Assembly: GCA_019634005.1 (NCBI GenBank)
Contig: JAHQWD010000003.1
Location: 2,525 to 66,524 of the forward strand
Reading direction: 5' to 3'
DNA: 64,000 nucleotides
Source of the DNA: Candidatus Kaiserbacteria bacterium
GTDB taxonomy: Bacteria > Patescibacteriota > Minisyncoccia > Phycocordibacterales > UBA918
Part shown: in pieces, positions 1 through 64,000 of the stretch
Layout of the letters: each line of letters opens with the position of its first letter
Position numbering within the stretch: the first letter of the stretch is position 1
Translations under genes and position numbers: made by a program
Notes under the pieces: model-generated
What the model saw: the letters and a program-made list of their open reading frames with translations, nothing else
Told to the model about the DNA's origin: nothing
Database searches by the model: none

Positions 1-336
1 GATGGTGGCGATACGTGGAGTTGGTACGACGATATCTCGTCTTCGTGTAAAAATAGTGGGGTGGGGTGTAGTGTTGAACCGACCGATGAGTCCATCGTCT
101 CTTGTACAAGTGACAACTGCCTCTTGTACGTCGACGAGGACAGAAGCTCTGGTGCGTACTATACACACAGCAGTAGTGCAGGAGATGCATCACCATATAC
201 ACGCACTATTGTGCTTGAAGAGACGACGTCTGATGAAGAGGTGTTGGTAACATCAACGGTGTCATGGACATCGTCATATGTAGAGGATACAGTCAGTATT
301 GTGGAGAAGACCGTACTTTTTAATCTCTATGAGTAA
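1..336 (+). CDS. 3'-end of a Ser/Thr-rich protein continuing from upstream of the window (partial)
   Basis: Frame 1 is open from nt 1 to the stop at 334-336. The composition is Ser/Thr/Asp-rich and looks like a secreted or pilin-like protein. No start codon lies within the window. Confidence 0.4.
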   Translation, partial: DGGDTWSWYDDISSSCKNSGVGCSVEPTDESIVSCTSDNCLLYVDEDRSSGAYYTHSSSAGDASPYTRTIVLEETTSDEEVLVTSTVSWTSSYVEDTVSIVEKTVLFNLYE

Positions 337-886
337 CAGACATATACAAAAGAATACTCGAGGCTTCACCATCTTAATTGCAGTGGTGGTTGCATCTATT
401 GTACTTTCGATAGGTCTTGCAGTTTTGGGTATTGTATTTAAGCAGCTGCAGATCTCTGGTATTGCACATGAATCTGAGACCGCATTCCATGCGGCGTACG
501 CGGGTGCAGAGTGTGCAGAGTTTAATGATCGGTCAGAAGATCAGAATGAGTTTGATGTGCCAGGGAATGGTTCACTTCAGAGTAGTGCGACAAATATCAC
601 CTGTATGGGCGTCTCAAGTACAAATAGTAACGGAAGAGCACGGAGTGGCGATGAACAGCGTTTTGAGTTCACGTGGGATGGAGGAAATGCATGTACCATT
701 CTCAGTTTTTATAAGTTCTACAGTACTTCAAGCTCCGTGTCGGTGATCGTGGAAGGAACACAGCTCCGAAGTGACTGCCCTGTGGGTGCAGAGTGTTCAG
801 TGGTAAAAGCACGGGGATATAACGCTTCATGTTCTGGTCTCACGGGCGATCGAGTTGTTGAACGAGAGATTACCATCGTCTTTTGA
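329..886 (+). CDS. prepilin-type N-terminal domain protein (type IV pilin-like / pseudopilin)
   Basis: ATG at 329 gives MSNRHIQKNTRGFTILIAVVVASIVLSIGLAVLG. This is a short basic leader, then G|FT and a ~20-aa hydrophobic helix typical of class III signal peptides (Glu+5 is absent). The rest of the protein is Ser/Thr/Cys-rich. Confidence 0.5.
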   Translation: MSNRHIQKNTRGFTILIAVVVASIVLSIGLAVLGIVFKQLQISGIAHESETAFHAAYAGAECAEFNDRSEDQNEFDVPGNGSLQSSATNITCMGVSSTNSNGRARSGDEQRFEFTWDGGNACTILSFYKFYSTSSSVSVIVEGTQLRSDCPVGAECSVVKARGYNASCSGLTGDRVVEREITIVF

Positions 887-901
887 TATAGTAGGTGTAC
901 T

Positions 902-2911
902 ATGGCACCAAAAGATATCCAGAAACGGGTGAAAGAATTGCATCGGCTTACCGCACGACATTTTAAGCTGTATCACGAAAAGGATGCTCCAGAGATATCT
1001 GATGAGGCATATGATTCTCTCGTTCGAGAATTGAAGGAACTTGAGGAACAGTATCCAGAACTGAAAGAGAAAGGGACACCGACCGAAACCGTTGGTGCTA
1101 TGTCGTCTGCGTTTACAAAAGTACGTCATGCGGTACGTCAGTGGTCTTTTGATAACGTATTTTCCGAGACAGAGCTTCGGGAATGGGAACAGAAACTGTA
1201 TCGCCTACTCGAAAAGGAAGGTGTGAGTGAGAAGTTGACCTATGTCGCAGAGCACAAGATTGACGGACTGAAGGTTATTGCAGAATACAGAAAGGGTGTC
1301 TTGTATCGTGCAACGACGCGGGGAGATGGAGTCGTTGGAGAAGATATTACACACACCGCACGGACGGTGAAAGATATTCCTGAGCAACTTACCGAAAAAG
1401 TCGATGTCATTGTCGTTGGTGAAGCATGGCTTTCACGGTCAGAGTTTGCGCGCATCAATACAGAACGGGAGAAAAATGGTGAGGCGCGCTTTGCGAACCC
1501 TCGTAACGCAGCGGCAGGGTCGCTTCGTCAGTTAGATTCTGAGGTAACTAGAGGACGGAACCTTTCGTTCTTTGCCTATGATATTGACGCTTACTCTGGC
1601 TCAAAAGAGCCGAAGACGCAGGAAGGGGAACTAAAGACATTGAAACGTCTTGGTTTTCAGGTGAACCCTCATTACGCGGTGTGTACAAGCATAGATGCCG
1701 TCATTACTTTTTATAAGAAATGGGTGCCGAAACGAGAAAGTGAAGAGTATGGTATGGACGGTGTGGTGCTGAAAGTTGATAGCGTCGAATTGCAGAAGCA
1801 GCTGGGATATACGGCGAAATCTCCACGGTTTGGTATTGCGTATAAGTTTCCTTCAGAACAAGCAAGTACTGTCATCGAAGATATACAGCTTCAGGTGGGA
1901 CGTACGGGTGTGCTGACCCCTGTGGCACACCTTCGCCCCGTCTTCTTAGACGGTTCGACTGTTTCGCGTGCGACGCTGCATAATGAGGATCAGATCAAGC
2001 GACTGGATGTTCGTGTGGGAGACACCGTTATTCTCCAGAAAGCGGGAGACATCATCCCAGAGATTGTCTCAGTCCTTACAGAGCTCCGTCCAGAGAAGAC
2101 AAAGCCGTATCGTTTCCCAAAGCGGGTGGCAGAGTGTGGTGGCGATGGAAGTATCGAGCGAGTTCCTGGGGAAGCAGCGTATCGGTGTGTCTCTAAGGAT
2201 TCCGATACACTTCATCGACAACGGCTGTACTACTTTGTTTCCAAAGGGGCATTTAATATGGACGGTGTTGGCCCACGGATCATCGATCTTCTTTTGGAAC
2301 AGAACCTAATCAATACGCCTGTAGACCTCTTTACACTGGAAGTAGGAGATCTAGAGCAGCTTCCTGGGTTTAAAGAAAAGGCAGCAGAGAATGTGGTGAA
2401 AGCGATCGCTGATGCAAAAGAAGTGCCACTCCATCGGTTACTCATTGCGCTGTCGATAGATCACGTTGGAGAAGAGACTGCTCGTCTTATCGCAGAGCAC
2501 TTTGGATCGCTTCTAAAGATCCGAGAGGCATCACTTGAAGAACTTACCTCCATACATGGTGTGGGGGAGATTGTGGCAGCGTCACTTTTTGCATGGTTGA
2601 AGGATCCACTCCATGCAGAGATGCTCGATGCGCTTTTGAAACATATTGCAGTGGTTAATCCACAGAAGAAGGCAGACGGTGTTTTTTCTGGGAAGACACT
2701 GGTCTTTACAGGCACGCTTCCAACGCTTTCTCGTAATGAAGCCAAAGATATGGCGCGGAATGCAGGAGGACATGTCGCAAGTTCTGTGTCTAAAAATACA
2801 GATTATGTGGTACTTGGTACTGATGCGGGGTCTAAAGAGGAGAAGGCGAGAGAGCTCGGGGTGTCGCTTTTGAGCGAGGAGGAGTTTTTGAAGATGTTGC
2901 AAAGAACTTGA
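902..2911 (+). CDS. ligA: NAD-dependent DNA ligase LigA
   Basis: 669 aa. Contains the KIDG adenylation motif (EHKIDGLKV), OB-fold and Zn-finger cysteines (CGGDGSIERVPGEAAYRC), HhH repeats and a C-terminal BRCT (FSGKTLVFTGTL). Confidence 0.95.
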   Translation: MAPKDIQKRVKELHRLTARHFKLYHEKDAPEISDEAYDSLVRELKELEEQYPELKEKGTPTETVGAMSSAFTKVRHAVRQWSFDNVFSETELREWEQKLYRLLEKEGVSEKLTYVAEHKIDGLKVIAEYRKGVLYRATTRGDGVVGEDITHTARTVKDIPEQLTEKVDVIVVGEAWLSRSEFARINTEREKNGEARFANPRNAAAGSLRQLDSEVTRGRNLSFFAYDIDAYSGSKEPKTQEGELKTLKRLGFQVNPHYAVCTSIDAVITFYKKWVPKRESEEYGMDGVVLKVDSVELQKQLGYTAKSPRFGIAYKFPSEQASTVIEDIQLQVGRTGVLTPVAHLRPVFLDGSTVSRATLHNEDQIKRLDVRVGDTVILQKAGDIIPEIVSVLTELRPEKTKPYRFPKRVAECGGDGSIERVPGEAAYRCVSKDSDTLHRQRLYYFVSKGAFNMDGVGPRIIDLLLEQNLINTPVDLFTLEVGDLEQLPGFKEKAAENVVKAIADAKEVPLHRLLIALSIDHVGEETARLIAEHFGSLLKIREASLEELTSIHGVGEIVAASLFAWLKDPLHAEMLDALLKHIAVVNPQKKADGVFSGKTLVFTGTLPTLSRNEAKDMARNAGGHVASSVSKNTDYVVLGTDAGSKEEKARELGVSLLSEEEFLKMLQRT

Positions 2912-2967
2912 TAATAGTGTTGTATAAAAGTTCTTGTGGAGAGTCATCCTGAGCATAGGAGGAGAAT

Positions 2968-3246
2968 ATGATCGTTGCAAAAGCAGACCGCCAGTTTGCA
3001 CTTCGCGCTGCACGTGCTGCTGGGTTTGACCACACAGACTATATTGTCGTCTGGGTGCAATATCCTGGTCAGAAAGAAGAGTTGGGCTTTGCGCCCACTA
3101 CGGTGGAATGTTCCTTTGTAGAAGGAGTTCCTCACAGAGCGAGCGCAGACGTATGGTGTGTCAATTCAGAGACAGGACGTCTCCGTAAGGAGTCTAAAAA
3201 ATGTCGCCCTCGCGATGGCAGTACCTGGGAGTGTTGTTCGACCTAA
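2968..3246 (+). CDS. hypothetical protein
   Basis: A strong RBS (aggagga) lies 7 nt upstream of the ATG. 92 aa, no recognisable domain. Confidence 0.45.
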   Translation: MIVAKADRQFALRAARAAGFDHTDYIVVWVQYPGQKEELGFAPTTVECSFVEGVPHRASADVWCVNSETGRLRKESKKCRPRDGSTWECCST

Positions 3247-3341
3247 ATCCGTCGCCTTCAACAGGACAAAGAAAACCAAACCTTTGTCTCGTACGAAGGG
3301 GCGGTTTTCTTTTTATGTATTGAAATGGTACTATCTCTCGT

Positions 3342-3632
3342 ATGAAACGAGAGGATATAGAGCATCTGGCGACACTCGCACGTATTGATCTAAAGGATGA
3401 AGAGGTTGCGTCTTTGACGGACAGCATCACAAGTATTTTGGGGTATGTGAGTGATGTAAATGCAATTACAACCGAAGAGAAGCCTAAAGAGGTGGGTGCA
3501 CTTTATAATGTCATGCGAGAAGATGAGGAGACACATGAGCCAGGACAGTACACAGAAGCAATTTTAAATGAAGCACCGAAGCGGGAAGGACAGTACATTC
3601 AAGTTAAGAAGATACTCGGTGACAATGAATAA
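3342..3632 (+). CDS. gatC: Asp-tRNA(Asn)/Glu-tRNA(Gln) amidotransferase subunit C
   Basis: 96 aa with the typical GatC pattern (IEHLATLARIDLKDEEV...). Sits immediately upstream of and overlapping gatA. Confidence 0.85.
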   Translation: MKREDIEHLATLARIDLKDEEVASLTDSITSILGYVSDVNAITTEEKPKEVGALYNVMREDEETHEPGQYTEAILNEAPKREGQYIQVKKILGDNE

Positions 3633-5040
3633 TATGACCATACAAGAATTACGGAAAAAATTTGTGGAAGGGTCATATACCCCAGTGGATGCCCTTGCCG
3701 ACGTAAAGAAGGCTATTGCAGAGCGGGACGGTGAGGTGCACGCATACCTTGAGCTTTTTGAAGATGCGGATGAGGCTGCACAGAAAGCGGCGGAGCGATA
3801 TAAGGAGGAAGGAGACGATGCTCCACCACTTTTGGGAATGCCCATTGCGATTAAGAACAACATCCTGATTGAAGGAAAGAAGACGACTGCTTCATCAAAG
3901 ATCCTTGAAAACTATGTCGCTACATATGACGCAACGGTTATTGCAAAGCTTCGTGAAGCGGGTGCTGTGTTTGTTGGATCCACAAACCTTGATGAGTTTG
4001 CGATGGGAACTTCTACAGAGAACTCTGCGTTTGGACCGACCAGAAACCCACATGATGTGACTCGTGTTCCAGGAGGTTCATCTGGGGGATCTGCAGCAGC
4101 GGTCGCTATGGGAGGGGCGGTTGCAGCGTTGGGAACTGATACGGGGGGATCTGTACGACAGCCTGCAGCGTTTTGTGGTTTGGTGGGGTATAAGCCGACC
4201 TATGGTGCAGTGTCTCGCCATGGGCTGATTGCTATGGGATCCTCATTAGATCAGGCGGGACCGCTCACAAACTCTGTCTCCGACGCAGAGCTGATCCATA
4301 ACATTATCAAAGGAGATGATTCTATGGATTCCACTACGATTACAGATGATACGTACAAAGAAGTGTCAGTGAAGGAGACGTATCGTATTGGGGTGCCACG
4401 ACATTTCCTTCAAGAAGGACTCAGTGAGAGTGTTCGTACTGTATTTGAAGATACGCTCAAAAAACTTGAGGCAGCGGGCCATGAGATTGTCGATGTATCA
4501 GTACCGCTTATGGAAAAAGGGCTTGCAGCGTACTACATCGTTATGCCTGCAGAGGTCTCCTCGAACCTCGCTCGCTTTGATGGGGTGCGCTATGGGCTTC
4601 GTATTGAGGGAGATGATCTCCTCTCTGAGTATCACAAGACACGTGCAGAAGGATTTGGTGCAGAGGTGAAACGCCGTATTCTTCTTGGAACATACGTTCT
4701 TTCCTCAGGATACTATGATGCGTATTACGGAAAGGCAGAGCAGGTACGAGAAATGATGCGTGCAGAACTCCGAGAGGTGTTTGCTGACGTTGATGCACTT
4801 ATGCTCCCAACAACACCAACACCTGCATTCAAGCTTGGTGCAAAAAGTGATCCACTCTCACTTTACCTAGAGGATATCTTTACGGTACCAGCGAACCTTA
4901 CGGGTGTTCCAGCAATCTCTGTACCCGCAGGAACCGTGGATGAAGACGGCGTAGCACTTCCTGTTGGGGTACAATGTATAGGACCACATGCAGGGGATGC
5001 ACGAGTATTTGATCTTGGAAAGAAAATACTTGGAGAATAG
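3625..5040 (+). CDS. gatA: Glu-tRNA(Gln) amidotransferase subunit A (amidase family)
   Basis: Amidase signature GGSSGGSAAAVA and a Ser-cisSer-Lys triad context. Start chosen at ATG 3625 (MNNMTIQELRKKF), overlapping the gatC stop. The computed ORF starts further upstream, at 3568. Confidence 0.9.
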   Translation: MNNMTIQELRKKFVEGSYTPVDALADVKKAIAERDGEVHAYLELFEDADEAAQKAAERYKEEGDDAPPLLGMPIAIKNNILIEGKKTTASSKILENYVATYDATVIAKLREAGAVFVGSTNLDEFAMGTSTENSAFGPTRNPHDVTRVPGGSSGGSAAAVAMGGAVAALGTDTGGSVRQPAAFCGLVGYKPTYGAVSRHGLIAMGSSLDQAGPLTNSVSDAELIHNIIKGDDSMDSTTITDDTYKEVSVKETYRIGVPRHFLQEGLSESVRTVFEDTLKKLEAAGHEIVDVSVPLMEKGLAAYYIVMPAEVSSNLARFDGVRYGLRIEGDDLLSEYHKTRAEGFGAEVKRRILLGTYVLSSGYYDAYYGKAEQVREMMRAELREVFADVDALMLPTTPTPAFKLGAKSDPLSLYLEDIFTVPANLTGVPAISVPAGTVDEDGVALPVGVQCIGPHAGDARVFDLGKKILGE

Positions 5041-5055
5041 TGCCCTGCCTGTGTC

Positions 5056-5685
5056 ATGCTTATGACACCTGACGGTAACGATATTATAGTTCAAACACGC
5101 GGCATTGATTTTATGCCGCTGGTTCGTTGGATTGCGCATTTCTTTGGATATGGAGATGATCCACTCGCAGGGCCAACTGTTGATGATTTCATCCTCAGTC
5201 TCTCAAACTTTTGGGAGGTGTATTCTGTTATTGCACTTTTGCTCTCGTTGCTTTTTTTCGCTGGATTTGTGTATGCATATATAAGATACAACCAACTGCT
5301 CGTGGAAGAAGACAATTTGTTACTTGCAGAGGAGCAGAGATGGAGAGAATTGCGTGAGGGTGCAGGAACTCAAAATACAGAATGGGATGCAATTAAAGCA
5401 CATGTTGCAACCGAAAACCCAAATGATTGGAAACAGGCGATCATTGCAGCGGATGTGATGCTGGGGGAGATACTGGAGGTCTCAGGGTACATTGGAGAGA
5501 CTATTGGTGAGCAGCTCAAATCGGCAAATGCACAGCCGTTTCCATCTATACGAGATGCGTGGGATGCACACTTAGTGCGTAATAAAATTGCGCATGGCGG
5601 GCCTGAGTTTGTCCTTACAAAACGGCTTGCACAGGACACTATTGTGCAATATGAGCGGGTATTTCGAGAGTTTGGGGCTGTATAG
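5056..5685 (+). CDS. hypothetical membrane-anchored protein
   Basis: 209 aa with one predicted TM helix (VIALLLSLLFFAGFVYAYI). No recognisable domain. Confidence 0.5.
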   Translation: MLMTPDGNDIIVQTRGIDFMPLVRWIAHFFGYGDDPLAGPTVDDFILSLSNFWEVYSVIALLLSLLFFAGFVYAYIRYNQLLVEEDNLLLAEEQRWRELREGAGTQNTEWDAIKAHVATENPNDWKQAIIAADVMLGEILEVSGYIGETIGEQLKSANAQPFPSIRDAWDAHLVRNKIAHGGPEFVLTKRLAQDTIVQYERVFREFGAV

Positions 5686-5729
5686 GAACTATTGCGCCGA
5701 TACGTAAAAACTGGTAGTGTACTGCACAC

Positions 5730-5800
5730 AGCGGGGTAGAGGAGAGGTACCTCGGGAGGCTCATAACCTCCAGACCCCGGTTCGATTCCGGGCCCCGCAA
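5730..5800 (+). tRNA. tRNA-Met (CAT), initiator-like
   Basis: Folds as a cloverleaf with a CTCATAA anticodon loop, a TTCGATT T-loop and no encoded CCA. The sequence AGCGGGGTAGAGG...CCGGGCCCCGCAA resembles the E. coli initiator (CGCGGGG...CCCCCGCAACCA). Positions 1:72 are A:A, a mismatch as in bacterial initiators. Confidence 0.8.
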
Positions 5801-5807
5801 CACGTCA

Positions 5808-5843
5808 AGAAAACACCGATATACTCGGTGTTTTCTTGTTTTT
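5808..5843 (+). terminator. intrinsic terminator
   Basis: Hairpin AAGAAAACACCG-atatact-CGGTGTTTTCTT followed by a TTGTTTTT run. Confidence 0.7.
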
Positions 5844-5872
5844 GAGGCTTTGAGATGGTATTCTCTCTTCAC

Positions 5873-5946
5873 GTCGGCGTAGCTCAGTTGGTTAGAGCAC
5901 AACACTCATAAAGTTGGGGTCGGAGGTTCAAATCCTCCCGTCGACA
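5873..5946 (+). tRNA. tRNA-Met (CAT), elongator or tRNA-Ile2 (lysidine) type
   Basis: GTCGGCGTAGCTCAGTTGGTTAGAGC...CTCATAA...GGAGGTTCAAATCCTCCCGTCGACA. Anticodon CAT at 5907-5909. Pair 31:39 is A:A. Confidence 0.8.
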
Positions 5947-5953
5947 CTTTTAC

Positions 5954-5983
5954 AAAGACCGCTCTCTGGGCGGTCTTTGTGTA
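5954..5983 (+). terminator. intrinsic terminator
   Basis: AAAGACCGC-tctctg-GGCGGTCTTT followed by a gtgt/T-rich stretch. Confidence 0.65.
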
Positions 5984-6080
5984 TAAATAGGATATATCCA
6001 CGTACTGTTATACTACAATAGTATAAGTGCCTATATTACGTTCATTACATCAAGACTTTTTCAAAAAATGGAGCAATGAC

Positions 6081-6698
6081 ATGGCTTATGTTTTAGGGTT
6101 TTTTGCTGCAGATGGGAGTATGCTAGAGAATAATCGCGGAGCGCACTATATTGAGTTTCATATTACGGACAAAAAGATTTTAGAACAGATGAGGGAAGCT
6201 ATGGGCTCTAATCACAAGATTAAAGAGAGGAAAAGAGATGAAAAATGGAAGCCTATCTACAGACTGCAAATAGGGAGTAAAGTATTCTATGAAGATTTAC
6301 AAAAACATGGTTTTACTCAAGCAAAGAGTCATACTTTAAAATTACCCTTAGTTCCAAAGAAATATATTGCAGATTTTGTTCGTGGGTATTTTGATGGAGA
6401 TGGATGTGTTCACTTTAAACAGTATAAAGTGAGGGGTCGGAAAAAGCCAAAGTGGGTCTTCCAGACTCGTTTTACTTCAGGAAGTAAAAATTTCTTGCAG
6501 GATTTACACAATCTATTAAAAGATTACGGTGTAGCAAGAGGTTTCATTACGAAGAAAAATAGGGGGCACGAACTTGTGTTCAGTCATCGCGATGGTGTTG
6601 CATTATATCGATTAATGTATAATAATACCCCTCGTATTTATTTAAAACGTAAATACAACATCTTCAGAAAAGCAATGAAGACGCTTTATGGAGAATAA
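6081..6698 (+). CDS. LAGLIDADG-family homing endonuclease (double-motif, free-standing)
   Basis: Two LAGLIDADG motifs are present: MAYVLGFFAADGSM and ADFVRGYFDGDGCVHF. The RBS tggag lies 10 nt upstream of ATG 6081. The stop is 2 nt before tRNA-Asp exon 1. AT-rich compared with the flanking sequence. Confidence 0.85.
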   Translation: MAYVLGFFAADGSMLENNRGAHYIEFHITDKKILEQMREAMGSNHKIKERKRDEKWKPIYRLQIGSKVFYEDLQKHGFTQAKSHTLKLPLVPKKYIADFVRGYFDGDGCVHFKQYKVRGRKKPKWVFQTRFTSGSKNFLQDLHNLLKDYGVARGFITKKNRGHELVFSHRDGVALYRLMYNNTPRIYLKRKYNIFRKAMKTLYGE

Positions 6699-6700
6699 CT

Positions 6701-7015
6701 GCGGGCGTAGCTCAATTGGTTAGAGCACCCGCCTGTAGACGTGCAGCTTTCCGTCCGAAAGACGGATTGAAACTTTCCGGGATATCGGTGAAGGCTAAGT
6801 CATTGATGCAGTTAGCTTGAAAAGGTTACTGAGGAGATATGCGAATACCGAGGGAACCCATAACACAAAAACACATAGTTATGGGGCGCCGTAGAGACTA
6901 GATACCGGGATACCTAAGGATAATGAATCTATGGTAAAGATATAGTCCGTGCCATTATGAAAATAGTGGATTTCACGCACGCGGGAGGTTGAGGGTTCGA
7001 GTCCCTTCGCTCGCG
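6701..7015 (+). tRNA. tRNA-Asp (GTC) interrupted by a group I intron (exons 6701-6736 and 6978-7015)
   Basis: Joined exons read GCGGGCGTAGCTCAATTGGTTAGAGCACCCGCCTGT|CACGCGGGAGGTTGAGGGTTCGAGTCCCTTCGCTCGCG. This closely resembles E. coli tRNA-Asp (CCTGCCTGTCACGCAGG...GGTTCGAGTCC), with discriminator G. Confidence 0.8.
6737..6977 (+). mobile_element. group I self-splicing intron (IC3-like tRNA intron) in the anticodon loop of tRNA-Asp
   Basis: The core GCCGTAGAGACTAGATACCGGGATACCTAAGGATAATGAATCTATGG resembles, from memory, the Azoarcus/Anabaena tRNA intron P7/P3/P8-P9 region (GUAGAGACUAGA...CCUAAGG...CUAUGG). The IGS 5'-GUGCAG (6741-6746) can pair with exon CUGU in P1, giving U.G at the 5' splice site, and with the 3' exon CAC in P10. 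A terminal G at 6977 fits omega-G. A P9 extension hairpin carries a GAAA loop. Confidence 0.8.
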
Positions 7016-7056
7016 CAGTTAGAAAAAGAGTCCACGTTTGTGGGCTCTTTTTGTAT
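7011..7056 (+). repeat. direct repeat copy A: tRNA-Asp 3' end plus intrinsic terminator
   Basis: tcgcgcagttagaaaaagagtccacgtttgtgggctctttttgtat. The hairpin is AAAAAGAGTCCAC-gttt-GTGGGCTCTTTTT. A near-identical copy lies at 7752-7796. Confidence 0.8.
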
Positions 7057-7094
7057 AGAGAGTGGTATTGGAATTGTGTGGTATTTTTATCTGT

Positions 7095-7727
7095 ATGGAA
7101 AACAAGATTCTCTGGCACGGTACCGGTAGGTATAAATATGATTCAGAAGGAAATGTCTACGATATCTTTCAGGGAATTATTGAAGATGGAGGATTGGTCC
7201 CGCACTTAGACGAATGGGATCAAAAGCGAGGTGCTTGCTATTCCATATCAACAACTCGCTCGCGTGCATATGCTCGGCTGTATGCGAGCCTTTTCTTTCC
7301 GTCTGATAAACGTAGTTTAAAAGAATTATTTAGAAGACTTATATGGTGTCTTCGTTTCTTCCTCACGAGCAAGTATGTTGCGTGGATGGAATATACACCG
7401 TTTAGACCACACATAACTGATTTTCGGAGGAAGATTATATCTTGGGCAAAGAAATACTCATCAGATACTCGGTCTTTCATATATCTTTTTCTTTGGGGAG
7501 GTACTGACATCCCCAATAATTACCCAATACTGATATGCATAAAAGGAGATGGTATTGCTCCAACCAAGGGATCTCGTTTTGTCGATTTGCATGAAATACG
7601 TAGTGAAGAGAAAATTTCCCTAGAAGATTTTAAGTGTATTGAAGTGCCCAAAGAGCATATTTCAGAGATTCATAGCCTATTACATGTGGCAGGGTGTGAG
7701 ATTCCTGTCGTAACCTTAGACAGTTAG
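7095..7727 (+). CDS. hypothetical protein (cargo of the repeat-flanked segment)
   Basis: MENKILWHGTGRYKYDSEGNVYDIF... ~210 aa, AT-rich, with no recognisable domain. The computed ORF starts with GTG at 7062; ATG 7095 was chosen as start. Confidence 0.5.
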   Translation: MENKILWHGTGRYKYDSEGNVYDIFQGIIEDGGLVPHLDEWDQKRGACYSISTTRSRAYARLYASLFFPSDKRSLKELFRRLIWCLRFFLTSKYVAWMEYTPFRPHITDFRRKIISWAKKYSSDTRSFIYLFLWGGTDIPNNYPILICIKGDGIAPTKGSRFVDLHEIRSEEKISLEDFKCIEVPKEHISEIHSLLHVAGCEIPVVTLDS

Positions 7728-7751
7728 TGTAGCTCTAACCGCATATACCAG

Positions 7752-7796
7752 TTCGCGCATAGAAAAAAGAGTCCACGTTTGTGGGCTCTTTTTGTA
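7752..7796 (+). repeat. direct repeat copy B (terminator)
   Basis: tcgcgcatagaaaaaagagtccacgtttgtgggctctttttgtat. 42 of 44 positions are identical to copy A, including 7 nt of the tRNA-Asp acceptor 3' strand. Confidence 0.8.
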
Positions 7797-7829
7797 TTTC
7801 TGAACGGTTTTTGGTATTCTTTGGCGTAC

Positions 7830-7905
7830 GCCATTGTAGCTCAGTCGGTAGAGCGCATCCATGGTAAGGATGAGGTCCCCGGTTCAATCCCGGGCAATGG
7901 CTCCA
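7830..7905 (+). tRNA. tRNA-Thr (GGT)
   Basis: GCCATTGTAGCTCAGTCGGTAGAGCGCATCCATGGTAAGGATGAGGTCCCCGGTTCAATCCCGGGCAATGGCTCCA. The CCA is encoded and the anticodon loop is ATGGTAA. Confidence 0.9.
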
Positions 7906-7908
7906 AAG

Positions 7909-7941
7909 ACAGAAACCCGTCAGACATGACGGGTTTCTGTT
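7909..7941 (+). terminator. intrinsic terminator
   Basis: AGAAACCCGTC-agaca-TGACGGGTTTCT followed by gtt. Confidence 0.7.
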
Positions 7942-7975
7942 ATACTCAAGCCACATGACAAAAGAGGAGATCACT

Positions 7976-8830
7976 ATGCGTATAGAGGAGATTGAGGCGG
8001 CAATGAATCTGCCAGATTTTTGGAATGACTCCGCAAAAGCACAAGATTTAATAAAAGAGTTGCAGGAACTGAAGGATCAGGCTGAAGGAAAAGGGAAATA
8101 TGATCGCAACAACGCGGTCGTCACCATTGTTGCAGGTGCTGGTGGGGATGATGCAGAAGATTTTGCTCGTATGCTCGTGGAGATGTACCAGAAATATGCA
8201 GAAAAGAGAGGGTGGGGGGTTTTGGTGATAGATTCCAACCCAAATGATCACAATGGATATCGAAACATTGTTTTTGAGATAGAAGGAAATGGGGCGTACG
8301 GAGAACTCCAGACAGAGTCTGGGGTACATCGTCTGGTACGCATCTCACCATTTAACTCCAATGGGAAGCGGCAGACTTCATTTGTACTCGTTGAGGTGTC
8401 TCCAAAACTGAAAGATCACAAGGAAGTAGAACTAAATGAAGACGATCTCGATATTTCTTTTGCACGTTCGGGTGGTGCTGGTGGGCAGAATGTAAACAAG
8501 CGAGAGACTGCGGTGCGTATTGTGCATACGCCAACGAATATCTCTGTACATGTATCTTCAGAGCGAAGCCAGCAGCAAAATAGAGAGAGAGCAATGACAC
8601 TTCTTGCAGGAAAGGTATATGCCTTTGAGGAGGAGCAACGAAAGCGGGAGCTGAAGGGATTGTCCGTGGAGAAGTCAGTGAAGATAGAATGGGGGAGTCA
8701 GATTCGTTCATACGTACTCCACCCGTATCAAATGGTGAAAGATCATCGGACTGATGTGGAGGTTCGTGATGTAGAGAGGGTACTTGATGGTGATATACAG
8801 GAGTTTTTGGACGCGGCAAGGGAACTGTAG
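7976..8830 (+). CDS. prfB: peptide chain release factor 2 (N-terminally short form)
   Basis: GGQ motif ([11 protein letters not shown]) and the RF2-specific SPF motif ([15 protein letters not shown]). RBS aagaggag before ATG 7976. No in-frame UGA or frameshift site is visible. Confidence 0.9.
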
Positions 8831-8872
8831 ATAAGTGTTTGACACTGTCAGACACCATGATACCATTTTGGT

Positions 8873-9133
8873 ATGAAGAAAAAGAAGGATAAAAAAGTGG
8901 AAGTGACCATGCGGGAGTTTCTTCGTAATCCTGGGAAAATGGGCGGCATGGTTCGTGATGGTACTGCTATTGAAGTGACCAAAAATGGTGCACCGTTTTT
9001 TACGGCTGTGCCTGCCTTTGAGAAAAAAGGGATTACAGGGAAAGACATCGTTCGATTGATAAAACCAAAAAAGAGTGGTTTGCATTCTCCCAATATCAGT
9101 ACACGTGTAGATGAAATGCTCTATGGAAAATGA
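8873..9133 (+). CDS. type II antitoxin (Phd/YefM-like, VapB-type)
   Basis: Small protein (MREFLRNPGKM...) overlapping the downstream PIN toxin. An imperfect palindrome GTGTTTGACAcTGTCAGACAC at 8836-8856 lies in its promoter. The start could alternatively be 8909. Confidence 0.65.
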   Translation: MKKKKDKKVEVTMREFLRNPGKMGGMVRDGTAIEVTKNGAPFFTAVPAFEKKGITGKDIVRLIKPKKSGLHSPNISTRVDEMLYGK

Positions 9134-9500
9134 AATTATACTCGATTCTTGTGTGTGGCTATCGTTCTTTTCTCCTGAAGATCGCAACCATAAGCAGGCG
9201 GTGGAGATACTGGAGGAGATAGAAGAACACATTGTTGTACCTGAGATTGTGTTTGGGGAGGTTGTGACAATACTTCGTTTGAGAAAAAAAGAGGACGAGG
9301 TGAAACAGTTTTATGAATTGTGTATGGGCGCATCGATGTTCTTACCTACGGGGCGTCTCTTGTGGAGGACTGCTGTTCGGTACCCACATGCCCCTAAGAA
9401 ACTATCCTTTGTTGACGCTGCACTGTATATACTTTCCAAAGAGTATGAGGTTGTGACCTTTGATAAGGTGCTCAAAAAGGCTATTGAAATGAGGAGTTAA
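9111..9500 (+). CDS. PIN-domain toxin (VapC-like)
   Basis: PIN acidic residues are in the right context (IILDSCVWLSFF, FGEVV, SFVDAALYILSKEYEVVTFDK). Overlaps the antitoxin. An alternative start is 9123. Confidence 0.75.
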   Translation: MKCSMENEIILDSCVWLSFFSPEDRNHKQAVEILEEIEEHIVVPEIVFGEVVTILRLRKKEDEVKQFYELCMGASMFLPTGRLLWRTAVRYPHAPKKLSFVDAALYILSKEYEVVTFDKVLKKAIEMRS

Positions 9501-9565
9501 GGGTGTATACACTACAGTACTGGTCTCTGTCAGAGATTTACAGTAGAATAGGTTCATTAAGGAAT

Positions 9566-10249
9566 ATGATCTATTTCGACAACGTCTCAAAGATTTATAG
9601 TGGCGGCGAATCAATCGCGCTTGAGGAAGTGACTTTCCAGGTTGCACCGAAGGAGTTTGTCTCAATTGTGGGACACTCTGGTGCGGGGAAGACGACGCTT
9701 CTAAAGATGCTCATTGCAGAGGATCAGCCGACTGGAGGGGTCGTCTTCTTTGAGTCTCTTGATGTCCATTCTATTCCAAAGAGCAGGCTCCCAGACTTTC
9801 GTCGAAAGATAGGAACAGTCTTTCAAGACTTCAAACTGCTTCCACACAAGACCGCATATGAGAACGTTGCCTTTGCTATGGAGGCAAATGGACGGACGGA
9901 TGAAGAGATCGCGGAGAATGTACCACAGGCACTGGAGCTTGTAGATCTTGCGGATAAAATGTGGAATTTTCCTGGGGAGCTCTCTGGAGGAGAAAAACAG
10001 CGGGTGGCAATTGCACGCGCAATTGTGAATCAACCAGACATCATCATTGCAGATGAGCCAACGGGAAACCTCGATCCAATTGCGACCTATGAGGTGGTAC
10101 AGATCTTAAAGAAGATCAACGATCTTGGTACAACGGTTATTATGACCACGCATAATAAGGGGGTGATCGACGCGCTTGAGAAGCGGGTCATCACGATGGA
10201 TGATGGACGGATTATCAGAGACGATAAAGAGGGTAAATACGTTTTGTAA
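9566..10249 (+). CDS. ftsE: cell-division ABC transporter ATP-binding protein FtsE
   Basis: Walker A (GHSGAGKTT), ABC signature (LSGGEKQRVAIARA) and Walker B (IIIADEPTGNLD). RBS aagga lies before ATG 9566. Confidence 0.9.
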   Translation: MIYFDNVSKIYSGGESIALEEVTFQVAPKEFVSIVGHSGAGKTTLLKMLIAEDQPTGGVVFFESLDVHSIPKSRLPDFRRKIGTVFQDFKLLPHKTAYENVAFAMEANGRTDEEIAENVPQALELVDLADKMWNFPGELSGGEKQRVAIARAIVNQPDIIIADEPTGNLDPIATYEVVQILKKINDLGTTVIMTTHNKGVIDALEKRVITMDDGRIIRDDKEGKYVL

Positions 10250-10252
10250 TAT

Positions 10253-11173
10253 ATGTGGGTAGATTTTAAACGAATTGTTCGGTCTGGATTTATTGGGTTT
10301 TGGCGAAATGCCTATGTCTCTTTTGCGTCCATCTTTGTGATGACTATCACACTTTTTGTTATTGGAAGCGCTATTTTTATGAGCCAACTCCTTGATGCGT
10401 CACTTACCAGTCTTCGAGAGAAGGTAGATGTGAACGTGTATCTGGTTACCTCAGCGCTTGAGGAGGATGTCGCACGACTGAAGACGTCACTTGAGGCACT
10501 TTCTGATGTTGCCGAAGTGAATTACACGTCACGTGCAGAAGCGTTGGAACAGTTCCGTCTTCGTCACGAGAACGATGAATTAACGCTCCAAGCACTCGAT
10601 GAGCTCGGGGAGAATCCTCTGGGAGCATCACTCTCTATCCGTGCAACTGATCCATCACGATATGAAAGTATTGCAGAATTCCTTGAGACACAGCAGGCGA
10701 AAGAGAGTCCTGATGCGCCAGTAATCGATCGTATTAACTTTTCACAGAATAAGGTGGCGATTGATAAACTAACTTCTATTATTGGTGCAGTAGAACAGAC
10801 GGGGTATGTAGCCAGTATTATCCTAGTCATTGTAACGGTACTCATTACACTGAATACTATTCGGCTTGCCATCTTTACCACCCGTGAAGAGATATCTGTT
10901 ATGCGACTTGTGGGAGCAGGAAATATGTTTATTCGGGGACCGTTTGTGTTCCAGGGAGTTATGTATGGACTGATTGCGGGAGTGCTCACGCTTCTCATCC
11001 TTTACCCGATTGTGTTGTGGCTTGGACCAGCGACAGAGACATTCTTCGGTATCTCGGTCTTTCATTACTATGTTACAGAGTTTGGCACCATCTTCCTCAT
11101 TATTGTGGGGTCAGGTGTGGTTTTGGGAGCACTCTCGAGTATGCTCGCAATTGCCCGATATCTAAAAGTCTAA
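10253..11173 (+). CDS. ftsX: cell-division permease FtsX
   Basis: Immediately downstream of ftsE. Has an N-terminal TM helix, a periplasmic domain and three C-terminal TM helices (FtsX fold). Confidence 0.85.
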   Translation: MWVDFKRIVRSGFIGFWRNAYVSFASIFVMTITLFVIGSAIFMSQLLDASLTSLREKVDVNVYLVTSALEEDVARLKTSLEALSDVAEVNYTSRAEALEQFRLRHENDELTLQALDELGENPLGASLSIRATDPSRYESIAEFLETQQAKESPDAPVIDRINFSQNKVAIDKLTSIIGAVEQTGYVASIILVIVTVLITLNTIRLAIFTTREEISVMRLVGAGNMFIRGPFVFQGVMYGLIAGVLTLLILYPIVLWLGPATETFFGISVFHYYVTEFGTIFLIIVGSGVVLGALSSMLAIARYLKV

Positions 11174-11188
11174 AATACAAAAAACGCT

Positions 11189-12880
11189 ATGGCACGGAAC
11201 ACGGAGAAACGACAGACAGGAAGAAAAGCTCAAAAACGGTCGACCAACAAACAGCACAAGTTTCTCTTCGTTGTTGGCGGTGTTATGAGTGGCGTTGGAA
11301 AAGGAGTCGCGTCCTCGTCTATAGCGAAGATTCTCCAAGCACGTGGGCTGACCGTAACCGCTATTAAAATAGACCCGTATATCAACGTTGATGCGGGCAC
11401 CATGAATCCGACAGAACACGGGGAGGTATTTGTACTTGGGGGAGGGTTGGAGACGGATCAAGACATGGGAAATTACGAACGATTTCTCGGTACCGATATT
11501 CCTGATATCAATTACATGACAACAGGGAGTGTGTACCAAGAGGTCATCCGAAAAGAACGTAATTTGGAATACGATGGAAAGAATGTGGAGGTAGTACCGC
11601 ATATTCCACTTCAGGTCATAAAGCGGATTAAAAAAGCCGCACAGGTTGCGAATGCAGACGTCACCATCATAGAGATTGGAGGAACGGTAGGAGAGTATCA
11701 GAACATCCTCTTCCTTGAGGCAGTACGTATGATGAAGACCAAAACACCTGATGATGTTGCGGTCGTTATGGTTTCATATCTTCCTGTACCAGGAAGTATT
11801 GGAGAGATGAAGACAAAGCCGACACAGACTGCTGCACGGACACTAAACAGTGCGGGTGTGTTTGCAGACTTCATCCTTGCACGTGGTCCTGTCGCGCTTG
11901 ATAAGAAACGAAAAGAGAAGATTGCACAGTTTTGTAATGTGGAGCCACAGAATGTCATCTCTGCCCCCGATGTCGCGAGTGTGTACGATGTACCCCTCAA
12001 TTTTGAGAAGGATAAACTCTCGGAGCGTATTTGTAACGTGCTCAATATCAAGAAGATACAGAAATCAGATCTCAGCGCATGGCGTCGTTTTGTCGCAAAG
12101 TCCAAGAATGGACATGACACCGTGAAGATTGCGGTTGTCGGGAAGTACTTTAATTCAGGGGACTTTATTCTCTCTGACGTGTATCTTTCTGTCCTTGAGG
12201 CAATTAAATATTCTGCGTACAAACTTGGATTGAAGCCAGATATCCACTACATCTCCTCACTTCCGTTTGAAGATAAAAAGAAGCTCAAGGAGTTAAAGCA
12301 GTATGACGGCATCCTTATCCCTGGCGGATTTGGCACGACGGGCATTCTTGGAAAGTTGAACGTAGTTAAATACGCGAGAGAGAATAAGATTCCGTACTTT
12401 GGTATCTGCTACGGTATGCAACTTGCGGTCTTGGAGTACGCGAAAAATAAGCTCCGTATGAAGAATGTAAGTACTACGGAGATTGATCCGTCTGCGCAAC
12501 ATCTCGTCATTGATATCATGCCAGAACAGAAAGAGAAGGTTGCTAAAAGTGACATGGGAGGCACCATGCGTCTTGGGGAGTATCCTGCAGTCTTGAAGCG
12601 AGGAAGTATCGCACGTAAGGCATATGGCGCTGATGAGATCAGTGAGCGGCATCGACACCGATATGAGGTGAATCCAGAGTACGTGGAGAAGTTATCTGCG
12701 GGCGGATTAGTATTCTCTGGAACATCTCCAGACGAACGACTTATGGAAATTGTAGAGTTACCCAAAGATATCCACCCATTCTTTGTAGGTGCACAGTTCC
12801 ATCCAGAGTTTCATGCACGACCACTCTCACCACATCCTTTGTTTACCGCTTTTGTGAAGGCTTCGTACGAGGGGAAGTAG
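11189..12880 (+). CDS. pyrG: CTP synthase
   Basis: N-terminal synthetase domain (FVVGGVMSGVGKGVASSSIAKIL) and a glutamine amidotransferase domain with GICYGMQ. A ~25-aa basic N-terminal extension precedes them. Confidence 0.95.
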   Translation: MARNTEKRQTGRKAQKRSTNKQHKFLFVVGGVMSGVGKGVASSSIAKILQARGLTVTAIKIDPYINVDAGTMNPTEHGEVFVLGGGLETDQDMGNYERFLGTDIPDINYMTTGSVYQEVIRKERNLEYDGKNVEVVPHIPLQVIKRIKKAAQVANADVTIIEIGGTVGEYQNILFLEAVRMMKTKTPDDVAVVMVSYLPVPGSIGEMKTKPTQTAARTLNSAGVFADFILARGPVALDKKRKEKIAQFCNVEPQNVISAPDVASVYDVPLNFEKDKLSERICNVLNIKKIQKSDLSAWRRFVAKSKNGHDTVKIAVVGKYFNSGDFILSDVYLSVLEAIKYSAYKLGLKPDIHYISSLPFEDKKKLKELKQYDGILIPGGFGTTGILGKLNVVKYARENKIPYFGICYGMQLAVLEYAKNKLRMKNVSTTEIDPSAQHLVIDIMPEQKEKVAKSDMGGTMRLGEYPAVLKRGSIARKAYGADEISERHRHRYEVNPEYVEKLSAGGLVFSGTSPDERLMEIVELPKDIHPFFVGAQFHPEFHARPLSPHPLFTAFVKASYEGK

Positions 12881-12971
12881 GTGCTTCCTTGCCTTTATAT
12901 TTGAAATACTATAGGCTTCATTTTGGATAATGCATATCCAATTCTTTCATCACAGACAAGGAGGTGAAGAA

Positions 12972-14168
12972 GTGGGAAAGGTAAAACAAAAGACAGTACC
13001 AAGATCATGGTCGCCTTGCGCGCATAGTCCCAAAGGAAGCGTAGACAAGGATTTTTGCGAACGAGTATCCGCAGTCCCCGCACGCGCTGGGGTCTGTGCT
13101 CCGTGCCTATGTCCTTGGAAGGACAGAAATGTCGTTGCTGCTGATCCAGACGGTGGACTCCCATCAACATTTGATGCTGATCGACAGAGACGGGCTCAGC
13201 AACCCGCAGAGGGTTCATCAGTCGTCGATTTTGAGGAAGTCTCAAAAGACTGGGAAGAGGTGTTGGCGAAGATTAAGAAAATGCTCGAGACGGCTGAGAT
13301 TGAAGATCTCGATCCGCAAGCAATTCGTCCAATGCCAGGGCAGCCACGTACTTATTTCAACGAGGCTGGTCTCGAAGACCTCGGGAACTCTATCCAGAAA
13401 GCTGGACAGTTGCAGCCCGGCCTCGTCCGAGAAGTAGCTGACGGTCAAGACGGCGTTGCGTATGAGCTTATTGACGGCGAACGGCGTCTCCGAGCAATCA
13501 TTCGCAAAGGTGTGCCTTATTTTAGGGCACAAGTATTGGATGTCGAGGACGCACATTTGGTTGCCTTTATTATGGCAACAGTCTCGAACTTCAATCGTGC
13601 AGAGCATACTCCGCTGGAGATAGCCGATGCAATTCACAAGATGCGCACCGGCCCAGTGAAGCTTCCCATGAAGGAGATTGCCCAGTTGATCGGGTATTCG
13701 GAAGTACGAGCGTATCAATTTTATAGCCTTCAGAAATTGCATCCGAAGGTGAGAGATATGCTCGATCCGAATCGACCGAAAGAGAAACGGCTAGGCGTCA
13801 GTGCTGCGGTCGAAATCGCAAAACTGCCGGATAAGGGTCTTCATCTCAGCATGGCCGAGAGAGTCCTGTCTGGCGAGGTTTCGTTCAGGACAATCCGTGG
13901 TGAAGTTGTTAGGGTCGGCAGAGAGCATGGTACTCCTGTGCGGACTCGGCAACTCGAACCAAGGAAGCTTTTCGAATCGTGCGCAGCGCGTGCGGGCGAA
14001 CTAAAGCGGGTCTCGGGAAGCATGCTTGCGCAGATTGCCGAGATGCGAGAGCGAAACCTCCCTGTTCTTGTTGCCACAACACCGCGCGGTGAGCGGGTAC
14101 GCGACGATCTCAAGGAGACAAGAGAGCACCTGGACAGACTCTATCAGGAGCTTGGCATGGAAGAGTAG
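12972..14168 (+). CDS. ParB/Spo0J-like (ParB N-terminal nuclease-like domain plus HTH) protein, GC-rich, no adjacent ParA
   Basis: ParB box (GQLQPGLVREVADGQDGVAYELIDGERRLRAI) and an HTH (MKEIAQLIGYSEVRAY). RBS aaggaggtg before GTG 12972. Local GC is ~58-60% against ~45% in the flanks. Confidence 0.7.
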   Translation: MGKVKQKTVPRSWSPCAHSPKGSVDKDFCERVSAVPARAGVCAPCLCPWKDRNVVAADPDGGLPSTFDADRQRRAQQPAEGSSVVDFEEVSKDWEEVLAKIKKMLETAEIEDLDPQAIRPMPGQPRTYFNEAGLEDLGNSIQKAGQLQPGLVREVADGQDGVAYELIDGERRLRAIIRKGVPYFRAQVLDVEDAHLVAFIMATVSNFNRAEHTPLEIADAIHKMRTGPVKLPMKEIAQLIGYSEVRAYQFYSLQKLHPKVRDMLDPNRPKEKRLGVSAAVEIAKLPDKGLHLSMAERVLSGEVSFRTIRGEVVRVGREHGTPVRTRQLEPRKLFESCAARAGELKRVSGSMLAQIAEMRERNLPVLVATTPRGERVRDDLKETREHLDRLYQELGMEE

Positions 14169-14191
14169 TCTGACATGAAGCGTTACTTCAA

Positions 14192-14233
14192 AAGACCGAT
14201 GGGATTTTTACCCTTCGGTCTTTTTTGTTTTTA
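14192..14233. terminator. bidirectional intrinsic terminator between convergent genes
   Basis: AAGACCGATGGG-attttta-CCCTTCGGTCTT with T-runs on both sides. Confidence 0.65.
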
Positions 14234-14692
14234 AAAATCATCAATGAAGTCCTCTGGGTTAAAGATGTTGGGGAAATCAGTAAGCTGACCCCTTGGAGCG
14301 AGCTCCAGTATTTCTTCCTTCGAGAAAAATCTAATTTCCTCACACTCTGGCGTTGGTGTGAAGTTGAGATGTTCAAACTCAATACGGTACGCAACAATGA
14401 GAGAATAGAACCAATCTATATTTCTCCTATTTTCAAAGCGATGCGTCCAGAGGTACATGGGACGTCGAGATATTTTTGATATCTTGAGCCCCATTTCTTC
14501 TTCAGTCTCTCGGTTAAATCCAGTGTAGATATCTTCTCCAAAATCCAAACCACCACCAGGTAATTCCCAATGATCTTTGCCACCATACTCTTCAGATTCT
14601 CGAATGAGGAGCACCTTTCCATCTCGGACACAGAGACCTTTGATTGTGACGCGATAGAAGGCATCGGGAAAATACTGAGACTGAGATTCCAT
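14231..14692 (-). CDS. NUDIX hydrolase
   Basis: Nudix box GGGLDFGEDIYTGFNRETEEEMGL. ATG at 14692 (MESQSQYF...). The longer computed ORF, which runs to 15211, overlaps the upstream gene out of frame. Confidence 0.8.
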   Translation of the reverse strand: MESQSQYFPDAFYRVTIKGLCVRDGKVLLIRESEEYGGKDHWELPGGGLDFGEDIYTGFNRETEEEMGLKISKISRRPMYLWTHRFENRRNIDWFYSLIVAYRIEFEHLNFTPTPECEEIRFFSKEEILELAPRGQLTDFPNIFNPEDFIDDF

Positions 14693-14711
14693 ACGCTCTA
14701 TACTAGCATGT

Positions 14712-15422
14712 CTAGGTATAGAGGTTTTTGAGGAGCGGCCAATAGATATCTTCTCGTGGTGGAATAAAGAGTTCCTGGGAAGTATCTCGATTAGTGAATA
14801 CAATGTGTGGAATATCCTGTATATGGCAGAGCGGAGTCTGTTCTGCAAGTTCTCCCATCGCGAACACACCAGCAACAGCAAGGGAGTCAACGACATTGAT
14901 TCTCGTGAACTGTGCGGGTCTGTTAAAGAGATCTGGTTTTCCTGTGTAGTACGAGACTGGCTCACATCCATACCAGCCGAGTGCAACGCCGACTGTGCCA
15001 TAGCGAAGTGGTGCGGAGTGAGAGTCAGCGACAATGACACCAAGTTTCTTAACATTGTATGTTTTTGTAAGGAACTCGTGTATCTCTCGTGCACTCTTGT
15101 GAGGATCTTCAGGGAGAAGAATAAGATGCTCATCAGCGTTACTCTCATCAATGCCTGCGCCAGAGAGGAATGTTCCGTGTTTGATACAGATACGCCATCT
15201 GCTGTCTGCATCTTTTATATAGACGTCAGATTCTTTCTCTACAAGGGATTCTTTGTCGACATCTTTTGCAAGCACACAGCGTCCTTCATGGATGGCGACA
15301 ACCTTTGAAGAGACAACGAGTACATCCTCCTCGGAGAGTGAGAGGTTAGACTCTTGTATGGCTTTAAAGAGGTCGTCTTGTGGTGGGGTAAGGAGATGGG
15401 TCTTAATTGCTTCAATATGCAT
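14712..15422 (-). CDS. CofE/FbiB-like protein (coenzyme F420-0:gamma-glutamyl ligase family, COG1478)
   Basis: Family motifs FLSGAGIDESNA and LLPEDP. 236 aa. Confidence 0.6.
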   Translation of the reverse strand: MHIEAIKTHLLTPPQDDLFKAIQESNLSLSEEDVLVVSSKVVAIHEGRCVLAKDVDKESLVEKESDVYIKDADSRWRICIKHGTFLSGAGIDESNADEHLILLPEDPHKSAREIHEFLTKTYNVKKLGVIVADSHSAPLRYGTVGVALGWYGCEPVSYYTGKPDLFNRPAQFTRINVVDSLAVAGVFAMGELAEQTPLCHIQDIPHIVFTNRDTSQELFIPPREDIYWPLLKNLYT

Positions 15423-15651
15423 AGGTATAGGAAATTAGATAGTAAAGAGGACTATCGAAGTGAAGCGAAAGATGACCAAGTCGTGATGCGGTTGGTGAGT
15501 AACATGGTAGGGATATTCTACGGTATCAGATTTTTCCCGCAAACATTGACCGAGTAGTATCTTCATGTTACTGTCTCCCTACGTTTTGGAATCTCGTGTA
15601 GGGCTCCAGGGCAGTATATTTATCACCTGCACAGCCCTAAGAAATAATTGA

Positions 15652-16899
15652 ATGAACACAAGAACACACCGACAAGGTCGGACGGGTGGTCGTCCGCGTC
15701 GACGACCATACTCAGGACGACCGTCTCACGGTCGCAGAAGGCAAGGAGGCGGGAGAAAACTACCTACCTTTGATCCATCCCAGTTTATTAATAAAAACCC
15801 TGTAGAACAGAAGGAGGAGGTATATACACCAAAAAATACCTTTACCACCTTTGGACTTGATGCACGTATCGAAAAGGCGGTTGCGGATCGTGGCATTACT
15901 GTTCCATCTCCGATCCAGGATCAGGCGATTCCAGAGATTATGGAGGGGCGGGACGTTATTGGTCTCGCAGAGACAGGGACAGGAAAGACCGCTGCTTTCC
16001 TGCTGCCGCTCATCCATAAGACGCTGAAAGAACCACGTCGGCAGACTTTGATTCTCGCTCCAACACGGGAGCTTGCGCTTCAGATAGAGCAGGAACTCCG
16101 TGTGCTCTCAGGGTCACTTCATCTATACGCTACGGTGTGTGTTGGTGGTACCAACATCCAGCCACAGATACGGGGTCTCAAGCGAAAGAATCACTTTGTG
16201 ATTGGAACACCAGGGCGTGTATTGGATCTCATCAACCGTGGAAACTTACGTACTGATAAGATCACTACGGTTATCTTGGATGAGGCAGATCGTATGCTTG
16301 ATATGGGATTCATTCACGATATGCGTGCCATTCTCTCTGGGACACCGAAGGATAGGGAGACACTCTTTTTCTCTGCCACCATGACCAAAGAAGCAGAAGC
16401 ACTTGTTGATGATTTCCTCCGTAATCCTGTAACTATCTCGGTGAAGAAAAAGGAAGTGACCAACAGTATTGAACAGGACGTGGTGCCGTTTGGACATCAT
16501 AATAAGTTTGAGACACTTCTCAATCTTCTCGAAGATGAGTCGCTTCGTCGTGTCATCATCTTCGGTGCTATGAAGCACAGTGTCGAGAAGCTTGCGAAAG
16601 AACTTTCTCGTGCGGGTATTGTTGCAGAGAGTATCCACGGGAATAAGAGCCACGGACAGCGACAGCGTTCGCTTGCGAAGTTCAAGAGTGGGAATGCGCG
16701 GATACTGGTTGCAACAGATGTTGCCGCGCGTGGTATTCACGTGGACAATGTATCGCATGTGATCAATTACGATCTCCCTGGAACCTTTGAAGACTACGTG
16801 CATCGTATTGGACGTACGGGACGAGGTACAAAACGAGGGAAGGCACTTACCTTTGTGCCAGAGAAGTCTGTATCAAGGTTGAAAAATACTGGAAAATAG
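15652..16899 (+). CDS. DEAD-box ATP-dependent RNA helicase with Arg/Gly-rich N-terminal extension
   Basis: Q motif, AETGTGKTAAF (motif I), DEAD (LDEADRM), SAT and HRIGRTGRG. A ~45-aa N-terminal R/G-rich tail is present (RQGRTGGRPRRRPYSGRPSHGRRRQGGGRK). Confidence 0.9.
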   Translation: MNTRTHRQGRTGGRPRRRPYSGRPSHGRRRQGGGRKLPTFDPSQFINKNPVEQKEEVYTPKNTFTTFGLDARIEKAVADRGITVPSPIQDQAIPEIMEGRDVIGLAETGTGKTAAFLLPLIHKTLKEPRRQTLILAPTRELALQIEQELRVLSGSLHLYATVCVGGTNIQPQIRGLKRKNHFVIGTPGRVLDLINRGNLRTDKITTVILDEADRMLDMGFIHDMRAILSGTPKDRETLFFSATMTKEAEALVDDFLRNPVTISVKKKEVTNSIEQDVVPFGHHNKFETLLNLLEDESLRRVIIFGAMKHSVEKLAKELSRAGIVAESIHGNKSHGQRQRSLAKFKSGNARILVATDVAARGIHVDNVSHVINYDLPGTFEDYVHRIGRTGRGTKRGKALTFVPEKSVSRLKNTGK

Positions 16900-16937
16900 T
16901 GCATTTTATAGGGTACTAAAGTTTGTACTTTAGTCCT

Positions 16938-17008
16938 TGCCGGATCGTCTAATGGTAGGACCGCGGTTTCTGGTACCGTTAATCGGGGTTCGAGTCCCTG
17001 TCCGGCAG
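16938..17008 (+). tRNA. tRNA-Gln (CTG)
   Basis: TGCCGGATCGTCTAATGGTAGGACCGCGGTTTCTGGTACCGTTAATCGGGGTTCGAGTCCCTGTCCGGCAG. It has U1:A72 as in E. coli tRNA-Gln. The anticodon loop is TTCTGGT. Confidence 0.85.
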
Positions 17009-17130
17009 CTAGCGATTTTAACCCTATATATAAAGATGGATTAGTTCGAATCCCGTGTCACCTCCTTAATAAAAAATGGCCCATCCAAACTAATGTAAGG
17101 ATAGGCCATTGGTCTTCTGGCTGGAGCGGG

Positions 17131-17412
17131 TTAGCGCTTCCAGATCACCGAGCAGGGGTTTGCCGAACGAGCTTCGTGGCGGAGACATTTCTCAATAGCC
17201 GTGATTTTCTTGGCACCACGGACGGTGGTGTTCATGAGGTCGGCGTAGAGGACTGCGGCCTCTTGGTCGTGCTGGAACGCTTCGGCTGCCAGATGGCGGT
17301 CGCCATCGGAATAGTTGAAGTATAGGTTCGTTGCACTCGGAAGGGCGGGGCTCGCAAGGGCGCCGAAGCTCAGAGCGGTTGCTGCGGTAGCAATCATCAG
17401 AATTTTTTTCAT
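17131..17412 (-). CDS. small secreted protein (signal peptide), GC-rich
   Basis: MKKILMIATAATALSFGALASPALP... RBS ggagag. GC is ~58%. Confidence 0.55.
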   Translation of the reverse strand: MKKILMIATAATALSFGALASPALPSATNLYFNYSDGDRHLAAEAFQHDQEAAVLYADLMNTTVRGAKKITAIEKCLRHEARSANPCSVIWKR

Positions 17413-17586
17413 CAGGAACTCTCCATAGTTTGTGCGGTCTCAATGACTGCACTTCTTTTGTATTATACCAAATATAAATATTCTGTCAAGTATTCTACAC
17501 CAAATTTCTAATTTCATCCCACACAGCCAGCCTAAAGAGACGACTAAAATGGCTCAGATAAAGGTTTTTTTGTTCGAAAGTGCACT

Positions 17587-18504
17587 ATGATAAAATACAT
17601 GTATATGAAAACACTTATCACACTTATCGTTGTTGCACTTATTGGCCTTGGAGCGTATGTCTTTTTCTACACTCCAGACACGGAGGAATATACACCTTCG
17701 GTCACAGAAGAACAAAGTACCATGGAGGAGGATACAGATACTATGGATCGAGTAGTAGAGGTTGAAAAAGAGACAGAGACAGTCATTGGAACGTCTGTTG
17801 AGGGACGGGACATTACTGCATATCACTATGGAGAAGGAAACACAGAACTCCTCTTTGTTGGCGGTATCCACGGAGGGTACTCTTGGAACACATCACTCGT
17901 TGCCTATGAGCTCATGGACTATCTTGAGAAAGAATCAGAAGTGATTCCTGAGACTGTCCGTGTGACGGTTATTCCAACACTGAATCCCGACGGTCTTGCA
18001 ACTCTTCTTGGAAGCGCAGATCGTTTCAGTGCGAATGATGTACCAGAGGGAAATACGACTGCGGCACGCTTCAATGCGAATGACGTGGATCTTAACCGTA
18101 ACTTTGATTGCGATTGGCAGGAGACTGGCAAGTGGCAGAATACCGACGTAAGCGGCGGATCGGCACCGTTCTCCGAGCCTGAAGCGGAGGCACTCCGCGC
18201 GTATATTGGAGATGATGCACCAGATGCAGTTGTTGTCTGGTACAGCGCGGGAGGAGGAGTCTTTGCTTCAAGTTGTCACAATGGTGTCTCCGAAGAGACG
18301 CTGGCACTTACCGAACTGTATGCGGAGGCCTCAGGATATACTGCTTATGAGAGTTTCGATTTCTACACCATTACTGGTGATATGGTGAACTGGCTTGCGA
18401 AAGAAGGTATTCCTGCAGTAAGCGTCCTTCTTACCACACATACCGACACCGAGTGGTCTCGGAATAAACGCGGTATCGATGCACTATTCGCTACGTATAA
18501 ATAA
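17587..18504 (+). CDS. M14-like zinc carboxypeptidase family protein, predicted catalytically inactive paralog
   Basis: N-terminal TM anchor. Carries the family motifs VDLNRNFD and VIPTLNPDG. However HGGYS, VVWYSA and SVLLTT replace the HGGYE, FWHS and TVELRT of its downstream paralog. The start could be 17605. Confidence 0.7.
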   Translation: MIKYMYMKTLITLIVVALIGLGAYVFFYTPDTEEYTPSVTEEQSTMEEDTDTMDRVVEVEKETETVIGTSVEGRDITAYHYGEGNTELLFVGGIHGGYSWNTSLVAYELMDYLEKESEVIPETVRVTVIPTLNPDGLATLLGSADRFSANDVPEGNTTAARFNANDVDLNRNFDCDWQETGKWQNTDVSGGSAPFSEPEAEALRAYIGDDAPDAVVVWYSAGGGVFASSCHNGVSEETLALTELYAEASGYTAYESFDFYTITGDMVNWLAKEGIPAVSVLLTTHTDTEWSRNKRGIDALFATYK

Positions 18505-19370
18505 TGTCATCTGCTCTTAAATACATAGGGGGTGTTCTTATACTTCTTGCGCTTGGAATAGTGCTCTGGCGAATGTCTACATCAGAAGAGATGCCCGCAC
18601 CTGTCGCTGAGGAAGAGGTTGTTCTTGAAACCGTCTCACCGCAGTCAGTAATTGGAACGTCTGTTGAGGGGCGCTCTATAGAAGCCTACACATATGGAGA
18701 AGGGAGTACCCACCTTCTCTTTGTTGGCGGTATTCACGGAGGGTATGAATGGAACAGCGTACTCCTCGCATATGAGCTTATAGACTACCTTGAAGCATAT
18801 CCCGAAGTACTTCCCGAGACACTTACGGTCACAGTTATTCCCGCACTGAACCCTGACGGACTGTATGCGGTGACAAAAAAAGAAGGACAGTTTGTAGCAT
18901 CAGACGTTACGGGGGACACAACGGTCGGTCGCTTTAATGCAAACGCAGTAGATCTTAACCGTAACTTTGATTGTAAATGGCAGCCAGAGAGTACGTGGCG
19001 CTCCCAGCCAGTGAGTGCTGGTACCAAAGCATTCTCCGAGCCTGAAGCACAAGCCCTTCGAGACTTCGTTCTCGAACAGTCTCCTACAGCTGTTGTCTTT
19101 TGGCACAGTAAGGCAAATGCCGTGTATGCGTCAGAATGTCTGGAGGGGGTACTTCCAGAAACACTCACGCTTATGAATACCTATGCAACAGCTGCGAAGT
19201 ACAGGGCAGTTCCTTCTTTTGATGCATATCCCGTAACTGGAGATGCTGAAGGATGGCTTGCATCTCTGGGTATTCCTGCGATCACGGTAGAGCTTAGAAC
19301 ACATGAGACTATCGAATGGGAACAAAATCGTGCGGCTATCCGAGCGTTGTTTTCTCTGTATGGAGAATAA
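18504..19370 (+). CDS. M14-like zinc carboxypeptidase family protein (predicted active paralog)
   Basis: ~45% identical to the upstream gene. Has HGGYEW, NRNFD, FWHS (His) and TVELRT (Glu). The start ATG overlaps the upstream stop as TAATG. Confidence 0.7.
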   Translation: MSSALKYIGGVLILLALGIVLWRMSTSEEMPAPVAEEEVVLETVSPQSVIGTSVEGRSIEAYTYGEGSTHLLFVGGIHGGYEWNSVLLAYELIDYLEAYPEVLPETLTVTVIPALNPDGLYAVTKKEGQFVASDVTGDTTVGRFNANAVDLNRNFDCKWQPESTWRSQPVSAGTKAFSEPEAQALRDFVLEQSPTAVVFWHSKANAVYASECLEGVLPETLTLMNTYATAAKYRAVPSFDAYPVTGDAEGWLASLGIPAITVELRTHETIEWEQNRAAIRALFSLYGE

Positions 19371-19381
19371 GCATAAACCCT

Positions 19382-19783
19382 ATGATTCATATCAAATATA
19401 AATTAGATAAATCAAACAGACATGGTGTTGGTCTATTTACAGACGAAGATCTAGAAAAGGGACAGTTAGTCTATACCGCAAGTCCCCTCCTCGATGTTGA
19501 TCTTACTCAAGAACAATTTGATCAGTTAACTGACCAGGAGAGAGCGGAAGTTATGTGGTGGGGATATTTTGACGAGCCGAGTCAGCGTTGGCATGTCGAC
19601 TTTGATGTGTCGAAGTTCATTAACCATTCTGAAGAAGGTGTCCTTACGCAAAGTGAGGATCATGACGAGGCATATCTAGTAACGACTCGTGATGTGAGAA
19701 AAGGTGAAGAATTGACCCAGAATTATCTCGAATTTGAGAACGAGGAAGATTTAAGACGGAGGGGGATTAGTGTAGGGGAATAG
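19382..19783 (+). CDS. SET-domain protein (putative lysine methyltransferase)
   Basis: 133 aa with SET motifs: GVGLFT, FINHS(EE) in place of NHSCxPN, and ELTQNY (the ELxxxY C-terminal motif). Confidence 0.65.
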   Translation: MIHIKYKLDKSNRHGVGLFTDEDLEKGQLVYTASPLLDVDLTQEQFDQLTDQERAEVMWWGYFDEPSQRWHVDFDVSKFINHSEEGVLTQSEDHDEAYLVTTRDVRKGEELTQNYLEFENEEDLRRRGISVGE

Positions 19784-19918
19784 AGAGATCAAAAACATTA
19801 CCTCTCGAAGACACAGAATATGGTGATTACTATTTTGTTCTAAATAACATATAGGTACACCCAGTAGGACACACTTGACCATACGACATTTCCCGCGTAC
19901 TCTAAGCGCACTTTACAT

Positions 19919-21694
19919 ATGGAAACACGAAATATTGCAATCATTGCGCACGTAGACCACGGGAAGACCACACTGACCGACGCTATTATGCGTCAGACGG
20001 GTGCGGTTGCTGAAGGATCATCTATGGACTCTAACTCGCTCGAACAAGAGCGTGGTATTACCATCTACGCAAAAAATGCATCAGTAACGTACAAAGATAC
20101 AAAGATTAACATCGTAGACACTCCAGGACACGCGGACTTTGGAAGTGAGGTGGAGCGTGTGCTTCGTTCCATTGATGCTGTACTCCTTGTCGTAGACGCA
20201 CAGGAGGGTCCCATGCCACAGACACGATTTGTATTGAAGAAGTCTCTAGAGCTTGGACTGAAGCCAATCGTTGTGCTGAATAAGATCGACAAGCCCGCTG
20301 CAGATACCGATAAAGCGGAAGAGCAGGTATTAGAACTTTTCTTGGAGCTTGGTGCGTCAGACGAACAGGCAGACTTTACCGTTGTCTATGCTATCGGACG
20401 TGATGGCGTTGCAAAAAAGAATATGGATGATGAGCTTAAAGACCTTACACCACTTTTAGACACCATTCTTGAAGAGGTGCCTGCTGCAAAAGAATATGCA
20501 GAGGGAGATACCCTCAAGGCACAGATATTCAACCTTGGATACGACAACTTCCTCGGACGTCTCGCTATCGCACGCATCTACGAAGGGAAGATTGTTGATA
20601 ATGCGCCAATCTTTATTAAAGATGGAGATGGAGCAGCACGAAAAGGGAAAGTGACGAAACTCTCCACCTTCCAAGGACTTGAGCAGGTTCCAGTAAAAGA
20701 AGCCTATGCAGGAGACATTGTTCTCATTGCGGGGCTTGAGGATATCAATATTGGGGAGACACTCACTGATGCTGAGGAAGGAGAGACACTCCCGTCCATC
20801 TCTGTGGACGAGCCAACCATCGGACTTACTTTTATGCCGAATGCGTCACCATTTGCAGGGCGTGAAGGAAAGTATGTCACCAGTCGCCAGATTAAAGAGC
20901 GCCTTGAGAAAGAACTTGAAGTGAATGTAGGACTCCAAGTTGACTTCGCTCAAGGAGACTCTTTTGAAGTGTTTGGTCGGGGAGAAATGCACATCTCTAT
21001 CCTTCTAGAGAACATGCGCCGTGAAGGATATGAGCTTGCCGTATCACAGCCGCGCGTCATCATTCGCGAAGACGAGAGTGGAAAGACCGAACCATTTGAG
21101 GAGGTTATTATCGATACACCAGAACAATTCCAGGGAGCGATTATTGAGCGACTCTCTAATCGTGGATTTATCATGCAGAACATGGTGCCAGAAGGGAACC
21201 AAGTACGGCTCACGTTTGAAGGGCCGACACGAGGGCTCCTCGGCTATCGTGGACAGTTTATTATCGATACTAAGGGAGAGGGGATTCTCTGTTCACGGGT
21301 TATTGGTTTCCGTCCATACGCAGGAGAGATCAAGAAGCGCGCGGTCGGTTCTATGGTATCTATGGCACCTGGAAAGGCACTCGGCTTTGCACTCTTTAAC
21401 CTTCAAGATAGAGGGACACTCTACATTGGTCCTGGTACCGAGGTATATGAAGGGATGGTGATTGGAAACACCTCAAAGGGAGAGGAGATGGTAGTGAATC
21501 CAACAAAAGGGAAAAACCTTACCAACGTTCGGGCTTCAGGGTCTGATGATGCAATTGACCTCGTACCACCACAACCACTCTCTATCGAGATCGGTCTTGA
21601 GATTATGGCAGATGATGAGCTCCTTGAGGTGACCCCAAACTCTGTACGTCTACGGAAGCGCCACCTAAAAGAGAGTGAGCGGAAGAGAGCCTAG
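19919..21694 (+). CDS. typA: translational GTPase TypA/BipA
   Basis: [15 protein letters not shown] and DTPGHADF, with the EF-G-like five-domain layout. 591 aa. Confidence 0.95.
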
Positions 21695-22134
21695 TTCGGC
21701 CGTTCTCCAAAGTTTTTCTCAAAGATATCGTCAATGAAGTGATCAAGTTTTGTCTTTTTGAAAAACTGTCGACGGGAATATATATAAATCGCCACGATAC
21801 CAGGAACAATTGCAGTGACTGGATTAAGTATGAGGGCAAGGGCAGTTATAAGTGCAAAAAGCCAGAATGCGAGATGGTTTTTCTTAAGGATACTGTAAGC
21901 TGCAGTGATCGCGATAACACCCACCGCAATCTGAAGTAGGTATGAGAAGCCAGAGATACGCTCTGGCTGTACGATATTCACAAAGAGACTTCCGATGATA
22001 CTGAGGCCTCCAATAAGGGTAAAGAGCGCAATGAATTTCATGATACTCGGAATCTGTGCTTTTGGGATCTCTACCTGCAATGTCTGTGCTACTTCCGAGA
22101 TCTTCTCCTCTGCTTTCTGTGCCTCTTTTTTCAT
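21691..22134 (-). CDS. hypothetical membrane protein
   Basis: 147 aa with three predicted TM helices. No recognisable domain. Confidence 0.5.
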   Translation of the reverse strand: MKKEAQKAEEKISEVAQTLQVEIPKAQIPSIMKFIALFTLIGGLSIIGSLFVNIVQPERISGFSYLLQIAVGVIAITAAYSILKKNHLAFWLFALITALALILNPVTAIVPGIVAIYIYSRRQFFKKTKLDHFIDDIFEKNFGERPN

Positions 22135-22173
22135 AGTGCTCTCATTCTAGCATCATTTGGTATACTGGCGAAT

Positions 22174-22770
22174 ATGAAACAGCAGATTCTTATTATCCAT
22201 GGAGGGGATAGTTATATCTCAGAAGAGGAATATCACAAAGCATTACAAAACCGACAACTCAAGTTGGAGTGGTTTCGAGATGGTTCTAGTTGGAAAAAGT
22301 CACTGCAGGATGTATTAGGTAAGGAATATGATGTTCTAACACCGTATTTTCCACTTCGTGAAAATGCGCGCTATGAGGAGTGGAAGTTGGTGTTTGAAAA
22401 ACTGATGAAGATTGTTGATGAAGGAGTGATGATTATTGGACATTCGCTCGGCGGAATGTTTATTGCAAAATATCTTTCAGAAAATACAGCGTCCAAAAAA
22501 ATCAATGCCGTTTTCATAGTTGCTGCTCCATATGCTATGAATCCGCCGTGGTCACCTGAATTTGACGTGCCCGAATCCCTTGCAACTTTTGAACAGCAAG
22601 TTCCTCATATTTTCCTGTATCAAAGTAAAGATGATCCGCTCGTCTCTGTGGAAGAAGTCTACAAATTTGAGAGAGCAGTACCATCTGCAGAAGTGCGTAT
22701 CTTTGAGGATAGAGGACATTTCCTTGGGGATTCTTTCCCAGAGATAGTAGACGATATTACATCTCTATGA
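22174..22770 (+). CDS. alpha/beta hydrolase (RBBP9/YdeN-like serine hydrolase)
   Basis: GHSLGG nucleophile elbow. ~198 aa, matching the size and pattern of the YdeN family. Confidence 0.65.
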   Translation: MKQQILIIHGGDSYISEEEYHKALQNRQLKLEWFRDGSSWKKSLQDVLGKEYDVLTPYFPLRENARYEEWKLVFEKLMKIVDEGVMIIGHSLGGMFIAKYLSENTASKKINAVFIVAAPYAMNPPWSPEFDVPESLATFEQQVPHIFLYQSKDDPLVSVEEVYKFERAVPSAEVRIFEDRGHFLGDSFPEIVDDITSL

Positions 22771-23075
22771 AAACATTCAGCGAACGTGTCGTCGATTTTG
22801 CACTCTCCATTCCAAAAGGGAGGGTGACCACATACGGAGATCTCGCACGCGCTGCAGGTGCGGGTCCTATGGCGTCACAGAGCATCACGACTATTCTTGC
22901 AAAGGCAGAGAAAAACGGAGTGAAAGGCATCCCATATCACCGTATTGTCTACGCTGGTGGAAAGGTGTGGCTCAATGAGAAATATCGCAAAGAACGGATG
23001 GATCTCTATGCGAAAGAGGGTATTGAGGTAGACGAGAAAGGGCGAATCTTTGGGTTTGAGGACATTCGTATCTAG
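22767..23075 (+). CDS. MGMT-family DNA-binding domain protein lacking the active-site Cys (alkyltransferase-like, ATL)
   Basis: TYGDLARAAG...IPYHRIV. The canonical PCHR is PYHR here, so no Cys acceptor is present. Confidence 0.7.
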   Translation: MKTFSERVVDFALSIPKGRVTTYGDLARAAGAGPMASQSITTILAKAEKNGVKGIPYHRIVYAGGKVWLNEKYRKERMDLYAKEGIEVDEKGRIFGFEDIRI

Positions 23076-23097
23076 CTGCATGCTACAATGTGCGCAT

Positions 23098-23577
23098 ATG
23101 GAAACATTTATCACAGCAGTCTTTGAATATGGACGCACGATTGCCGTTGGGGCATCAACATTTGCCGTCCTTTTCTTTCTTATATTAATGGTAGGTGGAG
23201 AGAAGAGTCCAGTTGTTCGTAAGGTGATGCACACAGTTTACGCGGTACTTCGTGTGGGAATGGTGCTTATCGGGCTTTCGCTTATTGGTATGTATTTTGT
23301 GGACACTGGTATAGAGCCGCTTCGCTATGTATTTCTCTGGGTACTGCTCATTATCATCACCGTGAATGCGGTGCTTATGACCGCACACATCATGAATCTC
23401 AAGTACGGGCCAGTCATCGCGGCGGGATCATGGTACTCAATGTTTTTCGTCAGTGTGCTCCCAATTCACACACTTGGGGTGCCAACAGCAATCGGACTGT
23501 ATATCGCATTCCTTGTACTCGTCTACATCTTCATTGAAATTATGAAGCCGATAATGAAAAAACGTGCAGAAGCATAA
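23098..23577 (+). CDS. hypothetical integral membrane protein
   Basis: ~5 TM helices. ATG at 23098 (METFITAVF). Confidence 0.5.
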   Translation: METFITAVFEYGRTIAVGASTFAVLFFLILMVGGEKSPVVRKVMHTVYAVLRVGMVLIGLSLIGMYFVDTGIEPLRYVFLWVLLIIITVNAVLMTAHIMNLKYGPVIAAGSWYSMFFVSVLPIHTLGVPTAIGLYIAFLVLVYIFIEIMKPIMKKRAEA

Positions 23578-23836
23578 ATACTACGTCTACATACTTAAGT
23601 GCAGCGACGGTACATACTACACAGGAATAACGAATGATCTCGATAAGCGAGTAGAAGCACATAACACCTCTCCTCAGGGAGCAAAATACACTCGAACGCG
23701 GAGACCGGTTCGTCTGATGTATAGCGAATCATGCACGGATAAAGGGGAAGCGCTCCGTCGTGAGTATGAAATACGAAAGTGCTCAAGGACGCAAAAGGTC
23801 AATATCATAGCCACATTTCAGAAAAAACGGGCATAA
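23564..23836 (+). CDS. GIY-YIG nuclease family protein (YhbQ/UPF0213-like)
   Basis: YYVYILKCSDGTYYTGITNDLDKRVEAHN...GAKYTR. GTG start overlapping the upstream gene. Confidence 0.7.
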   Translation: MQKHKYYVYILKCSDGTYYTGITNDLDKRVEAHNTSPQGAKYTRTRRPVRLMYSESCTDKGEALRREYEIRKCSRTQKVNIIATFQKKRA

Positions 23837-23924
23837 CTTGCGTTTAGGGGGTAAACATTGTGCAATACTTGTGTGGAACGATTCTGTAGTATGATGATGC
23901 GCGTGAAATAGAAATAGAATCTAC

Positions 23925-25208
23925 ATGGCACAAGGAAATCCGAAAAAGAATATTATTGCGTATGTGGTCAGTCTCCCTCCTGGAGCTGCAGAAAGCATTC
24001 GTGCATACAGTAAGCGTGAGAAGCAGAAGCTTCGTATCATGCTCATCATTGATTCTCGGACAAAGGGGAAGGATAAGATAAAAAAGAACAAAGACTTCGA
24101 TATTCTCATTGAAGTAGATTTCTCAAAACCACACAAGATTGCATCTGCATTACTCCCATACCAAGACGAGCTTCGTGCCATTACGTGTCGCACGGAATCA
24201 CATATGGCAAAGTTCGCTGCAGTACTTCCTCATGTGCCATACCTCAGGACGCCATCAACAGAGTCTATTGAGTGGGCGAGTGATAAGCTGAAGATGCGAA
24301 AAAGATTTGCGCTCTATGACAAGTCGATTACCCCAAAGTATACGGCGGTGAAGGAGAACTCAAAGAAGGAGCGGAAGCGTATTATTGAAAAAATTGGTTT
24401 CCCAATGGTGGTAAAGCCTGCAAATCTTGCACAGAGCCTCCTTGTTTCTATCTGCTACCACGAAGAAGAGCTTGATAAAGCACTCCGCTCTTCGTTTCGT
24501 AAGATTAAGAAGATCTATGGAGAGAATGGTCGTACAGAGCTCCCGACACTGATGGCAGAAGAATACATGGAAGGAACTATGTACTCTGTTGATGCGTACG
24601 TGAATAGTCGCGGTACAGTATACTTCTGTCCGCTTGTGCGAACGAAGACGGGGAAGGAGATTGGTCACGATGATTTCTATGGATATCTGCAGATGACACC
24701 AACAGTGCTTAAGAAGAATACTGTTGAGAAGGCACGAGAGGTTGCGGAGAAAGGTGTACATGCGCTTGGGTTACGCAACACAACTGCACATATTGAGCTG
24801 ATGAAGCTCGAAGACGACTGGAAGATTGTGGAGATTGGTGCCCGTGTTGGTGGCTTCCGTCCAAAACTCCATCAACTATCGTGTGACATAGACCATTCAC
24901 TGAACGATGTACTCATCCGCCTTCCAAAGAAACCAGTTATTCCGAAAAAGTGTAAGGGATACGCTGCTGCAATGAAATGGTATCCAAAAAAAGAAGGAGT
25001 GCTCACAAAGTTACAGGGGATTAAGAAGATTCAAGAGCTCAAGTCCTTTGTCGAAATATCAGAGATCAAAAAACTTGGAGACCGATGTCGCTTTGCAAAG
25101 AATGGTGGAAAGGCAGTCTTTAAGATGGTGCTCTACAACAAAGATCGCGCGAAGCTCCTTGCTGACATTCGTCGTATTGAACAACTCGTGGATATCAAGA
25201 TTAAATAA
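23925..25208 (+). CDS. ATP-grasp domain protein of unknown substrate
   Basis: ATP-grasp motifs GFPMVVKP, EEYMEG..YSVDAY and HIELMKLEDDWKIVEIGARVGG. A ~130-aa N-terminal extension precedes them. Confidence 0.65.
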   Translation: MAQGNPKKNIIAYVVSLPPGAAESIRAYSKREKQKLRIMLIIDSRTKGKDKIKKNKDFDILIEVDFSKPHKIASALLPYQDELRAITCRTESHMAKFAAVLPHVPYLRTPSTESIEWASDKLKMRKRFALYDKSITPKYTAVKENSKKERKRIIEKIGFPMVVKPANLAQSLLVSICYHEEELDKALRSSFRKIKKIYGENGRTELPTLMAEEYMEGTMYSVDAYVNSRGTVYFCPLVRTKTGKEIGHDDFYGYLQMTPTVLKKNTVEKAREVAEKGVHALGLRNTTAHIELMKLEDDWKIVEIGARVGGFRPKLHQLSCDIDHSLNDVLIRLPKKPVIPKKCKGYAAAMKWYPKKEGVLTKLQGIKKIQELKSFVEISEIKKLGDRCRFAKNGGKAVFKMVLYNKDRAKLLADIRRIEQLVDIKIK

Positions 25209-25217
25209 TACTGAATC

Positions 25218-25484
25218 TTGTATATACTGAGGGTGATGATTCTACGTAAAAAACACGCAACCGTTGCCACTGTACTCATTCTCGTGCTTGTGGTGCTTCT
25301 TGTCGCCTTCCTCCTTATGCGTACCGAGGAAGAGCCACAAAATCAATTGGTTGCAACACCAGCACTTACGGTGACAGATATTGAAACCTCAGTCACGGTC
25401 TCTAGTGACACAAACAAAGAGCGACAACAACATGCTGGAGCTCGGCTCATTGAGCGATTCAAGGTAACTGAAACAGGAGGGTAA
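25218..25484 (+). CDS. small membrane protein
   Basis: One TM helix (VATVLILVLVVLLVAFLL). The start could be 25236. Confidence 0.4.
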   Translation: MYILRVMILRKKHATVATVLILVLVVLLVAFLLMRTEEEPQNQLVATPALTVTDIETSVTVSSDTNKERQQHAGARLIERFKVTETGG

Positions 25485-25489
25485 CAGGT

Positions 25490-26716
25490 ATGGCAGTTCC
25501 CAAAAGACAATTCCCGGATGGTTTCTACTGGGGAGCTGGCACCTCAGCGTATCAGGTGGAAGGGAATATCTACAACACAGACTGGGCACTTGCGGCAGAG
25601 GAGGGGAGAGTGCCAAGGGCGGGAAAAAGCTCTGATCATTATAATTATTTTGAAGAAGATTTCGATCTTGCAAAAGAGCTCGGACATAATGCGCATCGTT
25701 TCTCTATCGAATGGGCACGCATTGAGCCTGAAGAAGGAACGTTTGATCATAAAGAGATAGAACACTATCGGGAAGTACTTAAAGCGCTCCGTAAACGTGG
25801 TCTGGAACCGTATGTGACACTGTGGCATTTCACACTCCCGCTGTGGTTTTCAGAGAAGGGAGGTTTTGAAAGAAAGGATGCGCCAGAAATTTTTGCTCGA
25901 TACTGTTCTTTCGTCATGAAAGAATTGGGAGACCTCTTTACACATGTCTCAACTATGAATGAGCCAAACGTCTATGCGACACATGGATGGCTGTATGGCG
26001 CATGGCCACCATTCAAGCAGTGGCGGATCCTTGGTAAGAAAATTGGGAAGGAGGACGGTACGTCACGACGGACACAGAGTAGCTTCTTGAACATATTTCG
26101 CTACTTTAAGGTTTCAGACAATCTTATAAGAGCCCACCGACAAGCATACTTCGAAATAAAGAAGGTCTCACCTAAAGCGGAGGTGAGCGTGGTGAAGCAT
26201 GTACATTATTTTTATGCGAATAAGAACCCACTGAATAAACTATTGGCTCGGTTTATGAATTACCAACAGACGACTCGGTTCATGAACAAGGTGGCAGACT
26301 CTTGTGATGAGATAGGTCTCAACTTCTATCGAAGCACACAGTTTGGTGATACTCGTACACATACATACACAGACATGGGCTGGAAGATTGTCCCCGAAGA
26401 CATTTACGGAGCGCTCATGCTCTTACGTCAATACAAGAAGCCGATCTTCATTGCTGAAGCGGGGCTCGCCGATGCAAACGATGTGCACCGTGCGGAATAC
26501 ATTAGAGTCCAGGTCAGTTCTGTGTGGAGGGCAATACAAGAAGGTGTCGATGTGCGAGGACATATGTATTGGTCACTTCTCGATAACTATGAGTGGGCGC
26601 TTGGATATGAAAAGCGCTTCGGCCTTGTCGAAATTGATTACCAGACACTTAAACGGACACCGCGTCCTTCTGCACAGGTCTACCAGAAGATCTGTGTGGA
26701 GAATGCGGTAGAATAG
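25490..26716 (+). CDS. glycoside hydrolase family 1 (beta-glucosidase-like)
   Basis: N-terminal GH1 signature FPDGFYWGAGTSAYQVEG. Acid/base motif TMNEP. C-terminal YWSLLDNYEWALGY. Confidence 0.85.
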   Translation: MAVPKRQFPDGFYWGAGTSAYQVEGNIYNTDWALAAEEGRVPRAGKSSDHYNYFEEDFDLAKELGHNAHRFSIEWARIEPEEGTFDHKEIEHYREVLKALRKRGLEPYVTLWHFTLPLWFSEKGGFERKDAPEIFARYCSFVMKELGDLFTHVSTMNEPNVYATHGWLYGAWPPFKQWRILGKKIGKEDGTSRRTQSSFLNIFRYFKVSDNLIRAHRQAYFEIKKVSPKAEVSVVKHVHYFYANKNPLNKLLARFMNYQQTTRFMNKVADSCDEIGLNFYRSTQFGDTRTHTYTDMGWKIVPEDIYGALMLLRQYKKPIFIAEAGLADANDVHRAEYIRVQVSSVWRAIQEGVDVRGHMYWSLLDNYEWALGYEKRFGLVEIDYQTLKRTPRPSAQVYQKICVENAVE

Positions 26717-26722
26717 TGCTAT

Positions 26723-27661
26723 ATGGTATGGATTTTACTTGCAACGGTTGCACAGTTTCTAAACGCGGTCGTTGCGATTCTTGATAAATATATTGTTACG
26801 GAGAAGAGTGCGCTTCCCAAGCCATTCGTATATGCGTTTTATTCATGTTTGGTCTCTGGAGCGTGGATCTTGGTGTATGCATTTGGTGCACTCCCGCTCG
26901 CATCTCTTGAAGGGCTCTACATCCCATCGTTTGCCGCCGTCGAGAACCCATCGTTGACCGTGGTTGCGTTCTCCTTCCTTGCAGCCTATACATTCTTTTT
27001 TGCACTCGTCTCTTTGTATTCTGCACTAAAAGCGGGGGAGGCATCTGACGTTATGCCTGTTGCAGGAGCAGTGTCTGCAATTGCATCCTTTGGACTCGGG
27101 TATCAATTCCTCGGACAAAGTCTCTCACCAAACTTTGTTTTCGGTATTATCCTTTTGATCATCGGTATGTTCCTCGTCGTACGGAAACGACTGACAAAGT
27201 CTGTTGCGTTCTCATCTCTTCATGCGGGAGTATTCTTCGCACTTCACTTTGTGACCATGAAGGGACTATTCCTTGAAACAACATTTGATAATGCATTCTT
27301 CTGGTCACGTATCGGGTTTGTACTTTTTGCCCTGACGCTTCTCTTGGTGCCAAGTTACTTCAGGATGATCTTTGATCAGACGAAGACGTCACGTCCACAG
27401 ACTGGTTTTCTGATTATTTTTAATAAGATTCTTGCGGGGATAGCAGGGATTCTCATTCTCCGCGCGACAGATCTTGGTGAAGTGGCAGTCGTCCAAGCGC
27501 TTGATGGTCTAAAGTTCGTCTTTATCCTTCTCATTGCCATAGTGGTTGGACAGAAACTTCCTTCAGCGTGTCGGGAAGACAGCTGTAGACGACGGGAAAT
27601 TATCCAGAAAGCACTCTTTGTTGCCATTATATCCTTCGGATACCTTATTCTCTTTATCTAG
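26723..27661 (+). CDS. integral membrane protein (EamA/DMT-like, ~10 TM)
   Basis: Hydrophobicity pattern only. 312 aa. Confidence 0.5.
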   Translation: MVWILLATVAQFLNAVVAILDKYIVTEKSALPKPFVYAFYSCLVSGAWILVYAFGALPLASLEGLYIPSFAAVENPSLTVVAFSFLAAYTFFFALVSLYSALKAGEASDVMPVAGAVSAIASFGLGYQFLGQSLSPNFVFGIILLIIGMFLVVRKRLTKSVAFSSLHAGVFFALHFVTMKGLFLETTFDNAFFWSRIGFVLFALTLLLVPSYFRMIFDQTKTSRPQTGFLIIFNKILAGIAGILILRATDLGEVAVVQALDGLKFVFILLIAIVVGQKLPSACREDSCRRREIIQKALFVAIISFGYLILFI

Positions 27662-27679
27662 AGCTGGTACAATACGAGT

Positions 27680-28669
27680 ATGAGACGATGGATGAAACGC
27701 ATACTGATAGCTATTCTTGTTCTGATTCTTCTTAGTGTATTTCTCATCCAAAAGGAGAAACCAGAAGAGATTACGTATGGAATCTCTTTTAACACGCTCT
27801 ATGCCGAAGAGCTGGGTCTTGAACCGCGACAGGTCTATGATGCGTTCCTTGACGATCTTGGCGCACGGCATCTGCGGCTCGCGGCTCATTGGACAATGGT
27901 GGAGCCAGATCGGGATGTCTATGATTTTTCAGAGCTTGATTATCAGATAGCACGTGCAGAGGAAGTGGGTGCAGATGTGATCTTTGCAGTTGGGAGACGA
28001 CTTCCTCGTTGGCCAGAGTGTCATGTACCAGACTGGGCTCGACCACTTCCATGGGAGGCACAGAAAGAAGAAATTAAGAGGTACATTGAGACCGTTGTGG
28101 ATCGTTACAAGGAGAGTCCTGTTATCACGCACTGGCAAGTGGAGAACGAACCATATCTTGAAGTCTTTGCACAGGAACATTGTGGCGACTTTGACGAAGC
28201 TTTTCTCAAAGAAGAAATCGCACTGGTGCGGAGTCTTGATAACTCCCGCCCAATCTTGATCACCGACAGTGGAAATCTTGGTACATGGATCGGAGCGTAT
28301 CGGAATGGAGATGCTTTTGGAACAAGTGTCTATGTCTATTTCTGGAATCCAGAACTGGGACAGTTCCGCACTGTGCTTGCGCCATGGGTGTATCGGCTGA
28401 AAGAGGGTGTACTCGAACTCTTCTTTGGAAAGAAAGAGACCTTTTTGATAGAGCTCTCACTGGAGCCGTGGCTCTTAGAACCTGTGCAGGATGTCCCTGT
28501 TCCTGTGCAGTATAGCCGTATGCACGTTGGAAAATTTGATGAAATTATAGAGTACGCAAAAGCGACACGATATGAACGTCAGTATCTCTGGGGAGGAGAG
28601 TGGTGGTACTGGTTGAAACAGTACGGGCGTGGTGAATTGTGGGCTCATGGGAAGGCACTTTTTGAGTAA
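27680..28669 (+). CDS. membrane-anchored glycoside hydrolase (TIM-barrel, GH5/GH42-like)
   Basis: N-terminal TM anchor. HWQVENEP is an NEP acid/base motif. WPEC and WGGEWWYW are also present. Confidence 0.55.
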   Translation: MRRWMKRILIAILVLILLSVFLIQKEKPEEITYGISFNTLYAEELGLEPRQVYDAFLDDLGARHLRLAAHWTMVEPDRDVYDFSELDYQIARAEEVGADVIFAVGRRLPRWPECHVPDWARPLPWEAQKEEIKRYIETVVDRYKESPVITHWQVENEPYLEVFAQEHCGDFDEAFLKEEIALVRSLDNSRPILITDSGNLGTWIGAYRNGDAFGTSVYVYFWNPELGQFRTVLAPWVYRLKEGVLELFFGKKETFLIELSLEPWLLEPVQDVPVPVQYSRMHVGKFDEIIEYAKATRYERQYLWGGEWWYWLKQYGRGELWAHGKALFE

Positions 28670-28716
28670 TACGGTATACTGGAGCGTATAGTAATAAGAT
28701 ACGTACATATTTAAGT

Positions 28717-29823
28717 ATGAAGCAATTTATAGCATCTATTGCCGTCTGTGCGATGATCGCAACACCATTTTTCGCGTCTGCGGGGCCTGTTCTTCGGAGC
28801 GGAGAAACTGTTTCTGTTGATGCAGGACAGATGATTGATGGAGATTTCTATGGTGCAGGAGGCACGGTAACGCTCTCGGGAGATGTTCTCGGTGATGCAC
28901 TCGTTGCTGGAGGCTCGGTTACCATTAATGCTCCTGTCGACAGCGATGTCGCAATCGCTGGTGGAACCGTAAACATTCACGCACCGATAGCGGATGATCT
29001 CCGTGTTGCGGGAGGTGAAGTGAAGCTCGGTTCTGTTATTCAAGGAGACGTCGTGGTATTTGGTGGAGTCCTCCATGTGCTCTCGACTGCAGAGATTCAC
29101 GGAGACATTCTCTTCTTCGGCGGTGATCTTATCCTCGAAGGAAACACTGATGGATCGGTATTCAGTATGGCGGAAAATATTCGCGTGAATGCATTTGTAG
29201 GAGGGGATCTCGACCTTCGTGCTTCACGGAAGGTAACGCTTGGAGATAAGGCCGACATACAGGGAGACATTTCTTACGCATCACGACACGAGATCGTGCG
29301 TTCACAGAATGCAGTTGTTGTCGGTGACGTGGTTCGAGAGGAGTTCTCTGCTCCCGAAGGAGGGCACGTCGAAGCGGTCGTGATTTCACTTCTCATTATG
29401 GTATTTGCTGCATTGGTTGCACTCCTTGTCTTCCGCAGATTCCTCTCTGACACAGTGAATACTATTGGTGACGCATACGGGAAGCAGGGACTTATTGGTC
29501 TTGGAGTGCTTGTGCTTACACCAGTTGTCGCCTTCATTCTCATGGCAAGTGTGCTTGGTATGTACATTGGTATCTTCCTTCTCATCGTGTATGCCGCGTT
29601 TTTGATTGCTTCATGGATTCTTGCGGGGATTGTCCTTGGATCATATCTCATGAGATTCTACACAAAACGTCTTGAAGTATCTGCACGAACGGTTATCCTC
29701 GGTATTGTTGTGTTTGAGCTCATCGCATTAATTCCAGTACTGGGACCACTCTTTGTGCTCGTGTTCACCTTGATTGTCCTTGGAAATATTGCGACACGGA
29801 CATATCACAGTGTTCGTTCATAG
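28717..29823 (+). CDS. bactofilin-like beta-helix repeat protein with signal peptide and C-terminal 4-TM domain
   Basis: Signal peptide MKQFIASIAVCAMIATPFFASA. Repeated GDVxGDALVAGGSVTINAPV / GGEVKLGSVIQGDVVV-type units. Hydrophobic C-terminal third. Confidence 0.55.
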   Translation: MKQFIASIAVCAMIATPFFASAGPVLRSGETVSVDAGQMIDGDFYGAGGTVTLSGDVLGDALVAGGSVTINAPVDSDVAIAGGTVNIHAPIADDLRVAGGEVKLGSVIQGDVVVFGGVLHVLSTAEIHGDILFFGGDLILEGNTDGSVFSMAENIRVNAFVGGDLDLRASRKVTLGDKADIQGDISYASRHEIVRSQNAVVVGDVVREEFSAPEGGHVEAVVISLLIMVFAALVALLVFRRFLSDTVNTIGDAYGKQGLIGLGVLVLTPVVAFILMASVLGMYIGIFLLIVYAAFLIASWILAGIVLGSYLMRFYTKRLEVSARTVILGIVVFELIALIPVLGPLFVLVFTLIVLGNIATRTYHSVRS

Positions 29824-29839
29824 GACTCACCTTCACCAA

Positions 29840-29867
29840 AAACACCCCGTTTCGGGGTGTTTTTGGT
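29840..29867 (+). terminator. intrinsic terminator
   Basis: AAAAACACCCCG-ttt-CGGGGTGTTTTTGG. Confidence 0.65.
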
Positions 29868-29880
29868 ACAATGTGCTCCT

Positions 29881-30549
29881 ATGACTCCCTCAAAGAAGAA
29901 ACAGAGGACTGATCGGGTAAAGAAGATGAATACAGTGCTCAGGAAGCTCTATCCTGAAGCAAAGATTGCGCTTCACTATACGACAGACTTTGAGTGCCTC
30001 GTTGCGGTACAGCTTTCCGCACAGTGTACTGACGAGCGGGTGAATAAAGTGACTGCAACACTCTTTAAGAAGTATAAAACCATAGAAGATTACGCGAGTG
30101 CTGCACAGTCTGTCTTTGAGCAAGATATCTACCAGACAGGATTCTTTCGAAACAAAGCAAAGAACATCATTGCCGCCGCAAAGATGATACAAGAAGAGTT
30201 GGGTGGGGTATTGCCACGGACAATGGAGGAGATGGTGCGGATTCCTGGTGTTGCTCGGAAGACTGCAAATGTCGTACTTTCCACGCTCTACGGTATCCAT
30301 GAGGGTATTGCGGTTGATACTCATGTCAGGCGGTTTGCGATTCGCTTTGATCTCTCAGACCATACAGATCCAGTGCGTATAGAACGAGATCTTATGGAAA
30401 TTATGCCGAGGGAAGAATGGTGGGGATTTAATCATCGGCTTGTACACTATGGACGAGATTACTGTCCTGCACGAAAACACGAGTGTAAAGACCACCCGCT
30501 AACTAATATATACCCGAAAGCGGAGCAGGTGTGGCCAAAAGCACGGTAG
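29881..30549 (+). CDS. nth: endonuclease III-like HhH-GPD DNA glycosylase lacking the [4Fe-4S] cluster loop
   Basis: LVAVQLSAQCTDERVN, HhH IPGVARKTANVVL and VDTHVRR (catalytic Asp). The C-terminus has only C-x7-C instead of C-x6-C-x2-C-x5-C. Confidence 0.8.
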   Translation: MTPSKKKQRTDRVKKMNTVLRKLYPEAKIALHYTTDFECLVAVQLSAQCTDERVNKVTATLFKKYKTIEDYASAAQSVFEQDIYQTGFFRNKAKNIIAAAKMIQEELGGVLPRTMEEMVRIPGVARKTANVVLSTLYGIHEGIAVDTHVRRFAIRFDLSDHTDPVRIERDLMEIMPREEWWGFNHRLVHYGRDYCPARKHECKDHPLTNIYPKAEQVWPKAR

Positions 30550-30565
30550 GGTATACTAAGTGTGT

Positions 30566-30784
30566 ATGAGTAAAACAATGACATGTAAGGAGCTTGGAGG
30601 CGTTTGCGAACAAATATTCTCTGGTGAGACACTCATGGATATTATGGGGAAAGCCATGCCACACATGGGTGTTGACGAAGCACATAAGGAACACATCGCA
30701 CACCTCTCCGAAACAACAGGTGAGACAAAAGATCAGTGGATGGAGCGTATGCAACAGGTGTTTACCGATAAGCCAGAAGACTAG
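30566..30784 (+). CDS. DUF1059-family small protein
   Basis: MSKTMTCKELGGVCEQIFSGETLMDIMGKAMPHM pattern. Confidence 0.55.
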   Translation: MSKTMTCKELGGVCEQIFSGETLMDIMGKAMPHMGVDEAHKEHIAHLSETTGETKDQWMERMQQVFTDKPED

Positions 30785-30787
30785 CCT

Positions 30788-31471
30788 ATGCAAAAGATAG
30801 CCTTTTTTGATATCGACGGAACTGTCTTTCGTTCAAGTCTTTTAATAGAGCTTGTTGAGCGTCTTATCGAACGCGGTATTTTCCCGAAAGAAGCCACAGA
30901 AATGTACGAAGAAGAGTTTCGTCTGTGGCAGGATCGGGAAGGGACATACGAAGCGTATATTGGTGCTGTGGTCGATGCGTTTCGAACACACATCAAGGGC
31001 GTGTTCTACGGAGACCTTGCTGACATCGGGCGAGAGGTGGTGGCTGAGAAAAGCAAACATGTCTATCGCTACACACGAGACCGTATCTCTGAGCTGAAGG
31101 CAGAAGGATATTATGTTGTTGCAATTTCTCAGTCTCCAAAGACAATCCTTGATGATTTCTGTAAGGAATATGGATTTGATAAGGTCTACGGCCGTATCTA
31201 TGAGATTGGTCCGCAGGATCGTTTTACAGGCATTGTCTCTGATGAGCATCTGATACAGAACAAGGCGAATATTGTGAAGAGAGTGCTCGATGCTGGTGAC
31301 TTTACGCTTGAAGGCTCTGTAGGTGTTGGTGATACAGAGGGAGACATCTCACTTCTTGAGATGGTTGAGCGACCAATCTGCTTTAATCCAAACAAAGCGC
31401 TCTACACCTATGCAAAGCGTATGGAGTGGGTTGTTGTTGTAGAGCGAAAAGATGTAGTATATGAGCTATGA
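30788..31471 (+). CDS. HAD-superfamily hydrolase (subfamily IB-like)
   Basis: Motif I FFDIDGTV. 227 aa. Confidence 0.7.
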   Translation: MQKIAFFDIDGTVFRSSLLIELVERLIERGIFPKEATEMYEEEFRLWQDREGTYEAYIGAVVDAFRTHIKGVFYGDLADIGREVVAEKSKHVYRYTRDRISELKAEGYYVVAISQSPKTILDDFCKEYGFDKVYGRIYEIGPQDRFTGIVSDEHLIQNKANIVKRVLDAGDFTLEGSVGVGDTEGDISLLEMVERPICFNPNKALYTYAKRMEWVVVVERKDVVYEL

Positions 31472-31680
31472 AACGGAGAATATACCGAAGTGATGAACAG
31501 AGAGTGATTGCGGGAGTTTTTGGCGGTCTTGCAGAGCGTTTTAATCATGATGTCGTACTGTGGCGACTTGGTGCCGTTGTCTGCCTAGTACTTACTGGCT
31601 TGATGCCAGGTGTACTTCTTTATTTCCTCGCGGCTTTGATCATTCCCACAAAAGGTTCTGCAGATTACGTAATTGAATGA
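31468..31680 (+). CDS. PspC-domain membrane protein
   Basis: RIYRSDEQRVIAGVFGGLAERFNHDVVLWRL and a TM helix. Confidence 0.7.
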   Translation: MKRRIYRSDEQRVIAGVFGGLAERFNHDVVLWRLGAVVCLVLTGLMPGVLLYFLAALIIPTKGSADYVIE

Positions 31681-32459
31681 CGAAAAAAGAACAGCAGTTT
31701 GTACGCACCGTCCGTGCTTTTTATAAAAAGAGTGGACGACACACCCTTCCGTGGCGGAAGACAAAGAATCCGTACAGGATTCTCGTGTCTGAGATAATGC
31801 TCCAGCAAACACAGGTGGAACGGGTGCTCCCGAAGTATAAGGAGTTTCTGAAAGTGTTCCCGACCATGCGGGAGCTTAAAGAAGCATCACTTGGTGATGT
31901 GCTCCGCACGTGGCAGGGGCTGGGGTATAACAGACGAGCACAAATGCTCCACGAGTGTGCAAAGATATGCAGAGGGGCACTTCCAAAGACATATGAGGAG
32001 TTAGTGACACTTCCTGGCATCGGTTCCTACACAGCAGGAGCAGTGATGGCATTTGCACACAATGTCCCTGTTCCCGTCATTGAGACGAATATTCGTACGG
32101 TGTATCTACATCATTTTTTTGAGAATAAAAAGAATGTCTCTGACAGTGCAATCTTAGAGAAGGTAGAGAAAACATTAGATACAAAAAATCCAAGAGAGTG
32201 GTATTGGGCGCTGATGGACTACGGTGCTTTTCTCAAGAAGAAACATGGGAATACAAACGTACGGAGTAGACACTATACGAAACAATCTCGTTTTAAAGGG
32301 TCTGATCGGGAGATTCGCGGAGCGATTGTGCGTACACTTGCGGGTGGAAAAAGTATCAAGGAACTCTCTTTTGATACAAAAAGAGTGGAAGAGCAACTAG
32401 AGAAACTTGTCAGAGAAGGAATGATAGTGAAGGTAGGGAAGGGGTATCGGTTGCCATAA
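31677..32459 (+). CDS. MutY-like HhH-GPD adenine glycosylase catalytic domain (no FeS loop, no C-terminal MutT-like domain)
   Basis: LPWRKTKNPYRILVSEIMLQQTQVERV and HhH LPGIGSYTAGAVMAF. Only two Cys. 260 aa. Confidence 0.7.
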   Translation: MTKKEQQFVRTVRAFYKKSGRHTLPWRKTKNPYRILVSEIMLQQTQVERVLPKYKEFLKVFPTMRELKEASLGDVLRTWQGLGYNRRAQMLHECAKICRGALPKTYEELVTLPGIGSYTAGAVMAFAHNVPVPVIETNIRTVYLHHFFENKKNVSDSAILEKVEKTLDTKNPREWYWALMDYGAFLKKKHGNTNVRSRHYTKQSRFKGSDREIRGAIVRTLAGGKSIKELSFDTKRVEEQLEKLVREGMIVKVGKGYRLP

Positions 32460-32495
32460 TATGTCTACTTCACTTTACATCACACATAGTGTAGG

Positions 32496-32714
32496 ATGTC
32501 ACTCATGGCAGAAACAGTAAACAATACGGTGCGTACACTCCGTACGGAGCGTGGCGTGACCCAGGAAGACCTCGCTGGAGCGGTGGGCGTTTCTCGTCAG
32601 ACCATTATCGCCATAGAGAAGGGAAGCTATGTTCCGTCTGTTCTCTTGGCGCTTAAATTAGCAACATACTTTAACGTATCGGTCGAAGACCTCTTTTCAT
32701 ATGAAGCATCTTAA
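32496..32714 (+). CDS. XRE-family HTH transcriptional regulator
   Basis: VTQEDLAGAVGVSRQTIIAIEKG. An imperfect palindrome ACATCACACATAGTGTAGGATGT lies just upstream. Confidence 0.8.
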   Translation: MSLMAETVNNTVRTLRTERGVTQEDLAGAVGVSRQTIIAIEKGSYVPSVLLALKLATYFNVSVEDLFSYEAS

Positions 32715-33063
32715 ACCATTCACCGTCGAAATACTTTTAATTGTTGTCCTTGCAATCCTTTCATTAGGTATTCTTGGGGTATTCTGGATGCCTATGGGTA
32801 TGCACGTCGCGGCACTTGCACTGCTTGTAGTTTTCTTCGGTGCATATGCAATCTATGGCCTTAGAGAGCGCGGGGGAGATGAGCGTGAGGTGTCACTCCT
32901 CCACAAATCTGACCGTGTTGCATTTTTTGCGGGAGCAACAGTACTCCTCATTGCTATCATCTACGAGAGCATCACCAATTATATGAGTGATCCGTGGATT
33001 GTGGTCGCACTCTTTGCCATGGTTGTCGCAAAGGCAGGCGCGTATATATATCACAATCGGTAA
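32701..33063 (+). CDS. small membrane protein co-transcribed with the XRE regulator
   Basis: 3-4 TM helices. Overlaps the regulator's stop. Confidence 0.5.
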   Translation: MKHLKPFTVEILLIVVLAILSLGILGVFWMPMGMHVAALALLVVFFGAYAIYGLRERGGDEREVSLLHKSDRVAFFAGATVLLIAIIYESITNYMSDPWIVVALFAMVVAKAGAYIYHNR

Positions 33064-33064
33064 A

Positions 33065-33094
33065 GAAAAACCCCGCATATGCGGGGTTTTTCTT
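33065..33094. terminator. bidirectional intrinsic terminator
   Basis: AAAAACCCCGCATATGCGGGGTTTTTC. Confidence 0.75.
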
Positions 33095-35010
33095 TAAATA
33101 CCGATCAATACGGGGATCACCATAGGTGTCTTGTTGGTCTTTTGGAGAAGGAATCCAGAGACCACATCAGTCAATTGATCTTTTACACTATCAAGATCGA
33201 TAGGATGTGTTCTTGCTGTTGCCTGTTCGACAGTTTTCTTTATGAGCACACGTGCCTCAGAAAGAAGTTGCTGGTTTTCTCGGAGATAGACAAAACCGCG
33301 GGAGATGACATCGGGGGACTTTCGTAGTTTTCCTGTCTTAGGGTTTACGGTTGCAATAATCACAAATATACCATCGGCTGCCAGTGACTGACGATCGCGG
33401 AGGACTACTTCTTGTTTTTCTCCAACAGTAAAGCCATCAACGACCATGATTTCTGATGGCACCTTCTCCTTATGAATAAAGAGATCGGTGCCGTTGGTGA
33501 TATCAATGACCATACCATTGTCGGAAATGATGACATTTTCTTTCGGAAATCCATTCTCGATATGGGCGTACGCCTGACTTCGAATCATAGAATGATACCC
33601 ATAGGCAGGCATGACAAACTTTGGCTTAATTTGCTCACGAATCCAAACCAACTCACCAGAGTTACCGTGTCCCGTCGAGTGGACGTCAGAGGTACGGTAG
33701 TGGACGAGCTTCACGCCTTTTCGGTATAGGTTATCTTTTAGTTTCTGCACAGAGAGTTCATTTCCTGGGATGACAGAAGAAGAGAGCATGATAGTGTCAC
33801 GTTCAGTGAGGGACACGAACTTGTGTCGACCAGTAGCAAAACGCATCAATGCCGCAAACTCCTCACCTTGTGCACCAGTTGAAAGAATAACAATACGGTC
33901 AGAAGGGTAGTTTTCAATCTCTTGGATAGGGATAATCGTTCCTGGGTCAACTTTCATTAATCCAGAACGTTCAGCAATCTCAAGATTTGTCTTCATACTT
34001 CGACCCTCAACCGCAACTTTTTTGCCTAAGGTCTGACATATCATGATGATTCGAATCATGCGCTCGAATTGTGAGGCAAATGTTCCGACAATGAGACGAC
34101 CTTTGACGGTGCTAATAATCTCCTCAATTGTGTCGTGCACACGTTGCTCTGGTACAGAGAAACCTGATCGTTCAGAGTTAGTCGAGTCACTGATGAAAAG
34201 GAGATTGTTGTCCTGTCCAAGCTCCCCCCAGACCTTCTTTTCTCTATCGGATGGTTCAGTACCATCATGTTCCAATTTGAGGTCACCAGAGATGACAATA
34301 TTGCCATGCTTTGTCTCAACAGAGATACCCATAGAGTCAGGAATAGAGTGGGTCACTGGGAATGGCTTGATGTAGGTATTCCCGATCTTTACTCGTTTTC
34401 CTGGTTCAATGACGTGCATATCAACAGGGTCAAGGTGTGGGAATTCTTCCTGACGCTTCAAAATCATGAGCGAGGTCAGATAACGAGTATAAATTGGTGG
34501 ATTACCAATTCGTTCAATAATGAATGGAATACCACCGATATGGTCAAGGTGTCCGTGAGTGATAATAAGCCCACGAATCTTATCCTTGTTTTCCTCCAGA
34601 TATTGAGTGCTCGGGAGAATGTAGTTAACACCAGGAGCATCACTCTCACCTGAAACAAATTGAAAACCTGCGTCGAAAATGAGGATGTCATCCTTCGTCT
34701 CGATTGCCGTCATGTTTTTACCAACCTCTTCTACTCCTCCAAGAGGGATAATGCGTACGGTATTCTCGTCAGTAATTGGTGGGATAGGAGTAGTCTTCCC
34801 GTCTGGTGTTGCCATTCGGTGCTTGAGTGCGGGGTTGGTAAAGCTTCGGGGTTTCCGAGCGATACCATTTCGACGACGACGCGCGTTCTTTCGCGCAGGA
34901 CGATGATTTCCTCCACTACGCGACGGATTCTTCCGTGATGGTGTCTTCCGCGACGGCGGTCGACGGCGTGGTCGTGCTGAATTCTGTGTTGTTGTTTTCT
35001 TTTCGTTCAT
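33094..35010 (-). CDS. rnj: ribonuclease J (beta-CASP metallo-beta-lactamase) with Arg-rich N-terminal extension
   Basis: HGHLDHIGG and beta-CASP motifs. The N-terminal ~70 aa are extremely basic (ARPRRRPPSRKTPSRKNPSRSGGNHRPARKNARRRRNG). Confidence 0.9.
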   Translation of the reverse strand: MNEKKTTTQNSARPRRRPPSRKTPSRKNPSRSGGNHRPARKNARRRRNGIARKPRSFTNPALKHRMATPDGKTTPIPPITDENTVRIIPLGGVEEVGKNMTAIETKDDILIFDAGFQFVSGESDAPGVNYILPSTQYLEENKDKIRGLIITHGHLDHIGGIPFIIERIGNPPIYTRYLTSLMILKRQEEFPHLDPVDMHVIEPGKRVKIGNTYIKPFPVTHSIPDSMGISVETKHGNIVISGDLKLEHDGTEPSDREKKVWGELGQDNNLLFISDSTNSERSGFSVPEQRVHDTIEEIISTVKGRLIVGTFASQFERMIRIIMICQTLGKKVAVEGRSMKTNLEIAERSGLMKVDPGTIIPIQEIENYPSDRIVILSTGAQGEEFAALMRFATGRHKFVSLTERDTIMLSSSVIPGNELSVQKLKDNLYRKGVKLVHYRTSDVHSTGHGNSGELVWIREQIKPKFVMPAYGYHSMIRSQAYAHIENGFPKENVIISDNGMVIDITNGTDLFIHKEKVPSEIMVVDGFTVGEKQEVVLRDRQSLAADGIFVIIATVNPKTGKLRKSPDVISRGFVYLRENQQLLSEARVLIKKTVEQATARTHPIDLDSVKDQLTDVVSGFLLQKTNKTPMVIPVLIGI

Positions 35011-35020
35011 AATTACTTTG

Positions 35021-36739
35021 TTACTTTAAAAATGTCCATATAAAATTCGTGTCCATGTACCACTCTGCTATATGCGCAAACCGTTCATGTGATTCACCGA
35101 GACCTGTAAACGGTGTGATGGTGACCTCCTCGGGGAGGACGTATACAAATTGTGGGCTAAAGAGAAAGATGGCAGGCACATCGCTTGTTACCTCAGCAGC
35201 AAACTCCTCAAGTGCCGCGATCCGTCCTGTCTCATCAGTGCTGGTTCGTGCGGTAGTGAGTGCCGCATCTGCTGTAATATTTGCATAGAGTGCAACGTTG
35301 AGCCCAGGATCGTTTCTCTGGGATGAGTGCCAGAATGAATAGAGATCAAGGGCACGACCAAGGACGGTACCAAAGAGTAAGGTTTCATATTCACGTGGTC
35401 GAATGACTGCCTGTGTCAGATCAGACTGCTCGAACCGCTTTACTTCCACAGAGACACCAAGCTGTTCCCATGTCTCTTGGATGATCTGCGCAGTCTCTTC
35501 AAAGAGAGGACTATTGGCTGTAGAGATACTGACACGGAGCTCTATAACCTCGTCGTCTTCCTCTTTTTCCCAAGTACCAGTCTCCTCATTGAGTCTCCAT
35601 CCACCTGTGCGAAGGATGTCGCGTGCGTCATCAAGTGAAGATGTGATAGATGTACTTTCTTTTACAGAGACACCAAATCCATATGGAATCGGTCCAGTGA
35701 GTGGTTGTCCATATCCATCAAGCACTCTGTCCACCAACGCCTCTCGGTCAAGAGCGACATTGAGCGCGCGACGTACGTAGATATCACGCAGCACTTCGGA
35801 TTTGTTCTGGTTAAAGAACACCGCGAACGTTCGGGGAAGTGTTGTAGTCGTGATACGGAATGGCGTGTCCTTATCTGGCGTGAGAAGCGACGGGTCAATA
35901 TGCGCGGCGCCGTCAATTGTCCCTTTGTTAAACGCCTCTACTCGCCGCGCTTCATTAGCAAAGAAAGAGAGTACAAAGGTACTAATCTTTGCAGGTGTAC
36001 CGTGGTATGCGTTAAATGGTATGAGTACATATGAAGATGGGACGCCGCCGTCACGGATGATGTGCTTTATCTTATATGGTCCTGCACCAATAGGCTCACT
36101 GTTGTACTGGCTGAACGGGAATTCTTCTGCAGAGGTTTCTCCCCAGATGTGTTTTGGAAGGATCCCAACCGTGAGGTTCTCTATGAATGGCGCATATGGC
36201 TCTTCAAGAATGAAGTTGAGCTCATAGTCCCCAAGCACCTCTAGTGTGACCCCATCCCAGCTCGCACGAAGTGGTGAGGCGATCAGTGGATCTTGGATGT
36301 GTTCAATGGTGAATGCAACATCCTCTGCAGTGAGTGACTCATTATCGTGGAATGAGACGTCCTGACGCAAGATGACGTTATACACTAGTCCGTCATCAGA
36401 GATGGTCACCGATGCTGCTATATCAGGCACGATAGTTCCGTCGGATGAAAGACGTGTAAGTCCTGCATAGATAAGTTGGCTCACATCCTTGTCCGCAGAC
36501 GTTAGTGCGAGGACTGGGTTTACAAACCGTGGTGTCCCCACGATTCCTTCAGTAAATGTACCGCCTCGTGTCGGTACATCCGTACTGATCTCCTTGTTTG
36601 CAGCAAGGATTACCCAGATGAGAGAGATAAAGACGACACCGGCAAGTACAAAAAGCACAAAACGGTCTCCTGTGCGGAGGTTATATGCGTACGTGAGGAG
36701 TCGGTTAACGAATGCGTTCGGTTTCATCAGTAGAGACAA
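35021..36739 (-). CDS. ABC transporter substrate-binding protein, family 5 (oligopeptide/nickel type)
   Basis: 572 aa with an N-terminal TM/signal anchor and an SBP_bac_5-like pattern (LNVALDREALVDRVLDGYGQPLTGPIP). Confidence 0.7.
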   Translation of the reverse strand: MSLLMKPNAFVNRLLTYAYNLRTGDRFVLFVLAGVVFISLIWVILAANKEISTDVPTRGGTFTEGIVGTPRFVNPVLALTSADKDVSQLIYAGLTRLSSDGTIVPDIAASVTISDDGLVYNVILRQDVSFHDNESLTAEDVAFTIEHIQDPLIASPLRASWDGVTLEVLGDYELNFILEEPYAPFIENLTVGILPKHIWGETSAEEFPFSQYNSEPIGAGPYKIKHIIRDGGVPSSYVLIPFNAYHGTPAKISTFVLSFFANEARRVEAFNKGTIDGAAHIDPSLLTPDKDTPFRITTTTLPRTFAVFFNQNKSEVLRDIYVRRALNVALDREALVDRVLDGYGQPLTGPIPYGFGVSVKESTSITSSLDDARDILRTGGWRLNEETGTWEKEEDDEVIELRVSISTANSPLFEETAQIIQETWEQLGVSVEVKRFEQSDLTQAVIRPREYETLLFGTVLGRALDLYSFWHSSQRNDPGLNVALYANITADAALTTARTSTDETGRIAALEEFAAEVTSDVPAIFLFSPQFVYVLPEEVTITPFTGLGESHERFAHIAEWYMDTNFIWTFLK

Positions 36740-36782
36740 TAAAAGTGCTGTCGTAAGGTAATAGTACTATAAGACGCTCGTT

Positions 36783-37013
36783 CTAGAGCGCGAGACTGAG
36801 GATTGCAGAGAGCACAAAAAGTACGCCAACTACCATCGAGAACTTAAAAAGAAAGAGTTCCGCTCCTCGTCGTTTGCTGAATGTTGCACTAAAGTTATCT
36901 CCTCCGAATGCGCCACCAAGGCTTGATCCGCGTTGCTGCAGAAGCACTGCTGCGACGAGTAGGATGGAGAGGATAATCTGTGCGTACGGAAGAATAGTAC
37001 GTATGATTTCCAT
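36783..37013 (-). CDS. secG: preprotein translocase subunit SecG
   Basis: 76 aa, two TM helices and a Gly-rich loop (RGSSLGGAFGGDNFSATF). Confidence 0.75.
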   Translation of the reverse strand: MEIIRTILPYAQIILSILLVAAVLLQQRGSSLGGAFGGDNFSATFSKRRGAELFLFKFSMVVGVLFVLSAILSLAL

Positions 37014-37056
37014 GACGAGTCGATAGTATCAGAAAAGAGAGGGTTCTGCAATGGGG

Positions 37057-37509
37057 TTATTTTTTCAGTTCCTCCACCTTTGCAAGTAGGTCTTCTACTT
37101 TCTGTGAGAGTTGTGCGATCGCTTCTCGATCTTTCTCTTCCTCAATGTCATCCTCCTGCATTTCTTCGTCAATCTCTTCAATATCTTCCTGGATCTCATC
37201 AATGTCTTCCTCTACCTCTCGAAGGCTAGCGGTGTTCTGGTTCACCGACATTTGAATAAAGATAGCAAGGTAGATTGCTTCAAGTGAGACGACGGTGGTC
37301 AGTACCAAAAGGATCCGATTCCAGGAAAAGATATCAAAGATACCGAAGAGGAAGGAGAAGATGAAGATAAGGGTATGAATCATCAAGGAAGATGGAGAGC
37401 CAATCCACTCGATAATGGTTTCGATTGAGGGTATAAGCCGTCTTTGTTTGCGTTTCTTCATCCTGTGGAGTATAGCATAAGAAAAGGCCAGCACCGTGGT
37501 GCTGACCAA
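37057..37509 (-). CDS. hypothetical membrane protein with acidic coiled-coil C-terminus
   Basis: Two TM helices, then DIDEIQEDIEEIDEEMQEDDIEEEKD. Confidence 0.5.
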   Translation of the reverse strand: MVSTTVLAFSYAILHRMKKRKQRRLIPSIETIIEWIGSPSSLMIHTLIFIFSFLFGIFDIFSWNRILLVLTTVVSLEAIYLAIFIQMSVNQNTASLREVEEDIDEIQEDIEEIDEEMQEDDIEEEKDREAIAQLSQKVEDLLAKVEELKK

Positions 37510-37518
37510 CTTCCTTTC

Positions 37519-38550
37519 TCATACATGGAGCATGCGACGAGATTGAAGGAGAGGTATGTCTATGGGTATGTACGGATTCATACAAGATATTGTGGTCTCC
37601 TGCAATGTAAACTCTTTTCTTCCCGACAGAGCTGCCCAGATAAGTGCGTTCTGCACCCTGGAGACATCAAAGCGTTCGACAAGCTGCTCGGGTGTTTCCA
37701 AACCCCACACAGACTTGAAGTGCACTTTTGGTAAGCAATGCACTGAGTGCGGACCAGGTATTCCAATGAGTCTCGAAAAAGCAAGAAGAAGACAGGTTTG
37801 ACGAACCACCGATGCGCCGGTAACCAGGTGTCGGATAGGTGCTTCTTCCTGATATGCTTTCCAAAGGTATGGCCACCAGAGAAAGTCATTATCAAGCCAC
37901 CAGGATCGTCCTTCTAGGCGTACAGTAACTATCCTACGTGTCTTCCGTGAGATTAAGAGTTGCACACCTTCAAGTCTATCTAATTCCGCTCTCATTTCCG
38001 AAGCTGCCCATGACGGGTGCGTTTCAGGTAATGTAAGAGAAGGTAGTGGTGCGGTAACAAGAGCCTCTTCATCTGATGATGTGACGGGAGAATTACAGCA
38101 TGCTGCAATTTCCCCTTTAAGAAGAGTCTTCCGTGTGCCACGAAGTACAACTCCAGATACATACTCAACGTTTCCGCACGCACATCGCATGATCTGGCGA
38201 CGTTCCTTTTTAATGAGACCTTGATCAAAGAGTGTTTGCACAACCTCCTGTATAACATCCTGTGTCATTACAGAGTCGAGCCACCAAAAGGTTGGAGAAA
38301 TTCCGAGAAGGCCTACTCGATTCTGTAGGACAGGCAGCATTCTTGGTTCACCAAGTTTGCCGTGCAGATTGATTCCGAATAACGTTTCTGTGGCACTTGT
38401 GCGCGCAAGTCTGTCTGCATATGCAAACAAACTATAGAAACCCAGTTTGTGTGAGTGCATCGGGCTAACCGGCAATACACCGACAAAATCTTGATTACAC
38501 ATTACAATCTCCCTATGAAAGTGATTCCACGCCAATCCTGCCACATACAT
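37519..38550 (-). CDS. class I aminoacyl-tRNA synthetase-like catalytic-core paralog (MetRS-like, degenerate motifs); function unknown
   Basis: LPVSPMHSHKLGF lies where the HIGH motif would be. A Cys knuckle RCACGN...AACCNSP is present. KVHFKSVWGLETPEQLVERFDVSRVQNALIWAAL resembles MetRS [28 protein letters not shown]. Only 343 aa, with no anticodon-binding domain. Confidence 0.45.
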   Translation of the reverse strand: MYVAGLAWNHFHREIVMCNQDFVGVLPVSPMHSHKLGFYSLFAYADRLARTSATETLFGINLHGKLGEPRMLPVLQNRVGLLGISPTFWWLDSVMTQDVIQEVVQTLFDQGLIKKERRQIMRCACGNVEYVSGVVLRGTRKTLLKGEIAACCNSPVTSSDEEALVTAPLPSLTLPETHPSWAASEMRAELDRLEGVQLLISRKTRRIVTVRLEGRSWWLDNDFLWWPYLWKAYQEEAPIRHLVTGASVVRQTCLLLAFSRLIGIPGPHSVHCLPKVHFKSVWGLETPEQLVERFDVSRVQNALIWAALSGRKEFTLQETTISCMNPYIPIDIPLLQSRRMLHV

Positions 38551-38574
38551 GGTACTTCTGCAAGATGGTGGTGA

Positions 38575-40062
38575 CTATGTCTCTGGATTAAGGATCGAAT
38601 AGAGTGCTGGGAATATCCTCGAGGTCTTTTTATGAAAGGAGAGATGCTCTGTGGGGAGTGGTGTTACGGATATCTGAGCCTGCCTACATATCTGTTGAAG
38701 AGTCTCTATGGGTATTTGCCGATCATTCTCCCCGGCAAGGATGTGATATTTGTCGGCACGAAAGGAAGAGTGTTGCATAACTGCTTCTAGTGAAAGTATC
38801 TCATCGTTTACGAGTCGACTCCAATCTGCATCAGTGAATCGGTACGCTACTCCAAACGAACGCTGCATAAACGATTTCAGTGTATCAATATCTGGAACCT
38901 GACTCATTGCGTATACAGGAGATAACGCAATGACACGATCAATTGCATTGTTGACACCAGCATAGAGTGCGACGAGTCCTCCAAAGCTGGCACCAAGAAC
39001 CGTGATATGTTCTGTATGAACAGTCTGCCCGTCTACGTTGATACCTCCTTGTATAAGCTCTGCAAGTTCCTGAATATCTTCAGCGGGATTGTGGTCAAGA
39101 AATACTCCTTCTGATTCCCAGGTCCCTTTTAGTCGAGGGAAGAATACAGCGTACCCCCAAGAGGCAAGGAGGTTGAGAAAGGTGTCGAGTACCGGCGTTC
39201 GAGGAAGGCCGTCTATGACAATGATGGCTTTTGAAAATTTCTCTGGAAGTATGTATTCGGTGATCATACCTCCTATAAAAGTGCGTGCGGGACGTTGTAT
39301 TGTACGAGGCGTGAGCATGTATGAAGTCTTGAGTGCAAGTTGGTAGAGAGTCTCATAGAAGTCAATATAGGTCTCAGCAGAGTCTACTGCGTCTTCTTTT
39401 TCAAGCCACGTCCATTGTGTGTCAGAAAATACGTGAGGAAATCGTACGCGGAATTTCTCTTCAGCCTCTTGTGTGTTGCTACATGGACCGAAGAATAGCA
39501 TTAAATCCATTAAGACACGGCGGACATGTTTCTGATGATACTGGGGATTTTTATCTCGCACATGTCGACCAATCCCCATAGCTTCGCGTCTATACTGAAA
39601 AATATAACGCTGAATTCTATTAAGTAAGCTAGTAGTTACCAACTGCTCTGAAGGACGGAACTCGGTGAAGGGATTTTCTCCATGGAGCGTTATCGCGTCT
39701 GCAAGCACATATGAGAAAAATGCACCGTGTGCGTCAAGCGAGAAGAGATCAGCTGAACCAATTTCATCACTGTAGAACAGTTGGAGGTCAAGTTCATGTT
39801 CAGAAAATATCTCTACAACCTCTCTCAATAGCCTAAGGTCTTCTGCTACATTTTGCTTCTCCTTCTTTATTACCAGTATGTCAAGATCCCAAAAGGAGTC
39901 ACTATTTAAAGAACTTCCATATAGAAGGATAGATAGATGTTCTTTCCGAAACATACGTACAATCTCCCCGGCAATGGTCTTTGCAATCATTGGTGTTGTC
40001 GCAACTGTATTCATGAGTCTCAGTATAACAAATAGTAACTTTCTTAGGGTTAAGTGTAGCAC
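38575..40062 (-). CDS. fusion protein: N-terminal minimal nucleotidyltransferase (pol-beta-like NTase) domain plus C-terminal alpha/beta hydrolase
   Basis: NTase motif LLYGSSLNSDSFWDLDILVI (GS...DxD). C-terminal nucleophile elbow GASFGG followed by a catalytic-His region. The start could be 40014. Confidence 0.6.
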   Translation of the reverse strand: MLHLTLRKLLFVILRLMNTVATTPMIAKTIAGEIVRMFRKEHLSILLYGSSLNSDSFWDLDILVIKKEKQNVAEDLRLLREVVEIFSEHELDLQLFYSDEIGSADLFSLDAHGAFFSYVLADAITLHGENPFTEFRPSEQLVTTSLLNRIQRYIFQYRREAMGIGRHVRDKNPQYHQKHVRRVLMDLMLFFGPCSNTQEAEEKFRVRFPHVFSDTQWTWLEKEDAVDSAETYIDFYETLYQLALKTSYMLTPRTIQRPARTFIGGMITEYILPEKFSKAIIVIDGLPRTPVLDTFLNLLASWGYAVFFPRLKGTWESEGVFLDHNPAEDIQELAELIQGGINVDGQTVHTEHITVLGASFGGLVALYAGVNNAIDRVIALSPVYAMSQVPDIDTLKSFMQRSFGVAYRFTDADWSRLVNDEILSLEAVMQHSSFRADKYHILAGENDRQIPIETLQQICRQAQISVTPLPTEHLSFHKKTSRIFPALYSILNPET

Positions 40063-40153
40063 CCATTCTGGGTTAGAGATCCATAAAACTTGAAACGTTT
40101 TGAAGGTGGTTTTATAATACCCCCATTTACAAGGAGGTAATTACATATTCCAT

Positions 40154-42108
<1,955 letters not shown>

Positions 42109-42109
42109 A

Positions 42110-42140
42110 AGAAAAAACCTCCGAAAGGAGGTTTTTTCTT
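42110..42140. terminator. bidirectional intrinsic terminator
   Basis: AAAAAACCTCCGAAAGGAGGTTTTTTC. Confidence 0.75.
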
Positions 42141-42357
42141 ATTTCACAAAGTAATCGATTGGTTTCTTGTAGAGCTTCGCGAGATCAGACATTTCAATGA
42201 GATCTACATTTCGTTCCCCGCGCTCAATCTTTGAAACGTATGACTGTGGTTTCTTGAGCTTATCTCCTACAGTCTCTTGGGTGAGTCCAGCATCCAGCCG
42301 TGCTGCACGCAGCCTTTTAATGAGTTTTTGATATCGAGGTTTATATTTCTTCGACAT
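42139..42357 (-). CDS. XRE-family HTH transcriptional regulator
   Basis: LTQETVGDKLKKPQSYVSKIERGER. Confidence 0.75.
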   Translation of the reverse strand: MSKKYKPRYQKLIKRLRAARLDAGLTQETVGDKLKKPQSYVSKIERGERNVDLIEMSDLAKLYKKPIDYFVK

Positions 42358-42377
42358 ACCGTATATGCATATACGGT
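42358..42377. promoter_or_regulatory. perfect 20-bp palindrome (putative operator) in divergent promoter region
   Basis: ACCGTATATGCATATACGGT equals its own reverse complement. It lies 1 nt upstream of the XRE start codon. Confidence 0.55.
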
Positions 42378-42449
42378 AGCGCTAGAATATTGATATACCA
42401 TTTCAGAATGAGGGGAGAAAATGGACCCTTGTGATACACTGAGCGGACT

Positions 42450-43070
42450 ATGGATTCTGAGCAGAAGAAACTTGTAGTCATTGTCCCTGGATCAAGGACA
42501 AAGGAAGTGAGGATCCCTCTTATAAGGATGCTTATGCAGAGTTTTTACAGCCATTTCGGTGTGGATGAGACGGGAGATGAGTGGGTACAAGCACTGCATG
42601 AGCATCTTGAAGATGAGACAACCGATGTTGTGATATTCACTTGGTCTGGAGGCATTTCCCCGATCGCAACAGGTCGTGCTGCAAAGAGACTACGCACGTT
42701 TCTTGAAGAACAGAAAGACAGAGAGATTATCCTTTTTACAAAGAGTCTTGGTGGCGTTGTTGCAGAGAAAGCCCTTAAGGATGGTGGCATTCATGTTCTG
42801 AAACTGATACAAGTTGCGACACCACACTTCCGCTTTCGAAGAAAGTTAGAAAATACAGAGGTTATAAACATATATTCTCCAGAGGACACCTATCACACAC
42901 TCGCACACAAGGTGCTTTTTCTTGGTATGGGAACTTTTGATGTGCCCCATGCCCAGAATATTGCGCTCTCGGGAATAATGCATAGCGGCTTCAACTATGA
43001 TAACGAGATTGTGTACAAGGGTAAGACACAGTCTCTTTTTGATCTCTATAAAGAGATAGTAGACAACTGA
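42450..43070 (+). CDS. putative alpha/beta-fold hydrolase-like protein
   Basis: FTKSLGG degenerate nucleophile elbow. 206 aa. Confidence 0.4.
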   Translation: MDSEQKKLVVIVPGSRTKEVRIPLIRMLMQSFYSHFGVDETGDEWVQALHEHLEDETTDVVIFTWSGGISPIATGRAAKRLRTFLEEQKDREIILFTKSLGGVVAEKALKDGGIHVLKLIQVATPHFRFRRKLENTEVINIYSPEDTYHTLAHKVLFLGMGTFDVPHAQNIALSGIMHSGFNYDNEIVYKGKTQSLFDLYKEIVDN

Positions 43071-43123
43071 CAGAATATAGAGTCTGCGGTATACTGTCTT
43101 CACTTACAACTAAGCGACATTCT

Positions 43124-43684
43124 ATGAATCTTACATACATTATTTATGCAGTTATCGCGATCATTATCCTCTGGGTAATCTTCGCGTACAACAACTTCGT
43201 ACGTCTTGTACAGCGTACAAAAGAGGCGTGGGCAGACATCGACGTGCAGATGAAGCGTCGTTATGATCTCATTCCTAATCTTGTGGAGACCGTGAAAGGG
43301 TATGCGGATCATGAGAAGGAGACACTTGCGAAAGTGACTGAAATGCGTACACGCGCAATGAACGCAGGCACACCACAGGAGCAGGTGGAGGCAGATAATA
43401 TGCTTACGGGGGCACTGAAGTCTCTTTTTGCGGTATCAGAAAACTATCCAGACCTCAAGGCAAACGAGAACTTCCTCGAACTGCAACGAGAACTTACTGA
43501 CACAGAGAATAAGATTCAGGCGGCACGTCGCTTCTACAACACGAATGTGCGAGACCTCACTATCGGTCTCCAGTCTTTCCCAGGGAATATTATTGGAAAG
43601 ACATTTGGTTTCTCTGCAGAAGAGTACTTTGAGCTTGATGAGTCAGAGTCTGCTGCACGTGAGCCAGTGAAGGTGGAACTCTAA
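43124..43684 (+). CDS. lemA: LemA family protein
   Basis: An N-terminal TM helix followed by the LemA pattern NNFVRLVQRTKEAWADIDVQMKRRYDLIPNLVETVKGY. Confidence 0.85.
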   Translation: MNLTYIIYAVIAIIILWVIFAYNNFVRLVQRTKEAWADIDVQMKRRYDLIPNLVETVKGYADHEKETLAKVTEMRTRAMNAGTPQEQVEADNMLTGALKSLFAVSENYPDLKANENFLELQRELTDTENKIQAARRFYNTNVRDLTIGLQSFPGNIIGKTFGFSAEEYFELDESESAAREPVKVEL

Positions 43685-44580
43685 TGGCAACACTCTATAC
43701 ACAACAGGGTAAAAACATACGAAAGACATGGTTTCTCATGACCATGTTCTTGGTTATTGTAATTGCTATCGGCTATGGAGTTTCATGGTATCTCGGTGAC
43801 CCAATCATCATGTATGTTGCGATTGTCTTTGCGCTCGTGATGAATGTCGGAAGTTATTGGTTCTCAGATAAGGTGGTGGTCGCTATGACAGGTGCAAAAC
43901 CAATAGAGCGCGGGGAGCATCGAGAACTCTGGAATCTCGTGGAGAATCTCTCCATCACCGCAGGGCTCCCTATGCCGAAAGTGTATATCGTGGAAGATTC
44001 TGCACCCAATGCATTTGCCACGGGACGAGACCCAGAGCATGCGGTGGTTGCGGTCACAACAGGACTCCTTGGTATTTTAGACCGTACAGAACTTGAGGGT
44101 GTTCTTGCACACGAACTCTCACATGTGGGGAACAGAGACATGCTCGTCTCCACCGTTGCGGTGGTGCTTGCGGGGTTCGTTGCCATCGTCGCGGACATGC
44201 TGATGCGAAGTATGATGTTTGGCGGGGGAGACAGTAGAGATAAGTCGCCAATCTTCCTTGTACTTGGTATTGTCGGCATCATTCTTGCTCCAATTGCTGC
44301 ACAGTTAATACAACTCTCTATTTCTCGAAAGCGGGAATATCTCGCTGACGCATCGGGGGCGCTTCTGACCCGATATCCTGAAGGACTTGCCTCTGCGCTT
44401 GAGAAAATCTCTACGTATAGTCGGCCGATGAAACGGGCGAATAACGCAACGGCACATCTCTTTATTGCAGATCCATTCGGGAATGATAAGAAGAGTATTG
44501 GACAGAAGGTATCGAATCTTTTTCAAACACACCCACCTGCAGGAGATCGTATTAAAATCTTACGAGGGATGGATATATGA
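43684..44580 (+). CDS. htpX: M48-family zinc metalloprotease HtpX
   Basis: HELSHV zinc motif, four TM helices and the conserved downstream Glu (REYLAD). Confidence 0.9.
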   Translation: MATLYTQQGKNIRKTWFLMTMFLVIVIAIGYGVSWYLGDPIIMYVAIVFALVMNVGSYWFSDKVVVAMTGAKPIERGEHRELWNLVENLSITAGLPMPKVYIVEDSAPNAFATGRDPEHAVVAVTTGLLGILDRTELEGVLAHELSHVGNRDMLVSTVAVVLAGFVAIVADMLMRSMMFGGGDSRDKSPIFLVLGIVGIILAPIAAQLIQLSISRKREYLADASGALLTRYPEGLASALEKISTYSRPMKRANNATAHLFIADPFGNDKKSIGQKVSNLFQTHPPAGDRIKILRGMDI

Positions 44581-45020
44581 AACAAATTTCATTCTCATGG
44601 GAGGAAGGACATCTCTTAGATTTCTGGACAGTCGTTCACTTTCTCTCTGGTGCAGTCATCGGTTTCTTCGGAGAGATTTCGCTTTTGTCTTTCAAACAGG
44701 TGTTGATCATAGGCTCCATACTCCTTGTGTTGTGGGAGGTTTTTGAGCACGTGCGTGGTATCCGCGAGACGATCATGAATCGGATTATAGATGTCATTAT
44801 TGCAGTCATTGGTATGCTCCTCTTCTTTATGATCTCTTTTGTATACCGTGATCTAACCGTGACGCTTGGAGTGGGACTTACGGTACTTACTATATTTCTC
44901 TCATATCGAGGATGGAGGGCATATCTCATCCGTGTTGGAAAACAACCACCACATGATGTGAAAGAAGCGTATCGTACTGCAAAAGAGGATATTAGAGTGA
45001 AGAAGAAGGACATGGTATAA
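44577..45020 (+). CDS. hypothetical membrane protein
   Basis: ~4 TM helices. Overlaps the htpX stop. Confidence 0.5.
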   Translation: MKQISFSWEEGHLLDFWTVVHFLSGAVIGFFGEISLLSFKQVLIIGSILLVLWEVFEHVRGIRETIMNRIIDVIIAVIGMLLFFMISFVYRDLTVTLGVGLTVLTIFLSYRGWRAYLIRVGKQPPHDVKEAYRTAKEDIRVKKKDMV

Positions 45021-45031
45021 CAGTGTCTACT

Positions 45032-45115
45032 GGAGAAGTGGCTGAGTGGTTTAAGGCGCACGCTTGGAAAGTGTGTTGGGTGAAAGCTCACGCAGGTTCG
45101 AATCCTGTCTTCTCC
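45032..45115 (+). tRNA. tRNA-Ser (GGA)
   Basis: GGAGAAGTGGCTGAGTGGTTTAAGGCGCACGCTTGGAAAGTGTGTTGGGTGAAAGCTCACGCAGGTTCGAATCCTGTCTTCTCCG. Long variable arm. Confidence 0.85.
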
Positions 45116-45118
45116 GCT

Positions 45119-45271
45119 ATGAATAAAAAAGAGGAACGTACAGCAAAATATGTTGGCTTAGGAGTGGCATTTGGAGCCGCTTTTGGTGCTGCCCTCGGGG
45201 ATCTTGGGATGGGGATTGCTATAGGCGTTGCACTTGGCGCAGCGATTGGAACGCAAAAAAGTCTTAAATAG
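45119..45271 (+). CDS. possible glycine-zipper small membrane protein
   Basis: MNKKEERTAKYVGLGVAFGAAFGAALGDLGMGIAIGVALGAAIGTQKSLK. There is no room for an RBS because the tRNA ends 4 nt upstream. Confidence 0.3.
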   Translation: MNKKEERTAKYVGLGVAFGAAFGAALGDLGMGIAIGVALGAAIGTQKSLK

Positions 45272-45350
45272 AGCCATTAAATAATATTGACGACCATAGG
45301 GATACATAGTATTATATTATCTATACAGACATATCAGAGGAGGAAGTATA

Positions 45351-45569
45351 GTGGTTCAGGAAATACCAAAAAAGGGGGACGAGTACTACTTCAGTGTCGA
45401 GGGAAAAATTCTGCTTGCGCACATAAGCGAGGTTGATGTAAAGAAAGACTCTCTCGGGACGGTTATTCTCTGTCGCATCAAACTCCAAGGAATCCAGGGA
45501 GACTGGATTACGTGGGTAGACTCGACCCCAGAAAACCAGGAGAGATTGAAGGAGTGGTACGAAGGGTAG
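45351..45569 (+). CDS. hypothetical small protein
   Basis: RBS ggagga before GTG. Followed by the terminator AAAGCCGAGCatccGCTCGGCTTTTT (45590-45615). Confidence 0.45.
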   Translation: MVQEIPKKGDEYYFSVEGKILLAHISEVDVKKDSLGTVILCRIKLQGIQGDWITWVDSTPENQERLKEWYEG

Positions 45570-45764
45570 TCAACAATGTTCTTTCTTTGAAAGCCGAGCA
45601 TCCGCTCGGCTTTTTCCGTACCCGAGACTCTGGACACCTTCATAAAAAATTGTCGCGATACGTTGTACACAGATAACTTTTTAAAGTGCGTGCTAGAATG
45701 GGGTAACTCCGAGGGAAGTCTCCCTCAACAATGCTCTACCCTTATTCATAAAGAGAAGAAGATT

Positions 45765-46799
45765 ATGCCAATTGCGAAAGGAGCACCAGTTGTTGATGTA
45801 AATCAGCGCCGTATTATCAACGGGGGAGATGCCGATGTAATGCAGCTTTATCCAATGCGTCATACATTCGCATGGGATGCGTATGAAGCAGGAAATGCGA
45901 ACCACTGGCTTCCGACCGAAATTTCTATGCAGCTCGATATTGAGCAGTGGAAGAGTGACTCAGTACTCTCTGATGATGAGCGTAAAGCGTTTGAAACCGT
46001 ACTTGGTTTCTTCACCACTGCGGACTCTATTGCAGCAAACAACGTGGTGCTTGCTATCTATAAGCACATTACGTCACCAGAATGTCGTATGTACCTACTC
46101 CGTCAGGGATATGAGGAGGCGATTCACACACACGCGTACCAGTACATCGTAGAGTCTCTTGGTATGGATGAGAGCAAGATCTTCAATATGTACCGTGAAG
46201 TGGAGGCAATTTATGAGAAAGACAACATGGTACTCTCACTCAATGAGGGAATCTTTGATCCACACTTTAAAACAGGGACACTGGAGAACGACCAGAAGTT
46301 CCTTGAGAACCTCATTGTGTTCTCACTCATCATGGAGGGCATCTTCTTCTACTCTTCATTTGCGGTGATGTTTGGATTTCAGCGTCAGCATAAGATGACT
46401 GGTTCTGCAGAACAGATTCAGTACATCATGCGTGACGAGTCTCAGCATCTTAACTTCGGTATCAACCTCATTAACACTATTAAAGAGGAGCAGCCAGAGG
46501 TGTGGACTCCAGGATTCCAAGAACACGTCATTGACCTCGTGAAGCGTGCGGTGGTTCTTGAGTACACTTTTGCAACAGAAGTGTTTCCGCGTGGAATCTT
46601 TGGTATGAACGCAGACGGATTCAAGCAATATATTGAACACATTGCAGACCGCCGCCTTGAGCGCATTGGGCTTCCAAAGCAGTACAATGTGGAGAATCCA
46701 TTCCCATGGATGTCTGAGGCGGTAGACCTCAACAAAGAAAAAAACTTCTTTGAGACACGGGTCACCGAGTACAAGACGGGAGGACAGCTCTCCTGGTAA
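45765..46799 (+). CDS. nrdB: ribonucleotide reductase class I beta subunit (NrdB/NrdF-like)
   Basis: Di-iron ligand motifs EAIHTHAY and FFYSSFAVMF...MRDESQHLNFG. No alpha subunit is present in this window. Confidence 0.9.
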   Translation: MPIAKGAPVVDVNQRRIINGGDADVMQLYPMRHTFAWDAYEAGNANHWLPTEISMQLDIEQWKSDSVLSDDERKAFETVLGFFTTADSIAANNVVLAIYKHITSPECRMYLLRQGYEEAIHTHAYQYIVESLGMDESKIFNMYREVEAIYEKDNMVLSLNEGIFDPHFKTGTLENDQKFLENLIVFSLIMEGIFFYSSFAVMFGFQRQHKMTGSAEQIQYIMRDESQHLNFGINLINTIKEEQPEVWTPGFQEHVIDLVKRAVVLEYTFATEVFPRGIFGMNADGFKQYIEHIADRRLERIGLPKQYNVENPFPWMSEAVDLNKEKNFFETRVTEYKTGGQLSW

Positions 46800-46803
46800 C
46801 AAC

Positions 46804-46827
46804 AAAGCGGCGCATGCGCCGCTTTTT
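46804..46827 (+). terminator. intrinsic terminator
   Basis: AAAGCGGCGCATGCGCCGCTTTTT. Confidence 0.75.
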
Positions 46828-46841
46828 GGTATACTTTCTGT

Positions 46842-47231
46842 ATGAAAGGATATGTCGACAACATTGAGCGCCTGACGCTCCAAAATGAAACATTTCGCAC
46901 TGTGCTCTATACGACACCGAGGAGTCAGCTGGTGATTATGACACTGCAACCAGGCGAGGATATTGGTCTTGAGACCCACGAGGAACACGATCAATTTATT
47001 CGTGTGGAGGCAGGAACAGGGGAGGCTGTTTTAAACGGAGTTTCGCATCCTGTCGCCGATGGGTTTGCAATTGTGATCCCTGCAGGGACAGAGCATAATG
47101 TAAAAAATACCGGGAGTGATGTACTTCGGCTCTATACACTCTATACACCACCAGAGCATCGACATGGTGTAGTTCACGAGACAAAGGAGGGTGTCGAAGA
47201 GGAACACTTTGACGGGGTAACAAGTAAATAG
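46842..47231 (+). CDS. cupin-domain protein
   Basis: Cupin motifs G(X)5HXH-like (LETHEEHDQFIRVEAGTGEA) and IVIPAGTEHNVKNTG. Confidence 0.7.
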   Translation: MKGYVDNIERLTLQNETFRTVLYTTPRSQLVIMTLQPGEDIGLETHEEHDQFIRVEAGTGEAVLNGVSHPVADGFAIVIPAGTEHNVKNTGSDVLRLYTLYTPPEHRHGVVHETKEGVEEEHFDGVTSK

Positions 47232-47232
47232 T

Positions 47233-47655
47233 ATGGAACTTTGGATCATCTACGCACTACTCTCCGCAGGATTCGCTGGTGCAGTGGCTGTCTTGGGAAA
47301 GATTGGTATTCAAAACATTGATTCCACCTTGGCTACTACTGTACGTGCGGTAGTGATGGCCGCATTCCTTGTGTTAGTTTCACTTTCTATTGGTAAAGCA
47401 AAATTACTCTCTACCATAGACTCCAAGGCACTGACCTTCATTGTGCTCTCTGGTATCGCAGGAGCACTTTCGTGGCTTTTCTACTTTGTGGCATTAAAGA
47501 CAGGTCCCGCATCAGCTGTTGCCGCACTTGATCGACTCTCAGTGGTGTTTGTCGTCGTACTTGCCGTACTTTTCTTAGGAGAGTCACTGACACTAAAGTC
47601 TGGGCTCGGGGTTGTGTTCCTTACTATTGGCGCTATTCTCATGACGATTAAATAA
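47233..47655 (+). CDS. EamA-like small membrane transporter domain protein
   Basis: Four TM helices with an EamA-like pattern. Confidence 0.6.
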   Translation: MELWIIYALLSAGFAGAVAVLGKIGIQNIDSTLATTVRAVVMAAFLVLVSLSIGKAKLLSTIDSKALTFIVLSGIAGALSWLFYFVALKTGPASAVAALDRLSVVFVVVLAVLFLGESLTLKSGLGVVFLTIGAILMTIK

Positions 47656-47656
47656 T

Positions 47657-48139
47657 ATGAAAGCCTTTTATTTCACACTCGTCACTACATTCCTCGTCGG
47701 ATTTATTGCTGGCTCGTATATCTATTTTGTAACAGAGGACGCACTCCCTGACTTTTTTGCAGGAACTGATGTCCCAGATTTTGAGATCATTGGCGATGCA
47801 TATGGGGGGTGTCAGATGCTGGGGGCGTGTCCTTCATTTGTTTTGCGTGACGATGGTACCTATATACATCAGATTCCACAGCGAGGGGGAACACCGATCA
47901 ATACAGAGTCCCGTCTTTCTTCCGTTGATCGAAGTGAAGTCCGAGAACTGCTTCGCGCGACAAATCTTGCACGGATAGAGCAGTCGACGTTCTCAGGCAC
48001 CTGTCCTATTGCCTTTGACGGTCTTGCGTATCGGTACAGAATCTATATTGGAGAGACGCGATATGATCTCGATTCTTGCCGACAAGATTTGGAAGGAGAA
48101 CTTTTTGAGTATCTCCCACACTATTTTGAGCGGCCATAG
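47657..48139 (+). CDS. hypothetical membrane-anchored protein
   Basis: An N-terminal TM helix, then a Cys-containing soluble domain. Confidence 0.45.
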   Translation: MKAFYFTLVTTFLVGFIAGSYIYFVTEDALPDFFAGTDVPDFEIIGDAYGGCQMLGACPSFVLRDDGTYIHQIPQRGGTPINTESRLSSVDRSEVRELLRATNLARIEQSTFSGTCPIAFDGLAYRYRIYIGETRYDLDSCRQDLEGELFEYLPHYFERP

Positions 48140-48151
48140 TATACTGTACCC

Positions 48152-48634
48152 ATGATTCGTCTTAAAACACTCCTTATTTTTGTCGCTGTTATCGTAGGTG
48201 TCTGGTTTACCTATGAACAGACAGTAGGGAAACCGCTCGGTACTTTTTTTAGTGTTCCAACTCATACGATGCGTGTCGGGAATGTACCAATGCGTGTGGA
48301 GATTGCACAGACTGAAGCAGAGCGTATACAAGGACTCTCTGACAGGGAATCTCTTGGAGAGGTCAGTGGACTGTTCTTTGTCTTCCCTCAAGCGGATTAC
48401 CACGGGGTCTGGATGAAAGATATGGAGTTTGCTATAGATGTTATCTGGATTAGTGAGGATCTAAAGGTGGTGGATATCTCACGTAATTTGCTACCACAGA
48501 GTTATCCAAAAATATTTAGACCATCTTCTCCTGCAAAATATGCGGTAGAGACAGAAGTACTCTTTACAGAGACGTTTGGTATAAAAATAGGCGACACGGT
48601 AGTGTTGCCAAGAGTGGTGGGAGAGGAGATATAA
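48152..48634 (+). CDS. DUF192 family protein
   Basis: N-terminal TM helix. Pattern MRVEIAQTEAERIQGLSDRESL...GLFFVFP...MKDMEFAIDVIWIS matches COG1430. Confidence 0.6.
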   Translation: MIRLKTLLIFVAVIVGVWFTYEQTVGKPLGTFFSVPTHTMRVGNVPMRVEIAQTEAERIQGLSDRESLGEVSGLFFVFPQADYHGVWMKDMEFAIDVIWISEDLKVVDISRNLLPQSYPKIFRPSSPAKYAVETEVLFTETFGIKIGDTVVLPRVVGEEI

Positions 48635-48695
48635 AAAAAGACGAGTGAAGCAGTGCTTTCTCGCTTTTCAAAAAAATGTACAAACAAAAATTGGA

Positions 48696-48737
48696 GGATG
48701 TCCCTCCCCAAGCATCCTTGAGGGATGTGGGGAGGGT
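48696..48737 (-). terminator. intrinsic terminator for a minus-strand transcript
   Basis: On the minus strand: CCCTCCCCACATCCC-tcaa-GGATGCTTGGGGAGGG, followed by acatcctccaaTTTTTgTTTgtacaTTTTTTT. Confidence 0.65.
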
Positions 48738-48754
48738 ACACCGGAGACGGCTGG

Positions 48755-48901
48755 TCAGTCAGCGCCGATTGCGTCCTGGTTGGCAATTGCAATATGGGCG
48801 GAGCCGACACCCCCGGAGTCGGTCAGCTGGATCGCGGCGGTTTTCGTGTCGAGGGCAATAGCGGTCAGAGCAACTTTGCTCGGCGGTGCGTGTGTACGCA
48901 T
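48755..48901 (-). CDS. candidate small protein (48 aa; up to 66 aa if started at 48955) in a 60%-GC patch; could instead be a non-coding RNA
   Basis: MRTHAPPSKVALTAIALDTKTAAIQLTDSGGVGSAHIAIANQDAIGAD. GGAG RBS 8 nt upstream of ATG 48901. Bracketed by a consensus promoter and a terminator on the same strand. Confidence 0.35.
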   Translation of the reverse strand: MRTHAPPSKVALTAIALDTKTAAIQLTDSGGVGSAHIAIANQDAIGAD

Positions 48902-48978
48902 GGTATTTCTCCATTGTTGACAGATCATCCGGGACACTTTGTCCCAGAACCCCACTACAGTATCGGTGAGGCTCTGCT

Positions 48979-49006
48979 ATTCTATAATACTCCAAGATAT
49001 TGTCAA
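48979..49006 (-). promoter_or_regulatory. sigma70-type promoter on minus strand (TTGACA-16-TAGAAT)
   Basis: Minus-strand reading ttgacaatatcttggagtattatagaat. The -35 box is plus 49001-49006 and the -10 box is plus 48979-48984. Confidence 0.6.
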
Positions 49007-49027
49007 CCTCCTAAAACTGTGTATAAT
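49000..49027 (+). promoter_or_regulatory. rnpB promoter (TTGTCA-16-TATAAT), -35 overlapping the divergent minus-strand -35
   Basis: Plus strand ttgtca (49000-49005), 16-nt spacer, tataat (49022-49027). Confidence 0.55.
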
Positions 49028-49032
49028 TATGG

Positions 49033-49355
49033 AGTCAGATAGTCGCTAAATACCTTGGTATTTAGAGGAAAGTCCGGACACGCCCCAGTATATGGGAGCA
49101 GGGTAGCGGGTAACACCCGTCTAAGGTAACTTACGAGGTGCGAGCAGAGACGCCCATATTCGAAAGATGCGGGATTCCCTCTGGGAATAGCTCTCATGGC
49201 AATATGAGAGGTGAAACGGCTAAATCCTTACCTGCGTGCAAGACCGTATTCTCGCGTTATGTGCACAGCTGTGTACGCGAGTCTGAGTCGCATGAGGAGT
49301 GCGGTAACGTACTTCCTAGGTAGATGACTATCCACGACAGAATCCGGCTTATCGA
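49033..49355 (+). ncRNA. rnpB: RNase P RNA (bacterial type A)
   Basis: GAGGAAAGTCCGGACAC (P4 5' strand), GGTGAAACGGC and, near the 3' end, GATGACTATCCACGACAGAATCCGGCTTATCG (cf. E. coli GAATGACTGTCCACGACAGAACCCGGCTTATCGG). Ends are approximate, +/-20 nt. Confidence 0.85.
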
Positions 49356-49395
49356 CACACAACAGAGCGCCTTCGGGCGCTCTGTTGTGTTACTA
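49356..49395 (+). terminator. intrinsic terminator after rnpB
   Basis: ACACAACAGAGCGCC-ttcg-GGCGCTCTGTTGTGT, a 15-bp stem. Confidence 0.65.
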
Positions 49396-49433
49396 TTATG
49401 GATATTAGAAAGGTTAGTTTGTACTGATTATAT

Positions 49434-51875
49434 ATGGAGGGAAATACACCGCGAGCATTCGCACGTGATCCGCTTGCACACAAATTGCAATCGATTGCAC
49501 ACACAATTTTGGTTATTGTCTTTGGACTATCACCGCTTATCTTTTTACCATTCTCACCGATTGCACCTGGTGCAACAAAGATCCTGGTGGTGATCTTTGG
49601 AATGGCCATTGCACTTGTATTCTTTAGTCTCTCAGTACTTCGCTCTGGACGACTTGCGTATAGTAAGTCTTACGCATTGTGGGCATTTTGGGGCGTGACT
49701 ATTGTTGCACTTATCTCCGCGCTCTTGTCTGGAGATATTGCTGATTCTTTAGTCGGATCAATGCTTGATGTACATACAGCACTCTTCTTGGTGCTTCTGG
49801 CAATCTCAATGACACTGTGGACGTTCTTTGATGTACGTAAGGATTCCATTATGCGTCTCTTTGTCCTGATTGTTGCATCGACCTTCATTCTTTTGCTCTT
49901 CCACTTTGCACGACTCCTCTTTGGAGCAGATTTCCTCTCACTCGGGGTGTTTGCAGATGCAACAGCGTCTCCAATTGGCTCATGGAACGATCTTGCTCTC
50001 TTCTTGGGGCTTATCATTCTCGTAGGATTGGTCACGCTTGAGCAATTGCCGCTTACAAAATGGGGGCGTATTGTTTTTGGGCTTGTAGTCGCGGCATCGC
50101 TCATCATGTTGATGATTATCAACTTCTACTTTGTCTGGGTAGTACTTGGTCTCGTGAGCCTCATCCTCATTGTGTACTCACACGGACGAAGTCGTTTTGT
50201 TGCGATGCAAGAAGGAGGGGAAGTGGGGAATCAGTCACTCCTTGCGGTGTCCGTACCAGTTGTAGTGTTCCTTATCTCAGTACTCTTTATGTTCGCGGGA
50301 GGTGCTATTGGTGGCGCAATCTCTGATAAGACAGGCGTCTCGTATCTTGAGGTTCGTCCATCGTTCCAAGCGACTGCTGATATCGCACGCGGTGTCTATG
50401 CGGATAACGCACTACTGGGTGTTGGTCCAAATCGCTTTGCTGATGCATGGCGTACACACAAGGACGTGTCTATTGGGAACACACAGTTCTGGAGTGTTGA
50501 CTTCCAGTCTGGAAATGGATACATCCCAACCTTCTTCGTGACCACAGGTGCGCTTGGAGGTATCGCGTGGATTGTCTTCTTGATTACCTTTGCGTATTCA
50601 AGTATCCGCACACTGCTCTACGCACAAGGACAGGACAAGATGTGGTACTTCATGATGACCTCGTCATTCGTAGCGGCCTTCTACATCTGGGGCATGTCAC
50701 TTCTCTATGTGCCGAACGTAAGTGTGCTGTTACTTGCAGCACTCTTTACGGGGATCACCTTCCTTTCACAGAGTATGCTTCAGCCGCAGCGTATGCGTAC
50801 CCTTGTCGTTGGTTCTGATAAGCGAAGTAGTTTCATCCTTACCTTTGTGGTCATGATCGTCATCGTGGTTGCAGTTGGCTCAATGTACAATATTGGACGC
50901 AGGTATTATTCAATCAACCTCTTTGGGCAGAGCGCGCGTCTCACGCAGACAGAGACATCACTTGATGTTATTGAACAGAAGCTGGTGAGTGCATTTGATG
51001 TTTCTCCAAATGATCTCTACGCTCGACGTCTTGCGGAGTATCAACTTGCCCGTATGCAGGTGTTTGCAAGTACTGCAGATCTCACGGAGCTTCAGCAACA
51101 ACAATTCCAGACTGCCATTGCAAATGGAATTAATGCGGGGCAACTTGCGATTGAGCGTGATGAGTCTGATCCACAGAACTGGGCAATACTCGGGCGTATC
51201 TATGGGCTTCTTGCAGGACTTGAGGTGGAAGGTGCCTATGATAGATCAAAGGCACACTTTGATCAGGCACGAGCACTTGATCCAAAGAACCCACTTCGAC
51301 CGCTTGAGCTTGCACAGCTCTCTGCACAGACAGGGGACATAGAAGGGGCTCGGACGTTGATCGACGAAGCAATTGAACTGAAGGCAAACTACAGTGATGC
51401 ATTCTTCCTCCTCTCACAGATTGATATTGCTGAGGGAGACGTGCAAAGTGCTGTTGATGCGACGCGTTCAATTATCTCCTTTGAGCCTCAGAATCCAACG
51501 CGGTACTACCAATTAGGACTCCTCGAGATTTCCAGACAAGGTTGGACCGCAGCGGGACAAGCATTCGCTGAAGCGATACGTCTCAATCCAGAATACTCTA
51601 ACGCGCGATATTTCCTTGGCTTGATGTATAGCCAACTTGGCGATACGGAGAATGCCTTACTCCAGATGCAGGAAGTGTTGGATCGGAATCCTGATAACGA
51701 ACTCGTTCTCTCACATATTGAAGAACTCGAGCGTACAGGAGTGATCACCTCTGTGGATCTCGGAGGACAGCAGGTGGTACAGGGTGAAGAGGGGGTCACA
51801 CAGTCTGGTGGTAGTGTCACCTCAGACTCTGCGCCTGATACACCACTCGTGACACCAGTTAACACTCCAGAATAG
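49434..51875 (+). CDS. O-antigen ligase/polymerase-like (Wzy_C) multi-TM protein with C-terminal TPR repeats
   Basis: ~12 TM helices in the first ~480 aa. C-terminal TPR-like repeats (ARALDPKNP..., AIELKANYSDAFFLLSQ..., AIRLNPEYSNARYFLGLMY). Confidence 0.6.
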   Translation: MEGNTPRAFARDPLAHKLQSIAHTILVIVFGLSPLIFLPFSPIAPGATKILVVIFGMAIALVFFSLSVLRSGRLAYSKSYALWAFWGVTIVALISALLSGDIADSLVGSMLDVHTALFLVLLAISMTLWTFFDVRKDSIMRLFVLIVASTFILLLFHFARLLFGADFLSLGVFADATASPIGSWNDLALFLGLIILVGLVTLEQLPLTKWGRIVFGLVVAASLIMLMIINFYFVWVVLGLVSLILIVYSHGRSRFVAMQEGGEVGNQSLLAVSVPVVVFLISVLFMFAGGAIGGAISDKTGVSYLEVRPSFQATADIARGVYADNALLGVGPNRFADAWRTHKDVSIGNTQFWSVDFQSGNGYIPTFFVTTGALGGIAWIVFLITFAYSSIRTLLYAQGQDKMWYFMMTSSFVAAFYIWGMSLLYVPNVSVLLLAALFTGITFLSQSMLQPQRMRTLVVGSDKRSSFILTFVVMIVIVVAVGSMYNIGRRYYSINLFGQSARLTQTETSLDVIEQKLVSAFDVSPNDLYARRLAEYQLARMQVFASTADLTELQQQQFQTAIANGINAGQLAIERDESDPQNWAILGRIYGLLAGLEVEGAYDRSKAHFDQARALDPKNPLRPLELAQLSAQTGDIEGARTLIDEAIELKANYSDAFFLLSQIDIAEGDVQSAVDATRSIISFEPQNPTRYYQLGLLEISRQGWTAAGQAFAEAIRLNPEYSNARYFLGLMYSQLGDTENALLQMQEVLDRNPDNELVLSHIEELERTGVITSVDLGGQQVVQGEEGVTQSGGSVTSDSAPDTPLVTPVNTPE

Positions 51876-51878
51876 CGC

Positions 51879-53528
51879 ATGGTGCGACGGGTACTGAATG
51901 CAGTATACAAAGAAGTTCGTGGACTTCATCAGGCGGCGTACGTCTTGGCCTCATTTGCGGTAGGGTCACAACTCTTAGCATTGATACGTGATCGATTACT
52001 TGCACATCAGTTTGGTGCAGGGGGAGAACTTGATCTCTACTATGCTGCATTTCGTCTCCCTGACATTCTTTACGTACTCTTTGCGTCAACACTCTCTGTC
52101 TACGTACTAATCCCGTTTGTTGCCAAGGCAAAAGAAGAAGGGCGGAGGATAATGAGTGAGGTGTTCACATTCTTCTGTATCGCGTATGCAATTCTTGCAG
52201 TTGTCCTTGGTATCTTTGCACCTCAGTTGGTAGCCATACTATTCCCAGGATTTGCTGACTCAGAAACATTAGTGCTTCTGATTCGTATTCTGCTGTTACA
52301 GCCATTTTTCCTTGGGCTCTCAAGTCTCTTTGGGGTCATTACCCAGATGGGGCATCGGTTTGTGCTCTATGCACTCTCTCCGCTCATCTACAATATAGGG
52401 ATTATCATCGGTGTACTTTTCTTTTACCCGATATATGGACTCCAAGGACTTGTCTTTGGAGTCGTGCTTGGGGCGTTGGGGCATGCCGCAATCCAACTTC
52501 CTTTTGTATTTCAAAGTGATATTCGTCCACGGTTGGTGGGGACATCAGAGAATATTGGGAAGGTGCTCCGTGTATCTGTACCACGCGCACTGACGCTTGC
52601 ACTACATCAATTTGTACTCTTAGGGCTGGTTGGTTTTGCGAGCGTTATGACCGAAGGGTCGGTCGCGGTGCTCCAGTTCGGATTTAACCTCCAGTCCATT
52701 CCACTTGCCATCATTGGGGTGAGTTATTCTGTGGCCGCGTTTCCAATGCTCGCAGGACTGTATGCAGACGGAAAGATGGATGCATTTCGGACGCACATTA
52801 TGACCGCACTGCGGCATATTATCTTTTGGTCTGTGCCCATATTGGCGCTTGTGGTGGTGATCCGTGCACAGCTGGTGCGAGTGATTTTGGGAAGTGGTGC
52901 ATTTTCTTGGGAGGATACCCGCCTCACCGCGGCGGTATTGGCACTCTTTGTGTTCTCGCTCCTTGCACAGGCAATACATCTTCTGGTCGTCCGTGCATTC
53001 TATGCGATCGGGAATACCAAGATTCCGTTTTTGGTCACACTAGGATCGTCGCTCCTTGCAGTTGTGTTTGCATATATTGGGATTGAAACATTTCCAGTGT
53101 TCCAAGAAGGTATCGAGGCGCTCTTCCGTGTAGAAGGGGTGTCTGGTACGGAGGTGCTCATGCTTCCGCTTGCGTATTCTCTTGCACTGATTCTTCATGC
53201 CGTGACACTTCTCCTTTTTGCAGTACGCCGTATAGAGATATCTGGACGTATCATCTTCGCACAGGTGTCTCGTGCGGTGCTTGCAGCGATACTCGCGGGA
53301 CTTTCTGCGTACGCGACGTTGAATGTCGTCGTACATGTATTTGATCAGAACACACTTATGGGAGTATTCCTGCAAGGATTTGTGGCAGGGGTCGTTGGAA
53401 TTGTCGGAGGAGTAATGGGGTACGCACTCCAGAAGAGTCCAGAGTTAGATGAGGTGGTGCGGGCGCTGCATAGTAGGGTGTTTACGTCAAAGGTGGCGGA
53501 ATCTGCGGATGTTGCGCCGAGGGATTAG
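51879..53528 (+). CDS. murJ: lipid II flippase MurJ (MviN)
   Basis: 14-TM MOP-family pattern. N-terminal SQLLALIRDRLLAHQFGAGGELDLYYAAFRLPDILY. Confidence 0.85.
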   Translation: MVRRVLNAVYKEVRGLHQAAYVLASFAVGSQLLALIRDRLLAHQFGAGGELDLYYAAFRLPDILYVLFASTLSVYVLIPFVAKAKEEGRRIMSEVFTFFCIAYAILAVVLGIFAPQLVAILFPGFADSETLVLLIRILLLQPFFLGLSSLFGVITQMGHRFVLYALSPLIYNIGIIIGVLFFYPIYGLQGLVFGVVLGALGHAAIQLPFVFQSDIRPRLVGTSENIGKVLRVSVPRALTLALHQFVLLGLVGFASVMTEGSVAVLQFGFNLQSIPLAIIGVSYSVAAFPMLAGLYADGKMDAFRTHIMTALRHIIFWSVPILALVVVIRAQLVRVILGSGAFSWEDTRLTAAVLALFVFSLLAQAIHLLVVRAFYAIGNTKIPFLVTLGSSLLAVVFAYIGIETFPVFQEGIEALFRVEGVSGTEVLMLPLAYSLALILHAVTLLLFAVRRIEISGRIIFAQVSRAVLAAILAGLSAYATLNVVVHVFDQNTLMGVFLQGFVAGVVGIVGGVMGYALQKSPELDEVVRALHSRVFTSKVAESADVAPRD

Positions 53529-53549
53529 CTCTAGTAGAGTAGTGAGCAC

Positions 53550-55334
53550 ATGAAGCAGATTCGCAATTTTTCTATTATCGCGCACATAGATCACGGGAAG
53601 TCCACTTTGGCTGACCGCATGCTTGAGGCTACCAAGACAGTAGAAGCACGAAAGATGAAAGACCAGGTGCTCGATTCTATGGAATTGGAACGGGAGCGAG
53701 GCATTACCATCAAAATGCAACCTGTCCGCATGACCTACGACCGCGGTGGTGAGATGTATGAACTCAATCTCATTGATACTCCAGGACACATAGACTTTTC
53801 ATATGAGGTGTCACGTGCGCTCAAGGCAGTGGAGGGGGTCCTTCTTTTGGTAGATAGTACCCAAGGTGTGCAGGCACAGACATTGACGACACTTCAGATG
53901 GCGAAGGATCAAGGACTTACCATTATTCCTGTCCTGACTAAAATAGATGCACCGCATGCACGGACTGATGAAGTAGGGGAGGAATTGATGTCGCTTCTGG
54001 ATTGCGCGCGGGAAGATATCATGCTGGTATCTGGAAAGACAGGAGAGGGAGTTGATACGCTCCTTGAGGCAATCTGTGAGCGTATTCCTGCTCCAGAGAA
54101 GAAGAATGCGGGAGAGTTCCGTGGTCTCATCTTCGATTTTCACTATTCTAATCACCGAGGAATCATCGTGTATTTCCGTGTGTTTGAAGGGAGTGTCAAA
54201 AGTGGAGAGAATCTTAAGTTTATTGTTGCTGGGAAGACATTCCAGGCACTTGAAGTCGGCGTACTTTCTCCAGAAGAGCAACCGATGGATATACTCTCTG
54301 AGGGAGAGATTGGGTACATTGTAACGGGAATTAAAGAGCCAGGGATTGCGCGCGTGGGAGACACGCTTGCGCGTACGAATGGTGCAAAAGAAGCGCTTGC
54401 AGGGTATCAGGAGGCACGTCCCGTGGTGTGGGCGTCTGTGTACCCAGAGAGCCAAGATGAGTTCGATATTCTGAGGCAAGCGCTTGATAAATTGAAACTC
54501 TCAGACTCTTCACTCTCGTACGAAGAAGAATCCTCAGGAATACTGGGGCGTGGATTTCGGTGTGGTTTTTTGGGGATGCTTCACCTTGAGATTATCACCG
54601 AGCGTCTCAGACGGGAGTTCAGTATAGAACTCATCATCACTGCGCCGTCTATTGTCTATGAGATAACCAAACAAGATGGTTCGATAGAGGAGGTGTATGC
54701 CGCCTCACGGTTTCCAGACTATGGAGAGAAGGTGACAGTGCGAGAGCCGTGGGTGCTTGCGCAAATTATCATGCCGCCAGAGTACATGGGGTCTACTATG
54801 ACGCTTCTTTATGATCATGAGGGGAATGTACTTGATACGGAGACCTTTAAAGATGGGCGGACGCTTTTGAATATAGAAATGCCCCTTCGTGAACTGATGC
54901 GAAACTTCTTTGATAAGTTAAAGAATGCAACAAGTGGATATGCGTCACTCTCCTATGAGATCGCAGAACTTCGTCCTGCGGACGTTGTTCGGCTAGATAT
55001 CCTTGTTGCAGAAGAGGAAGTACCTGCGTTTGCACGTGTGGTAGGAGTTCGGCGTGTAGAGACTGACGCAAAAGCAATGGTGGAGAAGCTCTACAAGACA
55101 CTCCCACGACAAATGTTTGTGACCAAGATTCAGGCGAAAGCGATGGGACGCATCATCTCTTCACGAACACTGTCTGCGATGAAAAAGGATGTGACCGCAA
55201 AACTCTATGGGGGAGATATTACACGAAAGATGAAGCTTCGGGAGAAGCAGAAGAAAGGAAAGAAAAAGATGCTCGAGCGTGGAAAGGTAAATATTCCACA
55301 GGACGTCTTTATGAAAATGGTGAAATCAGAGTAG
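53550..55334 (+). CDS. lepA: elongation factor 4 (LepA)
   Basis: NFSIIAHIDHGKSTLADR and DTPGHIDF, plus the LepA-specific C-terminal domain. Confidence 0.95.
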   Translation: MKQIRNFSIIAHIDHGKSTLADRMLEATKTVEARKMKDQVLDSMELERERGITIKMQPVRMTYDRGGEMYELNLIDTPGHIDFSYEVSRALKAVEGVLLLVDSTQGVQAQTLTTLQMAKDQGLTIIPVLTKIDAPHARTDEVGEELMSLLDCAREDIMLVSGKTGEGVDTLLEAICERIPAPEKKNAGEFRGLIFDFHYSNHRGIIVYFRVFEGSVKSGENLKFIVAGKTFQALEVGVLSPEEQPMDILSEGEIGYIVTGIKEPGIARVGDTLARTNGAKEALAGYQEARPVVWASVYPESQDEFDILRQALDKLKLSDSSLSYEEESSGILGRGFRCGFLGMLHLEIITERLRREFSIELIITAPSIVYEITKQDGSIEEVYAASRFPDYGEKVTVREPWVLAQIIMPPEYMGSTMTLLYDHEGNVLDTETFKDGRTLLNIEMPLRELMRNFFDKLKNATSGYASLSYEIAELRPADVVRLDILVAEEEVPAFARVVGVRRVETDAKAMVEKLYKTLPRQMFVTKIQAKAMGRIISSRTLSAMKKDVTAKLYGGDITRKMKLREKQKKGKKKMLERGKVNIPQDVFMKMVKSE

Positions 55335-55467
55335 GAGTTCTCCGCCGCCAGAGAAGACGAGCACCATACTGAGAATAATGATAAGTGCCACAACCATCCA
55401 GACTGCTTTAAATGCTTTTTTTGCTCGCTTATCAAAGAGAAGACTCATAGTGCTACAATAGTACCAC

Positions 55468-55857
55468 ATGTTTGATTTCCATGAAAAACGGAAAATACGA
55501 AGTTGGTTGTATTCTAAGACAACTATCGTCATTCTTTTTATTCTTGCGATCCTACTCTCATTCAGTGTCTACGAACGATTTGTGGTAGAGCGGAAGGTGG
55601 CCGAAAAGCGGGCAGAACGGGAGGGAGATCTTCTCCGTCTAGAAGAGCGTGCGGCAGCGCTTGAGGAGAACATAGAACATCTTGAGAGTGATCGAGGGCT
55701 TGAGGAAGAGTTGCGAAGTCGATTTGATGTCGCAAAAGAAGGAGAGCGGGTCATTATTATTGTTGATTCTGACGAAGAAAATGTTACAAAAACACTCCCT
55801 AGTTCGCGGAAAGAACATAAGCGATCTTTCATTGATCGGCTCAAATTTTGGGAATAG
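55468..55857 (+). CDS. septum formation initiator family protein (FtsB/DivIC-like)
   Basis: An N-terminal TM helix, then a coiled coil (AEKRAEREGDLLRLEERAAALEENIEHLESD). Confidence 0.55.
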   Translation: MFDFHEKRKIRSWLYSKTTIVILFILAILLSFSVYERFVVERKVAEKRAEREGDLLRLEERAAALEENIEHLESDRGLEEELRSRFDVAKEGERVIIIVDSDEENVTKTLPSSRKEHKRSFIDRLKFWE

Positions 55858-55907
55858 AGGAGAGTGCGGTATACTGTCCCTAACTTACAATTAGTTTACA
55901 TAACATC

Positions 55908-56141
55908 ATGGAACAAGTAACGATTTACACAACACCGACCTGCCATTTTTGCCACGCAGCGAAGGACTTCTTTAAAGAGAACGATGTAGCATTTGAAGAA
56001 CACGATGTGGCTGCTGACCAAGAAAAGCGTCAGGAAATGATTGAGATGACTGGACAGATGGGGGTGCCAGTGATCAAGATTGGTAACGATGTCGTTATTG
56101 GTTTCGATGAAGGAAAAGTAAAGGAACTGCTCAAGATCTAA
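55908..56141 (+). CDS. glutaredoxin-like / NrdH-like redoxin
   Basis: 77 aa. CHFC active site in the MEQVTIYTTPTCHFCHAAKDF context. C-terminal GVPVIKIG. Confidence 0.8.
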   Translation: MEQVTIYTTPTCHFCHAAKDFFKENDVAFEEHDVAADQEKRQEMIEMTGQMGVPVIKIGNDVVIGFDEGKVKELLKI

Positions 56142-56164
56142 GTATTCTTCCCGGAAGGAGGTAT

Positions 56165-56191
56165 GAAAAAAGCGCTGTGGTAGCGCTTTTT
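56165..56191. terminator. bidirectional intrinsic terminator
   Basis: AAAAAAGCGCTgtggtAGCGCTTTTTT, between convergent grx and tRNA-Arg. Confidence 0.75.
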
Positions 56192-56197
56192 TCTTTG

Positions 56198-56269
56198 TGC
56201 CCCCACCAGGAGTTGAACCTAGATCCTCGCGTTAGGAGTGCGATGTTCTATCCATTGAACTACAGGGGC
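56198..56269 (-). tRNA. tRNA-Arg (CCT)
   Basis: Minus strand GCCCCTGTAGTTCAATGGATAGAACATCGCACTCCTAACGCGAGGATCTAGGTTCAACTCCTGGTGGGGGCA. Anticodon loop CTCCTAA. Confidence 0.85.
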
Positions 56270-56331
56270 GTGCGTTTTACTCTAGCATAATATCCCTTTA
56301 ATTTTAAAGATATTCTGCTATAATCCTTCCT

Positions 56332-56631
56332 ATGCCTCGAGAGGAGGAACACATTGAAATGAAGAGACTGCTGGAAGAAAATAATCGGCTTGTCTCAGAT
56401 AACAATAAACTGCTCAAGAAGATGCATCGCAATGAGATGATCAGCCTTTGGCTTCGTATCATCTGGTATGCAGTCTTGATTGGTATTCCGTTTGCGCTCT
56501 ACATTTACGTGCTTGAGCCGTATTTTGACGCATTTGGATCTTCATACGAAACCTTTGTAGAAGGAATTGAAGAACTTCCTGGACTTAAAGGACTCGGTGA
56601 AGCATTGGGTGGTAAAAACGTCCTTGAATAA
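56332..56631 (+). CDS. hypothetical small membrane protein
   Basis: A coiled-coil N-terminus plus one TM helix. Confidence 0.45.
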   Translation: MPREEEHIEMKRLLEENNRLVSDNNKLLKKMHRNEMISLWLRIIWYAVLIGIPFALYIYVLEPYFDAFGSSYETFVEGIEELPGLKGLGEALGGKNVLE

Positions 56632-56635
56632 CACG

Positions 56636-56710
56636 CTTGGGTAGCTCAGTTGGTAGAGCATTCGCCTGAAGAGCGAAGGGTCAGCAGTTCGAGCCTGCTC
56701 CCAAGCACCA
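56636..56710 (+). tRNA. tRNA-Phe (GAA)
   Basis: GCTTGGGTAGCTCAGTTGGTAGAGCATTCGCCTGAAGAGCGAAGGGTCAGCAGTTCGAGCCTGCTCCCAAGCACCA. CCA is encoded. Confidence 0.9.
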
Positions 56711-56715
56711 TGATA

Positions 56716-56741
56716 AAAAACTCCCGTGGGGGAGTTTTTTA
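56716..56741 (+). terminator. intrinsic terminator
   Basis: AAAAAACTCCCgtggGGGAGTTTTTT. Confidence 0.75.
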
Positions 56742-56803
56742 TTTTGACTTTCCCATACTAAAATGATATTTTCGAATCATCATGATCCTTGAGGAGAAAA
56801 TGA

Positions 56804-57100
56804 ATGCCGCACGTAGCTGTCCAAAAATGGGCTGAAGGGGAGGAAATTTTTTCTCTCCACCTTACGCCGAAAGACGTACGGGAGTTTCCCCGCTTCTTTA
56901 TGGCTGAAGCGACAAAGAATGAGAGGAGTTATTCCTATCAAGTCGACGGAGTAGCTGTTGTCTACGGGATTTCTACCGCTGTCTTTGACGAGATCAAGAA
57001 GCAGCTTGAACAACAAACTGATCAGAAGCTTGGGGTGTGGGCAAAAAACATCCCTGAAACGGCAGAAAGGATTGGCATTGACGGACTTGTACAATGGTGA
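56804..57100 (+). CDS. hypothetical protein
   Basis: 98 aa, no recognisable domain. Followed by the bidirectional terminator AAAAAGCCCGAACGCataccgtGCGTTCGGGCT (57105-57147). Confidence 0.45.
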   Translation: MPHVAVQKWAEGEEIFSLHLTPKDVREFPRFFMAEATKNERSYSYQVDGVAVVYGISTAVFDEIKKQLEQQTDQKLGVWAKNIPETAERIGIDGLVQW

Positions 57101-57150
57101 AAACAAAAAGCCCGAACGCATACCGTGCGTTCGGGCTCCTGTTTTTTAAT

Positions 57151-57645
57151 CTATTTCCCAACCTTCACGTTCAGTTTTGTTGCTCGGTCTTTATCTATAC
57201 GGGGAAGAGAGATCTCAAGGAGTCCGTGTTTTTCCTGTGCCTCTGCTTCATCAATTACAATTTCGTCTGGAAGAAGGATCGTGCGAGAAAATGATCCCCA
57301 GAATAGCTCACGATGGAAGTATTTATCATCAGGCACTTCCTGCATTTCTTCACGCTGCCCTTTGATGGTCACCATATCGCGCGTAATTGCGATGTCAAGA
57401 TCACTCGGCTTTACCCCTGCGACAAGCGCTCGTATAACAATAGCGTCGTCTGTCTGGAACATATCGATAGGGAGTTCCCCCTCAGCCTCTTCTTCTTGTG
57501 CAGGAGTTTCATCCCACTCATCACCAGATTCCATCTCTGGTTCACTGAACTCTTCTTCTTGGTACATCTCGTCAGTCTCAAATTCGTCCGCGTCGTAAGA
57601 GTCGGTACCGGTGAGTCGTTCAAGGAATGATGGTTTTTTAATCAT
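57151..57645 (-). CDS. Hsp20/alpha-crystallin family small heat-shock protein
   Basis: Alpha-crystallin domain with a C-terminal GLLEISLPRIDKDRATKLNVKV-type motif. Acidic N-terminus. Confidence 0.8.
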   Translation of the reverse strand: MIKKPSFLERLTGTDSYDADEFETDEMYQEEEFSEPEMESGDEWDETPAQEEEAEGELPIDMFQTDDAIVIRALVAGVKPSDLDIAITRDMVTIKGQREEMQEVPDDKYFHRELFWGSFSRTILLPDEIVIDEAEAQEKHGLLEISLPRIDKDRATKLNVKVGK

Positions 57646-58337
57646 AGTGTTTTATTGTGGTTTCGCTGTAAGAGTTTAACTTTTTCAAAGGCGAAAAAGA
57701 GGATAATAATGCCAAGCCAGACGAAGAGGAACACGTTAAGCAGTGCACCTCCACTTGACTTAATTATAAAAAAGTTAAATATAGCGTGCAATACTATGGC
57801 AATGAATAACCCAAGTGTTGCGAAAAGGATCTTCATTGCATCTTTTTTGTAATACGCGAGTGCCATAGCAACACCAATCGTTCCAGAGGAGAGTACATGA
57901 AGAAGGGTTGCACCAAGAAAACGGAAGTTTCCTGTGAGTAAAAAGTCCGAGATGTCACCTGCAGATATTGGAGTAAAGATAAAAAGAGCATTCTCTAATG
58001 CAGAAAAACCAAGTGCAATAGTGATCATGTAGATGATGTAATCAATTGGTTCATCAACATGGCAATGCCACAGAACAACAACAAGTGCACCTCCGTACTT
58101 AAGCACCTCTTCTATAACCACCCAAGCAAAAATAGAAGTTGTTTCAGAAAACTGTGCATTTGCGTACCATTGAAGAAATAGAGCAACGGGTACGAGAAGC
58201 ATACCTGCTACAAAAGTTCGAATCACCAATCTTCGCGGTTCTGGGTGTAGTTTATCTTCTCGCAACCAAAACCACAGCCAAAAGAAGGCAGGTATTACAC
58301 CTCCTAAAAATGCCCACACAAGAGGCGGTAGTGTCAT
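57642..58337 (-). CDS. PrsW-family intramembrane metalloprotease
   Basis: EEVLKYG and FSALENALF motifs with an HAIFN His. ~8 TM helices. Confidence 0.7.
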   Translation of the reverse strand: MTLPPLVWAFLGGVIPAFFWLWFWLREDKLHPEPRRLVIRTFVAGMLLVPVALFLQWYANAQFSETTSIFAWVVIEEVLKYGGALVVVLWHCHVDEPIDYIIYMITIALGFSALENALFIFTPISAGDISDFLLTGNFRFLGATLLHVLSSGTIGVAMALAYYKKDAMKILFATLGLFIAIVLHAIFNFFIIKSSGGALLNVFLFVWLGIIILFFAFEKVKLLQRNHNKTL

Positions 58338-58462
58338 GGGTGTAGTATAGCATCGGAAGAGGGAATTCTATTAAAATATTCAGCTTGCTTGTATTCTTGA
58401 TATAATGAGTCATACGTTGTATATTTCGTCTGGATTCAAAAAACCAACAGAAGGTAAAGACA

Positions 58463-59188
58463 ATGGGACTTCTTATTTCAGAACGATTGATTGTTGCCGC
58501 TGACTTTGATTGTCAAAGTCGGTGTGAGCTGAAACAGCAGGTACTAAGGTTTGCGGATAGTATTGCCGATACCGGCGTCATCATCAAGGTCAACTTCGCA
58601 CTGCGCGCCTGCGGGTATGACCTCATCGATGAGCTCAAAAGCCGCGGTCTTAAGGTTTTCGCAGACCTTAAGCTCACGGACATCAGTGCTACTTTGCAGA
58701 AGGATGGATATCTTCTGCGTGAAGCAGCTCCAGAACTCCTTACGGTGATGTGTGCCAATAGCCAGAAGGCGCTTCGGGCTCTCAAGGGAGAGTTGCCGTA
58801 TACGGAGGTCTTGGGCGTGACGGTCCTGACGGAGTTCACCGAGGCAGAGGTCGATGGTATATATAAGACCTCTGTCGAAGATGCTGTCGTGCAGTTTGCA
58901 CGAACCGCATTCACGACAAACCTTGACGGGCTGATCTCAGCTCCAAAAGAGGTGAATCATCTCCGCGCAATCTTCGGAAAAAAACTGACGCTGAACACAC
59001 CTGCTATTCGTCCCGCATGGGCGACGGTCAAAGGCGACGATCAGAACCTCAAGCGGTCCATGACACCCGTAGAGGCGATTGCTGCTGGCGCTGATCGGCT
59101 GGTGGTTGGTCGACCCATTACGGGTGCTGACAAACCGCTTGATGCGGTAATGCGGACGCTTGAGGAGATTGAAAAGGCGACCAGCTAG
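58463..59188 (+). CDS. pyrF: orotidine 5'-phosphate decarboxylase
   Basis: IVAADFD, VFADLKLTDI (D-x-K-x-x-D), VLGVTVLTE and NTPAIRP...MTPVEAIAAGADRLVVGRPIT. Aligns along its length with E. coli PyrF. GC is ~55%. Confidence 0.85.
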   Translation: MGLLISERLIVAADFDCQSRCELKQQVLRFADSIADTGVIIKVNFALRACGYDLIDELKSRGLKVFADLKLTDISATLQKDGYLLREAAPELLTVMCANSQKALRALKGELPYTEVLGVTVLTEFTEAEVDGIYKTSVEDAVVQFARTAFTTNLDGLISAPKEVNHLRAIFGKKLTLNTPAIRPAWATVKGDDQNLKRSMTPVEAIAAGADRLVVGRPITGADKPLDAVMRTLEEIEKATS

Positions 59189-59280
59189 CAGACTTTCTGT
59201 GTCAGAAAAAGGTACCCTGTATTGCATAGAGCGATACAGGGTATTTTCTCTATTCACGGTTTTTTGACAAAAAACCGTGA

Positions 59281-59748
59281 ATGGAAACATCAAAATCCCG
59301 TAGGTATGTTAAGTTTAATAGTATGGAAGACATCTTATTACCCATTCACCTCACAACACTCGCACTACTGTTTCTTGTAGTCCTGTACACAGATCATCTC
59401 GGTTTTTCTTGGTTACGTGGCAAACAGGAGACACTCCCGAAAAGGAAGATGAACATTCTGCACCAGGTTGTGTGGGCAGGACTTATCATTATTATCATCT
59501 CAGGTGCGTTTATGGCGTTTCCGCTCAGAGACTATCTTTTCTATACGCCAGCATTTTATTTCAAGATGTTCTTTGTACTGGCGTTAGTCATTAACGCATT
59601 TTTCATCGGACGCATACTCCATGTTGCTAGCGAGAGACCATACGCGTCTCTTACAAGAGTAGAAAAGACGCCACTCTTTGTCAGTGGAGTTGTCTCAACA
59701 GCCAGTTGGACAGGTGCAGTTATTTCAGCACTCCTCATGGGTCTTTGA
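59281..59748 (+). CDS. hypothetical membrane protein
   Basis: 4 TM helices. The start could be 59323. Confidence 0.45.
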   Translation: METSKSRRYVKFNSMEDILLPIHLTTLALLFLVVLYTDHLGFSWLRGKQETLPKRKMNILHQVVWAGLIIIIISGAFMAFPLRDYLFYTPAFYFKMFFVLALVINAFFIGRILHVASERPYASLTRVEKTPLFVSGVVSTASWTGAVISALLMGL

Positions 59749-59785
59749 TATACTTGAGGTATATACACTAATCAGATTATTGTTC

Positions 59786-60211
59786 ATGAAATACTTTATA
59801 ATTCTTCTTGCAGTTGTTATCGTGGGGGTTCTTTGGTTCCATCTGACAGACAAAGCCGAGCAATTAGATCCAACTCCTCAAGAGACTGCCACCATGGAAG
59901 AGAACAGTGAACAAGATCTGGAAGAAATAGAGCCAGATGTAACTTTTAAGGTTACAGGAGTTAATTACTCGTACAATGTGAAGGAGATGCGCGTAAAGAA
60001 GGGGGATGTCGTTCGTATTGATTTCACTTCAAATCTCGGATTTCATGACTGGGTTGTCGATGAATTCAGTGCAAAAACAAAGACGCTTCGTCCTGGAACA
60101 TCAGATTCCATCACATTTGTTGCGGATAAAGTTGGAACTTTTGAGTACTATTGTTCTGTAGGGTCTCACCGAGAACAGGGGATGGTGGGATCACTCATTG
60201 TTGAGGAGTAA
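59786..60211 (+). CDS. cupredoxin-like (blue copper) domain protein, membrane-anchored
   Basis: TM anchor. Candidate Cu ligands: His in GFHDW, then C-x4-H-x4-M in YYCSVGSHREQGMVG. Confidence 0.6.
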   Translation: MKYFIILLAVVIVGVLWFHLTDKAEQLDPTPQETATMEENSEQDLEEIEPDVTFKVTGVNYSYNVKEMRVKKGDVVRIDFTSNLGFHDWVVDEFSAKTKTLRPGTSDSITFVADKVGTFEYYCSVGSHREQGMVGSLIVEE

Positions 60212-60214
60212 TAT

Positions 60215-60511
60215 TTGACAAAAGATACCATCTGTATATACTTTAGATATATGAAGACGCAGATGAACATAAAGATTGATGAAAAAATAAAGGAAACTGC
60301 TCAGAAGAAAGCGGCTGAACTTGGTTTGTCTCTCAGTTCTGTAGTGAACGCAACACTCTCACAGTTTGCGCGCACTGGTGAACTCTCTGTGCGTACCACT
60401 AGCCCAAAACTCAATATGATGGTTGCTGATGCACGGAAAGAATTAAAAGAAGGAAAGACAGAAGGACCTTTTTCTACTGCTGACGATATGATAGATAGTC
60501 TTGATGCATAA
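60215..60511 (+). CDS. RelB/DinJ-family antitoxin
   Basis: MNIKIDEKIKETAQKKAAELGLSLSSVVNATLSQF. The start is probably 60251 or 60263. Confidence 0.7.
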   Translation: MTKDTICIYFRYMKTQMNIKIDEKIKETAQKKAAELGLSLSSVVNATLSQFARTGELSVRTTSPKLNMMVADARKELKEGKTEGPFSTADDMIDSLDA

Positions 60512-60516
60512 TATCT

Positions 60517-60786
60517 TTGCTTGGTATGGAAGTACACTACTCAAGCGGATTTAAGAAGCAGTACAAGAAACTTTCTCCAAGCACCCAGTTACGATTTAAA
60601 GATAGACTCAGAACATTTATACGCAATCCACGTGCACCACAACTACGCTACCATAAGTTGCATGGAGAATATGCGGGCTTGTGGAGCATAAATATTACAG
60701 GAGACATTCGAGCAGTTATTGATGTCTCACATAAAGGAGGAGTGCTATTTATAGCAATTGGCTCGCATAGTCAGTTGTATGGATGA
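60517..60786 (+). CDS. YafQ/RelE-family toxin (mRNA interferase)
   Basis: FKKQYKKLSP...HKLHGEYAGLWSINITGDIRAVI. Confidence 0.7.
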   Translation: MLGMEVHYSSGFKKQYKKLSPSTQLRFKDRLRTFIRNPRAPQLRYHKLHGEYAGLWSINITGDIRAVIDVSHKGGVLFIAIGSHSQLYG

Positions 60787-60790
60787 AAGA

Positions 60791-62986
60791 TTAACCTGGC
60801 CACTTCGCAACCATAAGCATCTCACTGTCTTTCTCTGGAAGATGCTGCCAAATGGTCTCGGTCACAAATGGCATAAAGGGATGAAGTATCTTCAGTGACG
60901 TCGTAAGACACTCATATAGCACGTACTGTCGTGCATTCTTTGCGTCAGTATCTTCTCCATTGAGAATAGGTTTAGACTCCTCGAGAATCTTGTCTGCAAG
61001 TTCATGCCATACATAGTGGTAGGCCTTCTCCGCGGCGAGGTAGAGTTGGAACTTGTCTATATCACCAGATACCTCCCGAACCATCGTCTGTAGATTATCG
61101 AGGATCTCCTGGTCTTCTGCTCCAAGTGTATCTGGTTTTTGAGGCACTTCCTCGATGTTGGTCAGAATAAATCTCGTGATATTCCACAGTTTGTTTGCAA
61201 AGTGTTTATATCCCTTTACCTTACTCTCGTCAAAACGAAGATCATTTCCGATAGCAGTTCCCACAAGGAGTCCCATACGGAGTGCATCTGCACCGTATTT
61301 CTCAATCATCTCAATAGGATCAATACCATTGTTGAGGGATTTACTAAACTTTCTACCAGACTTGTCTCGCACCAGTCCATGGATCATAACTGTCTTAAAC
61401 GGTACCTGTCCGAGGTGAAATGCACTCATGAGAATCATGCGAGACACCCAGAGCGGAAGAATCTCGTACGCAGGGGACATGAAGGCTGTCGGATGAAATG
61501 TCTTGAGGTCTGCAGTTTCTTCTGGCCATCCAAGTGTAGAGAATGTCCAAAGAGCGGAAGAGAACCATGTATCGAGCACATCCTCTTCTTGTGTCCATCC
61601 TTCTCCTTCAGGTGTGGTGACACCACAGTGTATCTCGTCACCCTTATACCACACAGGGATACGGTGTCCGAACCAGATCTGTCGAGAAATACACCAGTCT
61701 CGGAGATTATCAATCCAATGGAAGTATGTTTTACGGAAACGTTCTTGTGGCATTGAGACCGACTCGCTCTCAACACTTGCACGCATGACTTCTACAAGAG
61801 TCGCCTCAGAACCAGATGCGATACCAGGGATCTCAGAGTGCTCTATGGTAAACGGTTTATTGACCGCAACCCACCACTGTAATTTTGGAAGTGGTTCAAT
61901 TACAGCACCAGTACGCTCTGATGTAGAGATATTCTGATCCACCTCCTCCTCTTTCTCAAGAAGATTCTCTTCCTTGAGCCACGTAACGACCGCCTCACGT
62001 GCAGCGTCCACTTTAAGATTCTCAAGACGGCCAGAGACCATCATTTTGGCATACTCATTGATAACCTGTGGGCGGGGGAGATCATTTTTCTCTGCAATTT
62101 CCCAATCTATGTGGCTGTGTGCAGGCGTAACACCAAGCGCTCCAGTTCCAAACTCCATATCAACACCATCATCGGCAACAACGGTAATGTGGAGGGGTAC
62201 ATCACAGAAGGTAAGATCGTATTCTTTTCCGATGAATTCTTGGTATCGTGTGTCGTCAGGATGGACGGCAACAGCAACATCACCCACTTTCGTCTCAGGA
62301 CGAGTGGTGGAGATGGCGATGGGGAAGTCTGAAGAATATTTAAATGTGTAGAGTACTCCTTTACGCTCTTCGTGCACAACCTCGTCATCAGAGATGGTCG
62401 TCTGCCCTTTTGGATCCCAGTTTACAATGCGATTGCCTCGATAGATAAGTCCTGCATCATACATTCTCTTAAACGCAGTACTTACCGCCAAGGTTCGTTT
62501 CTCATCAAGGGTGTACGCGTAGCGGCTCCAATCCAATGATGCTCCAACGCGTCTCACTTGGCTCAGGATAGTATCCTCACTATTCTTCGCAAACTCTGAT
62601 ACACGGCGTACTAACTCCTCTCGTCCGAGATCATGTCGTGTTTTATTCTCTTCTTTACGAATGTTTTTCTCTACTCGTGCCTGGGTTGCGATAGCGGCAG
62701 AGTCTGTCCCAGGTACCCAGAGGGTCTTTTTGCCATTCATGCGGTGGTAACGAACAAATGCATCTTGGAGAGAATCCTCGTAGGCGTGTCCAATGTGGAG
62801 TACCCCTGTTACGTTTGGGGGTGGTAATACGACAGAAAATGTCTCCGCATCAGCATCAGTAACACCTTTTTCTACACAGGTATCTGGATTAAAATAGCCG
62901 CTCTTTTCCCAAAGGGCGTATACGTCTTTCTCGTTTGCTTCGGAATCGTATGGTGAAAGGAATATGTCAGGAATCTGGTCACTCAT
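60791..62986 (-). CDS. valS: valyl-tRNA synthetase (short form, 731 aa)
   Basis: PPPNVTGVLHIGHA (HIGH motif), WVPGTDSAAIATQ and KFSKS (KMSKS motif). Lacks the long C-terminal coiled coil of canonical ValRS. Confidence 0.85.
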   Translation of the reverse strand: MSDQIPDIFLSPYDSEANEKDVYALWEKSGYFNPDTCVEKGVTDADAETFSVVLPPPNVTGVLHIGHAYEDSLQDAFVRYHRMNGKKTLWVPGTDSAAIATQARVEKNIRKEENKTRHDLGREELVRRVSEFAKNSEDTILSQVRRVGASLDWSRYAYTLDEKRTLAVSTAFKRMYDAGLIYRGNRIVNWDPKGQTTISDDEVVHEERKGVLYTFKYSSDFPIAISTTRPETKVGDVAVAVHPDDTRYQEFIGKEYDLTFCDVPLHITVVADDGVDMEFGTGALGVTPAHSHIDWEIAEKNDLPRPQVINEYAKMMVSGRLENLKVDAAREAVVTWLKEENLLEKEEEVDQNISTSERTGAVIEPLPKLQWWVAVNKPFTIEHSEIPGIASGSEATLVEVMRASVESESVSMPQERFRKTYFHWIDNLRDWCISRQIWFGHRIPVWYKGDEIHCGVTTPEGEGWTQEEDVLDTWFSSALWTFSTLGWPEETADLKTFHPTAFMSPAYEILPLWVSRMILMSAFHLGQVPFKTVMIHGLVRDKSGRKFSKSLNNGIDPIEMIEKYGADALRMGLLVGTAIGNDLRFDESKVKGYKHFANKLWNITRFILTNIEEVPQKPDTLGAEDQEILDNLQTMVREVSGDIDKFQLYLAAEKAYHYVWHELADKILEESKPILNGEDTDAKNARQYVLYECLTTSLKILHPFMPFVTETIWQHLPEKDSEMLMVAKWPG

Positions 62987-63011
62987 GAATCAAATAGTAC
63001 CAGTTTTAGCC

Positions 63012-64000
63012 CTATGCGCAAATAGAACGATTTCCATCAGCAGCAAGAGAATCAAGATTTTCTGGATTATTGGCATGTGCATGTCCCGCAAGTGCAATCA
63101 TAATGGCATTATCGGTTGAGAGAGTTCTGTTAGGAAGATATAGATTTACTTCATCTCCAAACATTTTCTCAAAAGACGCTCTAATATGTATATTTGCAGT
63201 GACACCGCCGCCGAGGATGAGAGACTGTGCTCCAATTTCCTCTACAGCACTCCTTGTTTTTGCGAGGAGTACTTCGGTCACCACGTCTTCAAAGTCTCGT
63301 GCGAGGGCTGCCTTTTGGTCTTCATCAAGTTCTGTGTCTTGGATTGCATAGCGTACAGCAGTCTTAAGACCAGAGAACGAGAAATCTAGATCTCCAGAAT
63401 GAAGCATTGGCCTTGGAAGTTCTGTGTACTCAGGGAGATCTTTTTCTCTTCCAATCTTCGCCAACCTACTTATCTCTGGTCCACCTGGATACGGAAGTCC
63501 CATCATACGCGCTACCTTATCAAAAGCTTCACCAACTGCGTCGTCTCGTGTCTCACCGAGCAGTCGATAGTTTTGCCAGTCCTCACTTACCACCAATTGT
63601 GTATGTCCGCCTGAGATGAGAAGCGAAACGGCGGGGAAGGAAAGTGGTGCAAGTCTTTCTCCATCAAAAACAGAAGAGAGAATATGTCCTTCCATGTGAT
63701 TTGTTGGAATGACAGGAACGTGTAGAAGAGAAGCAAGCGCACGTGCAAAGTTTACCCCCACCCACAGTGCTGGTTCTAACCCTGGTCCGTTGGTGACTGC
63801 GATCAGATCTATACCTTTGATTTCATATTTCTGGAAAAATGCAGTGAGTGCTTCTGCCAAACCTTCCTCATGTGAGAGCATGTCTGTGAGGTGTGCGAAT
63901 GTTTCATTGGGAAGTCTCTCTGCACGATCTTGAAGCATTTCTGCCTCTCGGAGCGCTTTCTCAAGCATCGGAATGACCGTCTTTACATGCTCTCGTTTGG
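63012..64000 (-). CDS. tsaD: tRNA N6-adenosine threonylcarbamoyltransferase TsaD (5' end beyond window)
   Basis: TNGPGLEPALWVGVNFARALASLLHVPVIPTNHMEGH. The reading frame stays open upstream to the window edge (…KREHVKTVIPMLEK…). Confidence 0.85.
   Translation of the reverse strand, partial: KREHVKTVIPMLEKALREAEMLQDRAERLPNETFAHLTDMLSHEEGLAEALTAFFQKYEIKGIDLIAVTNGPGLEPALWVGVNFARALASLLHVPVIPTNHMEGHILSSVFDGERLAPLSFPAVSLLISGGHTQLVVSEDWQNYRLLGETRDDAVGEAFDKVARMMGLPYPGGPEISRLAKIGREKDLPEYTELPRPMLHSGDLDFSFSGLKTAVRYAIQDTELDEDQKAALARDFEDVVTEVLLAKTRSAVEEIGAQSLILGGGVTANIHIRASFEKMFGDEVNLYLPNRTLSTDNAIMIALAGHAHANNPENLDSLAADGNRSICA

Follow-up and report, generated by a model that had tools for sequence, protein, structure and literature searches.

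Two neighbouring genes in the window, by which we mean the whole 64,000-nucleotide stretch of a Candidatus Kaiserbacteria contig that was analysed, raise the question of whether they encode two M14 carboxypeptidases or one such enzyme with a catalytically dead paralog beside it. We addressed this question by comparing the two proteins with each other, with M14 proteins of known structure and with their homologs in other genomes.

Two overlapping genes encode membrane-anchored M14 proteins

In the open reading frame list, gene A lies at 17587..18504 on the plus strand (305 aa) and gene B at 18504..19370 on the same strand (288 aa), and the two overlap by one base, the TAA stop codon of A running into the ATG of B (TAATG). 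A is 100% identical to the Candidatus Kaiserbacteria protein P0121. BLASTP gave a gap-free alignment of A with B (290 aa, 51% identity, E 9e-101), in line with the paralogy proposed in the first-pass annotation and slightly above its figure of ~45% identity. The motifs quoted there were all present, namely HGGYEW, FWHS and TVELRT in B, HGGYSW, VWYSA and SVLLTT in A, and NRNFD and NPDG in both. The NCBI gene model of A begins at Met7 (nt 17605), and that of B (P0001, 265 aa) begins at Met24, by which the membrane helix is lost. We favour the longer start of B because of its homologs and of the conserved 1-nt overlap of stop and start codons. A sigma-70 promoter scan gave no convincing plus-strand promoter for the pair.

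Both proteins scored above the gathering cut-off of 21.6 bits against Pfam Peptidase_M14 (PF00246), A with 68.1 bits (1.2e-18) over profile positions 20–188 only and B with 77.9 bits (1.3e-21) over positions 20–265. The closest PDB match by sequence was mosquito CPB (E 2e-15). AF2 models of B and A had pLDDT values of 93.2 and 90.9, and Foldseek matched both of them to CPB, CPA, CPT and MpaA with a probability of 1.00 and E between 1e-14 and 1e-16: for B, E was ~1e-16 to CPB, CPA and CPT, and the TM score to MpaA was 0.72 when normalised to MpaA; for A, E was ~1e-15 to CPB, CPT and MpaA. According to these models, A and B share the carboxypeptidase A-type alpha/beta fold. Membership of the AstE/AspA family (PF24827) was considered and rejected, since A had no match and the match of B was marginal (27.4 bits against a cut-off of 25) and was overlapped by the far stronger M14 match. 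The NCBI name of B, ‘succinylglutamate desuccinylase/aspartoacylase family protein’, is a clan-level label. The sole NCBIfam match was the MpaA equivalog NF007897, to which B scored 40.1 bits and A 30.5 bits, below the cut-off of 157, with alignments that covered the C-terminal or central part only. By these profile scores the A-B pair is a relative of MpaA rather than MpaA itself.

Each protein begins with a transmembrane or signal-anchor helix, and the membrane anchoring proposed at first pass is borne out by the AF2 models and across homologs. In A the helix spans aa 2–27 (17590..17667, plus strand), where the homologs have a hydrophobic segment, and is followed by an acidic disordered linker of ~38 aa that extends to about nt 17775 and has low pLDDT at aa 31–60; in the homologs of A, the linker has a median length of 38 aa and a net charge of −7. 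In B the helix spans aa 3–25 (18510..18578, plus strand) and precedes a linker of ~25 aa. The N-terminal hydrophobic helix was found in 120/120 homologs of A and in 117/120 homologs of B, and the three B homologs that lack it are short gene calls, the NCBI call of B included. Moreover, exactly two cysteines are invariant in A and two in B. The anchor helix together with these cysteines is best explained by ectodomains exposed on the outer side of the membrane.

Predicted metal and catalytic positions are kept in B and largely replaced in A

The ligand and pocket assignments below are read from sequence alignments. HMMER alignments to CPB, CPT and MpaA placed B H78, E82, H201 and E263 at CPA H69, E72, H196 and E270. 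The predicted zinc ligands H78 and E82 lie in HGGYE (18735..18749, plus strand), which aligns to H69/E72 with one extra residue, giving an H-x3-E spacing; an ungapped alignment to CPT puts Y81 of B, not E82, on Glu72. H201 (19104..19106, plus strand) takes the position of the third zinc ligand and aligns with ‘LHS’ of CPB, ‘FHT’ of CPT and ‘FHD’ of MpaA, and E263 (19290..19292, plus strand) takes that of the general base and aligns with ‘TFELR’ of CPB and ‘ITAEF’ of MpaA. All four residues were invariant in 121/121 sequences; here and below, residue counts refer to the 120 best-matching database homologs of either protein.

The corresponding residues of A, read through the gap-free A/B alignment, are H95, S99, Y219 and L281. 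Thus the first metal ligand is kept in HGGYS (17869..17883, plus strand) and S99 stands at the Glu72 position, Y219 (18241..18243, plus strand) is found where the third zinc ligand is expected, and L281 (18427..18429, plus strand) where the general-base Glu is expected. Among 121 A-type sequences, the Glu72 position was S in 62, E in 55, A in 3 and G in 1, the His196 position was Y in 120 and F in 1, and the Glu270 position was L in 120 and I in 1; in every typable GTDB A-type gene the latter two positions were Y or F and L or I. With the general base and the third metal ligand missing, and often the second ligand as well, A is predicted to be unable to hydrolyse peptides. The Glu72 equivalent is present in about half of the A-type proteins, some of which may still bind metal. 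By descent A is an M14 homolog, and judged by Glu270 it would not count as a peptidase. The first-pass claim that the substitutions of A fall on M14 metal and catalytic positions therefore agrees with the profile alignments.

The residues that hold the substrate are preserved in both proteins. The carboxylate clamp of CPA, Asn144/Arg145/Tyr248, corresponds to N152/R153/Y242 in B and N170/R171/Y260 in A, and is invariant in both paralog families; the Asn-Arg pairs lie at 18957..18962 in B and, within NRNFD, at 18094..18099 in A (both plus strand). R143 of B (18930–18932, plus strand), which lies upstream of N152-R153 in an MpaA-like R-x-NAN-x-VDLNRNF, and R161 of A are probably the counterparts of Arg127. 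The S1′ pocket is different, with M266/V267/N268 in A versus A248/E249/G250 in B. The pocket loop is D247-A248-E249 in B (19242..19250, plus strand), with D247 and E249 both 100% conserved, and D265-M266-V267 in A (18379..18387, plus strand), with V267 where B has its invariant Glu; these are type-specific positions, placed in the CPT Y255...W264 register by HMMER. In that register, E249 presumably takes the position of CPB Asp255 and CPT Thr262. Because these pocket residues differ, A may bind another ligand than B, or none.

The H-x3-E spacing of B had caused concern at first pass, where canonical M14 proteins were said to have H-x2-E. All B-type proteins have HGG[YWF]E, and hmmalign fits the canonical HG-DE domains found in P0317 and P0337 onto it by deleting one residue. 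This motif, with its H-x3-E spacing, is typical of the entire subfamily to which the B-type proteins belong, and its Glu is freed from constraint only in the dead paralog.

The pair is conserved across the Patescibacteria loci examined

At all 78 Patescibacteria loci that have upstream DNA, each from an independent genome and together covering many Patescibacteria groups, the gene order is A then B. In every one, B carries H-E-H-E and A carries H-[E/S/A/G]-[Y/F]-[L/I]; the degenerate paralog and the predicted active one are thus encoded by adjacent genes and conserved together (78/78 informative loci). This residue pattern is not due to chance, since 78 independent genomes share it, as do the 120 closest database homologs of either protein. 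The 1-nt overlap of stop and start codons was present in 40/69 pairs. Co-occurrence and coupling would also fit with A and B working one after the other or side by side.

Conservation of A equals that of B, with a column entropy of 0.91 bits versus 0.95 bits. The reading frame of A is intact, and it has 5394 homologs at E<1e-5, thousands of them at 57–72% identity. Judged from these alignments, A is under purifying constraint as strong as that on B. With the substitutions fixed across the lineage and A as constrained as B, the pattern of enzyme and pseudoenzyme suggested at first pass would hold for the lineage. The surroundings of the pair are not conserved: each flanking gene recurs in at most 6 of 81 loci, the flanking genes being ParB-like, Nudix, CofE-like, DEAD-box helicase, SET-domain, BipA, Ser hydrolase and MGMT-like, and wall-synthesis genes are likewise not among conserved neighbours. 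On the evidence of these loci, the A-B module appears to be obligate.

A wider H-x3-E subfamily has a probable link to peptidoglycan

The H-x3-E subfamily comprises at least 335 clusters of 50% identity at E<=1e-30, and our search for a solved structure or an experimentally studied member found none. Among 88 long representatives, 29 carry LysM, 2 carry M23 and 2 carry SLT; the peptidoglycan-linked long relatives are 37–50% identical and, where named, belong to Chloroflexota. Distant cluster representatives bear few names, only Chloroflexota and Promineifilaceae. Because LysM, M23 and SLT domains occur on its longer members, peptidoglycan peptides are a likely substrate of the subfamily. The IMG label on some B homologs is g-D-glutamyl-meso-diaminopimelate peptidase.

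A separate degenerate group of the subfamily, with HAEL or HAGL, is fused to Ser/Thr kinase, nSTAND1 NTPase or trypsin-like peptidase domains and keeps the R, N-R and Y residues, as A does. In a tree built from all columns the A-types form an exact clade. When the catalytic columns were removed, A alone was recovered in 13/200 bootstrap replicates and A together with the HEHE protein P0300 in 30/200, and with this weak bootstrap the duplication is not dated by phylogeny. According to these trees the A-types cluster together, apart from the kinase- and STAND-linked dead group (bootstrap 92/100). Since independent degenerate copies are fused to Ser/Thr kinase and STAND NTPase domains, dead M14 domains probably serve as ligand binders.

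Proposed function and alternatives

We would put the chances at about even that B is a surface carboxypeptidase of muropeptides or stem peptides and A its non-catalytic, ligand-binding partner. A and B would form a translationally coupled two-gene module, with two paralogous M14 ectodomains outside the membrane. B would be a zinc carboxypeptidase with an H-x3-E...H metal site that acts on peptidoglycan-derived peptides, whether wall stem peptides or released muropeptides, and, like MpaA, Pgp1 and Csd4 on tripeptides, it would cut off a C-terminal residue bearing an amino group (Lys, ornithine or diaminopimelate). A would most likely bind the peptide end without cutting it, a role that we propose because the Asn-Arg/Tyr clamp for the C-terminal carboxylate of the substrate is kept, and would probably pair with B in a 1:1 complex to target, restrain or gate it.

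A rather unlikely alternative is that B serves nutrition in general: as a scavenger of peptides from the environment or a host, it would supply an auxotrophic CPR cell with free amino acids, above all basic ones, and would have no part in the cell's own wall, while A would help by binding peptides or act as a decoy. Such a carboxypeptidase would be compatible with the residues seen in B, and the digestive-type enzymes CPB, CPA and CPT are the top PDB matches by sequence and fold. The acidic S1′ loop (D247 and E249) does resemble B-type specificity, the Patescibacteria proteins have no LysM or other wall-binding domain by Pfam, and the module is without conserved neighbours, wall-synthesis genes included. 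However, the accessory domains of the subfamily are overwhelmingly related to peptidoglycan, and the compact ~240-aa domain with R-x-NAN-x-VDLNRNF is nearer to MpaA (TM 0.68–0.72 normalised to MpaA) than to the digestive enzymes. Moreover, it is hard to see why a digestive enzyme should always be accompanied by a dead partner.

The kinase and STAND fusions, in which dead subfamily domains appear as sensor-like modules without an active domain, and the pocket residues of A, unlike those of B, would also fit with A and B being independent, A being a receptor of peptides or muropeptides in its own right, or a structural wall-binding protein, that lies next to B only through tandem duplication. 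We consider this improbable, because A has few cytoplasmic residues and no signalling domain, and because an order and adjacency kept at 78/78 loci despite shuffled flanks are hard to explain without a functional tie.

It is highly improbable that A is still an enzyme with an altered mechanism or reaction, for example with Tyr as ligand or nucleophile, so that both proteins would be active. His95 is invariant, about half of the A-types keep the Glu ligand, and none of the substrate-binding residues Arg, Asn and Tyr has been lost; yet Leu or Ile invariably occupies the position of the general base, Phe replaces Tyr in several lineages, the Glu72 equivalent varies among E, S, A and G, and the three changed sites hold no conserved polar catalytic group. 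A catalytic Tyr was rejected because Tyr alternates with Phe, and since Leu likewise alternates with Ile, no new catalytic group is apparent in A. M14 homologs without Glu270 have been reported as inactive pseudopeptidases (PMC11266112). There is next to no chance that A, for all its three lost catalytic or metal residues, is a decaying duplicate and a functionless pseudogene in progress, a reading refuted by its intact frame, its thousands of homologs at 57–72% identity, a conservation equal to that of B and substitutions fixed in 78 genomes.

Comparison with known systems

For B as a surface muropeptide carboxypeptidase with A as its non-catalytic partner, several known systems offer partial parallels. 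MpaA (E. coli b1326; PDB 5HXD, 4AXV), a murein tripeptide amidase, has a compact M14 domain of ~240 residues like A and B and gave the top target-normalised TM scores; with B it has in common R-x-NAN-x-VDLNRNF, the F-H third ligand and the catalytic Glu. In contrast to A and B, it has no N-terminal hydrophobic segment, and its substrate is a free tripeptide; unlike B, it shows the canonical spacing (HGDE, H-x2-E) and lacks an acidic residue at pocket positions 247/249. HMMER aligned MpaA residues 88–211 only, so that the N-terminal halves of MpaA and B were not aligned. To our knowledge, MpaA has no dead paralog partner. It strips the C-terminal meso-DAP from L-Ala-gamma-D-Glu-mDAP (PMC6403190).

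Pgp1 of C. jejuni and Csd4 of H. pylori are periplasmic DL-carboxypeptidases that convert wall tripeptides to dipeptides (PMC10151779). Their reaction and extracytoplasmic location are as we propose for B, but they have extra C-terminal domains, are Gram-negative shape determinants and are not known to have a paired pseudoenzyme. We take both to be M14 members, and the ligands of Csd4 are Gln/Glu/His. Neither was present in the PDB match lists for A and B, where no close sequence relation was seen. ENP1 of Lysinibacillus sphaericus (gamma-D-glutamyl-(L)-meso-diaminopimelate peptidase I, MEROPS M14C), compared by description, joins LysM repeats to an M14 domain acting on stem peptides, as in 29 of the 88 long relatives. 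ENP1 has the canonical H-x2-E spacing.

The nearest model for how A and B would work is Csd1-Csd2 of H. pylori, encoded by adjacent genes. In this M23/LytM pair, a paralog with a complete Zn site and a metal-free paralog with incomplete ligands form a heterodimer (PMC5053510). Csd1-Csd2 differs from A-B in being M23, not M14, with another fold and another type of organism, and its dimerisation is via a helical domain missing in A and B. Similarly, the inactive paralogous subunit of MPP alpha/beta adds substrate binding to the active one, and prokaryotic M16B, a two-gene operon, likewise yields heterodimers of an active and an inactive paralog (PMC11266112); the M16 proteins differ from A and B in their clamshell architecture and unrelated fold, and they are endopeptidases on signal or other peptides.

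Within M14 itself, AEBP1/ACLP, CPXM1, CPXM2, CPD domain III and yeast Ecm14 are without Glu270 and/or metal ligands and act in binding rather than catalysis, no activity of Ecm14 was detected by standard assays, and Arg145 is replaced by E, H, N, T and H, respectively (PMC11266112). A, in contrast, keeps Asn-Arg and Tyr, and is also unlike these eukaryotic proteins in that they have Y or K at 270 and N, Q or D at 196. We know of no eukaryotic M14 pseudopeptidase that is encoded beside an active paralog or paired with one. The M14 pseudopeptidases listed in PMC11266112 are all eukaryotic, and we found no bacterial one in the published literature. Literature searches also returned nothing on M14 proteins or carboxypeptidases in Patescibacteria or Parcubacteria, on M14 pseudoenzymes and peptidoglycan, on HXXXE carboxypeptidases or on CPT Asp260/Asp255.

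Implications for Patescibacteria

Pseudoenzyme partners are a recurrent means by which bacteria control dangerous wall hydrolases, the LytM factors and Csd1-Csd2 being examples, and in the present case a large share of the Patescibacteria has a fixed live/dead pair of M14 proteins. Because these bacteria have tiny genomes in which spare genes are rarely kept, the dead copy must matter. The pair also draws attention to an extensive M14 subfamily in which the spacing of the zinc motif is one residue longer and domain partners hint at peptidoglycan. Since both ectodomains are small, well predicted and without other domains, they lend themselves readily to expression and co-crystallisation as well as to metal analysis and muropeptide assays.

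A host-directed role may be proposed because CPR cells, which are believed to live on the surface of hosts, are unable to make many building blocks. In a speculative extension that we regard as unlikely, A and B would be a lineage-defining surface device of Paceibacteria-type CPR, in which a dead M14 receptor for the peptidoglycan peptide end gates a carboxypeptidase whose H-x3-E zinc site would be of a kind not seen before; with the wall of the host or muropeptides shed from it as targets, the device could serve to harvest diamino acids or to remodel the site of contact. If this were true, A would be the first bacterial M14 pseudopeptidase, and the pair would provide a handle on the interaction of CPR bacteria with their hosts.

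Two adjacent M14 genes and their products

The two paralogs lie on the same strand: A, the upstream copy, is an ORF at 17587-18504 (305 aa) and B, the downstream copy, an ORF at 18504-19370 (288 aa), and they meet in the sequence TAATG, in which the last base of the TAA stop of A is the first base of the ATG of B. Their products are 51% identical across 290 residues (BLASTP, E 9e-101), and every sequence string quoted for them in the first-pass annotation was found in A or B. Membership of M14, suspected from motifs, was borne out by Pfam, since both proteins exceeded the Peptidase_M14 cut-off of 21.6 (A 68.1 bits, B 77.9 bits); a link to AstE_AspA, also raised, came down to a marginal match of B to AstE_AspA_cat (27.4 bits, cut-off 25). 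The sole NCBIfam match was the murein tripeptide amidase MpaA, below threshold (40 and 30 bits, cut-off 157). Database matches at 100% identity came from a Candidatus Kaiserbacteria genome (Patescibacteria/CPR). NCBI's protein for B (P0001, 265 aa) begins at Met24, leaving out 18504-18572 and with it the membrane helix; because homologs and the conserved stop/start overlap favour the 288-aa form, the public record of B probably carries a start-site misannotation.

AlphaFold2 models built from 149-sequence alignments (pLDDT 93.2 for B and 90.9 for A) showed a common layout of N-terminal helix (residues 3-25 of B, 2-27 of A), low-confidence acidic linker and compact alpha/beta domain. Foldseek comparison with the PDB agreed with the proposed carboxypeptidase fold, returning carboxypeptidases B, A and T (E around 1e-15 to 1e-16), and the highest target-normalised TM-score was that of MpaA (0.68-0.72). 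All A-type homologs (120/120) and most B-type ones (117/120) have an N-terminal hydrophobic segment, those without it being short gene calls, NCBI's call of B among them. In almost every homolog the cysteine count is exactly two, both residues being invariant in A-type and B-type proteins, which suggests an extracytoplasmic disulfide.

Active-site residues and the zinc motif

Residue equivalences were taken from HMMER alignments of B, or of the B-family profile, to carboxypeptidases B (CPB) and T (CPT) and to E. coli MpaA. Y242 of B corresponds to Tyr248 of carboxypeptidase A (CPA), a residue that binds the substrate carboxylate. H78, E82 and H201 of B correspond to the CPA zinc ligands His69, Glu72 and His196, with the first two ligands one residue further apart in B, N152-R153 to Asn144-Arg145, of which Arg145 binds substrate, and E263 to the catalytic general base Glu270 (PMC11266112). 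Because the A/B alignment is gap-free across these regions, the residues of A can be assigned to the same positions; H95, S99, Y219 and L281 stand at His69, Glu72, His196 and Glu270, so that the substitutions in A do fall on metal and catalytic sites as had been proposed, and N170-R171 and Y260 are retained. Positions specific to one type concentrate in the S1' pocket loop, where A248, E249 (100% conserved) and G250 of B align with M266, V267 and N268 of A, and D247 of B (D265 of A) is invariant in both types. E249 aligns with CPT Thr262, a position which we take to be that of CPB Asp255, the determinant of basic-residue specificity, and B may have an acidic S1' pocket.

The H-x3-E spacing had been flagged as a reason to doubt even the intact copy, and in an ungapped alignment to CPT it is Y81 rather than E82 of B that falls on Glu72; hence the E82 assignment needed independent support. 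Without exception, the 121 B-type sequences carry HGGYEW, and phmmer, run exhaustively against 1.84 billion cluster representatives, found 4721 relatives (335 at E<=1e-30), of which the best 150 have H-G-G-[Y/W/F]-E as a rule. Two relatives, P0317 and P0337, carry an extra second domain with a canonical HG-DE, which hmmalign matched to H-x3-E by a one-residue deletion that places E on E. Moreover, in the dead paralog A the Tyr of the motif is invariant while the Glu position varies between E, S, A and G, as expected if Glu, not Tyr, served the lost metal site. These three observations favour E82 as the predicted ligand and make H-x3-E characteristic of a large M14 subfamily. The subfamily had no solved structure, and the best PDB match of the family profile was mosquito CPB (E 2e-15).

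Conservation of the pair

Scanning GTDB with one genome per species gave at least 575 encoded relatives, and the best 80 of these loci belong nearly all to groups labelled Patescibacteria (Kaiser-, Campbell-, Nomura-, Taylor- and Buchananbacteria, Paceibacterota, Minisyncoccia). When these 80 and one ENA contig were surveyed, the pattern of one degenerate and one intact copy recurred, with two M14 genes, A then B, in 78/81 loci; the remaining three are truncated, their contigs beginning no more than 170 bases from B. All typed B genes are H-E-H-E at the four CPA positions and all typed A genes H-[E/S/A/G]-[Y/F]-[L/I]. The 1-nt stop/start overlap is found in 40/69 pairs, with most other gaps <20 nt, and no conserved flanking genes were found around the pair in the 81 loci. 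That A has acquired a replacement catalytic group is excluded by the alternation of Tyr with Phe and Leu with Ile, and that it is a decaying duplicate is ruled out because it is as constrained as B (mean column entropy 0.91 bits for A vs 0.95 for B). We are confident that a paralogous M14 pair, one member of which is dead, is conserved as a module.

Other features of the window

Upstream of A, a divergent 93-aa ORF (17131-17412, minus strand) with a signal-peptide-like N-terminus lacks a Pfam match, and none of the 81 related loci has a homolog of it; ahead of it lies a promoter-like site (17489-17462, minus strand) with a perfect sigma-70 consensus (12/12; TTGACA, 16 nt, TATAAT, extended TG). 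At 6 nt downstream of B, the plus strand also encodes a SET-domain protein (19376-19783; Pfam SET, 1.1e-11), whose gene other genomes do not keep beside the pair. This CPR genome further encodes an F420-0:gamma-glutamyl ligase (CofE)-like protein (14712-15422, minus strand; Pfam F420_ligase, 1.7e-37), and its coding region overlaps a longer ORF at that ORF's upstream end; the downstream part of the longer ORF encodes a Nudix domain. A group I intron, about 241 nt long (roughly 6737-6977; Rfam Intron_gpI at 6711-6969, 50.2 bits vs a gathering score of 50), splits the anticodon loop of a tRNA-Asp(GUC) gene (6701-7015, plus strand); ARAGORN missed the gene in the raw window and found a clean 75-nt tRNA-Asp after in silico excision. 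Among bacterial tRNAs, known hosts of group I introns include tRNA-Leu, tRNA-fMet, tRNA-Arg and tRNA-Ile. A bacterial RNase P class A RNA lies at 49027-49366 (plus strand, 131 bits).

Proposed roles of B and A

B shares with MpaA the motif R-x-NAN-x-VDLNRNF, and MpaA removes meso-DAP from murein tripeptide (PMC6403190). Some B homologs are named gamma-D-glutamyl-meso-DAP peptidase in IMG, and 88 subfamily representatives of >=330 aa include proteins with LysM (29/88), M23 peptidase (2/88) and SLT lytic transglycosylase (2/88) domains; named subfamily members come from Chloroflexota. We lean towards B acting on peptidoglycan-derived peptides, the main rival being general peptide scavenging. In its simplest form the peptidoglycan-peptide role would make B a surface DL-carboxypeptidase, in the mode of Pgp1 and Csd4 (PMC10151779).

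Dead domains arose at least twice in the subfamily, since another degenerate group, with the motif HAGFAP (H-A-E/G-L), makes up a separate clade (92/100 bootstraps). This group retains the Arg, Asn-Arg and Tyr, as A does, and its fusion partners are Ser/Thr protein kinase, nSTAND1 NTPase and trypsin-like peptidase domains, the dead domain occupying the usual place of sensor or ligand-binding modules. In the metagenomic proteins P0369, P0389 and P0388, from outside the window, the degenerate M14 domain is the C-terminal module beside these three kinds of partner, and they are possible muropeptide-sensing receptors. Another metagenomic protein, P0300 (381 aa), combines an intact H-E-H-E with an A-like HAGYES motif and joins the dead A-type clade, with weak support, once catalytic columns are excluded; it may represent a member of the A lineage that has stayed active. 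A lacks any signalling domain of its own, and its cytoplasmic part is a short stub. Because A is strictly adjacent to B and translationally coupled with it, the most economical reading is that A would serve B as a non-catalytic partner. This reading is supported by Csd1-Csd2 (M23), a heterodimer that joins a subunit with a Zn site to one with incomplete ligands (PMC5053510), and by prokaryotic M16B alpha/beta subunits encoded in two-gene operons (PMC11266112); that A binds B physically is put forward more tentatively.

The M14 pseudopeptidases in a 2024 review are eukaryotic only (AEBP1, CPXM1, CPXM2, CPD-III and Ecm14) and lack Arg145 (PMC11266112); unlike these, A retains the carboxylate clamp and is paired with a predicted active paralog. 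Full-text literature searches returned nothing on M14 or carboxypeptidases in Patescibacteria or Parcubacteria, or on M14 pseudoenzymes in connection with peptidoglycan. The pair adds a pseudoenzyme and its enzyme to a family and a lineage in which these searches found none described, together with a variant of the zinc motif.

What the first reader, a model, noticed from the sequence alone, without database searches (positions are those of the whole stretch)
37519..38550. Truncated class I aaRS-like (MetRS-like) paralog with degenerate HIGH and KMSKS motifs
The 343-aa product has the layout of a class I synthetase catalytic core. It has PVSPMHSHKLGF where P-x-x-S-x-x-HIGH would sit. It has a Cys-rich knuckle, RCACGN...AACCNSP, like the MetRS CP zinc module. 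Its C-terminal segment KVHFKSVWGLETPEQLVERFDVSRVQNALIWAAL matches MetRS [28 protein letters not shown] position by position. Both catalytic signatures are altered, however. It also lacks any anticodon-binding domain. It is slightly more GC-rich than its neighbours. The aaRS paralogs described so far derive from Glu, Cys, Trp/Tyr and Asn synthetases: YadB, MshC, cyclodipeptide synthases and AsnA. A MetRS-derived one would be new.
Basis: inference. Interest (0 to 1): 0.7.

Follow-up and report, generated by a model that had tools for sequence, protein, structure and literature searches.

The report
MetRS-like protein paired with nucleotidyltransferase
A small protein in a Candidatus Kaiserbacteria genome has the fold of the catalytic core of methionyl-tRNA synthetase but has lost every ATP-binding signature, and it always sits next to a nucleotidyltransferase(-esterase) gene, so it looks like an undescribed two-protein system rather than a decayed synthetase.

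Summary

HIGH (here K-L-G-F) and KMSKS are lost across the whole family, and there is no anticodon-binding domain. The Cys knuckle, the (D)ISR arginine and an invariant D-x-D…W block at the active-site crevice are conserved.

In about 13 independent loci the gene is always adjacent to a Polβ-type, kanamycin-NTase-like nucleotidyltransferase. That partner is usually fused to a Ser-Asp-His esterase, in either domain order or without it.

This ATP-motif-less, NTase-coupled family nevertheless appears undescribed. Its function is inferred, not shown.

The parts
37519..38502 (-). CDS of the MetRS-like catalytic-core protein (327 aa plus stop).
   Evidence: ORF. Homolog starts. SD. Fold. Profile homology to MetRS.
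38509..38513 (-). Shine-Dalgarno GGGAG, 6 nt upstream of the ATG at 38502.
   Evidence: Read directly from the sequence.
38437..38472 (-). P11-x-x-P14...K19-L-G21-F22, the loop and helix start that replace P-x-x-x-G-x-x-H-I-G-H. Only the two Pro and the Gly are conserved family-wide, and no His is conserved.
   Evidence: Column counts. hhalign pairs KLGF with H[LV]GH.
38359..38370 (-). N45-x-x-G48 at the C-terminal end of strand beta2 (58/65 N, 54/65 G). It is the likely positional equivalent of MetRS D52-x-H-G55, where the Asp binds the amino acid's amino group.
   Evidence: Conservation. Strand position. The equivalence to D52 is inferred from topology, because hhalign places the gap differently here.
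38095..38184 (-). Four-Cys knuckle (C107-x-C109-G ... C135-C136) inside the CP insertion between the two Rossmann halves. It is a putative zinc site.
   Evidence: 59-60 of 65 family members keep each Cys. It lies in the beta-rich insertion 97-203 of the model. Metal binding was not tested.
37945..37950 (-). S185-R186 of L-I-S-R, aligned to the class Ia/MetRS (D)-I-S-R block. R186 corresponds to R234 in the gene-numbered E. coli sequence used here.
   Evidence: 61/65 S and 61/65 R. Alignment.
37876..37893 (-). D204-N-D206-x-x-W209. D204 is invariant, D206 is 64/65 and W209 is 53/65. It aligns to the MetRS methionine-pocket block V-W-L-D-A-P-I-G-Y.
   Evidence: It sits directly after strand 199-203.
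37798..37818 (-). G229-A-S-V-V-R-Q235, aligned to MetRS G-K-D-I-V-Y-F-H. The ribose-binding Asp of G-x-D is replaced (S/K here).
   Evidence: The function of that Asp is from my own knowledge of class I aaRS.
37693..37731 (-). P258 (invariant)-K-V-H-F-K-S-V-W-G-L-E-T270, the strand plus a shortened loop at the KMSKS position. No conserved Lys or Ser pattern exists in the family.
   Evidence: Column counts. hhalign alignment.
37486..37507 (-). Terminator-like hairpin (9-bp stem, T-run) 12 nt after the stop codon. It marks the end of the two-gene operon.
38575..40014 (-). Partner CDS (479 aa plus stop) with three domains: Polbeta-type nucleotidyltransferase (aa 1-120), helical domain (121-236), alpha/beta-hydrolase (240-479). 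The longer GTG ORF to 40062 is probably not used.
39787..39918 (-). NTase catalytic signature Y-G33-S34-x8-D43-L-D45 plus the third carboxylate D76 (L-D-L-Q).
   Evidence: Invariant in 29 partner sequences. Sequence shown.
38644..38988 (-). Esterase catalytic triad: S343 (G-x-S-F-G-G; near-invariant, >=90 %), D431 and H457 (both invariant), numbered on the 479-aa protein.
   Evidence: Invariant and near-invariant columns. Sequence. Fold.

Best explanation
SHOWN
- The gene encodes a 327-aa standalone homolog of the class Ia (MetRS-type) aminoacyl-tRNA synthetase catalytic core. It has a split Rossmann fold and a Cys-knuckle CP insertion, and it ends shortly after the KMSKS-equivalent strand, so it has no anticodon-binding domain.
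- In the whole family, HIGH, KMSKS and the G-x-D aspartate are gone. All three are ATP contacts in canonical class I enzymes (that role is textbook knowledge).
- The residues that remain almost invariant all sit at the C-terminal ends of the Rossmann strands, which form the old active-site crevice: P11/P14/G21, N45/G48, D76, S185-R186, D204-x-D206-x-x-W209, G229, P258.
- The gene forms a two-gene operon with a Polbeta-type, kanamycin-NTase-like nucleotidyltransferase. Both partners carry intact catalytic residues.
- The pairing is kept in every locus examined. The flanking genes differ, and the partner's esterase domain is C-terminal, N-terminal or absent.

INFERRED (the mechanism I commit to)
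- The MetRS-like protein no longer activates an amino acid with ATP. It serves as the substrate-recognition subunit of a two-protein enzyme.
- Its remodelled methionine / A76 pocket holds an aminoacyl-ester-type substrate, most likely the 3' end of a tRNA or aminoacyl-tRNA, possibly a tRNA with a CAU anticodon.
- The partner NTase supplies the nucleotidyl-transfer chemistry on that substrate.
- The fused serine esterase, where present, removes or handles the aminoacyl ester.
- In short, the nucleotide chemistry of a synthetase has been handed over to a separate NTase.
For: Fold:
- AF2 model pLDDT 79.8, pTM 0.83.
- Foldseek top 46 hits all MetRS, best E 3.7e-15, TM 0.68.

Sequence homology:
- hhalign of the family against a 5-sequence MetRS alignment gives 92.7 %, P 4.4e-7, 292 columns.
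- Controls: reversed alignment 19.2; 30 block shuffles at most 29.6, against 56.9 real.
- LeuRS aligns over only 45 columns.

Motif loss and retained crevice residues: with strand positions.

Operon: SD and 72-nt spacer, terminator.

Partner:
- GS...DxD...D signature and Ser-Asp-His triad invariant or near-invariant in 29 sequences.
- NTP_transf_2 passes Pfam's threshold in three divergent partners.
- PDB profile hits to MNT and kanamycin/aminoglycoside NTases and to carboxylesterases.

Pairing:
- HMM scan of all fetched loci finds both genes adjacent in the window, L001, L002, L003, L007, L009, L018/19, L020, L021, L022, L023, L024 and L011/12/14/15 (contexts).
- Start/stop overlaps of 4 nt (L022) and 11 nt (L011/12/14/15) in some distant members.
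- Domain order is permuted in L018/19, and the partner is NTase-only in L003 and L011-15.

Hints towards tRNA:
- The family is basic (median pI 8.7, 80 % above 8) against 6.4 for true MetRS. The basic charge lies in the CP insertion and the C-terminal half.
- In one clade the pair lies between a tRNA(CAU) gene and the genuine MetRS gene.
- tmRNA and SmpB lie next to it in L023.
Against: - Nothing here shows binding of tRNA, an amino acid or a nucleotide, or a physical complex between the two proteins.
- The tRNA(CAU)/MetRS neighbourhood comes from four closely related contigs (NTases 72-76 % identical), so it counts as one observation. Translation genes are abundant in these small genomes anyway.
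- A basic pI is weak evidence and is partly a composition effect in AT-rich genomes.
- The NTase's closest sequence relatives in the PDB are small-molecule (aminoglycoside) adenylyltransferases and MNT antitoxins, not tRNA nucleotidyltransferases.
- The two invariant Asp residues in the pocket would fit a cationic or polyhydroxylated small molecule, or a metal, at least as well as RNA.
- The two partner families could not be shown to be homologous beyond the NTase motif.
- The MetRS-like model rests on a 4-sequence alignment, and the other four AF2 models were poorer (55-67 pLDDT).
Confidence: 0.4

Rival explanations
1. Small-molecule modification or resistance module. The ANT-like nucleotidyltransferase and the esterase inactivate or tailor an amino-acid-like or aminoacyl-nucleoside compound, for example an aaRS-targeting antibiotic from a host or neighbour. 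The MetRS-like core acts as the ligand-binding specificity subunit or as a target-mimicking decoy.
For: - The partner's N-terminal half matches kanamycin NTase, ANT(3'')(9)/AadA-type enzymes and MNTs by profile and has the same NTase-plus-helical-domain layout.
- The esterase resembles small carboxylesterases and thioesterases.
- The cassette is rare and patchy with unrelated flanks, as accessory resistance genes are.
- The invariant D204/D206/N45 in the old amino-acid pocket suit a cationic or polyhydroxylated ligand.
Against: - To my knowledge, known ANT enzymes need no partner protein.
- A decoy for adenylate-mimicking inhibitors would be expected to keep the adenylate-binding HIGH and KMSKS elements, which are lost.
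- No match in plasmids or phage families, and none in a viral contig scan with the ~380-aa subgroup alignment.
- The family is basic overall.
Confidence: 0.2
2. Toxin-antitoxin or defence-like pair. Either the NTase is a MenT/AbiEii-like toxin that blocks tRNA acceptor ends and the MetRS-like protein neutralises or targets it, or the NTase nucleotidylates the MetRS-like protein as MntA does to HepT, switching a tRNA- or methionine-sequestering protein on and off.
For: - Two-gene cassette with overlapping or closely spaced genes and variable genomic context.
- Minimal-NTase (MNT)-type signature.
- The L024 copy lies near a Y1 transposase and a MazE gene and is itself truncated.
- A near-invariant Ser/Thr (S185) next to R186 in the crevice could be a modification site.
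Against: - No significant PADLOC hit: none for the MetRS-like proteins, and only a weak one (PDC-S09, E 0.0024) for the window partner.
- No HEPN Rx4-6H motif is visible in the helical domain (read from the consensus).
- The proteins are much larger than typical TA components.
- The window copy sits among housekeeping genes (groES/EL, secG, RNase J) with no mobile-element signs.
- The fused esterase has no precedent in such systems that I know of.
Confidence: 0.15
3. Still a ligase or transferase in its own right. The MetRS-like core has evolved a new nucleotide/metal site (invariant D-x-D, R186, K296, R322). It makes an aminoacyl or related ester or amide without HIGH/KMSKS, or, like cyclodipeptide synthases, takes the activated aminoacyl group from aminoacyl-tRNA. 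The NTase and esterase act up- or downstream in the same pathway.
For: - Strong conservation exactly at the catalytic crevice.
- Fusion of one family member to an OPRT-like phosphoribosyltransferase suggests nucleotide-linked chemistry.
Against: - HIGH, KMSKS and the G-x-D Asp are all lost family-wide.
- There is no biosynthetic gene cluster context such as a cupin, N-hydroxylase, NRPS or oxidase.
- CPR genomes have little secondary metabolism (my own knowledge).
Confidence: 0.12
4. Inert relic or purely structural pseudoenzyme whose adjacency to the NTase gene has no functional meaning.
For: - All catalytic signatures of the parent enzyme are lost.
- Some copies look damaged: an in-frame TGA in L020 and a truncated C-terminus in L024.
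Against: - 231 diverged representatives keep length and a precise set of crevice residues down to about 20 % identity.
- Adjacency survives domain shuffling of the partner and complete turnover of the flanking genes.
Confidence: 0.05

Closest known systems
Methionyl-tRNA synthetase catalytic domain (class Ia aaRS; Pfam PF09334 tRNA-synt_1g)
   Same: - Collinear profile alignment over 292 columns.
- Shared features: split Rossmann fold, compact Cys-knuckle CP insertion without an editing domain, the GLI...C-x-C...E class Ia block, the (D)ISR arginine, the W-L-D-x-x-x-x-[YW] pocket block, and the helix after KMSKS.
   Different: - HIGH, KMSKS and the G-x-D Asp are lost.
- D52-equivalent is Asn (inferred from topology).
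- No anticodon-binding domain.
- About 20 % shorter core.
- Basic rather than acidic.
- Not recognised by any curated HMM.
- Obligatory NTase neighbour.
MetRS-like domains or proteins of hydrazine synthetases (PyrN, Spb40, Tri28; PDB 9l8v)
   Same: - MetRS-derived paralogs that work outside translation; some are standalone (PMC8664883).
   Different: - They are ATP-dependent and form an aminoacyl-adenylate; a K458A variant is inactive (PMC8664883).
- They are recognisably MetRS by sequence: 9l8v matches a true MetRS at 7e-25.
- They are about 530-560 aa and partner with a cupin and an N-hydroxylase. None of this holds here.
Cyclodipeptide synthases (class I aaRS-like, tRNA-dependent)
   Same: A class I synthetase-like Rossmann core that has lost the ATP signatures and works on a pre-activated substrate, aminoacyl-tRNA (PMC3105412). 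This is the best functional analogy for an ATP-motif-less aaRS core.
   Different: - CDPS have no CP zinc knuckle and no NTase partner (my own knowledge).
- No CDPS Pfam hit.
Other truncated class I paralogs: YadB/Glu-Q-RS, MshC, BshC
   Same: - Class I cores outside translation; YadB also lacks the anticodon-binding domain (PMC9437257 cites Salazar et al. 2004).
   Different: - YadB and MshC keep functional ATP motifs and adenylate their substrate (my own knowledge).
- They derive from GluRS or CysRS, not MetRS.
- They have no NTase partner.
Kanamycin/aminoglycoside nucleotidyltransferases (ANT(4'), AadA) and minimal NTases (MNT; MntA, AF0614)
   Same: - The partner's N-terminal 236 aa has the GS...DxD...D Polbeta signature followed by a helical domain.
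- Profile hits to these proteins (Pfam PF18765 and PF01909).
   Different: - Fused to, or permuted with, a Ser-Asp-His esterase.
- Strictly coupled to a MetRS-like gene.
- Similarity is confined to the NTase motif region (residues 3-65 of the profile).
- No HEPN partner or motif.

Membership tests
Class I aaRS / MetRS | Rossmann-fold catalytic core split by a CP insertion | tested here: met
   [not shown]
Class I aaRS / MetRS | HIGH signature (H-x-G-H) at the start of the first helix | tested here: not met
   The aligned position reads K-L-G-F. Family-wide only the Gly is conserved (54/65); the first position is K 23/65 and the last is F/Y 47/65.
Class I aaRS / MetRS | KMSKS loop after the fifth strand | tested here: not met
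   The aligned segment is S-V-W-G-L-E-T, which is shortened. The columns are variable in the family; only P258 just before it is invariant.
Class I aaRS / MetRS | C-terminal helical anticodon-binding domain | tested here: not met
   The protein ends 57 aa after the KMSKS-equivalent. 283-305 of 327 residues already align to catalytic cores. hhalign covers MetRS positions 20-377 only.
Class I aaRS / MetRS | Recognition by curated family HMMs (PF09334 / PF00133 / NCBIfam metG) | tested here: not met
   No hit for this protein or for 10 diverse relatives. The same libraries detect the genuine LeuRS of the window.
Class I aaRS / MetRS | ATP-dependent amino-acid activation and tRNA charging | not testable with these tools
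   Needs biochemistry. The motif losses argue against it.
Hydrazine-synthetase MetRS-like proteins | Cupin domain or gene and lysine/ornithine N-hydroxylase in the neighbourhood | tested here: not met
   No cupin or N-hydroxylase appears in any of the loci examined. Definition from PMC8664883.
Hydrazine-synthetase MetRS-like proteins | Retained ATP-binding motifs and plain sequence similarity to MetRS | tested here: not met
   Motifs lost. No phmmer or hmmsearch hit to any PDB MetRS or to 9l8v, whereas 9l8v hits a true MetRS at 7e-25.
Cyclodipeptide synthases | Class Ic (TyrRS/TrpRS)-like core | tested here: not met
   [not shown]
Cyclodipeptide synthases | Use of aminoacyl-tRNA as the activated substrate | not testable with these tools
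   Only an analogy. Both families lack HIGH and KMSKS.
Polbeta-superfamily nucleotidyltransferase (partner gene) | hG[GS]-x9-13-Dh[DE]h plus a third carboxylate on the next strand | tested here: met
   Y-G33-S34...D43-L-D45 and D76 are invariant in 29 sequences. PF01909 scores 28 bits against a cut-off of 21 in L011, L015 and L019 partners. The window copy is weak on its own (PF18765, E 0.026).
ANT-type (kanamycin NTase-like) two-domain adenylyltransferase (partner gene) | NTase domain followed by a helical substrate-binding domain homologous to KNTase_C | tested here: inconclusive
   [not shown]
Alpha/beta-hydrolase serine esterase (partner gene) | Alpha/beta-hydrolase fold with a G-x-S-x-G nucleophile, Asp and His | tested here: met
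   [not shown]
MNT-HEPN / MenT-type toxin-antitoxin systems | HEPN Rx4-6H partner or DUF1814-type toxin; recognition by defence/TA models | tested here: not met
   No significant PADLOC hit for either protein; the partner gives only a weak PDC-S09 hit, E 0.0024. No Rx4-6H motif in the conserved helical-domain consensus.

The most novel reading that the evidence does not exclude
A previously unrecognised two-protein enzyme in which a MetRS-derived core has given up its own ATP chemistry and instead presents a tRNA 3' end or aminoacyl ester to a separate Polbeta nucleotidyltransferase, often with a built-in esterase. This would be a new way of modifying, tagging or repairing tRNA or aminoacyl-tRNA, and a new evolutionary fate for a synthetase core, in ultra-small CPR bacteria and relatives.
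Probability: 0.3. Interest if true: 0.85.

Novelty: new variant of a known kind. Interest (0 to 1): 0.62.

Why it matters
aaRS paralogs have repeatedly turned out to have unexpected chemistry. Examples are cyclodipeptide synthases, mycothiol ligase, Glu-Q tRNA modification and hydrazine synthetases.

This family extends the list in three ways:
- It is a MetRS-type core that has lost HIGH, KMSKS and the G-x-D Asp but is under strong selection at the old active-site crevice.
- It is invisible to Pfam, NCBIfam, PADLOC and PHROGs.
- It is genetically locked to a nucleotidyltransferase(-esterase).

If the pair acts on tRNA ends or aminoacyl esters, it would be a new translation-linked activity in organisms with minimal genomes. 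If it acts on small molecules, it would be a new resistance or tailoring logic that uses a synthetase-derived recognition subunit. Either way it gives a concrete, cloneable two-gene system for experiment. It also corrects a mis-annotated gene start in the public record.

Tried and rejected
- Single-sequence and 4-sequence profile searches of Pfam, NCBIfam and PDB sequences found nothing meaningful. The best hits were CtsR_C at E 0.036, ribosomal protein S4 at 0.09 and ClpS at about 1; all were rejected as noise.
- PADLOC and PHROGs gave nothing significant for the MetRS-like protein or its relatives. The window partner had one weak PADLOC hit (PDC-S09, E 0.0024). The plasmid tblastn found nothing.
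- A viral-contig scan with the ~380-aa subgroup alignment found nothing.
- hhalign against a single E. coli MetRS sequence was collinear but not significant (4 %, E 0.0099). It became significant only with a small MetRS alignment.
- The word-indexed homolog search with the 65-sequence profile returned only 9 proteins because of its candidate cap.
With narrower ones it returned few loci.
- The NTase-only partner profile had no PDB sequence hit. The two partner families could not be linked beyond the NTase motif.
- Rfam found no T-box, riboswitch or other leader near the operon or in 12 homologous loci.
- The cluster look-up gave no organism names for distant members, so the taxonomic range beyond four CPR lineages is unknown.
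- Literature searches for an aaRS-like plus nucleotidyltransferase system found nothing relevant.
- The idea that the higher GC marks a horizontally acquired island was rejected, because the difference is within local noise.
Full report
OBSERVATION

The translated product is probably shorter.
- Every homolog starts at the ORF's M17.
- A GGGAG Shine-Dalgarno lies 6 nt before that ATG (38502), while the upstream ATG has none.
- The resulting 72-nt spacer after the preceding gene matches the 68-79 nt spacers in orthologous loci.

I therefore take the CDS as 37519..38502, 327 aa. GenBank annotates only the last 249 aa (KTR10_01760, Candidatus Kaiserbacteria). A terminator-like hairpin follows the stop codon. 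The GC remark is not meaningful: 0.472 against 0.457-0.461 in adjacent windows.

IS IT A CLASS I SYNTHETASE CORE?

Curated libraries and direct sequence searches say nothing (Pfam, NCBIfam, PDB sequences). The same is true for ten diverse relatives. Two independent approaches nevertheless agree.

1. Structure. An AlphaFold2 model built on four sequences has pLDDT 79.8 and pTM 0.83 (the other four models were poorer). It shows beta-alpha-beta-alpha-beta, a beta-rich insertion (97-203), then beta-alpha-beta.
   - Foldseek against the PDB returns MetRS for the first 46 hits. The best has E 3.7e-15 and TM 0.68.
2. Sequence. An exhaustive HMM search found 231 cluster representatives; the close clade is 313-331 aa and most others are 360-390 aa.
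   - A 65-sequence alignment of them (A3) aligns to a five-sequence MetRS alignment with hhalign probability 92.7 %, P 4.4e-7, over 292 columns.
   - The reversed alignment scores 19.2 and thirty block-shuffled versions score at most 29.6, against 56.9 for the real one.
   - The genome's own LeuRS shares only a 45-column class Ia block.

MOTIFS

hhalign puts K19-L-G-F22 exactly on H-[LV]-G-H. Across the family only the Gly is conserved.

The KMSKS loop corresponds to a shortened, variable segment (about S264-T270). It follows an invariant Pro258. The helix after it (PEQLVERF..R..NAL) does match the MetRS y-G-x-D-x-l-R-y-y-L helix.

The Asp of G-x-D is also replaced. In canonical class I enzymes that Asp binds the ATP ribose (my own knowledge). 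The protein ends 57 aa after the KMSKS-equivalent, so there is no anticodon-binding domain.

What is conserved is telling:
- P11, P14, G21
- N45, G48
- D76
- the four Cys (59-60 of 65 members)
- S185-R186
- D204 (invariant), D206, W209
- G229, Q/H235
- P258 (invariant)
- K296, R322

Most of these sit at the C-terminal ends of the Rossmann strands in the model, which is the old active-site crevice.
- L-I-S-R aligns with the MetRS (D)-I-S-R block.
- W-L-D-N-D-x-x-W aligns with the methionine-pocket block V-W-L-D-A-P-I-G-Y.
- N45 is inferred, from its position at the end of beta2, to replace the amino-group-binding Asp52. hhalign is ambiguous there.

The picture is a remodelled, selected pocket, not a decaying one.

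THE PARTNER GENE

Immediately upstream, in the same orientation, lies 38575..40014 (479 aa). Its AlphaFold model is confident (pLDDT 90.2, pTM 0.87) and has three domains.
- A Polbeta-type NTase with invariant G33-S34...D43-x-D45...D76.
- A helical domain (121-236).
- An alpha/beta-hydrolase with S343 (near-invariant), D431 and H457 (both invariant).

Scanning every fetched locus with HMMs of both families shows the two genes adjacent in all cases: the window, L001, L002, L003, L007, L009, L020-L024, L018/19 and L011/12/14/15. This includes loci found starting from the partner. The flanking genes are unrelated from locus to locus.

The partner's architecture varies:
- NTase-helical-esterase in most loci.
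- Esterase-NTase, divergently transcribed, in L018/19.
- NTase plus helical domain only in L003.
- A different 388-aa NTase that overlaps the MetRS-like gene by 11 nt in L011/12/14/15.

The constant element is therefore an NTase. Named sources are all Patescibacteria: Kaiserbacteria, Pacebacteria, Saccharibacteria and unclassified. The affiliation of the distant clades is unknown.

FUNCTIONAL INFERENCE

Shown:
- The fold and homology.
- The loss of HIGH, KMSKS and the G-x-D Asp.
- Conservation of the crevice.
- The operon structure.
- The strict pairing with a catalytically intact NTase, with or without an esterase.

Inferred: the MetRS-like protein is a recognition subunit for a substrate resembling what MetRS binds, and the NTase provides the nucleotidyl-transfer step. 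I favour a tRNA or aminoacyl-tRNA 3' end as that substrate (confidence about 0.4), for these reasons:
- The family is basic (median pI 8.7 against 6.4 for true MetRS), with the charge in the CP insertion and C-terminal half.
- One clade places the pair between a tRNA(CAU) gene and the genuine MetRS gene.
- Another locus has tmRNA and SmpB next door.
- An esterase makes sense for an aminoacyl ester.

These hints are weak. The tRNA/MetRS context is a single evolutionary observation. The NTase's nearest relatives act on small molecules or proteins.

Rivals:
- A small-molecule modification or resistance module (0.2).
- A TA/defence-like pair (0.15).
- A re-invented ligase or an aminoacyl-tRNA-dependent transferase analogous to CDPS (0.12).
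- An inert relic (0.05).

No riboswitch or T-box was found. No defence-family, phage-family or plasmid link was found for the MetRS-like protein.

COMPARISON WITH WHAT IS KNOWN, AND NOVELTY

MetRS-like domains and standalone proteins of hydrazine synthetases are biochemically and structurally characterised (PMC8664883, PMC12376268, bioRxiv 10.1101/2025.08.22.671884). PDB 9l8v appears among my top hits.

Those enzymes differ from this family. They are ATP-dependent, recognisably MetRS by sequence, about 200 aa longer and coupled to cupins. The present family fails each of those tests.

It resembles cyclodipeptide synthases only in logic: a class I core without ATP motifs (PMC3105412). CDPS derive from a different class I branch.

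I found no description of an aaRS-like plus NTase module. I rate it a new variant of a known kind (aaRS paralogs), with moderate-to-high interest.

Noticed in passing
window 37519..38550 (-) and 38575..40062 (-): Public annotation starts differ from what the evidence supports. The MetRS-like gene is annotated as 249 aa (start at M95 of the ORF), although homologs and an SD support 327 aa. The partner's longest ORF (495 aa, GTG) is probably 479 aa, as annotated.
   Followed up: yes
window 37057..37509 (-): The downstream 150-aa ORF has a TM segment plus a very acidic coiled-coil tail, with only weak DUF1003/AI-2E-type hits. Its TTG start overlaps the operon's terminator hairpin, so the real start is probably the internal Met (MKKRKQ...).
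   Followed up: partly
window 60791..62986 (-): The genome's class Ia synthetase here (LeuRS-type hits) is only 731 aa, and the editing-domain Pfam match is a 44-aa fragment. It may be a LeuRS with a reduced CP1 editing domain.
   Followed up: no
window 33094..35010 (-): RNase J carries an N-terminal extension of about 85 aa that is extremely rich in Arg, Pro and Ser (PRRRPPSRKTPSRKNPSRS...).
   Followed up: no
L001 8410-10014; L019 7109-8645; L021 1861-3489: A HisKA_7TM-type histidine kinase lies within one or two genes of the NTase/MetRS-like pair in three otherwise unrelated loci. The window has none nearby. Unexplained.
   Followed up: partly
L011 6714-6789, L012 883-958, L014 193-268, L015 268-343: In the AT-rich clade the arrangement is tRNA(CAU) (divergent) | NTase | MetRS-like | genuine MetRS (archaeal/eukaryote-like type) | thymidylate kinase. 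The tRNA has A1:U72, an odd T-loop (TTAGAGT), no three G:C pairs in the anticodon stem, and an encoded CCA.
   Followed up: partly
L020 3928-3930: The MetRS-like gene of this metagenomic locus is interrupted by a single in-frame TGA while the reading frame continues. This is either a UGA-recoding lineage or a pseudogene. An ABC-F-type ATPase gene follows it.
   Followed up: partly
L024 6480-7325: The Candidatus Pacebacteria copy lacks the last ~60 aa, including the invariant Pro region. It sits near a Y1 transposase and a MazE-like gene, so it may be a decaying copy.
   Followed up: partly
proteins P0090 (597 aa) and P0110 (879 aa): Some family members are fused C-terminally to an orotate-PRTase-like phosphoribosyltransferase domain (P0090) or to a ~600-aa region with no recognisable domains (P0110).
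   Followed up: partly
L023 7425-7826 and 8415-8861: tmRNA and smpB lie directly downstream of the pair in this locus.
   Followed up: no

Follow-up and report, generated by a model that had tools for sequence, protein, structure and literature searches.

A nucleotidyltransferase-hydrolase fusion protein tied to a methionyl-tRNA synthetase-like partner in CPR bacteria and DPANN archaea

Organisms of the CPR and DPANN lineages have tiny genomes, many are thought to be symbionts, and their metabolism has largely been inferred from annotation. In a contig from a Candidatus Kaiserbacteria bacterium, a preliminary description of a 64,000-nucleotide stretch of DNA (the window; all coordinates below refer to it) noted an open reading frame (ORF) that appeared to join a nucleotidyltransferase (NTase) to an alpha/beta hydrolase, next to a gene resembling an aminoacyl-tRNA synthetase (aaRS). 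Is the fusion genuine, is it tied to its neighbor, and what reaction might the proteins carry out together?

Results

Architecture of the fusion protein

The ORF is present as described, encoding 495 aa from a GTG codon, but a shorter version is favored. The NCBI protein with 100% identity to the fusion (P0001) has 479 aa, and the N-termini in an alignment of 30 homologs match M17 of the longer frame; we therefore place the start at the ATG at 40014. In public records the protein is annotated as "hypothetical" or "alpha/beta hydrolase". The gene and its domains are as follows.

38575..40062, minus strand: mechanical ORF, 495 aa, with the upstream GTG start at 40062
38575..40014, minus strand: fusion gene, 479 aa plus stop, starting with ATG at 40014
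39730..40014, minus strand: pol-beta-superfamily NTase core, residues 1-95 (motifs, profile matches, Pfam, and model)
39301..39729, minus strand: family-specific helical domain and linker, residues 96-238 (conservation and secondary structure)
38578..39300, minus strand: alpha/beta-hydrolase domain, residues 239-479 (Pfam, PDB profile, and Foldseek)

The fusion ORF encodes a single polypeptide composed of three modules: an NTase core, a helical domain, and an alpha/beta hydrolase. Its AlphaFold model (pLDDT 90.7, pTM 0.87) was confident for all three, where two domains had been anticipated. About 30 independent assemblies contain the full-length architecture, which occurs at no fewer than 10 genome loci; identity among the homologs is 35 to 55%. 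Pfam, PDB profile, and Foldseek comparisons agree that this is a genuine fusion of an NTase with an alpha/beta hydrolase and not a single known lipase family.

The NTase core

The pol-beta-type signature assigned earlier to the N-terminus is borne out: the string LYGSSLNSDSFWDLDILVI is present in the fusion ORF, and its G33-S34 and D43-x-D45 are conserved across 30 homologs and 29 related loci.

39913-39918, minus strand: G33-S34 loop (read from the sequence)
39880-39888, minus strand: D43-L-D45, the D-x-D motif (read from the sequence)
39787-39789, minus strand: D76, the third acidic residue (conservation)

Among the 30 fusion homologs, the three acidic residues D43, D45, and D76 do not vary, and G33 and S34 almost never do. 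In the 29 related loci, G33 and D45 were found in every copy and D43 in 28; S34, in the motif L-Y-G33-S34, was present in 23 and replaced by P in six divergent copies, and position 76 was D or E in 25. The AlphaFold model has the order strand-helix-strand, with the GS pair after strand 1, the DxD motif on strand 2, and D76 on strand 3. The Pfam Polbeta match of the window protein is sub-threshold (E = 0.026, 15.1 bits versus a cutoff of 26.9), and the same model was found in 14 of 30 family members (E ≤ 0.01; best E = 4.6e-7); a stand-alone N gene (locus L044) passes Pfam NTP_transf_2 (30.1 versus a threshold of 21). When the fusion-family profile was compared with NTases in the PDB, the best sequence matches to the core were minimal NTases of the MNT type (PF18765/PF01909), namely 9xbd_E (6.6e-6) and AF0614 (1ylq; 1.6e-3). 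Beyond these, the nearest solved relatives are NTases of small molecules, the kanamycin NTase ANT(4') (1e-3 to 1e-4) and AadA, ANT(3'')(9) (0.03). These results show that the N-terminal domain is a pol-beta-type NTase core with three catalytic acidic residues and a G-S loop.

The helical domain

The NTase had been called minimal, a label that does not hold: it carries its own strongly conserved helical domain of ∼140 aa, overlooked earlier, between the core and the hydrolase. Five helices are predicted by the AlphaFold model, and the conserved residues include H96-G97, G112-x-N114-P, Y137, R142, K162, and D170. No sequence match to this domain was obtained in Pfam or the PDB. A catalytic HEPN domain was considered and rejected, as two family alignments contain no conserved Rx4-6H column pair.

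The alpha/beta-hydrolase domain

Residues 239-479 form the C-terminal half, an alpha/beta hydrolase with a Ser-Asp-His triad that is of the small-carboxylesterase or S9-catalytic-domain type. The GASFGG nucleophile elbow reported previously lies where it was placed, and the fold and triad agree with the earlier assignment; the domain is nevertheless larger than thought (∼240 rather than ∼200 aa).

39112-39126, minus strand: G-T-W-E-S motif
38977-38994, minus strand: nucleophile elbow GASFGG (G341-A-S343-F-G345), with S343 at 38986-38988
38839-38847, minus strand: A-Y-R motif
38722-38724, minus strand: D431
38644-38646, minus strand: H457

In the sequence the triad runs in the order Ser343, Asp431, His457. 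Across the 29 related loci, S343 and D431 are universal (29/29 each) and H457 is present in 26, the remaining three being alignment gaps; the triad is kept in 29 module-linked and 56 stand-alone copies. Pfam Abhydrolase_6 scored the window protein at 26.1 to 26.3 bits against a cutoff of 26.3 and was found in 21 of 30 family members, with further matches to Peptidase_S9 and Hydrolase_4. The family profile matched the esterases FphH (2e-5) and Est30 (4e-4) in the PDB. Foldseek returned alpha/beta hydrolases with probability 1.0 (E = 4.6e-10), but these matches are generic, spanning esterases, lipases, thioesterases, and peptidase S9 domains at 12 to 21% identity. The hydrolase exists both fused to the NTase and as stand-alone paralogs; the neighborhoods of 54 such paralogs revealed clade-specific synteny only and nothing about the substrate.

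The downstream gene encodes a MetRS-like core

The neighboring gene (the partner) lies on the same strand, downstream of the fusion. The description of this gene as aaRS-like was correct and can be sharpened to a class I fold, specifically a core resembling methionyl-tRNA synthetase (MetRS).

37519..38502, minus strand: partner gene, 327 aa, MetRS-fold catalytic core (mechanical ORF reaching an ATG at 38550)
38509..38513, minus strand: GGGAG, Shine-Dalgarno-like, 6 nt upstream of the ATG at 38502
38173-38184, minus strand: C107-x-C109-G, part of a four-Cys knuckle
38095-38100, minus strand: C135-C136, part of the same knuckle
37876-37893, minus strand: D204-x-D206..W209
37486..37507, minus strand: terminator-like hairpin directly past the partner stop (9-bp stem with six G-C pairs, T-run)

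The GGGAG motif and the N-termini of homologs favor the ATG at 38502 as the partner start, and reading the sequence revealed no comparable Shine-Dalgarno motif before the ATG at 38550. The genes are co-directional as stated before, but the gap between them is 72 nt from the favored start and 24 nt only from the ATG at 38550, close to the 25 nt given earlier. In public records the partner gene model lacks part of the N-terminus. The hairpin past the stop probably ends a two-gene transcription unit, a reading that comes from a pattern match in a consensus scan whose site count in the region was no higher than in shuffled sequences.

Only the fold search identified the partner. No sequence match was found in Pfam, NCBIfam, or PADLOC or by phmmer and profile searches of the PDB, and hhalign against verified Escherichia coli MetRS gave a probability of 4%. 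With the structure model (pLDDT 89.1), the top 50 Foldseek matches were all MetRS (E = 3.4e-14; TMq of 0.65-0.69 over ∼350 columns); TMt was ∼0.45 because the anticodon-binding domain of the MetRS target (∼500 aa) has no counterpart in the partner. That domain is also missing by size, with 327 aa (family median of 367) versus ∼500 or more for MetRS. The fold match covers a Rossmann-fold catalytic core with a connective-peptide insertion, and ISR-like and W-x-D-like motifs are present. Across 141 partner-family representatives, the four Cys of the knuckle are retained at 95 to 96% and D204 at 100%. In the same set, the loop equivalent to HIGH (positions 16-22) has no conserved His, with only G21 kept (78%), and the loop past P258 that would correspond to KMSKS (positions 263-270) is variable and gapped; these equivalences were read manually by motif order rather than by superposition. 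The modeled structure thus shows a MetRS catalytic-core fold, including the predicted zinc-knuckle insertion, from which the class I signature motifs have been lost.

The partner family comprises 324 clusters at 50% identity among 1.84 billion representatives, with a median pI of 8.7 (77% above 8). An apparent GGDEF/palm domain in an 879-aa partner fusion (P0190), an impression from sequence reading, had no support in Pfam or the PDB. Archaeal neighbors at two loci (L007 and L010) were considered as diverged partners, with matches that were weak in both tests (hhalign, 0.8%; Pfam tRNA-synt_1, E = 0.08).

Linkage, distribution, and genomic setting

Pairing of the two genes, proposed at first from this locus alone, is widespread in other genomes: of 27 loci with an NTase module (window counted), 24 have the partner adjacent (E ≤ 1e-3). 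Together they occur in at least six gene orders or orientations. Independent fusions take two forms, NTase-hydrolase in ∼30 proteins and partner-NTase in two (P0071 and P0110), and the modules are also split into two or three genes with shuffled order, with separate N, C, and P genes at L042 and L060. Metagenome loci that were retrieved with the partner as bait and had enough flank carry the hydrolase, and the NTase too where the flank reaches far enough. The idea of a two-gene system therefore stands as to recurrent pairing and changes as to composition, since three modules (NTase with helical domain, hydrolase, and MetRS-like core) are fused or split in various ways. The hosts are CPR bacteria and DPANN archaea, and the module is present in complete genomes (CP055307.1 and OZ246418.1). 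Apart from the trio itself (genes N, C, and P), no conserved neighbor was found, and no other family occurred in more than three module loci; because nothing else nearby is conserved, we regard the trio as the unit. Chance adjacency is negligible because the partner family is rare, and these data show a functional tie between the fusion and the partner gene that follows it.

The same observations bear on whether there is a composite enzyme at all. The ORF might instead encode a common esterase whose N-terminal extension is degenerate, or be an assembly or frameshift artefact that merged two genes, in either case with the partner adjacent by coincidence; Pfam scores of the window protein at or below threshold would be in keeping with such an account. 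The recurrence of the architecture in the ∼30 assemblies and at least 10 genome loci, the invariant NTase catalytic residues, the confident three-domain model, and an adjacency that persists although gene order is shuffled refute this account, to which we attach practically no weight.

The module is set among housekeeping genes (groESL, secG, RNase J). A neighborhood survey of the loci detected no mobile-element or defense genes beside it and no association with transporters or regulators. A search of viral contigs for relatives yielded no copies, and a phage origin was rejected. No riboswitch, T-box, or other RNA leader was found with the module. Nor did we find a dedicated tRNA gene; where tRNA genes lie nearby, which is so at a minority of loci, they vary (His, Asn, Ser, Val, Gln). 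An S-adenosylmethionine (SAM) methyltransferase gene is inserted between the N and C genes at five loci (L009, L011, L082, L084, and L085), and one protein (P0184) is a partner-HAD fusion; the methyltransferase and HAD associations are limited to a few lineages.

This setting is relevant to two rival explanations. The NTase might belong to a conflict or regulatory module akin to MNT/HEPN, AMPylating the MetRS-like protein or the hydrolase and thereby switching a toxic or regulated activity, in the manner of MNT antitoxins acting on HEPN toxins. The MNT-type matches of the NTase core (9xbd_E and AF0614/1ylq) are in keeping with that scheme, as are a weak PADLOC match of the fusion to the candidate system PDC-S09 (E = 0.0024) and a patchy distribution of the fusion across bacteria and archaea, which suggests horizontal transfer. 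The PADLOC match, however, covers only the generic NTase N-terminus, the helical domain lacks a conserved Rx4-6H, and these are large enzymes whose active sites are intact and which share 35 to 55% identity; with housekeeping rather than mobile or defense genes as neighbors and no viral copies in the search, we judge such a module very unlikely.

Inactivation of a foreign compound is the second rival: the ANT-like NTase and the esterase would modify and cleave a natural-product inhibitor, possibly one that targets an aaRS, and the MetRS-like protein would serve as a platform for binding or as a decoy. Both ANT(4') and ANT(3'')(9) can be aligned with the NTase core, and the NTase precedes a helical domain in all of them. 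Bifunctional resistance enzymes and esterase-based inactivation exist, and antibiotics may be made by the other microbes on which certain CPR and DPANN organisms live. Yet the ANT similarity is confined to ∼55 residues of the universal NTase core, transporter, regulator, and mobile-element associations are lacking in the loci surveyed, and the conservation of the partner (D204 at 100%, four Cys at 95%) exceeds what a decoy needs. We give this explanation very little credence.

Discussion

Proposed function

The best overall explanation, which we favor tentatively, joins the architecture and linkage described above to a proposed activity. In that proposal, possible but doubtful, the unit is an ester-processing enzyme complex that dispenses with recognition of a tRNA anticodon and acts on an ester of the aminoacyl- or acyl-nucleotide type. 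The MetRS-like core would provide a pocket for an amino-acid-like moiety and adenosine and would be incapable of ATP-dependent substrate activation by the class I mechanism. The NTase and its putative substrate-binding helical domain would carry out a nucleotidyl-transfer step, and the serine hydrolase would cleave or transfer the ester so formed, serving release, recycling, or proofreading. In some lineages, accessory methyltransferase and HAD-phosphatase modules hint at a small molecule as substrate, one open to methylation or dephosphorylation. An aminoacyl-adenylate or a tRNA-linked compound, as suggested earlier, would be a plausible substrate; the partner has no HIGH, KMSKS, or anticodon-binding domain, and neither a riboswitch, a T-box, nor a dedicated tRNA gene was found with the module. 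The usual nucleophile of pol-beta NTases is a hydroxyl group, and we know of no precedent for an NTase that substitutes for a lost adenylation step. As an alternative to a catalytic role, the partner could be a noncatalytic specificity or regulatory subunit, and its basic pI and zinc knuckle would also fit binding of RNA or of a tRNA acceptor arm.

A rival explanation is a tRNA 3'-end system, in which the MetRS-like core, with its CP zinc knuckle and stem-contact region, would bind the acceptor arm and CCA end independently of the anticodon. The hydrolase would remove the acyl group from an aminoacyl- or peptidyl-ester, and the NTase would add or repair 3' nucleotides, for quality control, repair, or growth regulation. 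The retained MetRS core fold with its four-Cys knuckle, the mostly basic partner family, and the suitability of ester cleavage for an aminoacyl ester all accord with this system, and CCA-adding enzymes and MenT-type tRNA NTases both belong to the pol-beta-fold NTases. Against it, MetRS depends strongly on the CAU anticodon and the partner has no anticodon-binding domain; the tRNA genes near the module vary by locus and are mostly absent; and by sequence the NTase is related to MNT and ANT enzymes rather than to the CCA-adding or MenT families. To our knowledge, no alpha/beta hydrolase acts as a tRNA deacylase, and the methyltransferase and HAD additions suit small molecules at least equally well. 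We consider a tRNA 3'-end system unlikely. For the ester-processing complex, a bolder formulation would be a "disassembled synthetase," in which the MetRS-derived core, its ATP-activation motifs lost, relies on an unrelated pol-beta NTase for nucleotidyl transfer and on the alpha/beta hydrolase for release or proofreading. The three enzymes would constitute a hitherto unrecognized route by which CPR and DPANN organisms make or recycle aminoacyl or acyl esters; we regard this formulation as quite improbable.

Comparison with known systems

The kanamycin NTase ANT(4')-Ia and AadA, ANT(3'')(9), share with the fusion a pol-beta core with the G-S pair, D-x-D motif, and third acidic residue, followed by a domain of about five helices, and the kanamycin-NTase-type helical substrate-binding domain occupies the same position as that of the fusion. 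Unlike these enzymes, with which it is alignable over the first ∼55 to 80 residues only, the fusion has a helical domain with no detectable sequence relationship to theirs. ANT(4')-Ia and AadA have no fused hydrolase or aaRS-like partner, and the setting of the fusion is not a resistance context. The MNTs of HEPN-MNT modules are small proteins (∼100-130 aa) paired with a small HEPN gene, whereas in the fusion the NTase is followed by a helical domain that lacks Rx4-6H and then by a hydrolase, and the gene conserved next to it encodes a MetRS fold. The hydrolase resembles FphH/Est30, monoacylglycerol lipase, feruloyl esterases, and S9 catalytic domains in fold, G-x-S-x-G elbow, and Ser-Asp-His order, but it could be assigned to no specific subfamily (12 to 21% identity), and its family has G-T-W-E-S and A-Y-R signatures of its own.

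The partner agrees with MetRS (class Ia) in core fold, in a Cys-knuckle at the connective-peptide position, and in ISR- and W-x-D-like motifs; it differs in having no detectable sequence similarity, no conserved HIGH or KMSKS, and no anticodon-binding domain. It represents a sizeable synthetase-derived family (324 clusters) that escaped sequence searches, having kept the MetRS core and lost the hallmarks of aminoacylation, and its coupling to the NTase and serine hydrolase defines a concrete three-enzyme unit in CPR and DPANN organisms. The function of this unit could be a salvage or modification pathway needed by the hosts or a new reuse of synthetase scaffolds. The literature that could be searched held no description of an NTase-hydrolase combined with a MetRS-like protein; the three-part enzyme and its stripped-down MetRS look-alike are apparently an undescribed enzyme system.

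Repurposed paralogs of class I aaRSs are known, among them a MetRS paralog found with a cupin and a lysine N6-monooxygenase, the cyclodipeptide synthases (CDPSs), and MshC (PMC2922099). [quoted passage not shown] None of the repurposed systems has a pol-beta NTase or an alpha/beta hydrolase as an obligate partner. The partner has lost the HIGH motif, as have the CDPSs (PMC2922099), but CDPSs derive from the TyrRS/TrpRS branch, whereas the partner has a MetRS fold. What it shares with all of these paralogs is the reuse of a class I synthetase core in a role beyond translation, one made recognizable by conserved gene neighborhoods.

Domain composition of the fusion protein

The open reading frame at 38575-40062 and both motif strings quoted for it in the preliminary description (an NTase signature and GASFGG) were present and could be mapped in the window protein, confirming that observation.

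38575-40062, minus strand: fusion ORF, longest form (495 aa from GTG)
39913-39918, minus strand: NTase G33-S34
39880-39888, minus strand: NTase D43-L-D45
38977-38994, minus strand: hydrolase elbow G341-A-S343-F-G-G

P0001, annotated in public records as a "hypothetical protein" of Candidatus Kaiserbacteria, is identical to the fusion protein and starts at the ATG at 40014, the start that also matches every homolog N-terminus; residue numbers refer to this 479-aa form, which is acidic (pI 5.4). Pfam was marginal for the window protein alone (Abhydrolase_6, 26.1-26.3 bits versus a cutoff of 26.3; Polbeta, E 0.026, under its cutoff), and assigning the domains therefore required evidence from the whole family. 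Among 5.8 billion proteins searched, 31 relatives were found, 29 of which were aligned with the window protein (alignment A1; 30 proteins, 441-499 aa long, sharing 34-53% identity with the window protein); all members with a source name derive from Patescibacteria/CPR assemblies. When each member was scanned, Polbeta matched 14 of the 30 (best 4.6e-7) and Abhydrolase_6 matched 21 (best 1.2e-9). Against the PDB, the family profile matched the minimal NTase 9xbd_E (6.6e-6), kanamycin NTase (1e-3), and the esterases FphH (2e-5) and Est30 (4e-4), and a profile of the N-terminal half matched NTases only, confined to the first 55-90 residues.

Within A1, the NTase core residues D43, D45 and D76 are invariant and G33-S34 nearly so, and the hydrolase retains R294, G297-x-W299-E300-S301, G341-x-S343-x-G345, Y391-R392, D431 and H457. 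Invariant or nearly invariant positions also mark the middle region: F91-S-L-D-x-H96-G97, G112-x-N114-P115, Q135, Y137, R142, N156-P157, H160, K162, Y220-E221 and Y224. The AlphaFold model is confident (pLDDT 90.7, pTM 0.87) and begins with strand 1, G-S, a helix, strand 2 with DxD, a helix, and strand 3 with D76, which is the canonical pol-beta layout, followed by five helices at residues 123-234 and a typical alpha/beta-hydrolase strand-helix pattern. Foldseek against the PDB returned alpha/beta hydrolases at probability 1.0 (S9 carboxypeptidase, esterases, monoacylglycerol lipases and thioesterase DcsB; 12-21% identity) and singled out no specific subfamily. The middle helical domain had no sequence relative in Pfam or the PDB and lacks an Rx4-6H motif; kanamycin-NTase-type enzymes carry a helical domain in the corresponding position, a likeness of position in domain order. 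The proposed NTase-hydrolase fusion is therefore real, although A1 conservation and the AlphaFold model reveal three parts rather than two. Of the 29 linked copies, all or almost all keep the three acidic residues of the NTase and the Ser-Asp-His triad of the hydrolase; all three modules look catalytically intact.

A MetRS-like partner

37519-38550, minus strand: partner, longest ORF (start at 38550)
38513-38509, minus strand: GGGAG Shine-Dalgarno preceding the partner ATG at 38502

Homolog N-termini and the GGGAG favored the ATG at 38502, giving 327 aa and a 72-nt spacer to the fusion gene. The public partner model P0032 (249 aa) has a later, internal-Met start and lacks ∼78 conserved residues at the N-terminus, the P11..G21 loop and N45 among them. 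No sequence match was found in Pfam, NCBIfam, PADLOC or the PDB, with the profile included. For the structural model, a confident one (pLDDT 89.1, pTM 0.88), all of the top 50 Foldseek matches were methionyl-tRNA synthetases (E down to 3.4e-14), with TMq of 0.65-0.69 across ∼350 columns and TMt of ∼0.45, the latter because the anticodon-binding domain of MetRS has no counterpart in the partner. An hhalign comparison with the verified MetRS of E. coli (L081) reached only 4% probability, its lone aligned stretch being the topologically equivalent helix running into the knuckle. The earlier label "aaRS-like" holds at the fold level, more precisely as MetRS-like; the partner does not count as a synthetase by the motifs that define one.

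An exhaustive HMMER search yielded 324 cluster representatives (median 367 aa), 141 of which were used for conservation figures. In these 141, the four knuckle Cys at the connective-peptide position are kept in 95-96%, together with D204 (100%), D206 (92%), W209 (88%), N45 (88%), S185 (93%) and P258 (96%); the HIGH-equivalent loop has no conserved His and the KMSKS-equivalent loop is variable and gapped. The partner has a MetRS fold and is unable to use the class I activation motifs. It is basic (pI 8.6), as is most of the family (median 8.7). This charge and the retained knuckle would suit a system directed at the tRNA 3' end, a reading that we consider unlikely; the lack of an anticodon domain and the type of NTase speak against it. 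Some family members carry extra domains: P0071 (620 aa) and P0110 (656 aa) add the NTase and helical module, P0184 (590 aa) is fused to a HAD phosphatase (Hydrolase_3, 1.9e-11), and P0190 (879 aa) has a C-terminal extension of ∼550 aa with no match in Pfam or the PDB.

Linkage of the three modules

HMMs were built for the NTase plus helical module (N), the hydrolase (C) and the partner (P), and the best 80 of 235 relatives of the fusion (one genome per species) were analyzed. N occurred in 26 loci and the window, C accompanied it in 27/27, and P was present in 24 of these 27 at E ≤ 1e-3. The arrangements varied among these genome loci (L numbers):

N-C fusion, then P: window, L001-L006, L008
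N, methyltransferase, C, P: L009, L011
P, N, C as three separate genes: L022, L042, L044
N, P, C: L060
C, P, N: L029
P divergent from N-C: L028, L053; more weakly L012, L014, L017, L023, L033, L037

DPANN archaea (Woesearchaeota, Nanoarchaeota) were among the module loci. Seven metagenome loci baited with P, all of one subclade, again contained C where the flank sufficed, plus N where it extended far enough. No other gene family recurred around the trio in the module loci, and the window neighbors (groES/EL, secG, RNase J and others) were not found in related loci. The genomic coupling of N, C and P is obligate; an artefact or a chance adjacency is ruled out. Two fusion combinations, fission and shuffled order across two domains of life demonstrate that the modules work together, and our confidence in this architecture and linkage of a three-module unit is high.

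Two archaeal loci without detected P (L007:4182-5348 and L010:7349-8557, both minus strand) have a convergent 389-403-aa gene after the NTase-hydrolase fusion. It begins "YSPPIITAK..KLGHGAN", faintly resembles tRNA-synt_1 in the HIGH region (E 0.08) and was not significant against the partner family by hhalign; it may be a diverged partner keeping part of HIGH. L056:5953-7457 is the single locus at which the 6 kb to each side of the fusion contain no partner-like gene.

In 54 of the best 80 loci, a C paralog stood alone, without N or P. Such paralogs (for example L015, L018, L019, L024, match near 6001-6700) are common in CPR genomes and carry the fusion hydrolase's G-T-W-E-S, A-Y-R and triad signatures; ∼12 have clade-specific surroundings (ABC transporter, beta-propeller dehydrogenase-like protein, small membrane protein, methyltransferase).

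Genomic setting

Divergent groES/groEL flank the pair on one side, and on the other are genes for a membrane protein, secG, a solute-binding protein and RNase J. The stop codon of the partner is followed by a terminator-like hairpin. No mobile-element or defence genes were found near the pair in the window, and the module yielded no viral relatives, riboswitch or T-box. An MNT-like role in protein AMPylation, or a conflict module, seems to us quite improbable. Nearby tRNA genes differ from locus to locus and are absent at most. One subclade has N and C as separate genes with a gene for a SAM-dependent methyltransferase (Methyltransf_11, E 1e-13 to 1e-14) between them (L009:6692-7360, L011:857-1513, L082, L084, L085). 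Elsewhere in the window were the following:

5730-5947, plus strand: two tandem tRNA-Met (CAT) genes
6027-6698, plus strand: free-standing LAGLIDADG-type endonuclease-like ORF (LAGLIDADG_3, 4.8e-19), directly after the tRNA-Met pair
9111-9500, plus strand: PIN-domain ORF (3.7e-13)
22174-22770, plus strand: Ser_hydrolase PF06821 ORF (3.1e-11)
42139-42357, minus strand: HTH_3 (XRE-type) regulator, divergent from the next ORF
42450-43070, plus strand: 206-aa ORF with a "KSLGG" elbow-like motif and no Pfam match, possibly a diverged small serine hydrolase; unrelated to the fusion hydrolase by tblastn
60791-62986, minus strand: 731-aa class Ia synthetase (tRNA-synt_1, 2e-116, plus Anticodon_1); the window contains no other canonical class I aaRS, and no canonical MetRS

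Proposed function

The two-gene interpretation offered earlier stands in part: fusion, aaRS-like fold and linkage are upheld, and the division into two parts is not. P probably binds an amino-acid-like and an adenosine-like ligand rather than charging tRNA, because the layout of the core pocket and several invariant polar residues are kept while HIGH, KMSKS and anticodon recognition are lost. N would supply nucleotidyl transfer, as its nearest solved relatives outside the minimal NTases modify small molecules, and C would hydrolyze or transfer the resulting ester. We advance this sequence of steps tentatively, as one possible mechanism. The occasional methyltransferase and phosphatase modules are compatible with a small-molecule substrate; inactivation of a foreign compound appears very unlikely.

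Comparison with known systems

The domains of the unit belong to known superfamilies, and its composition, a system centered on a synthetase paralog, is undescribed. We found no published description of a MetRS-like core linked to a fusion of NTase and hydrolase; with most subscription journals outside the search, this amounts to absence of evidence and no more. Class I synthetase paralogs have been recruited outside translation, as in a MetRS paralog with a cupin and lysine N6-monooxygenase, CDPSs and MshC (PMC2922099). These are the closest conceptual precedents, and they differ in sequence relationship, associated proteins and taxa.
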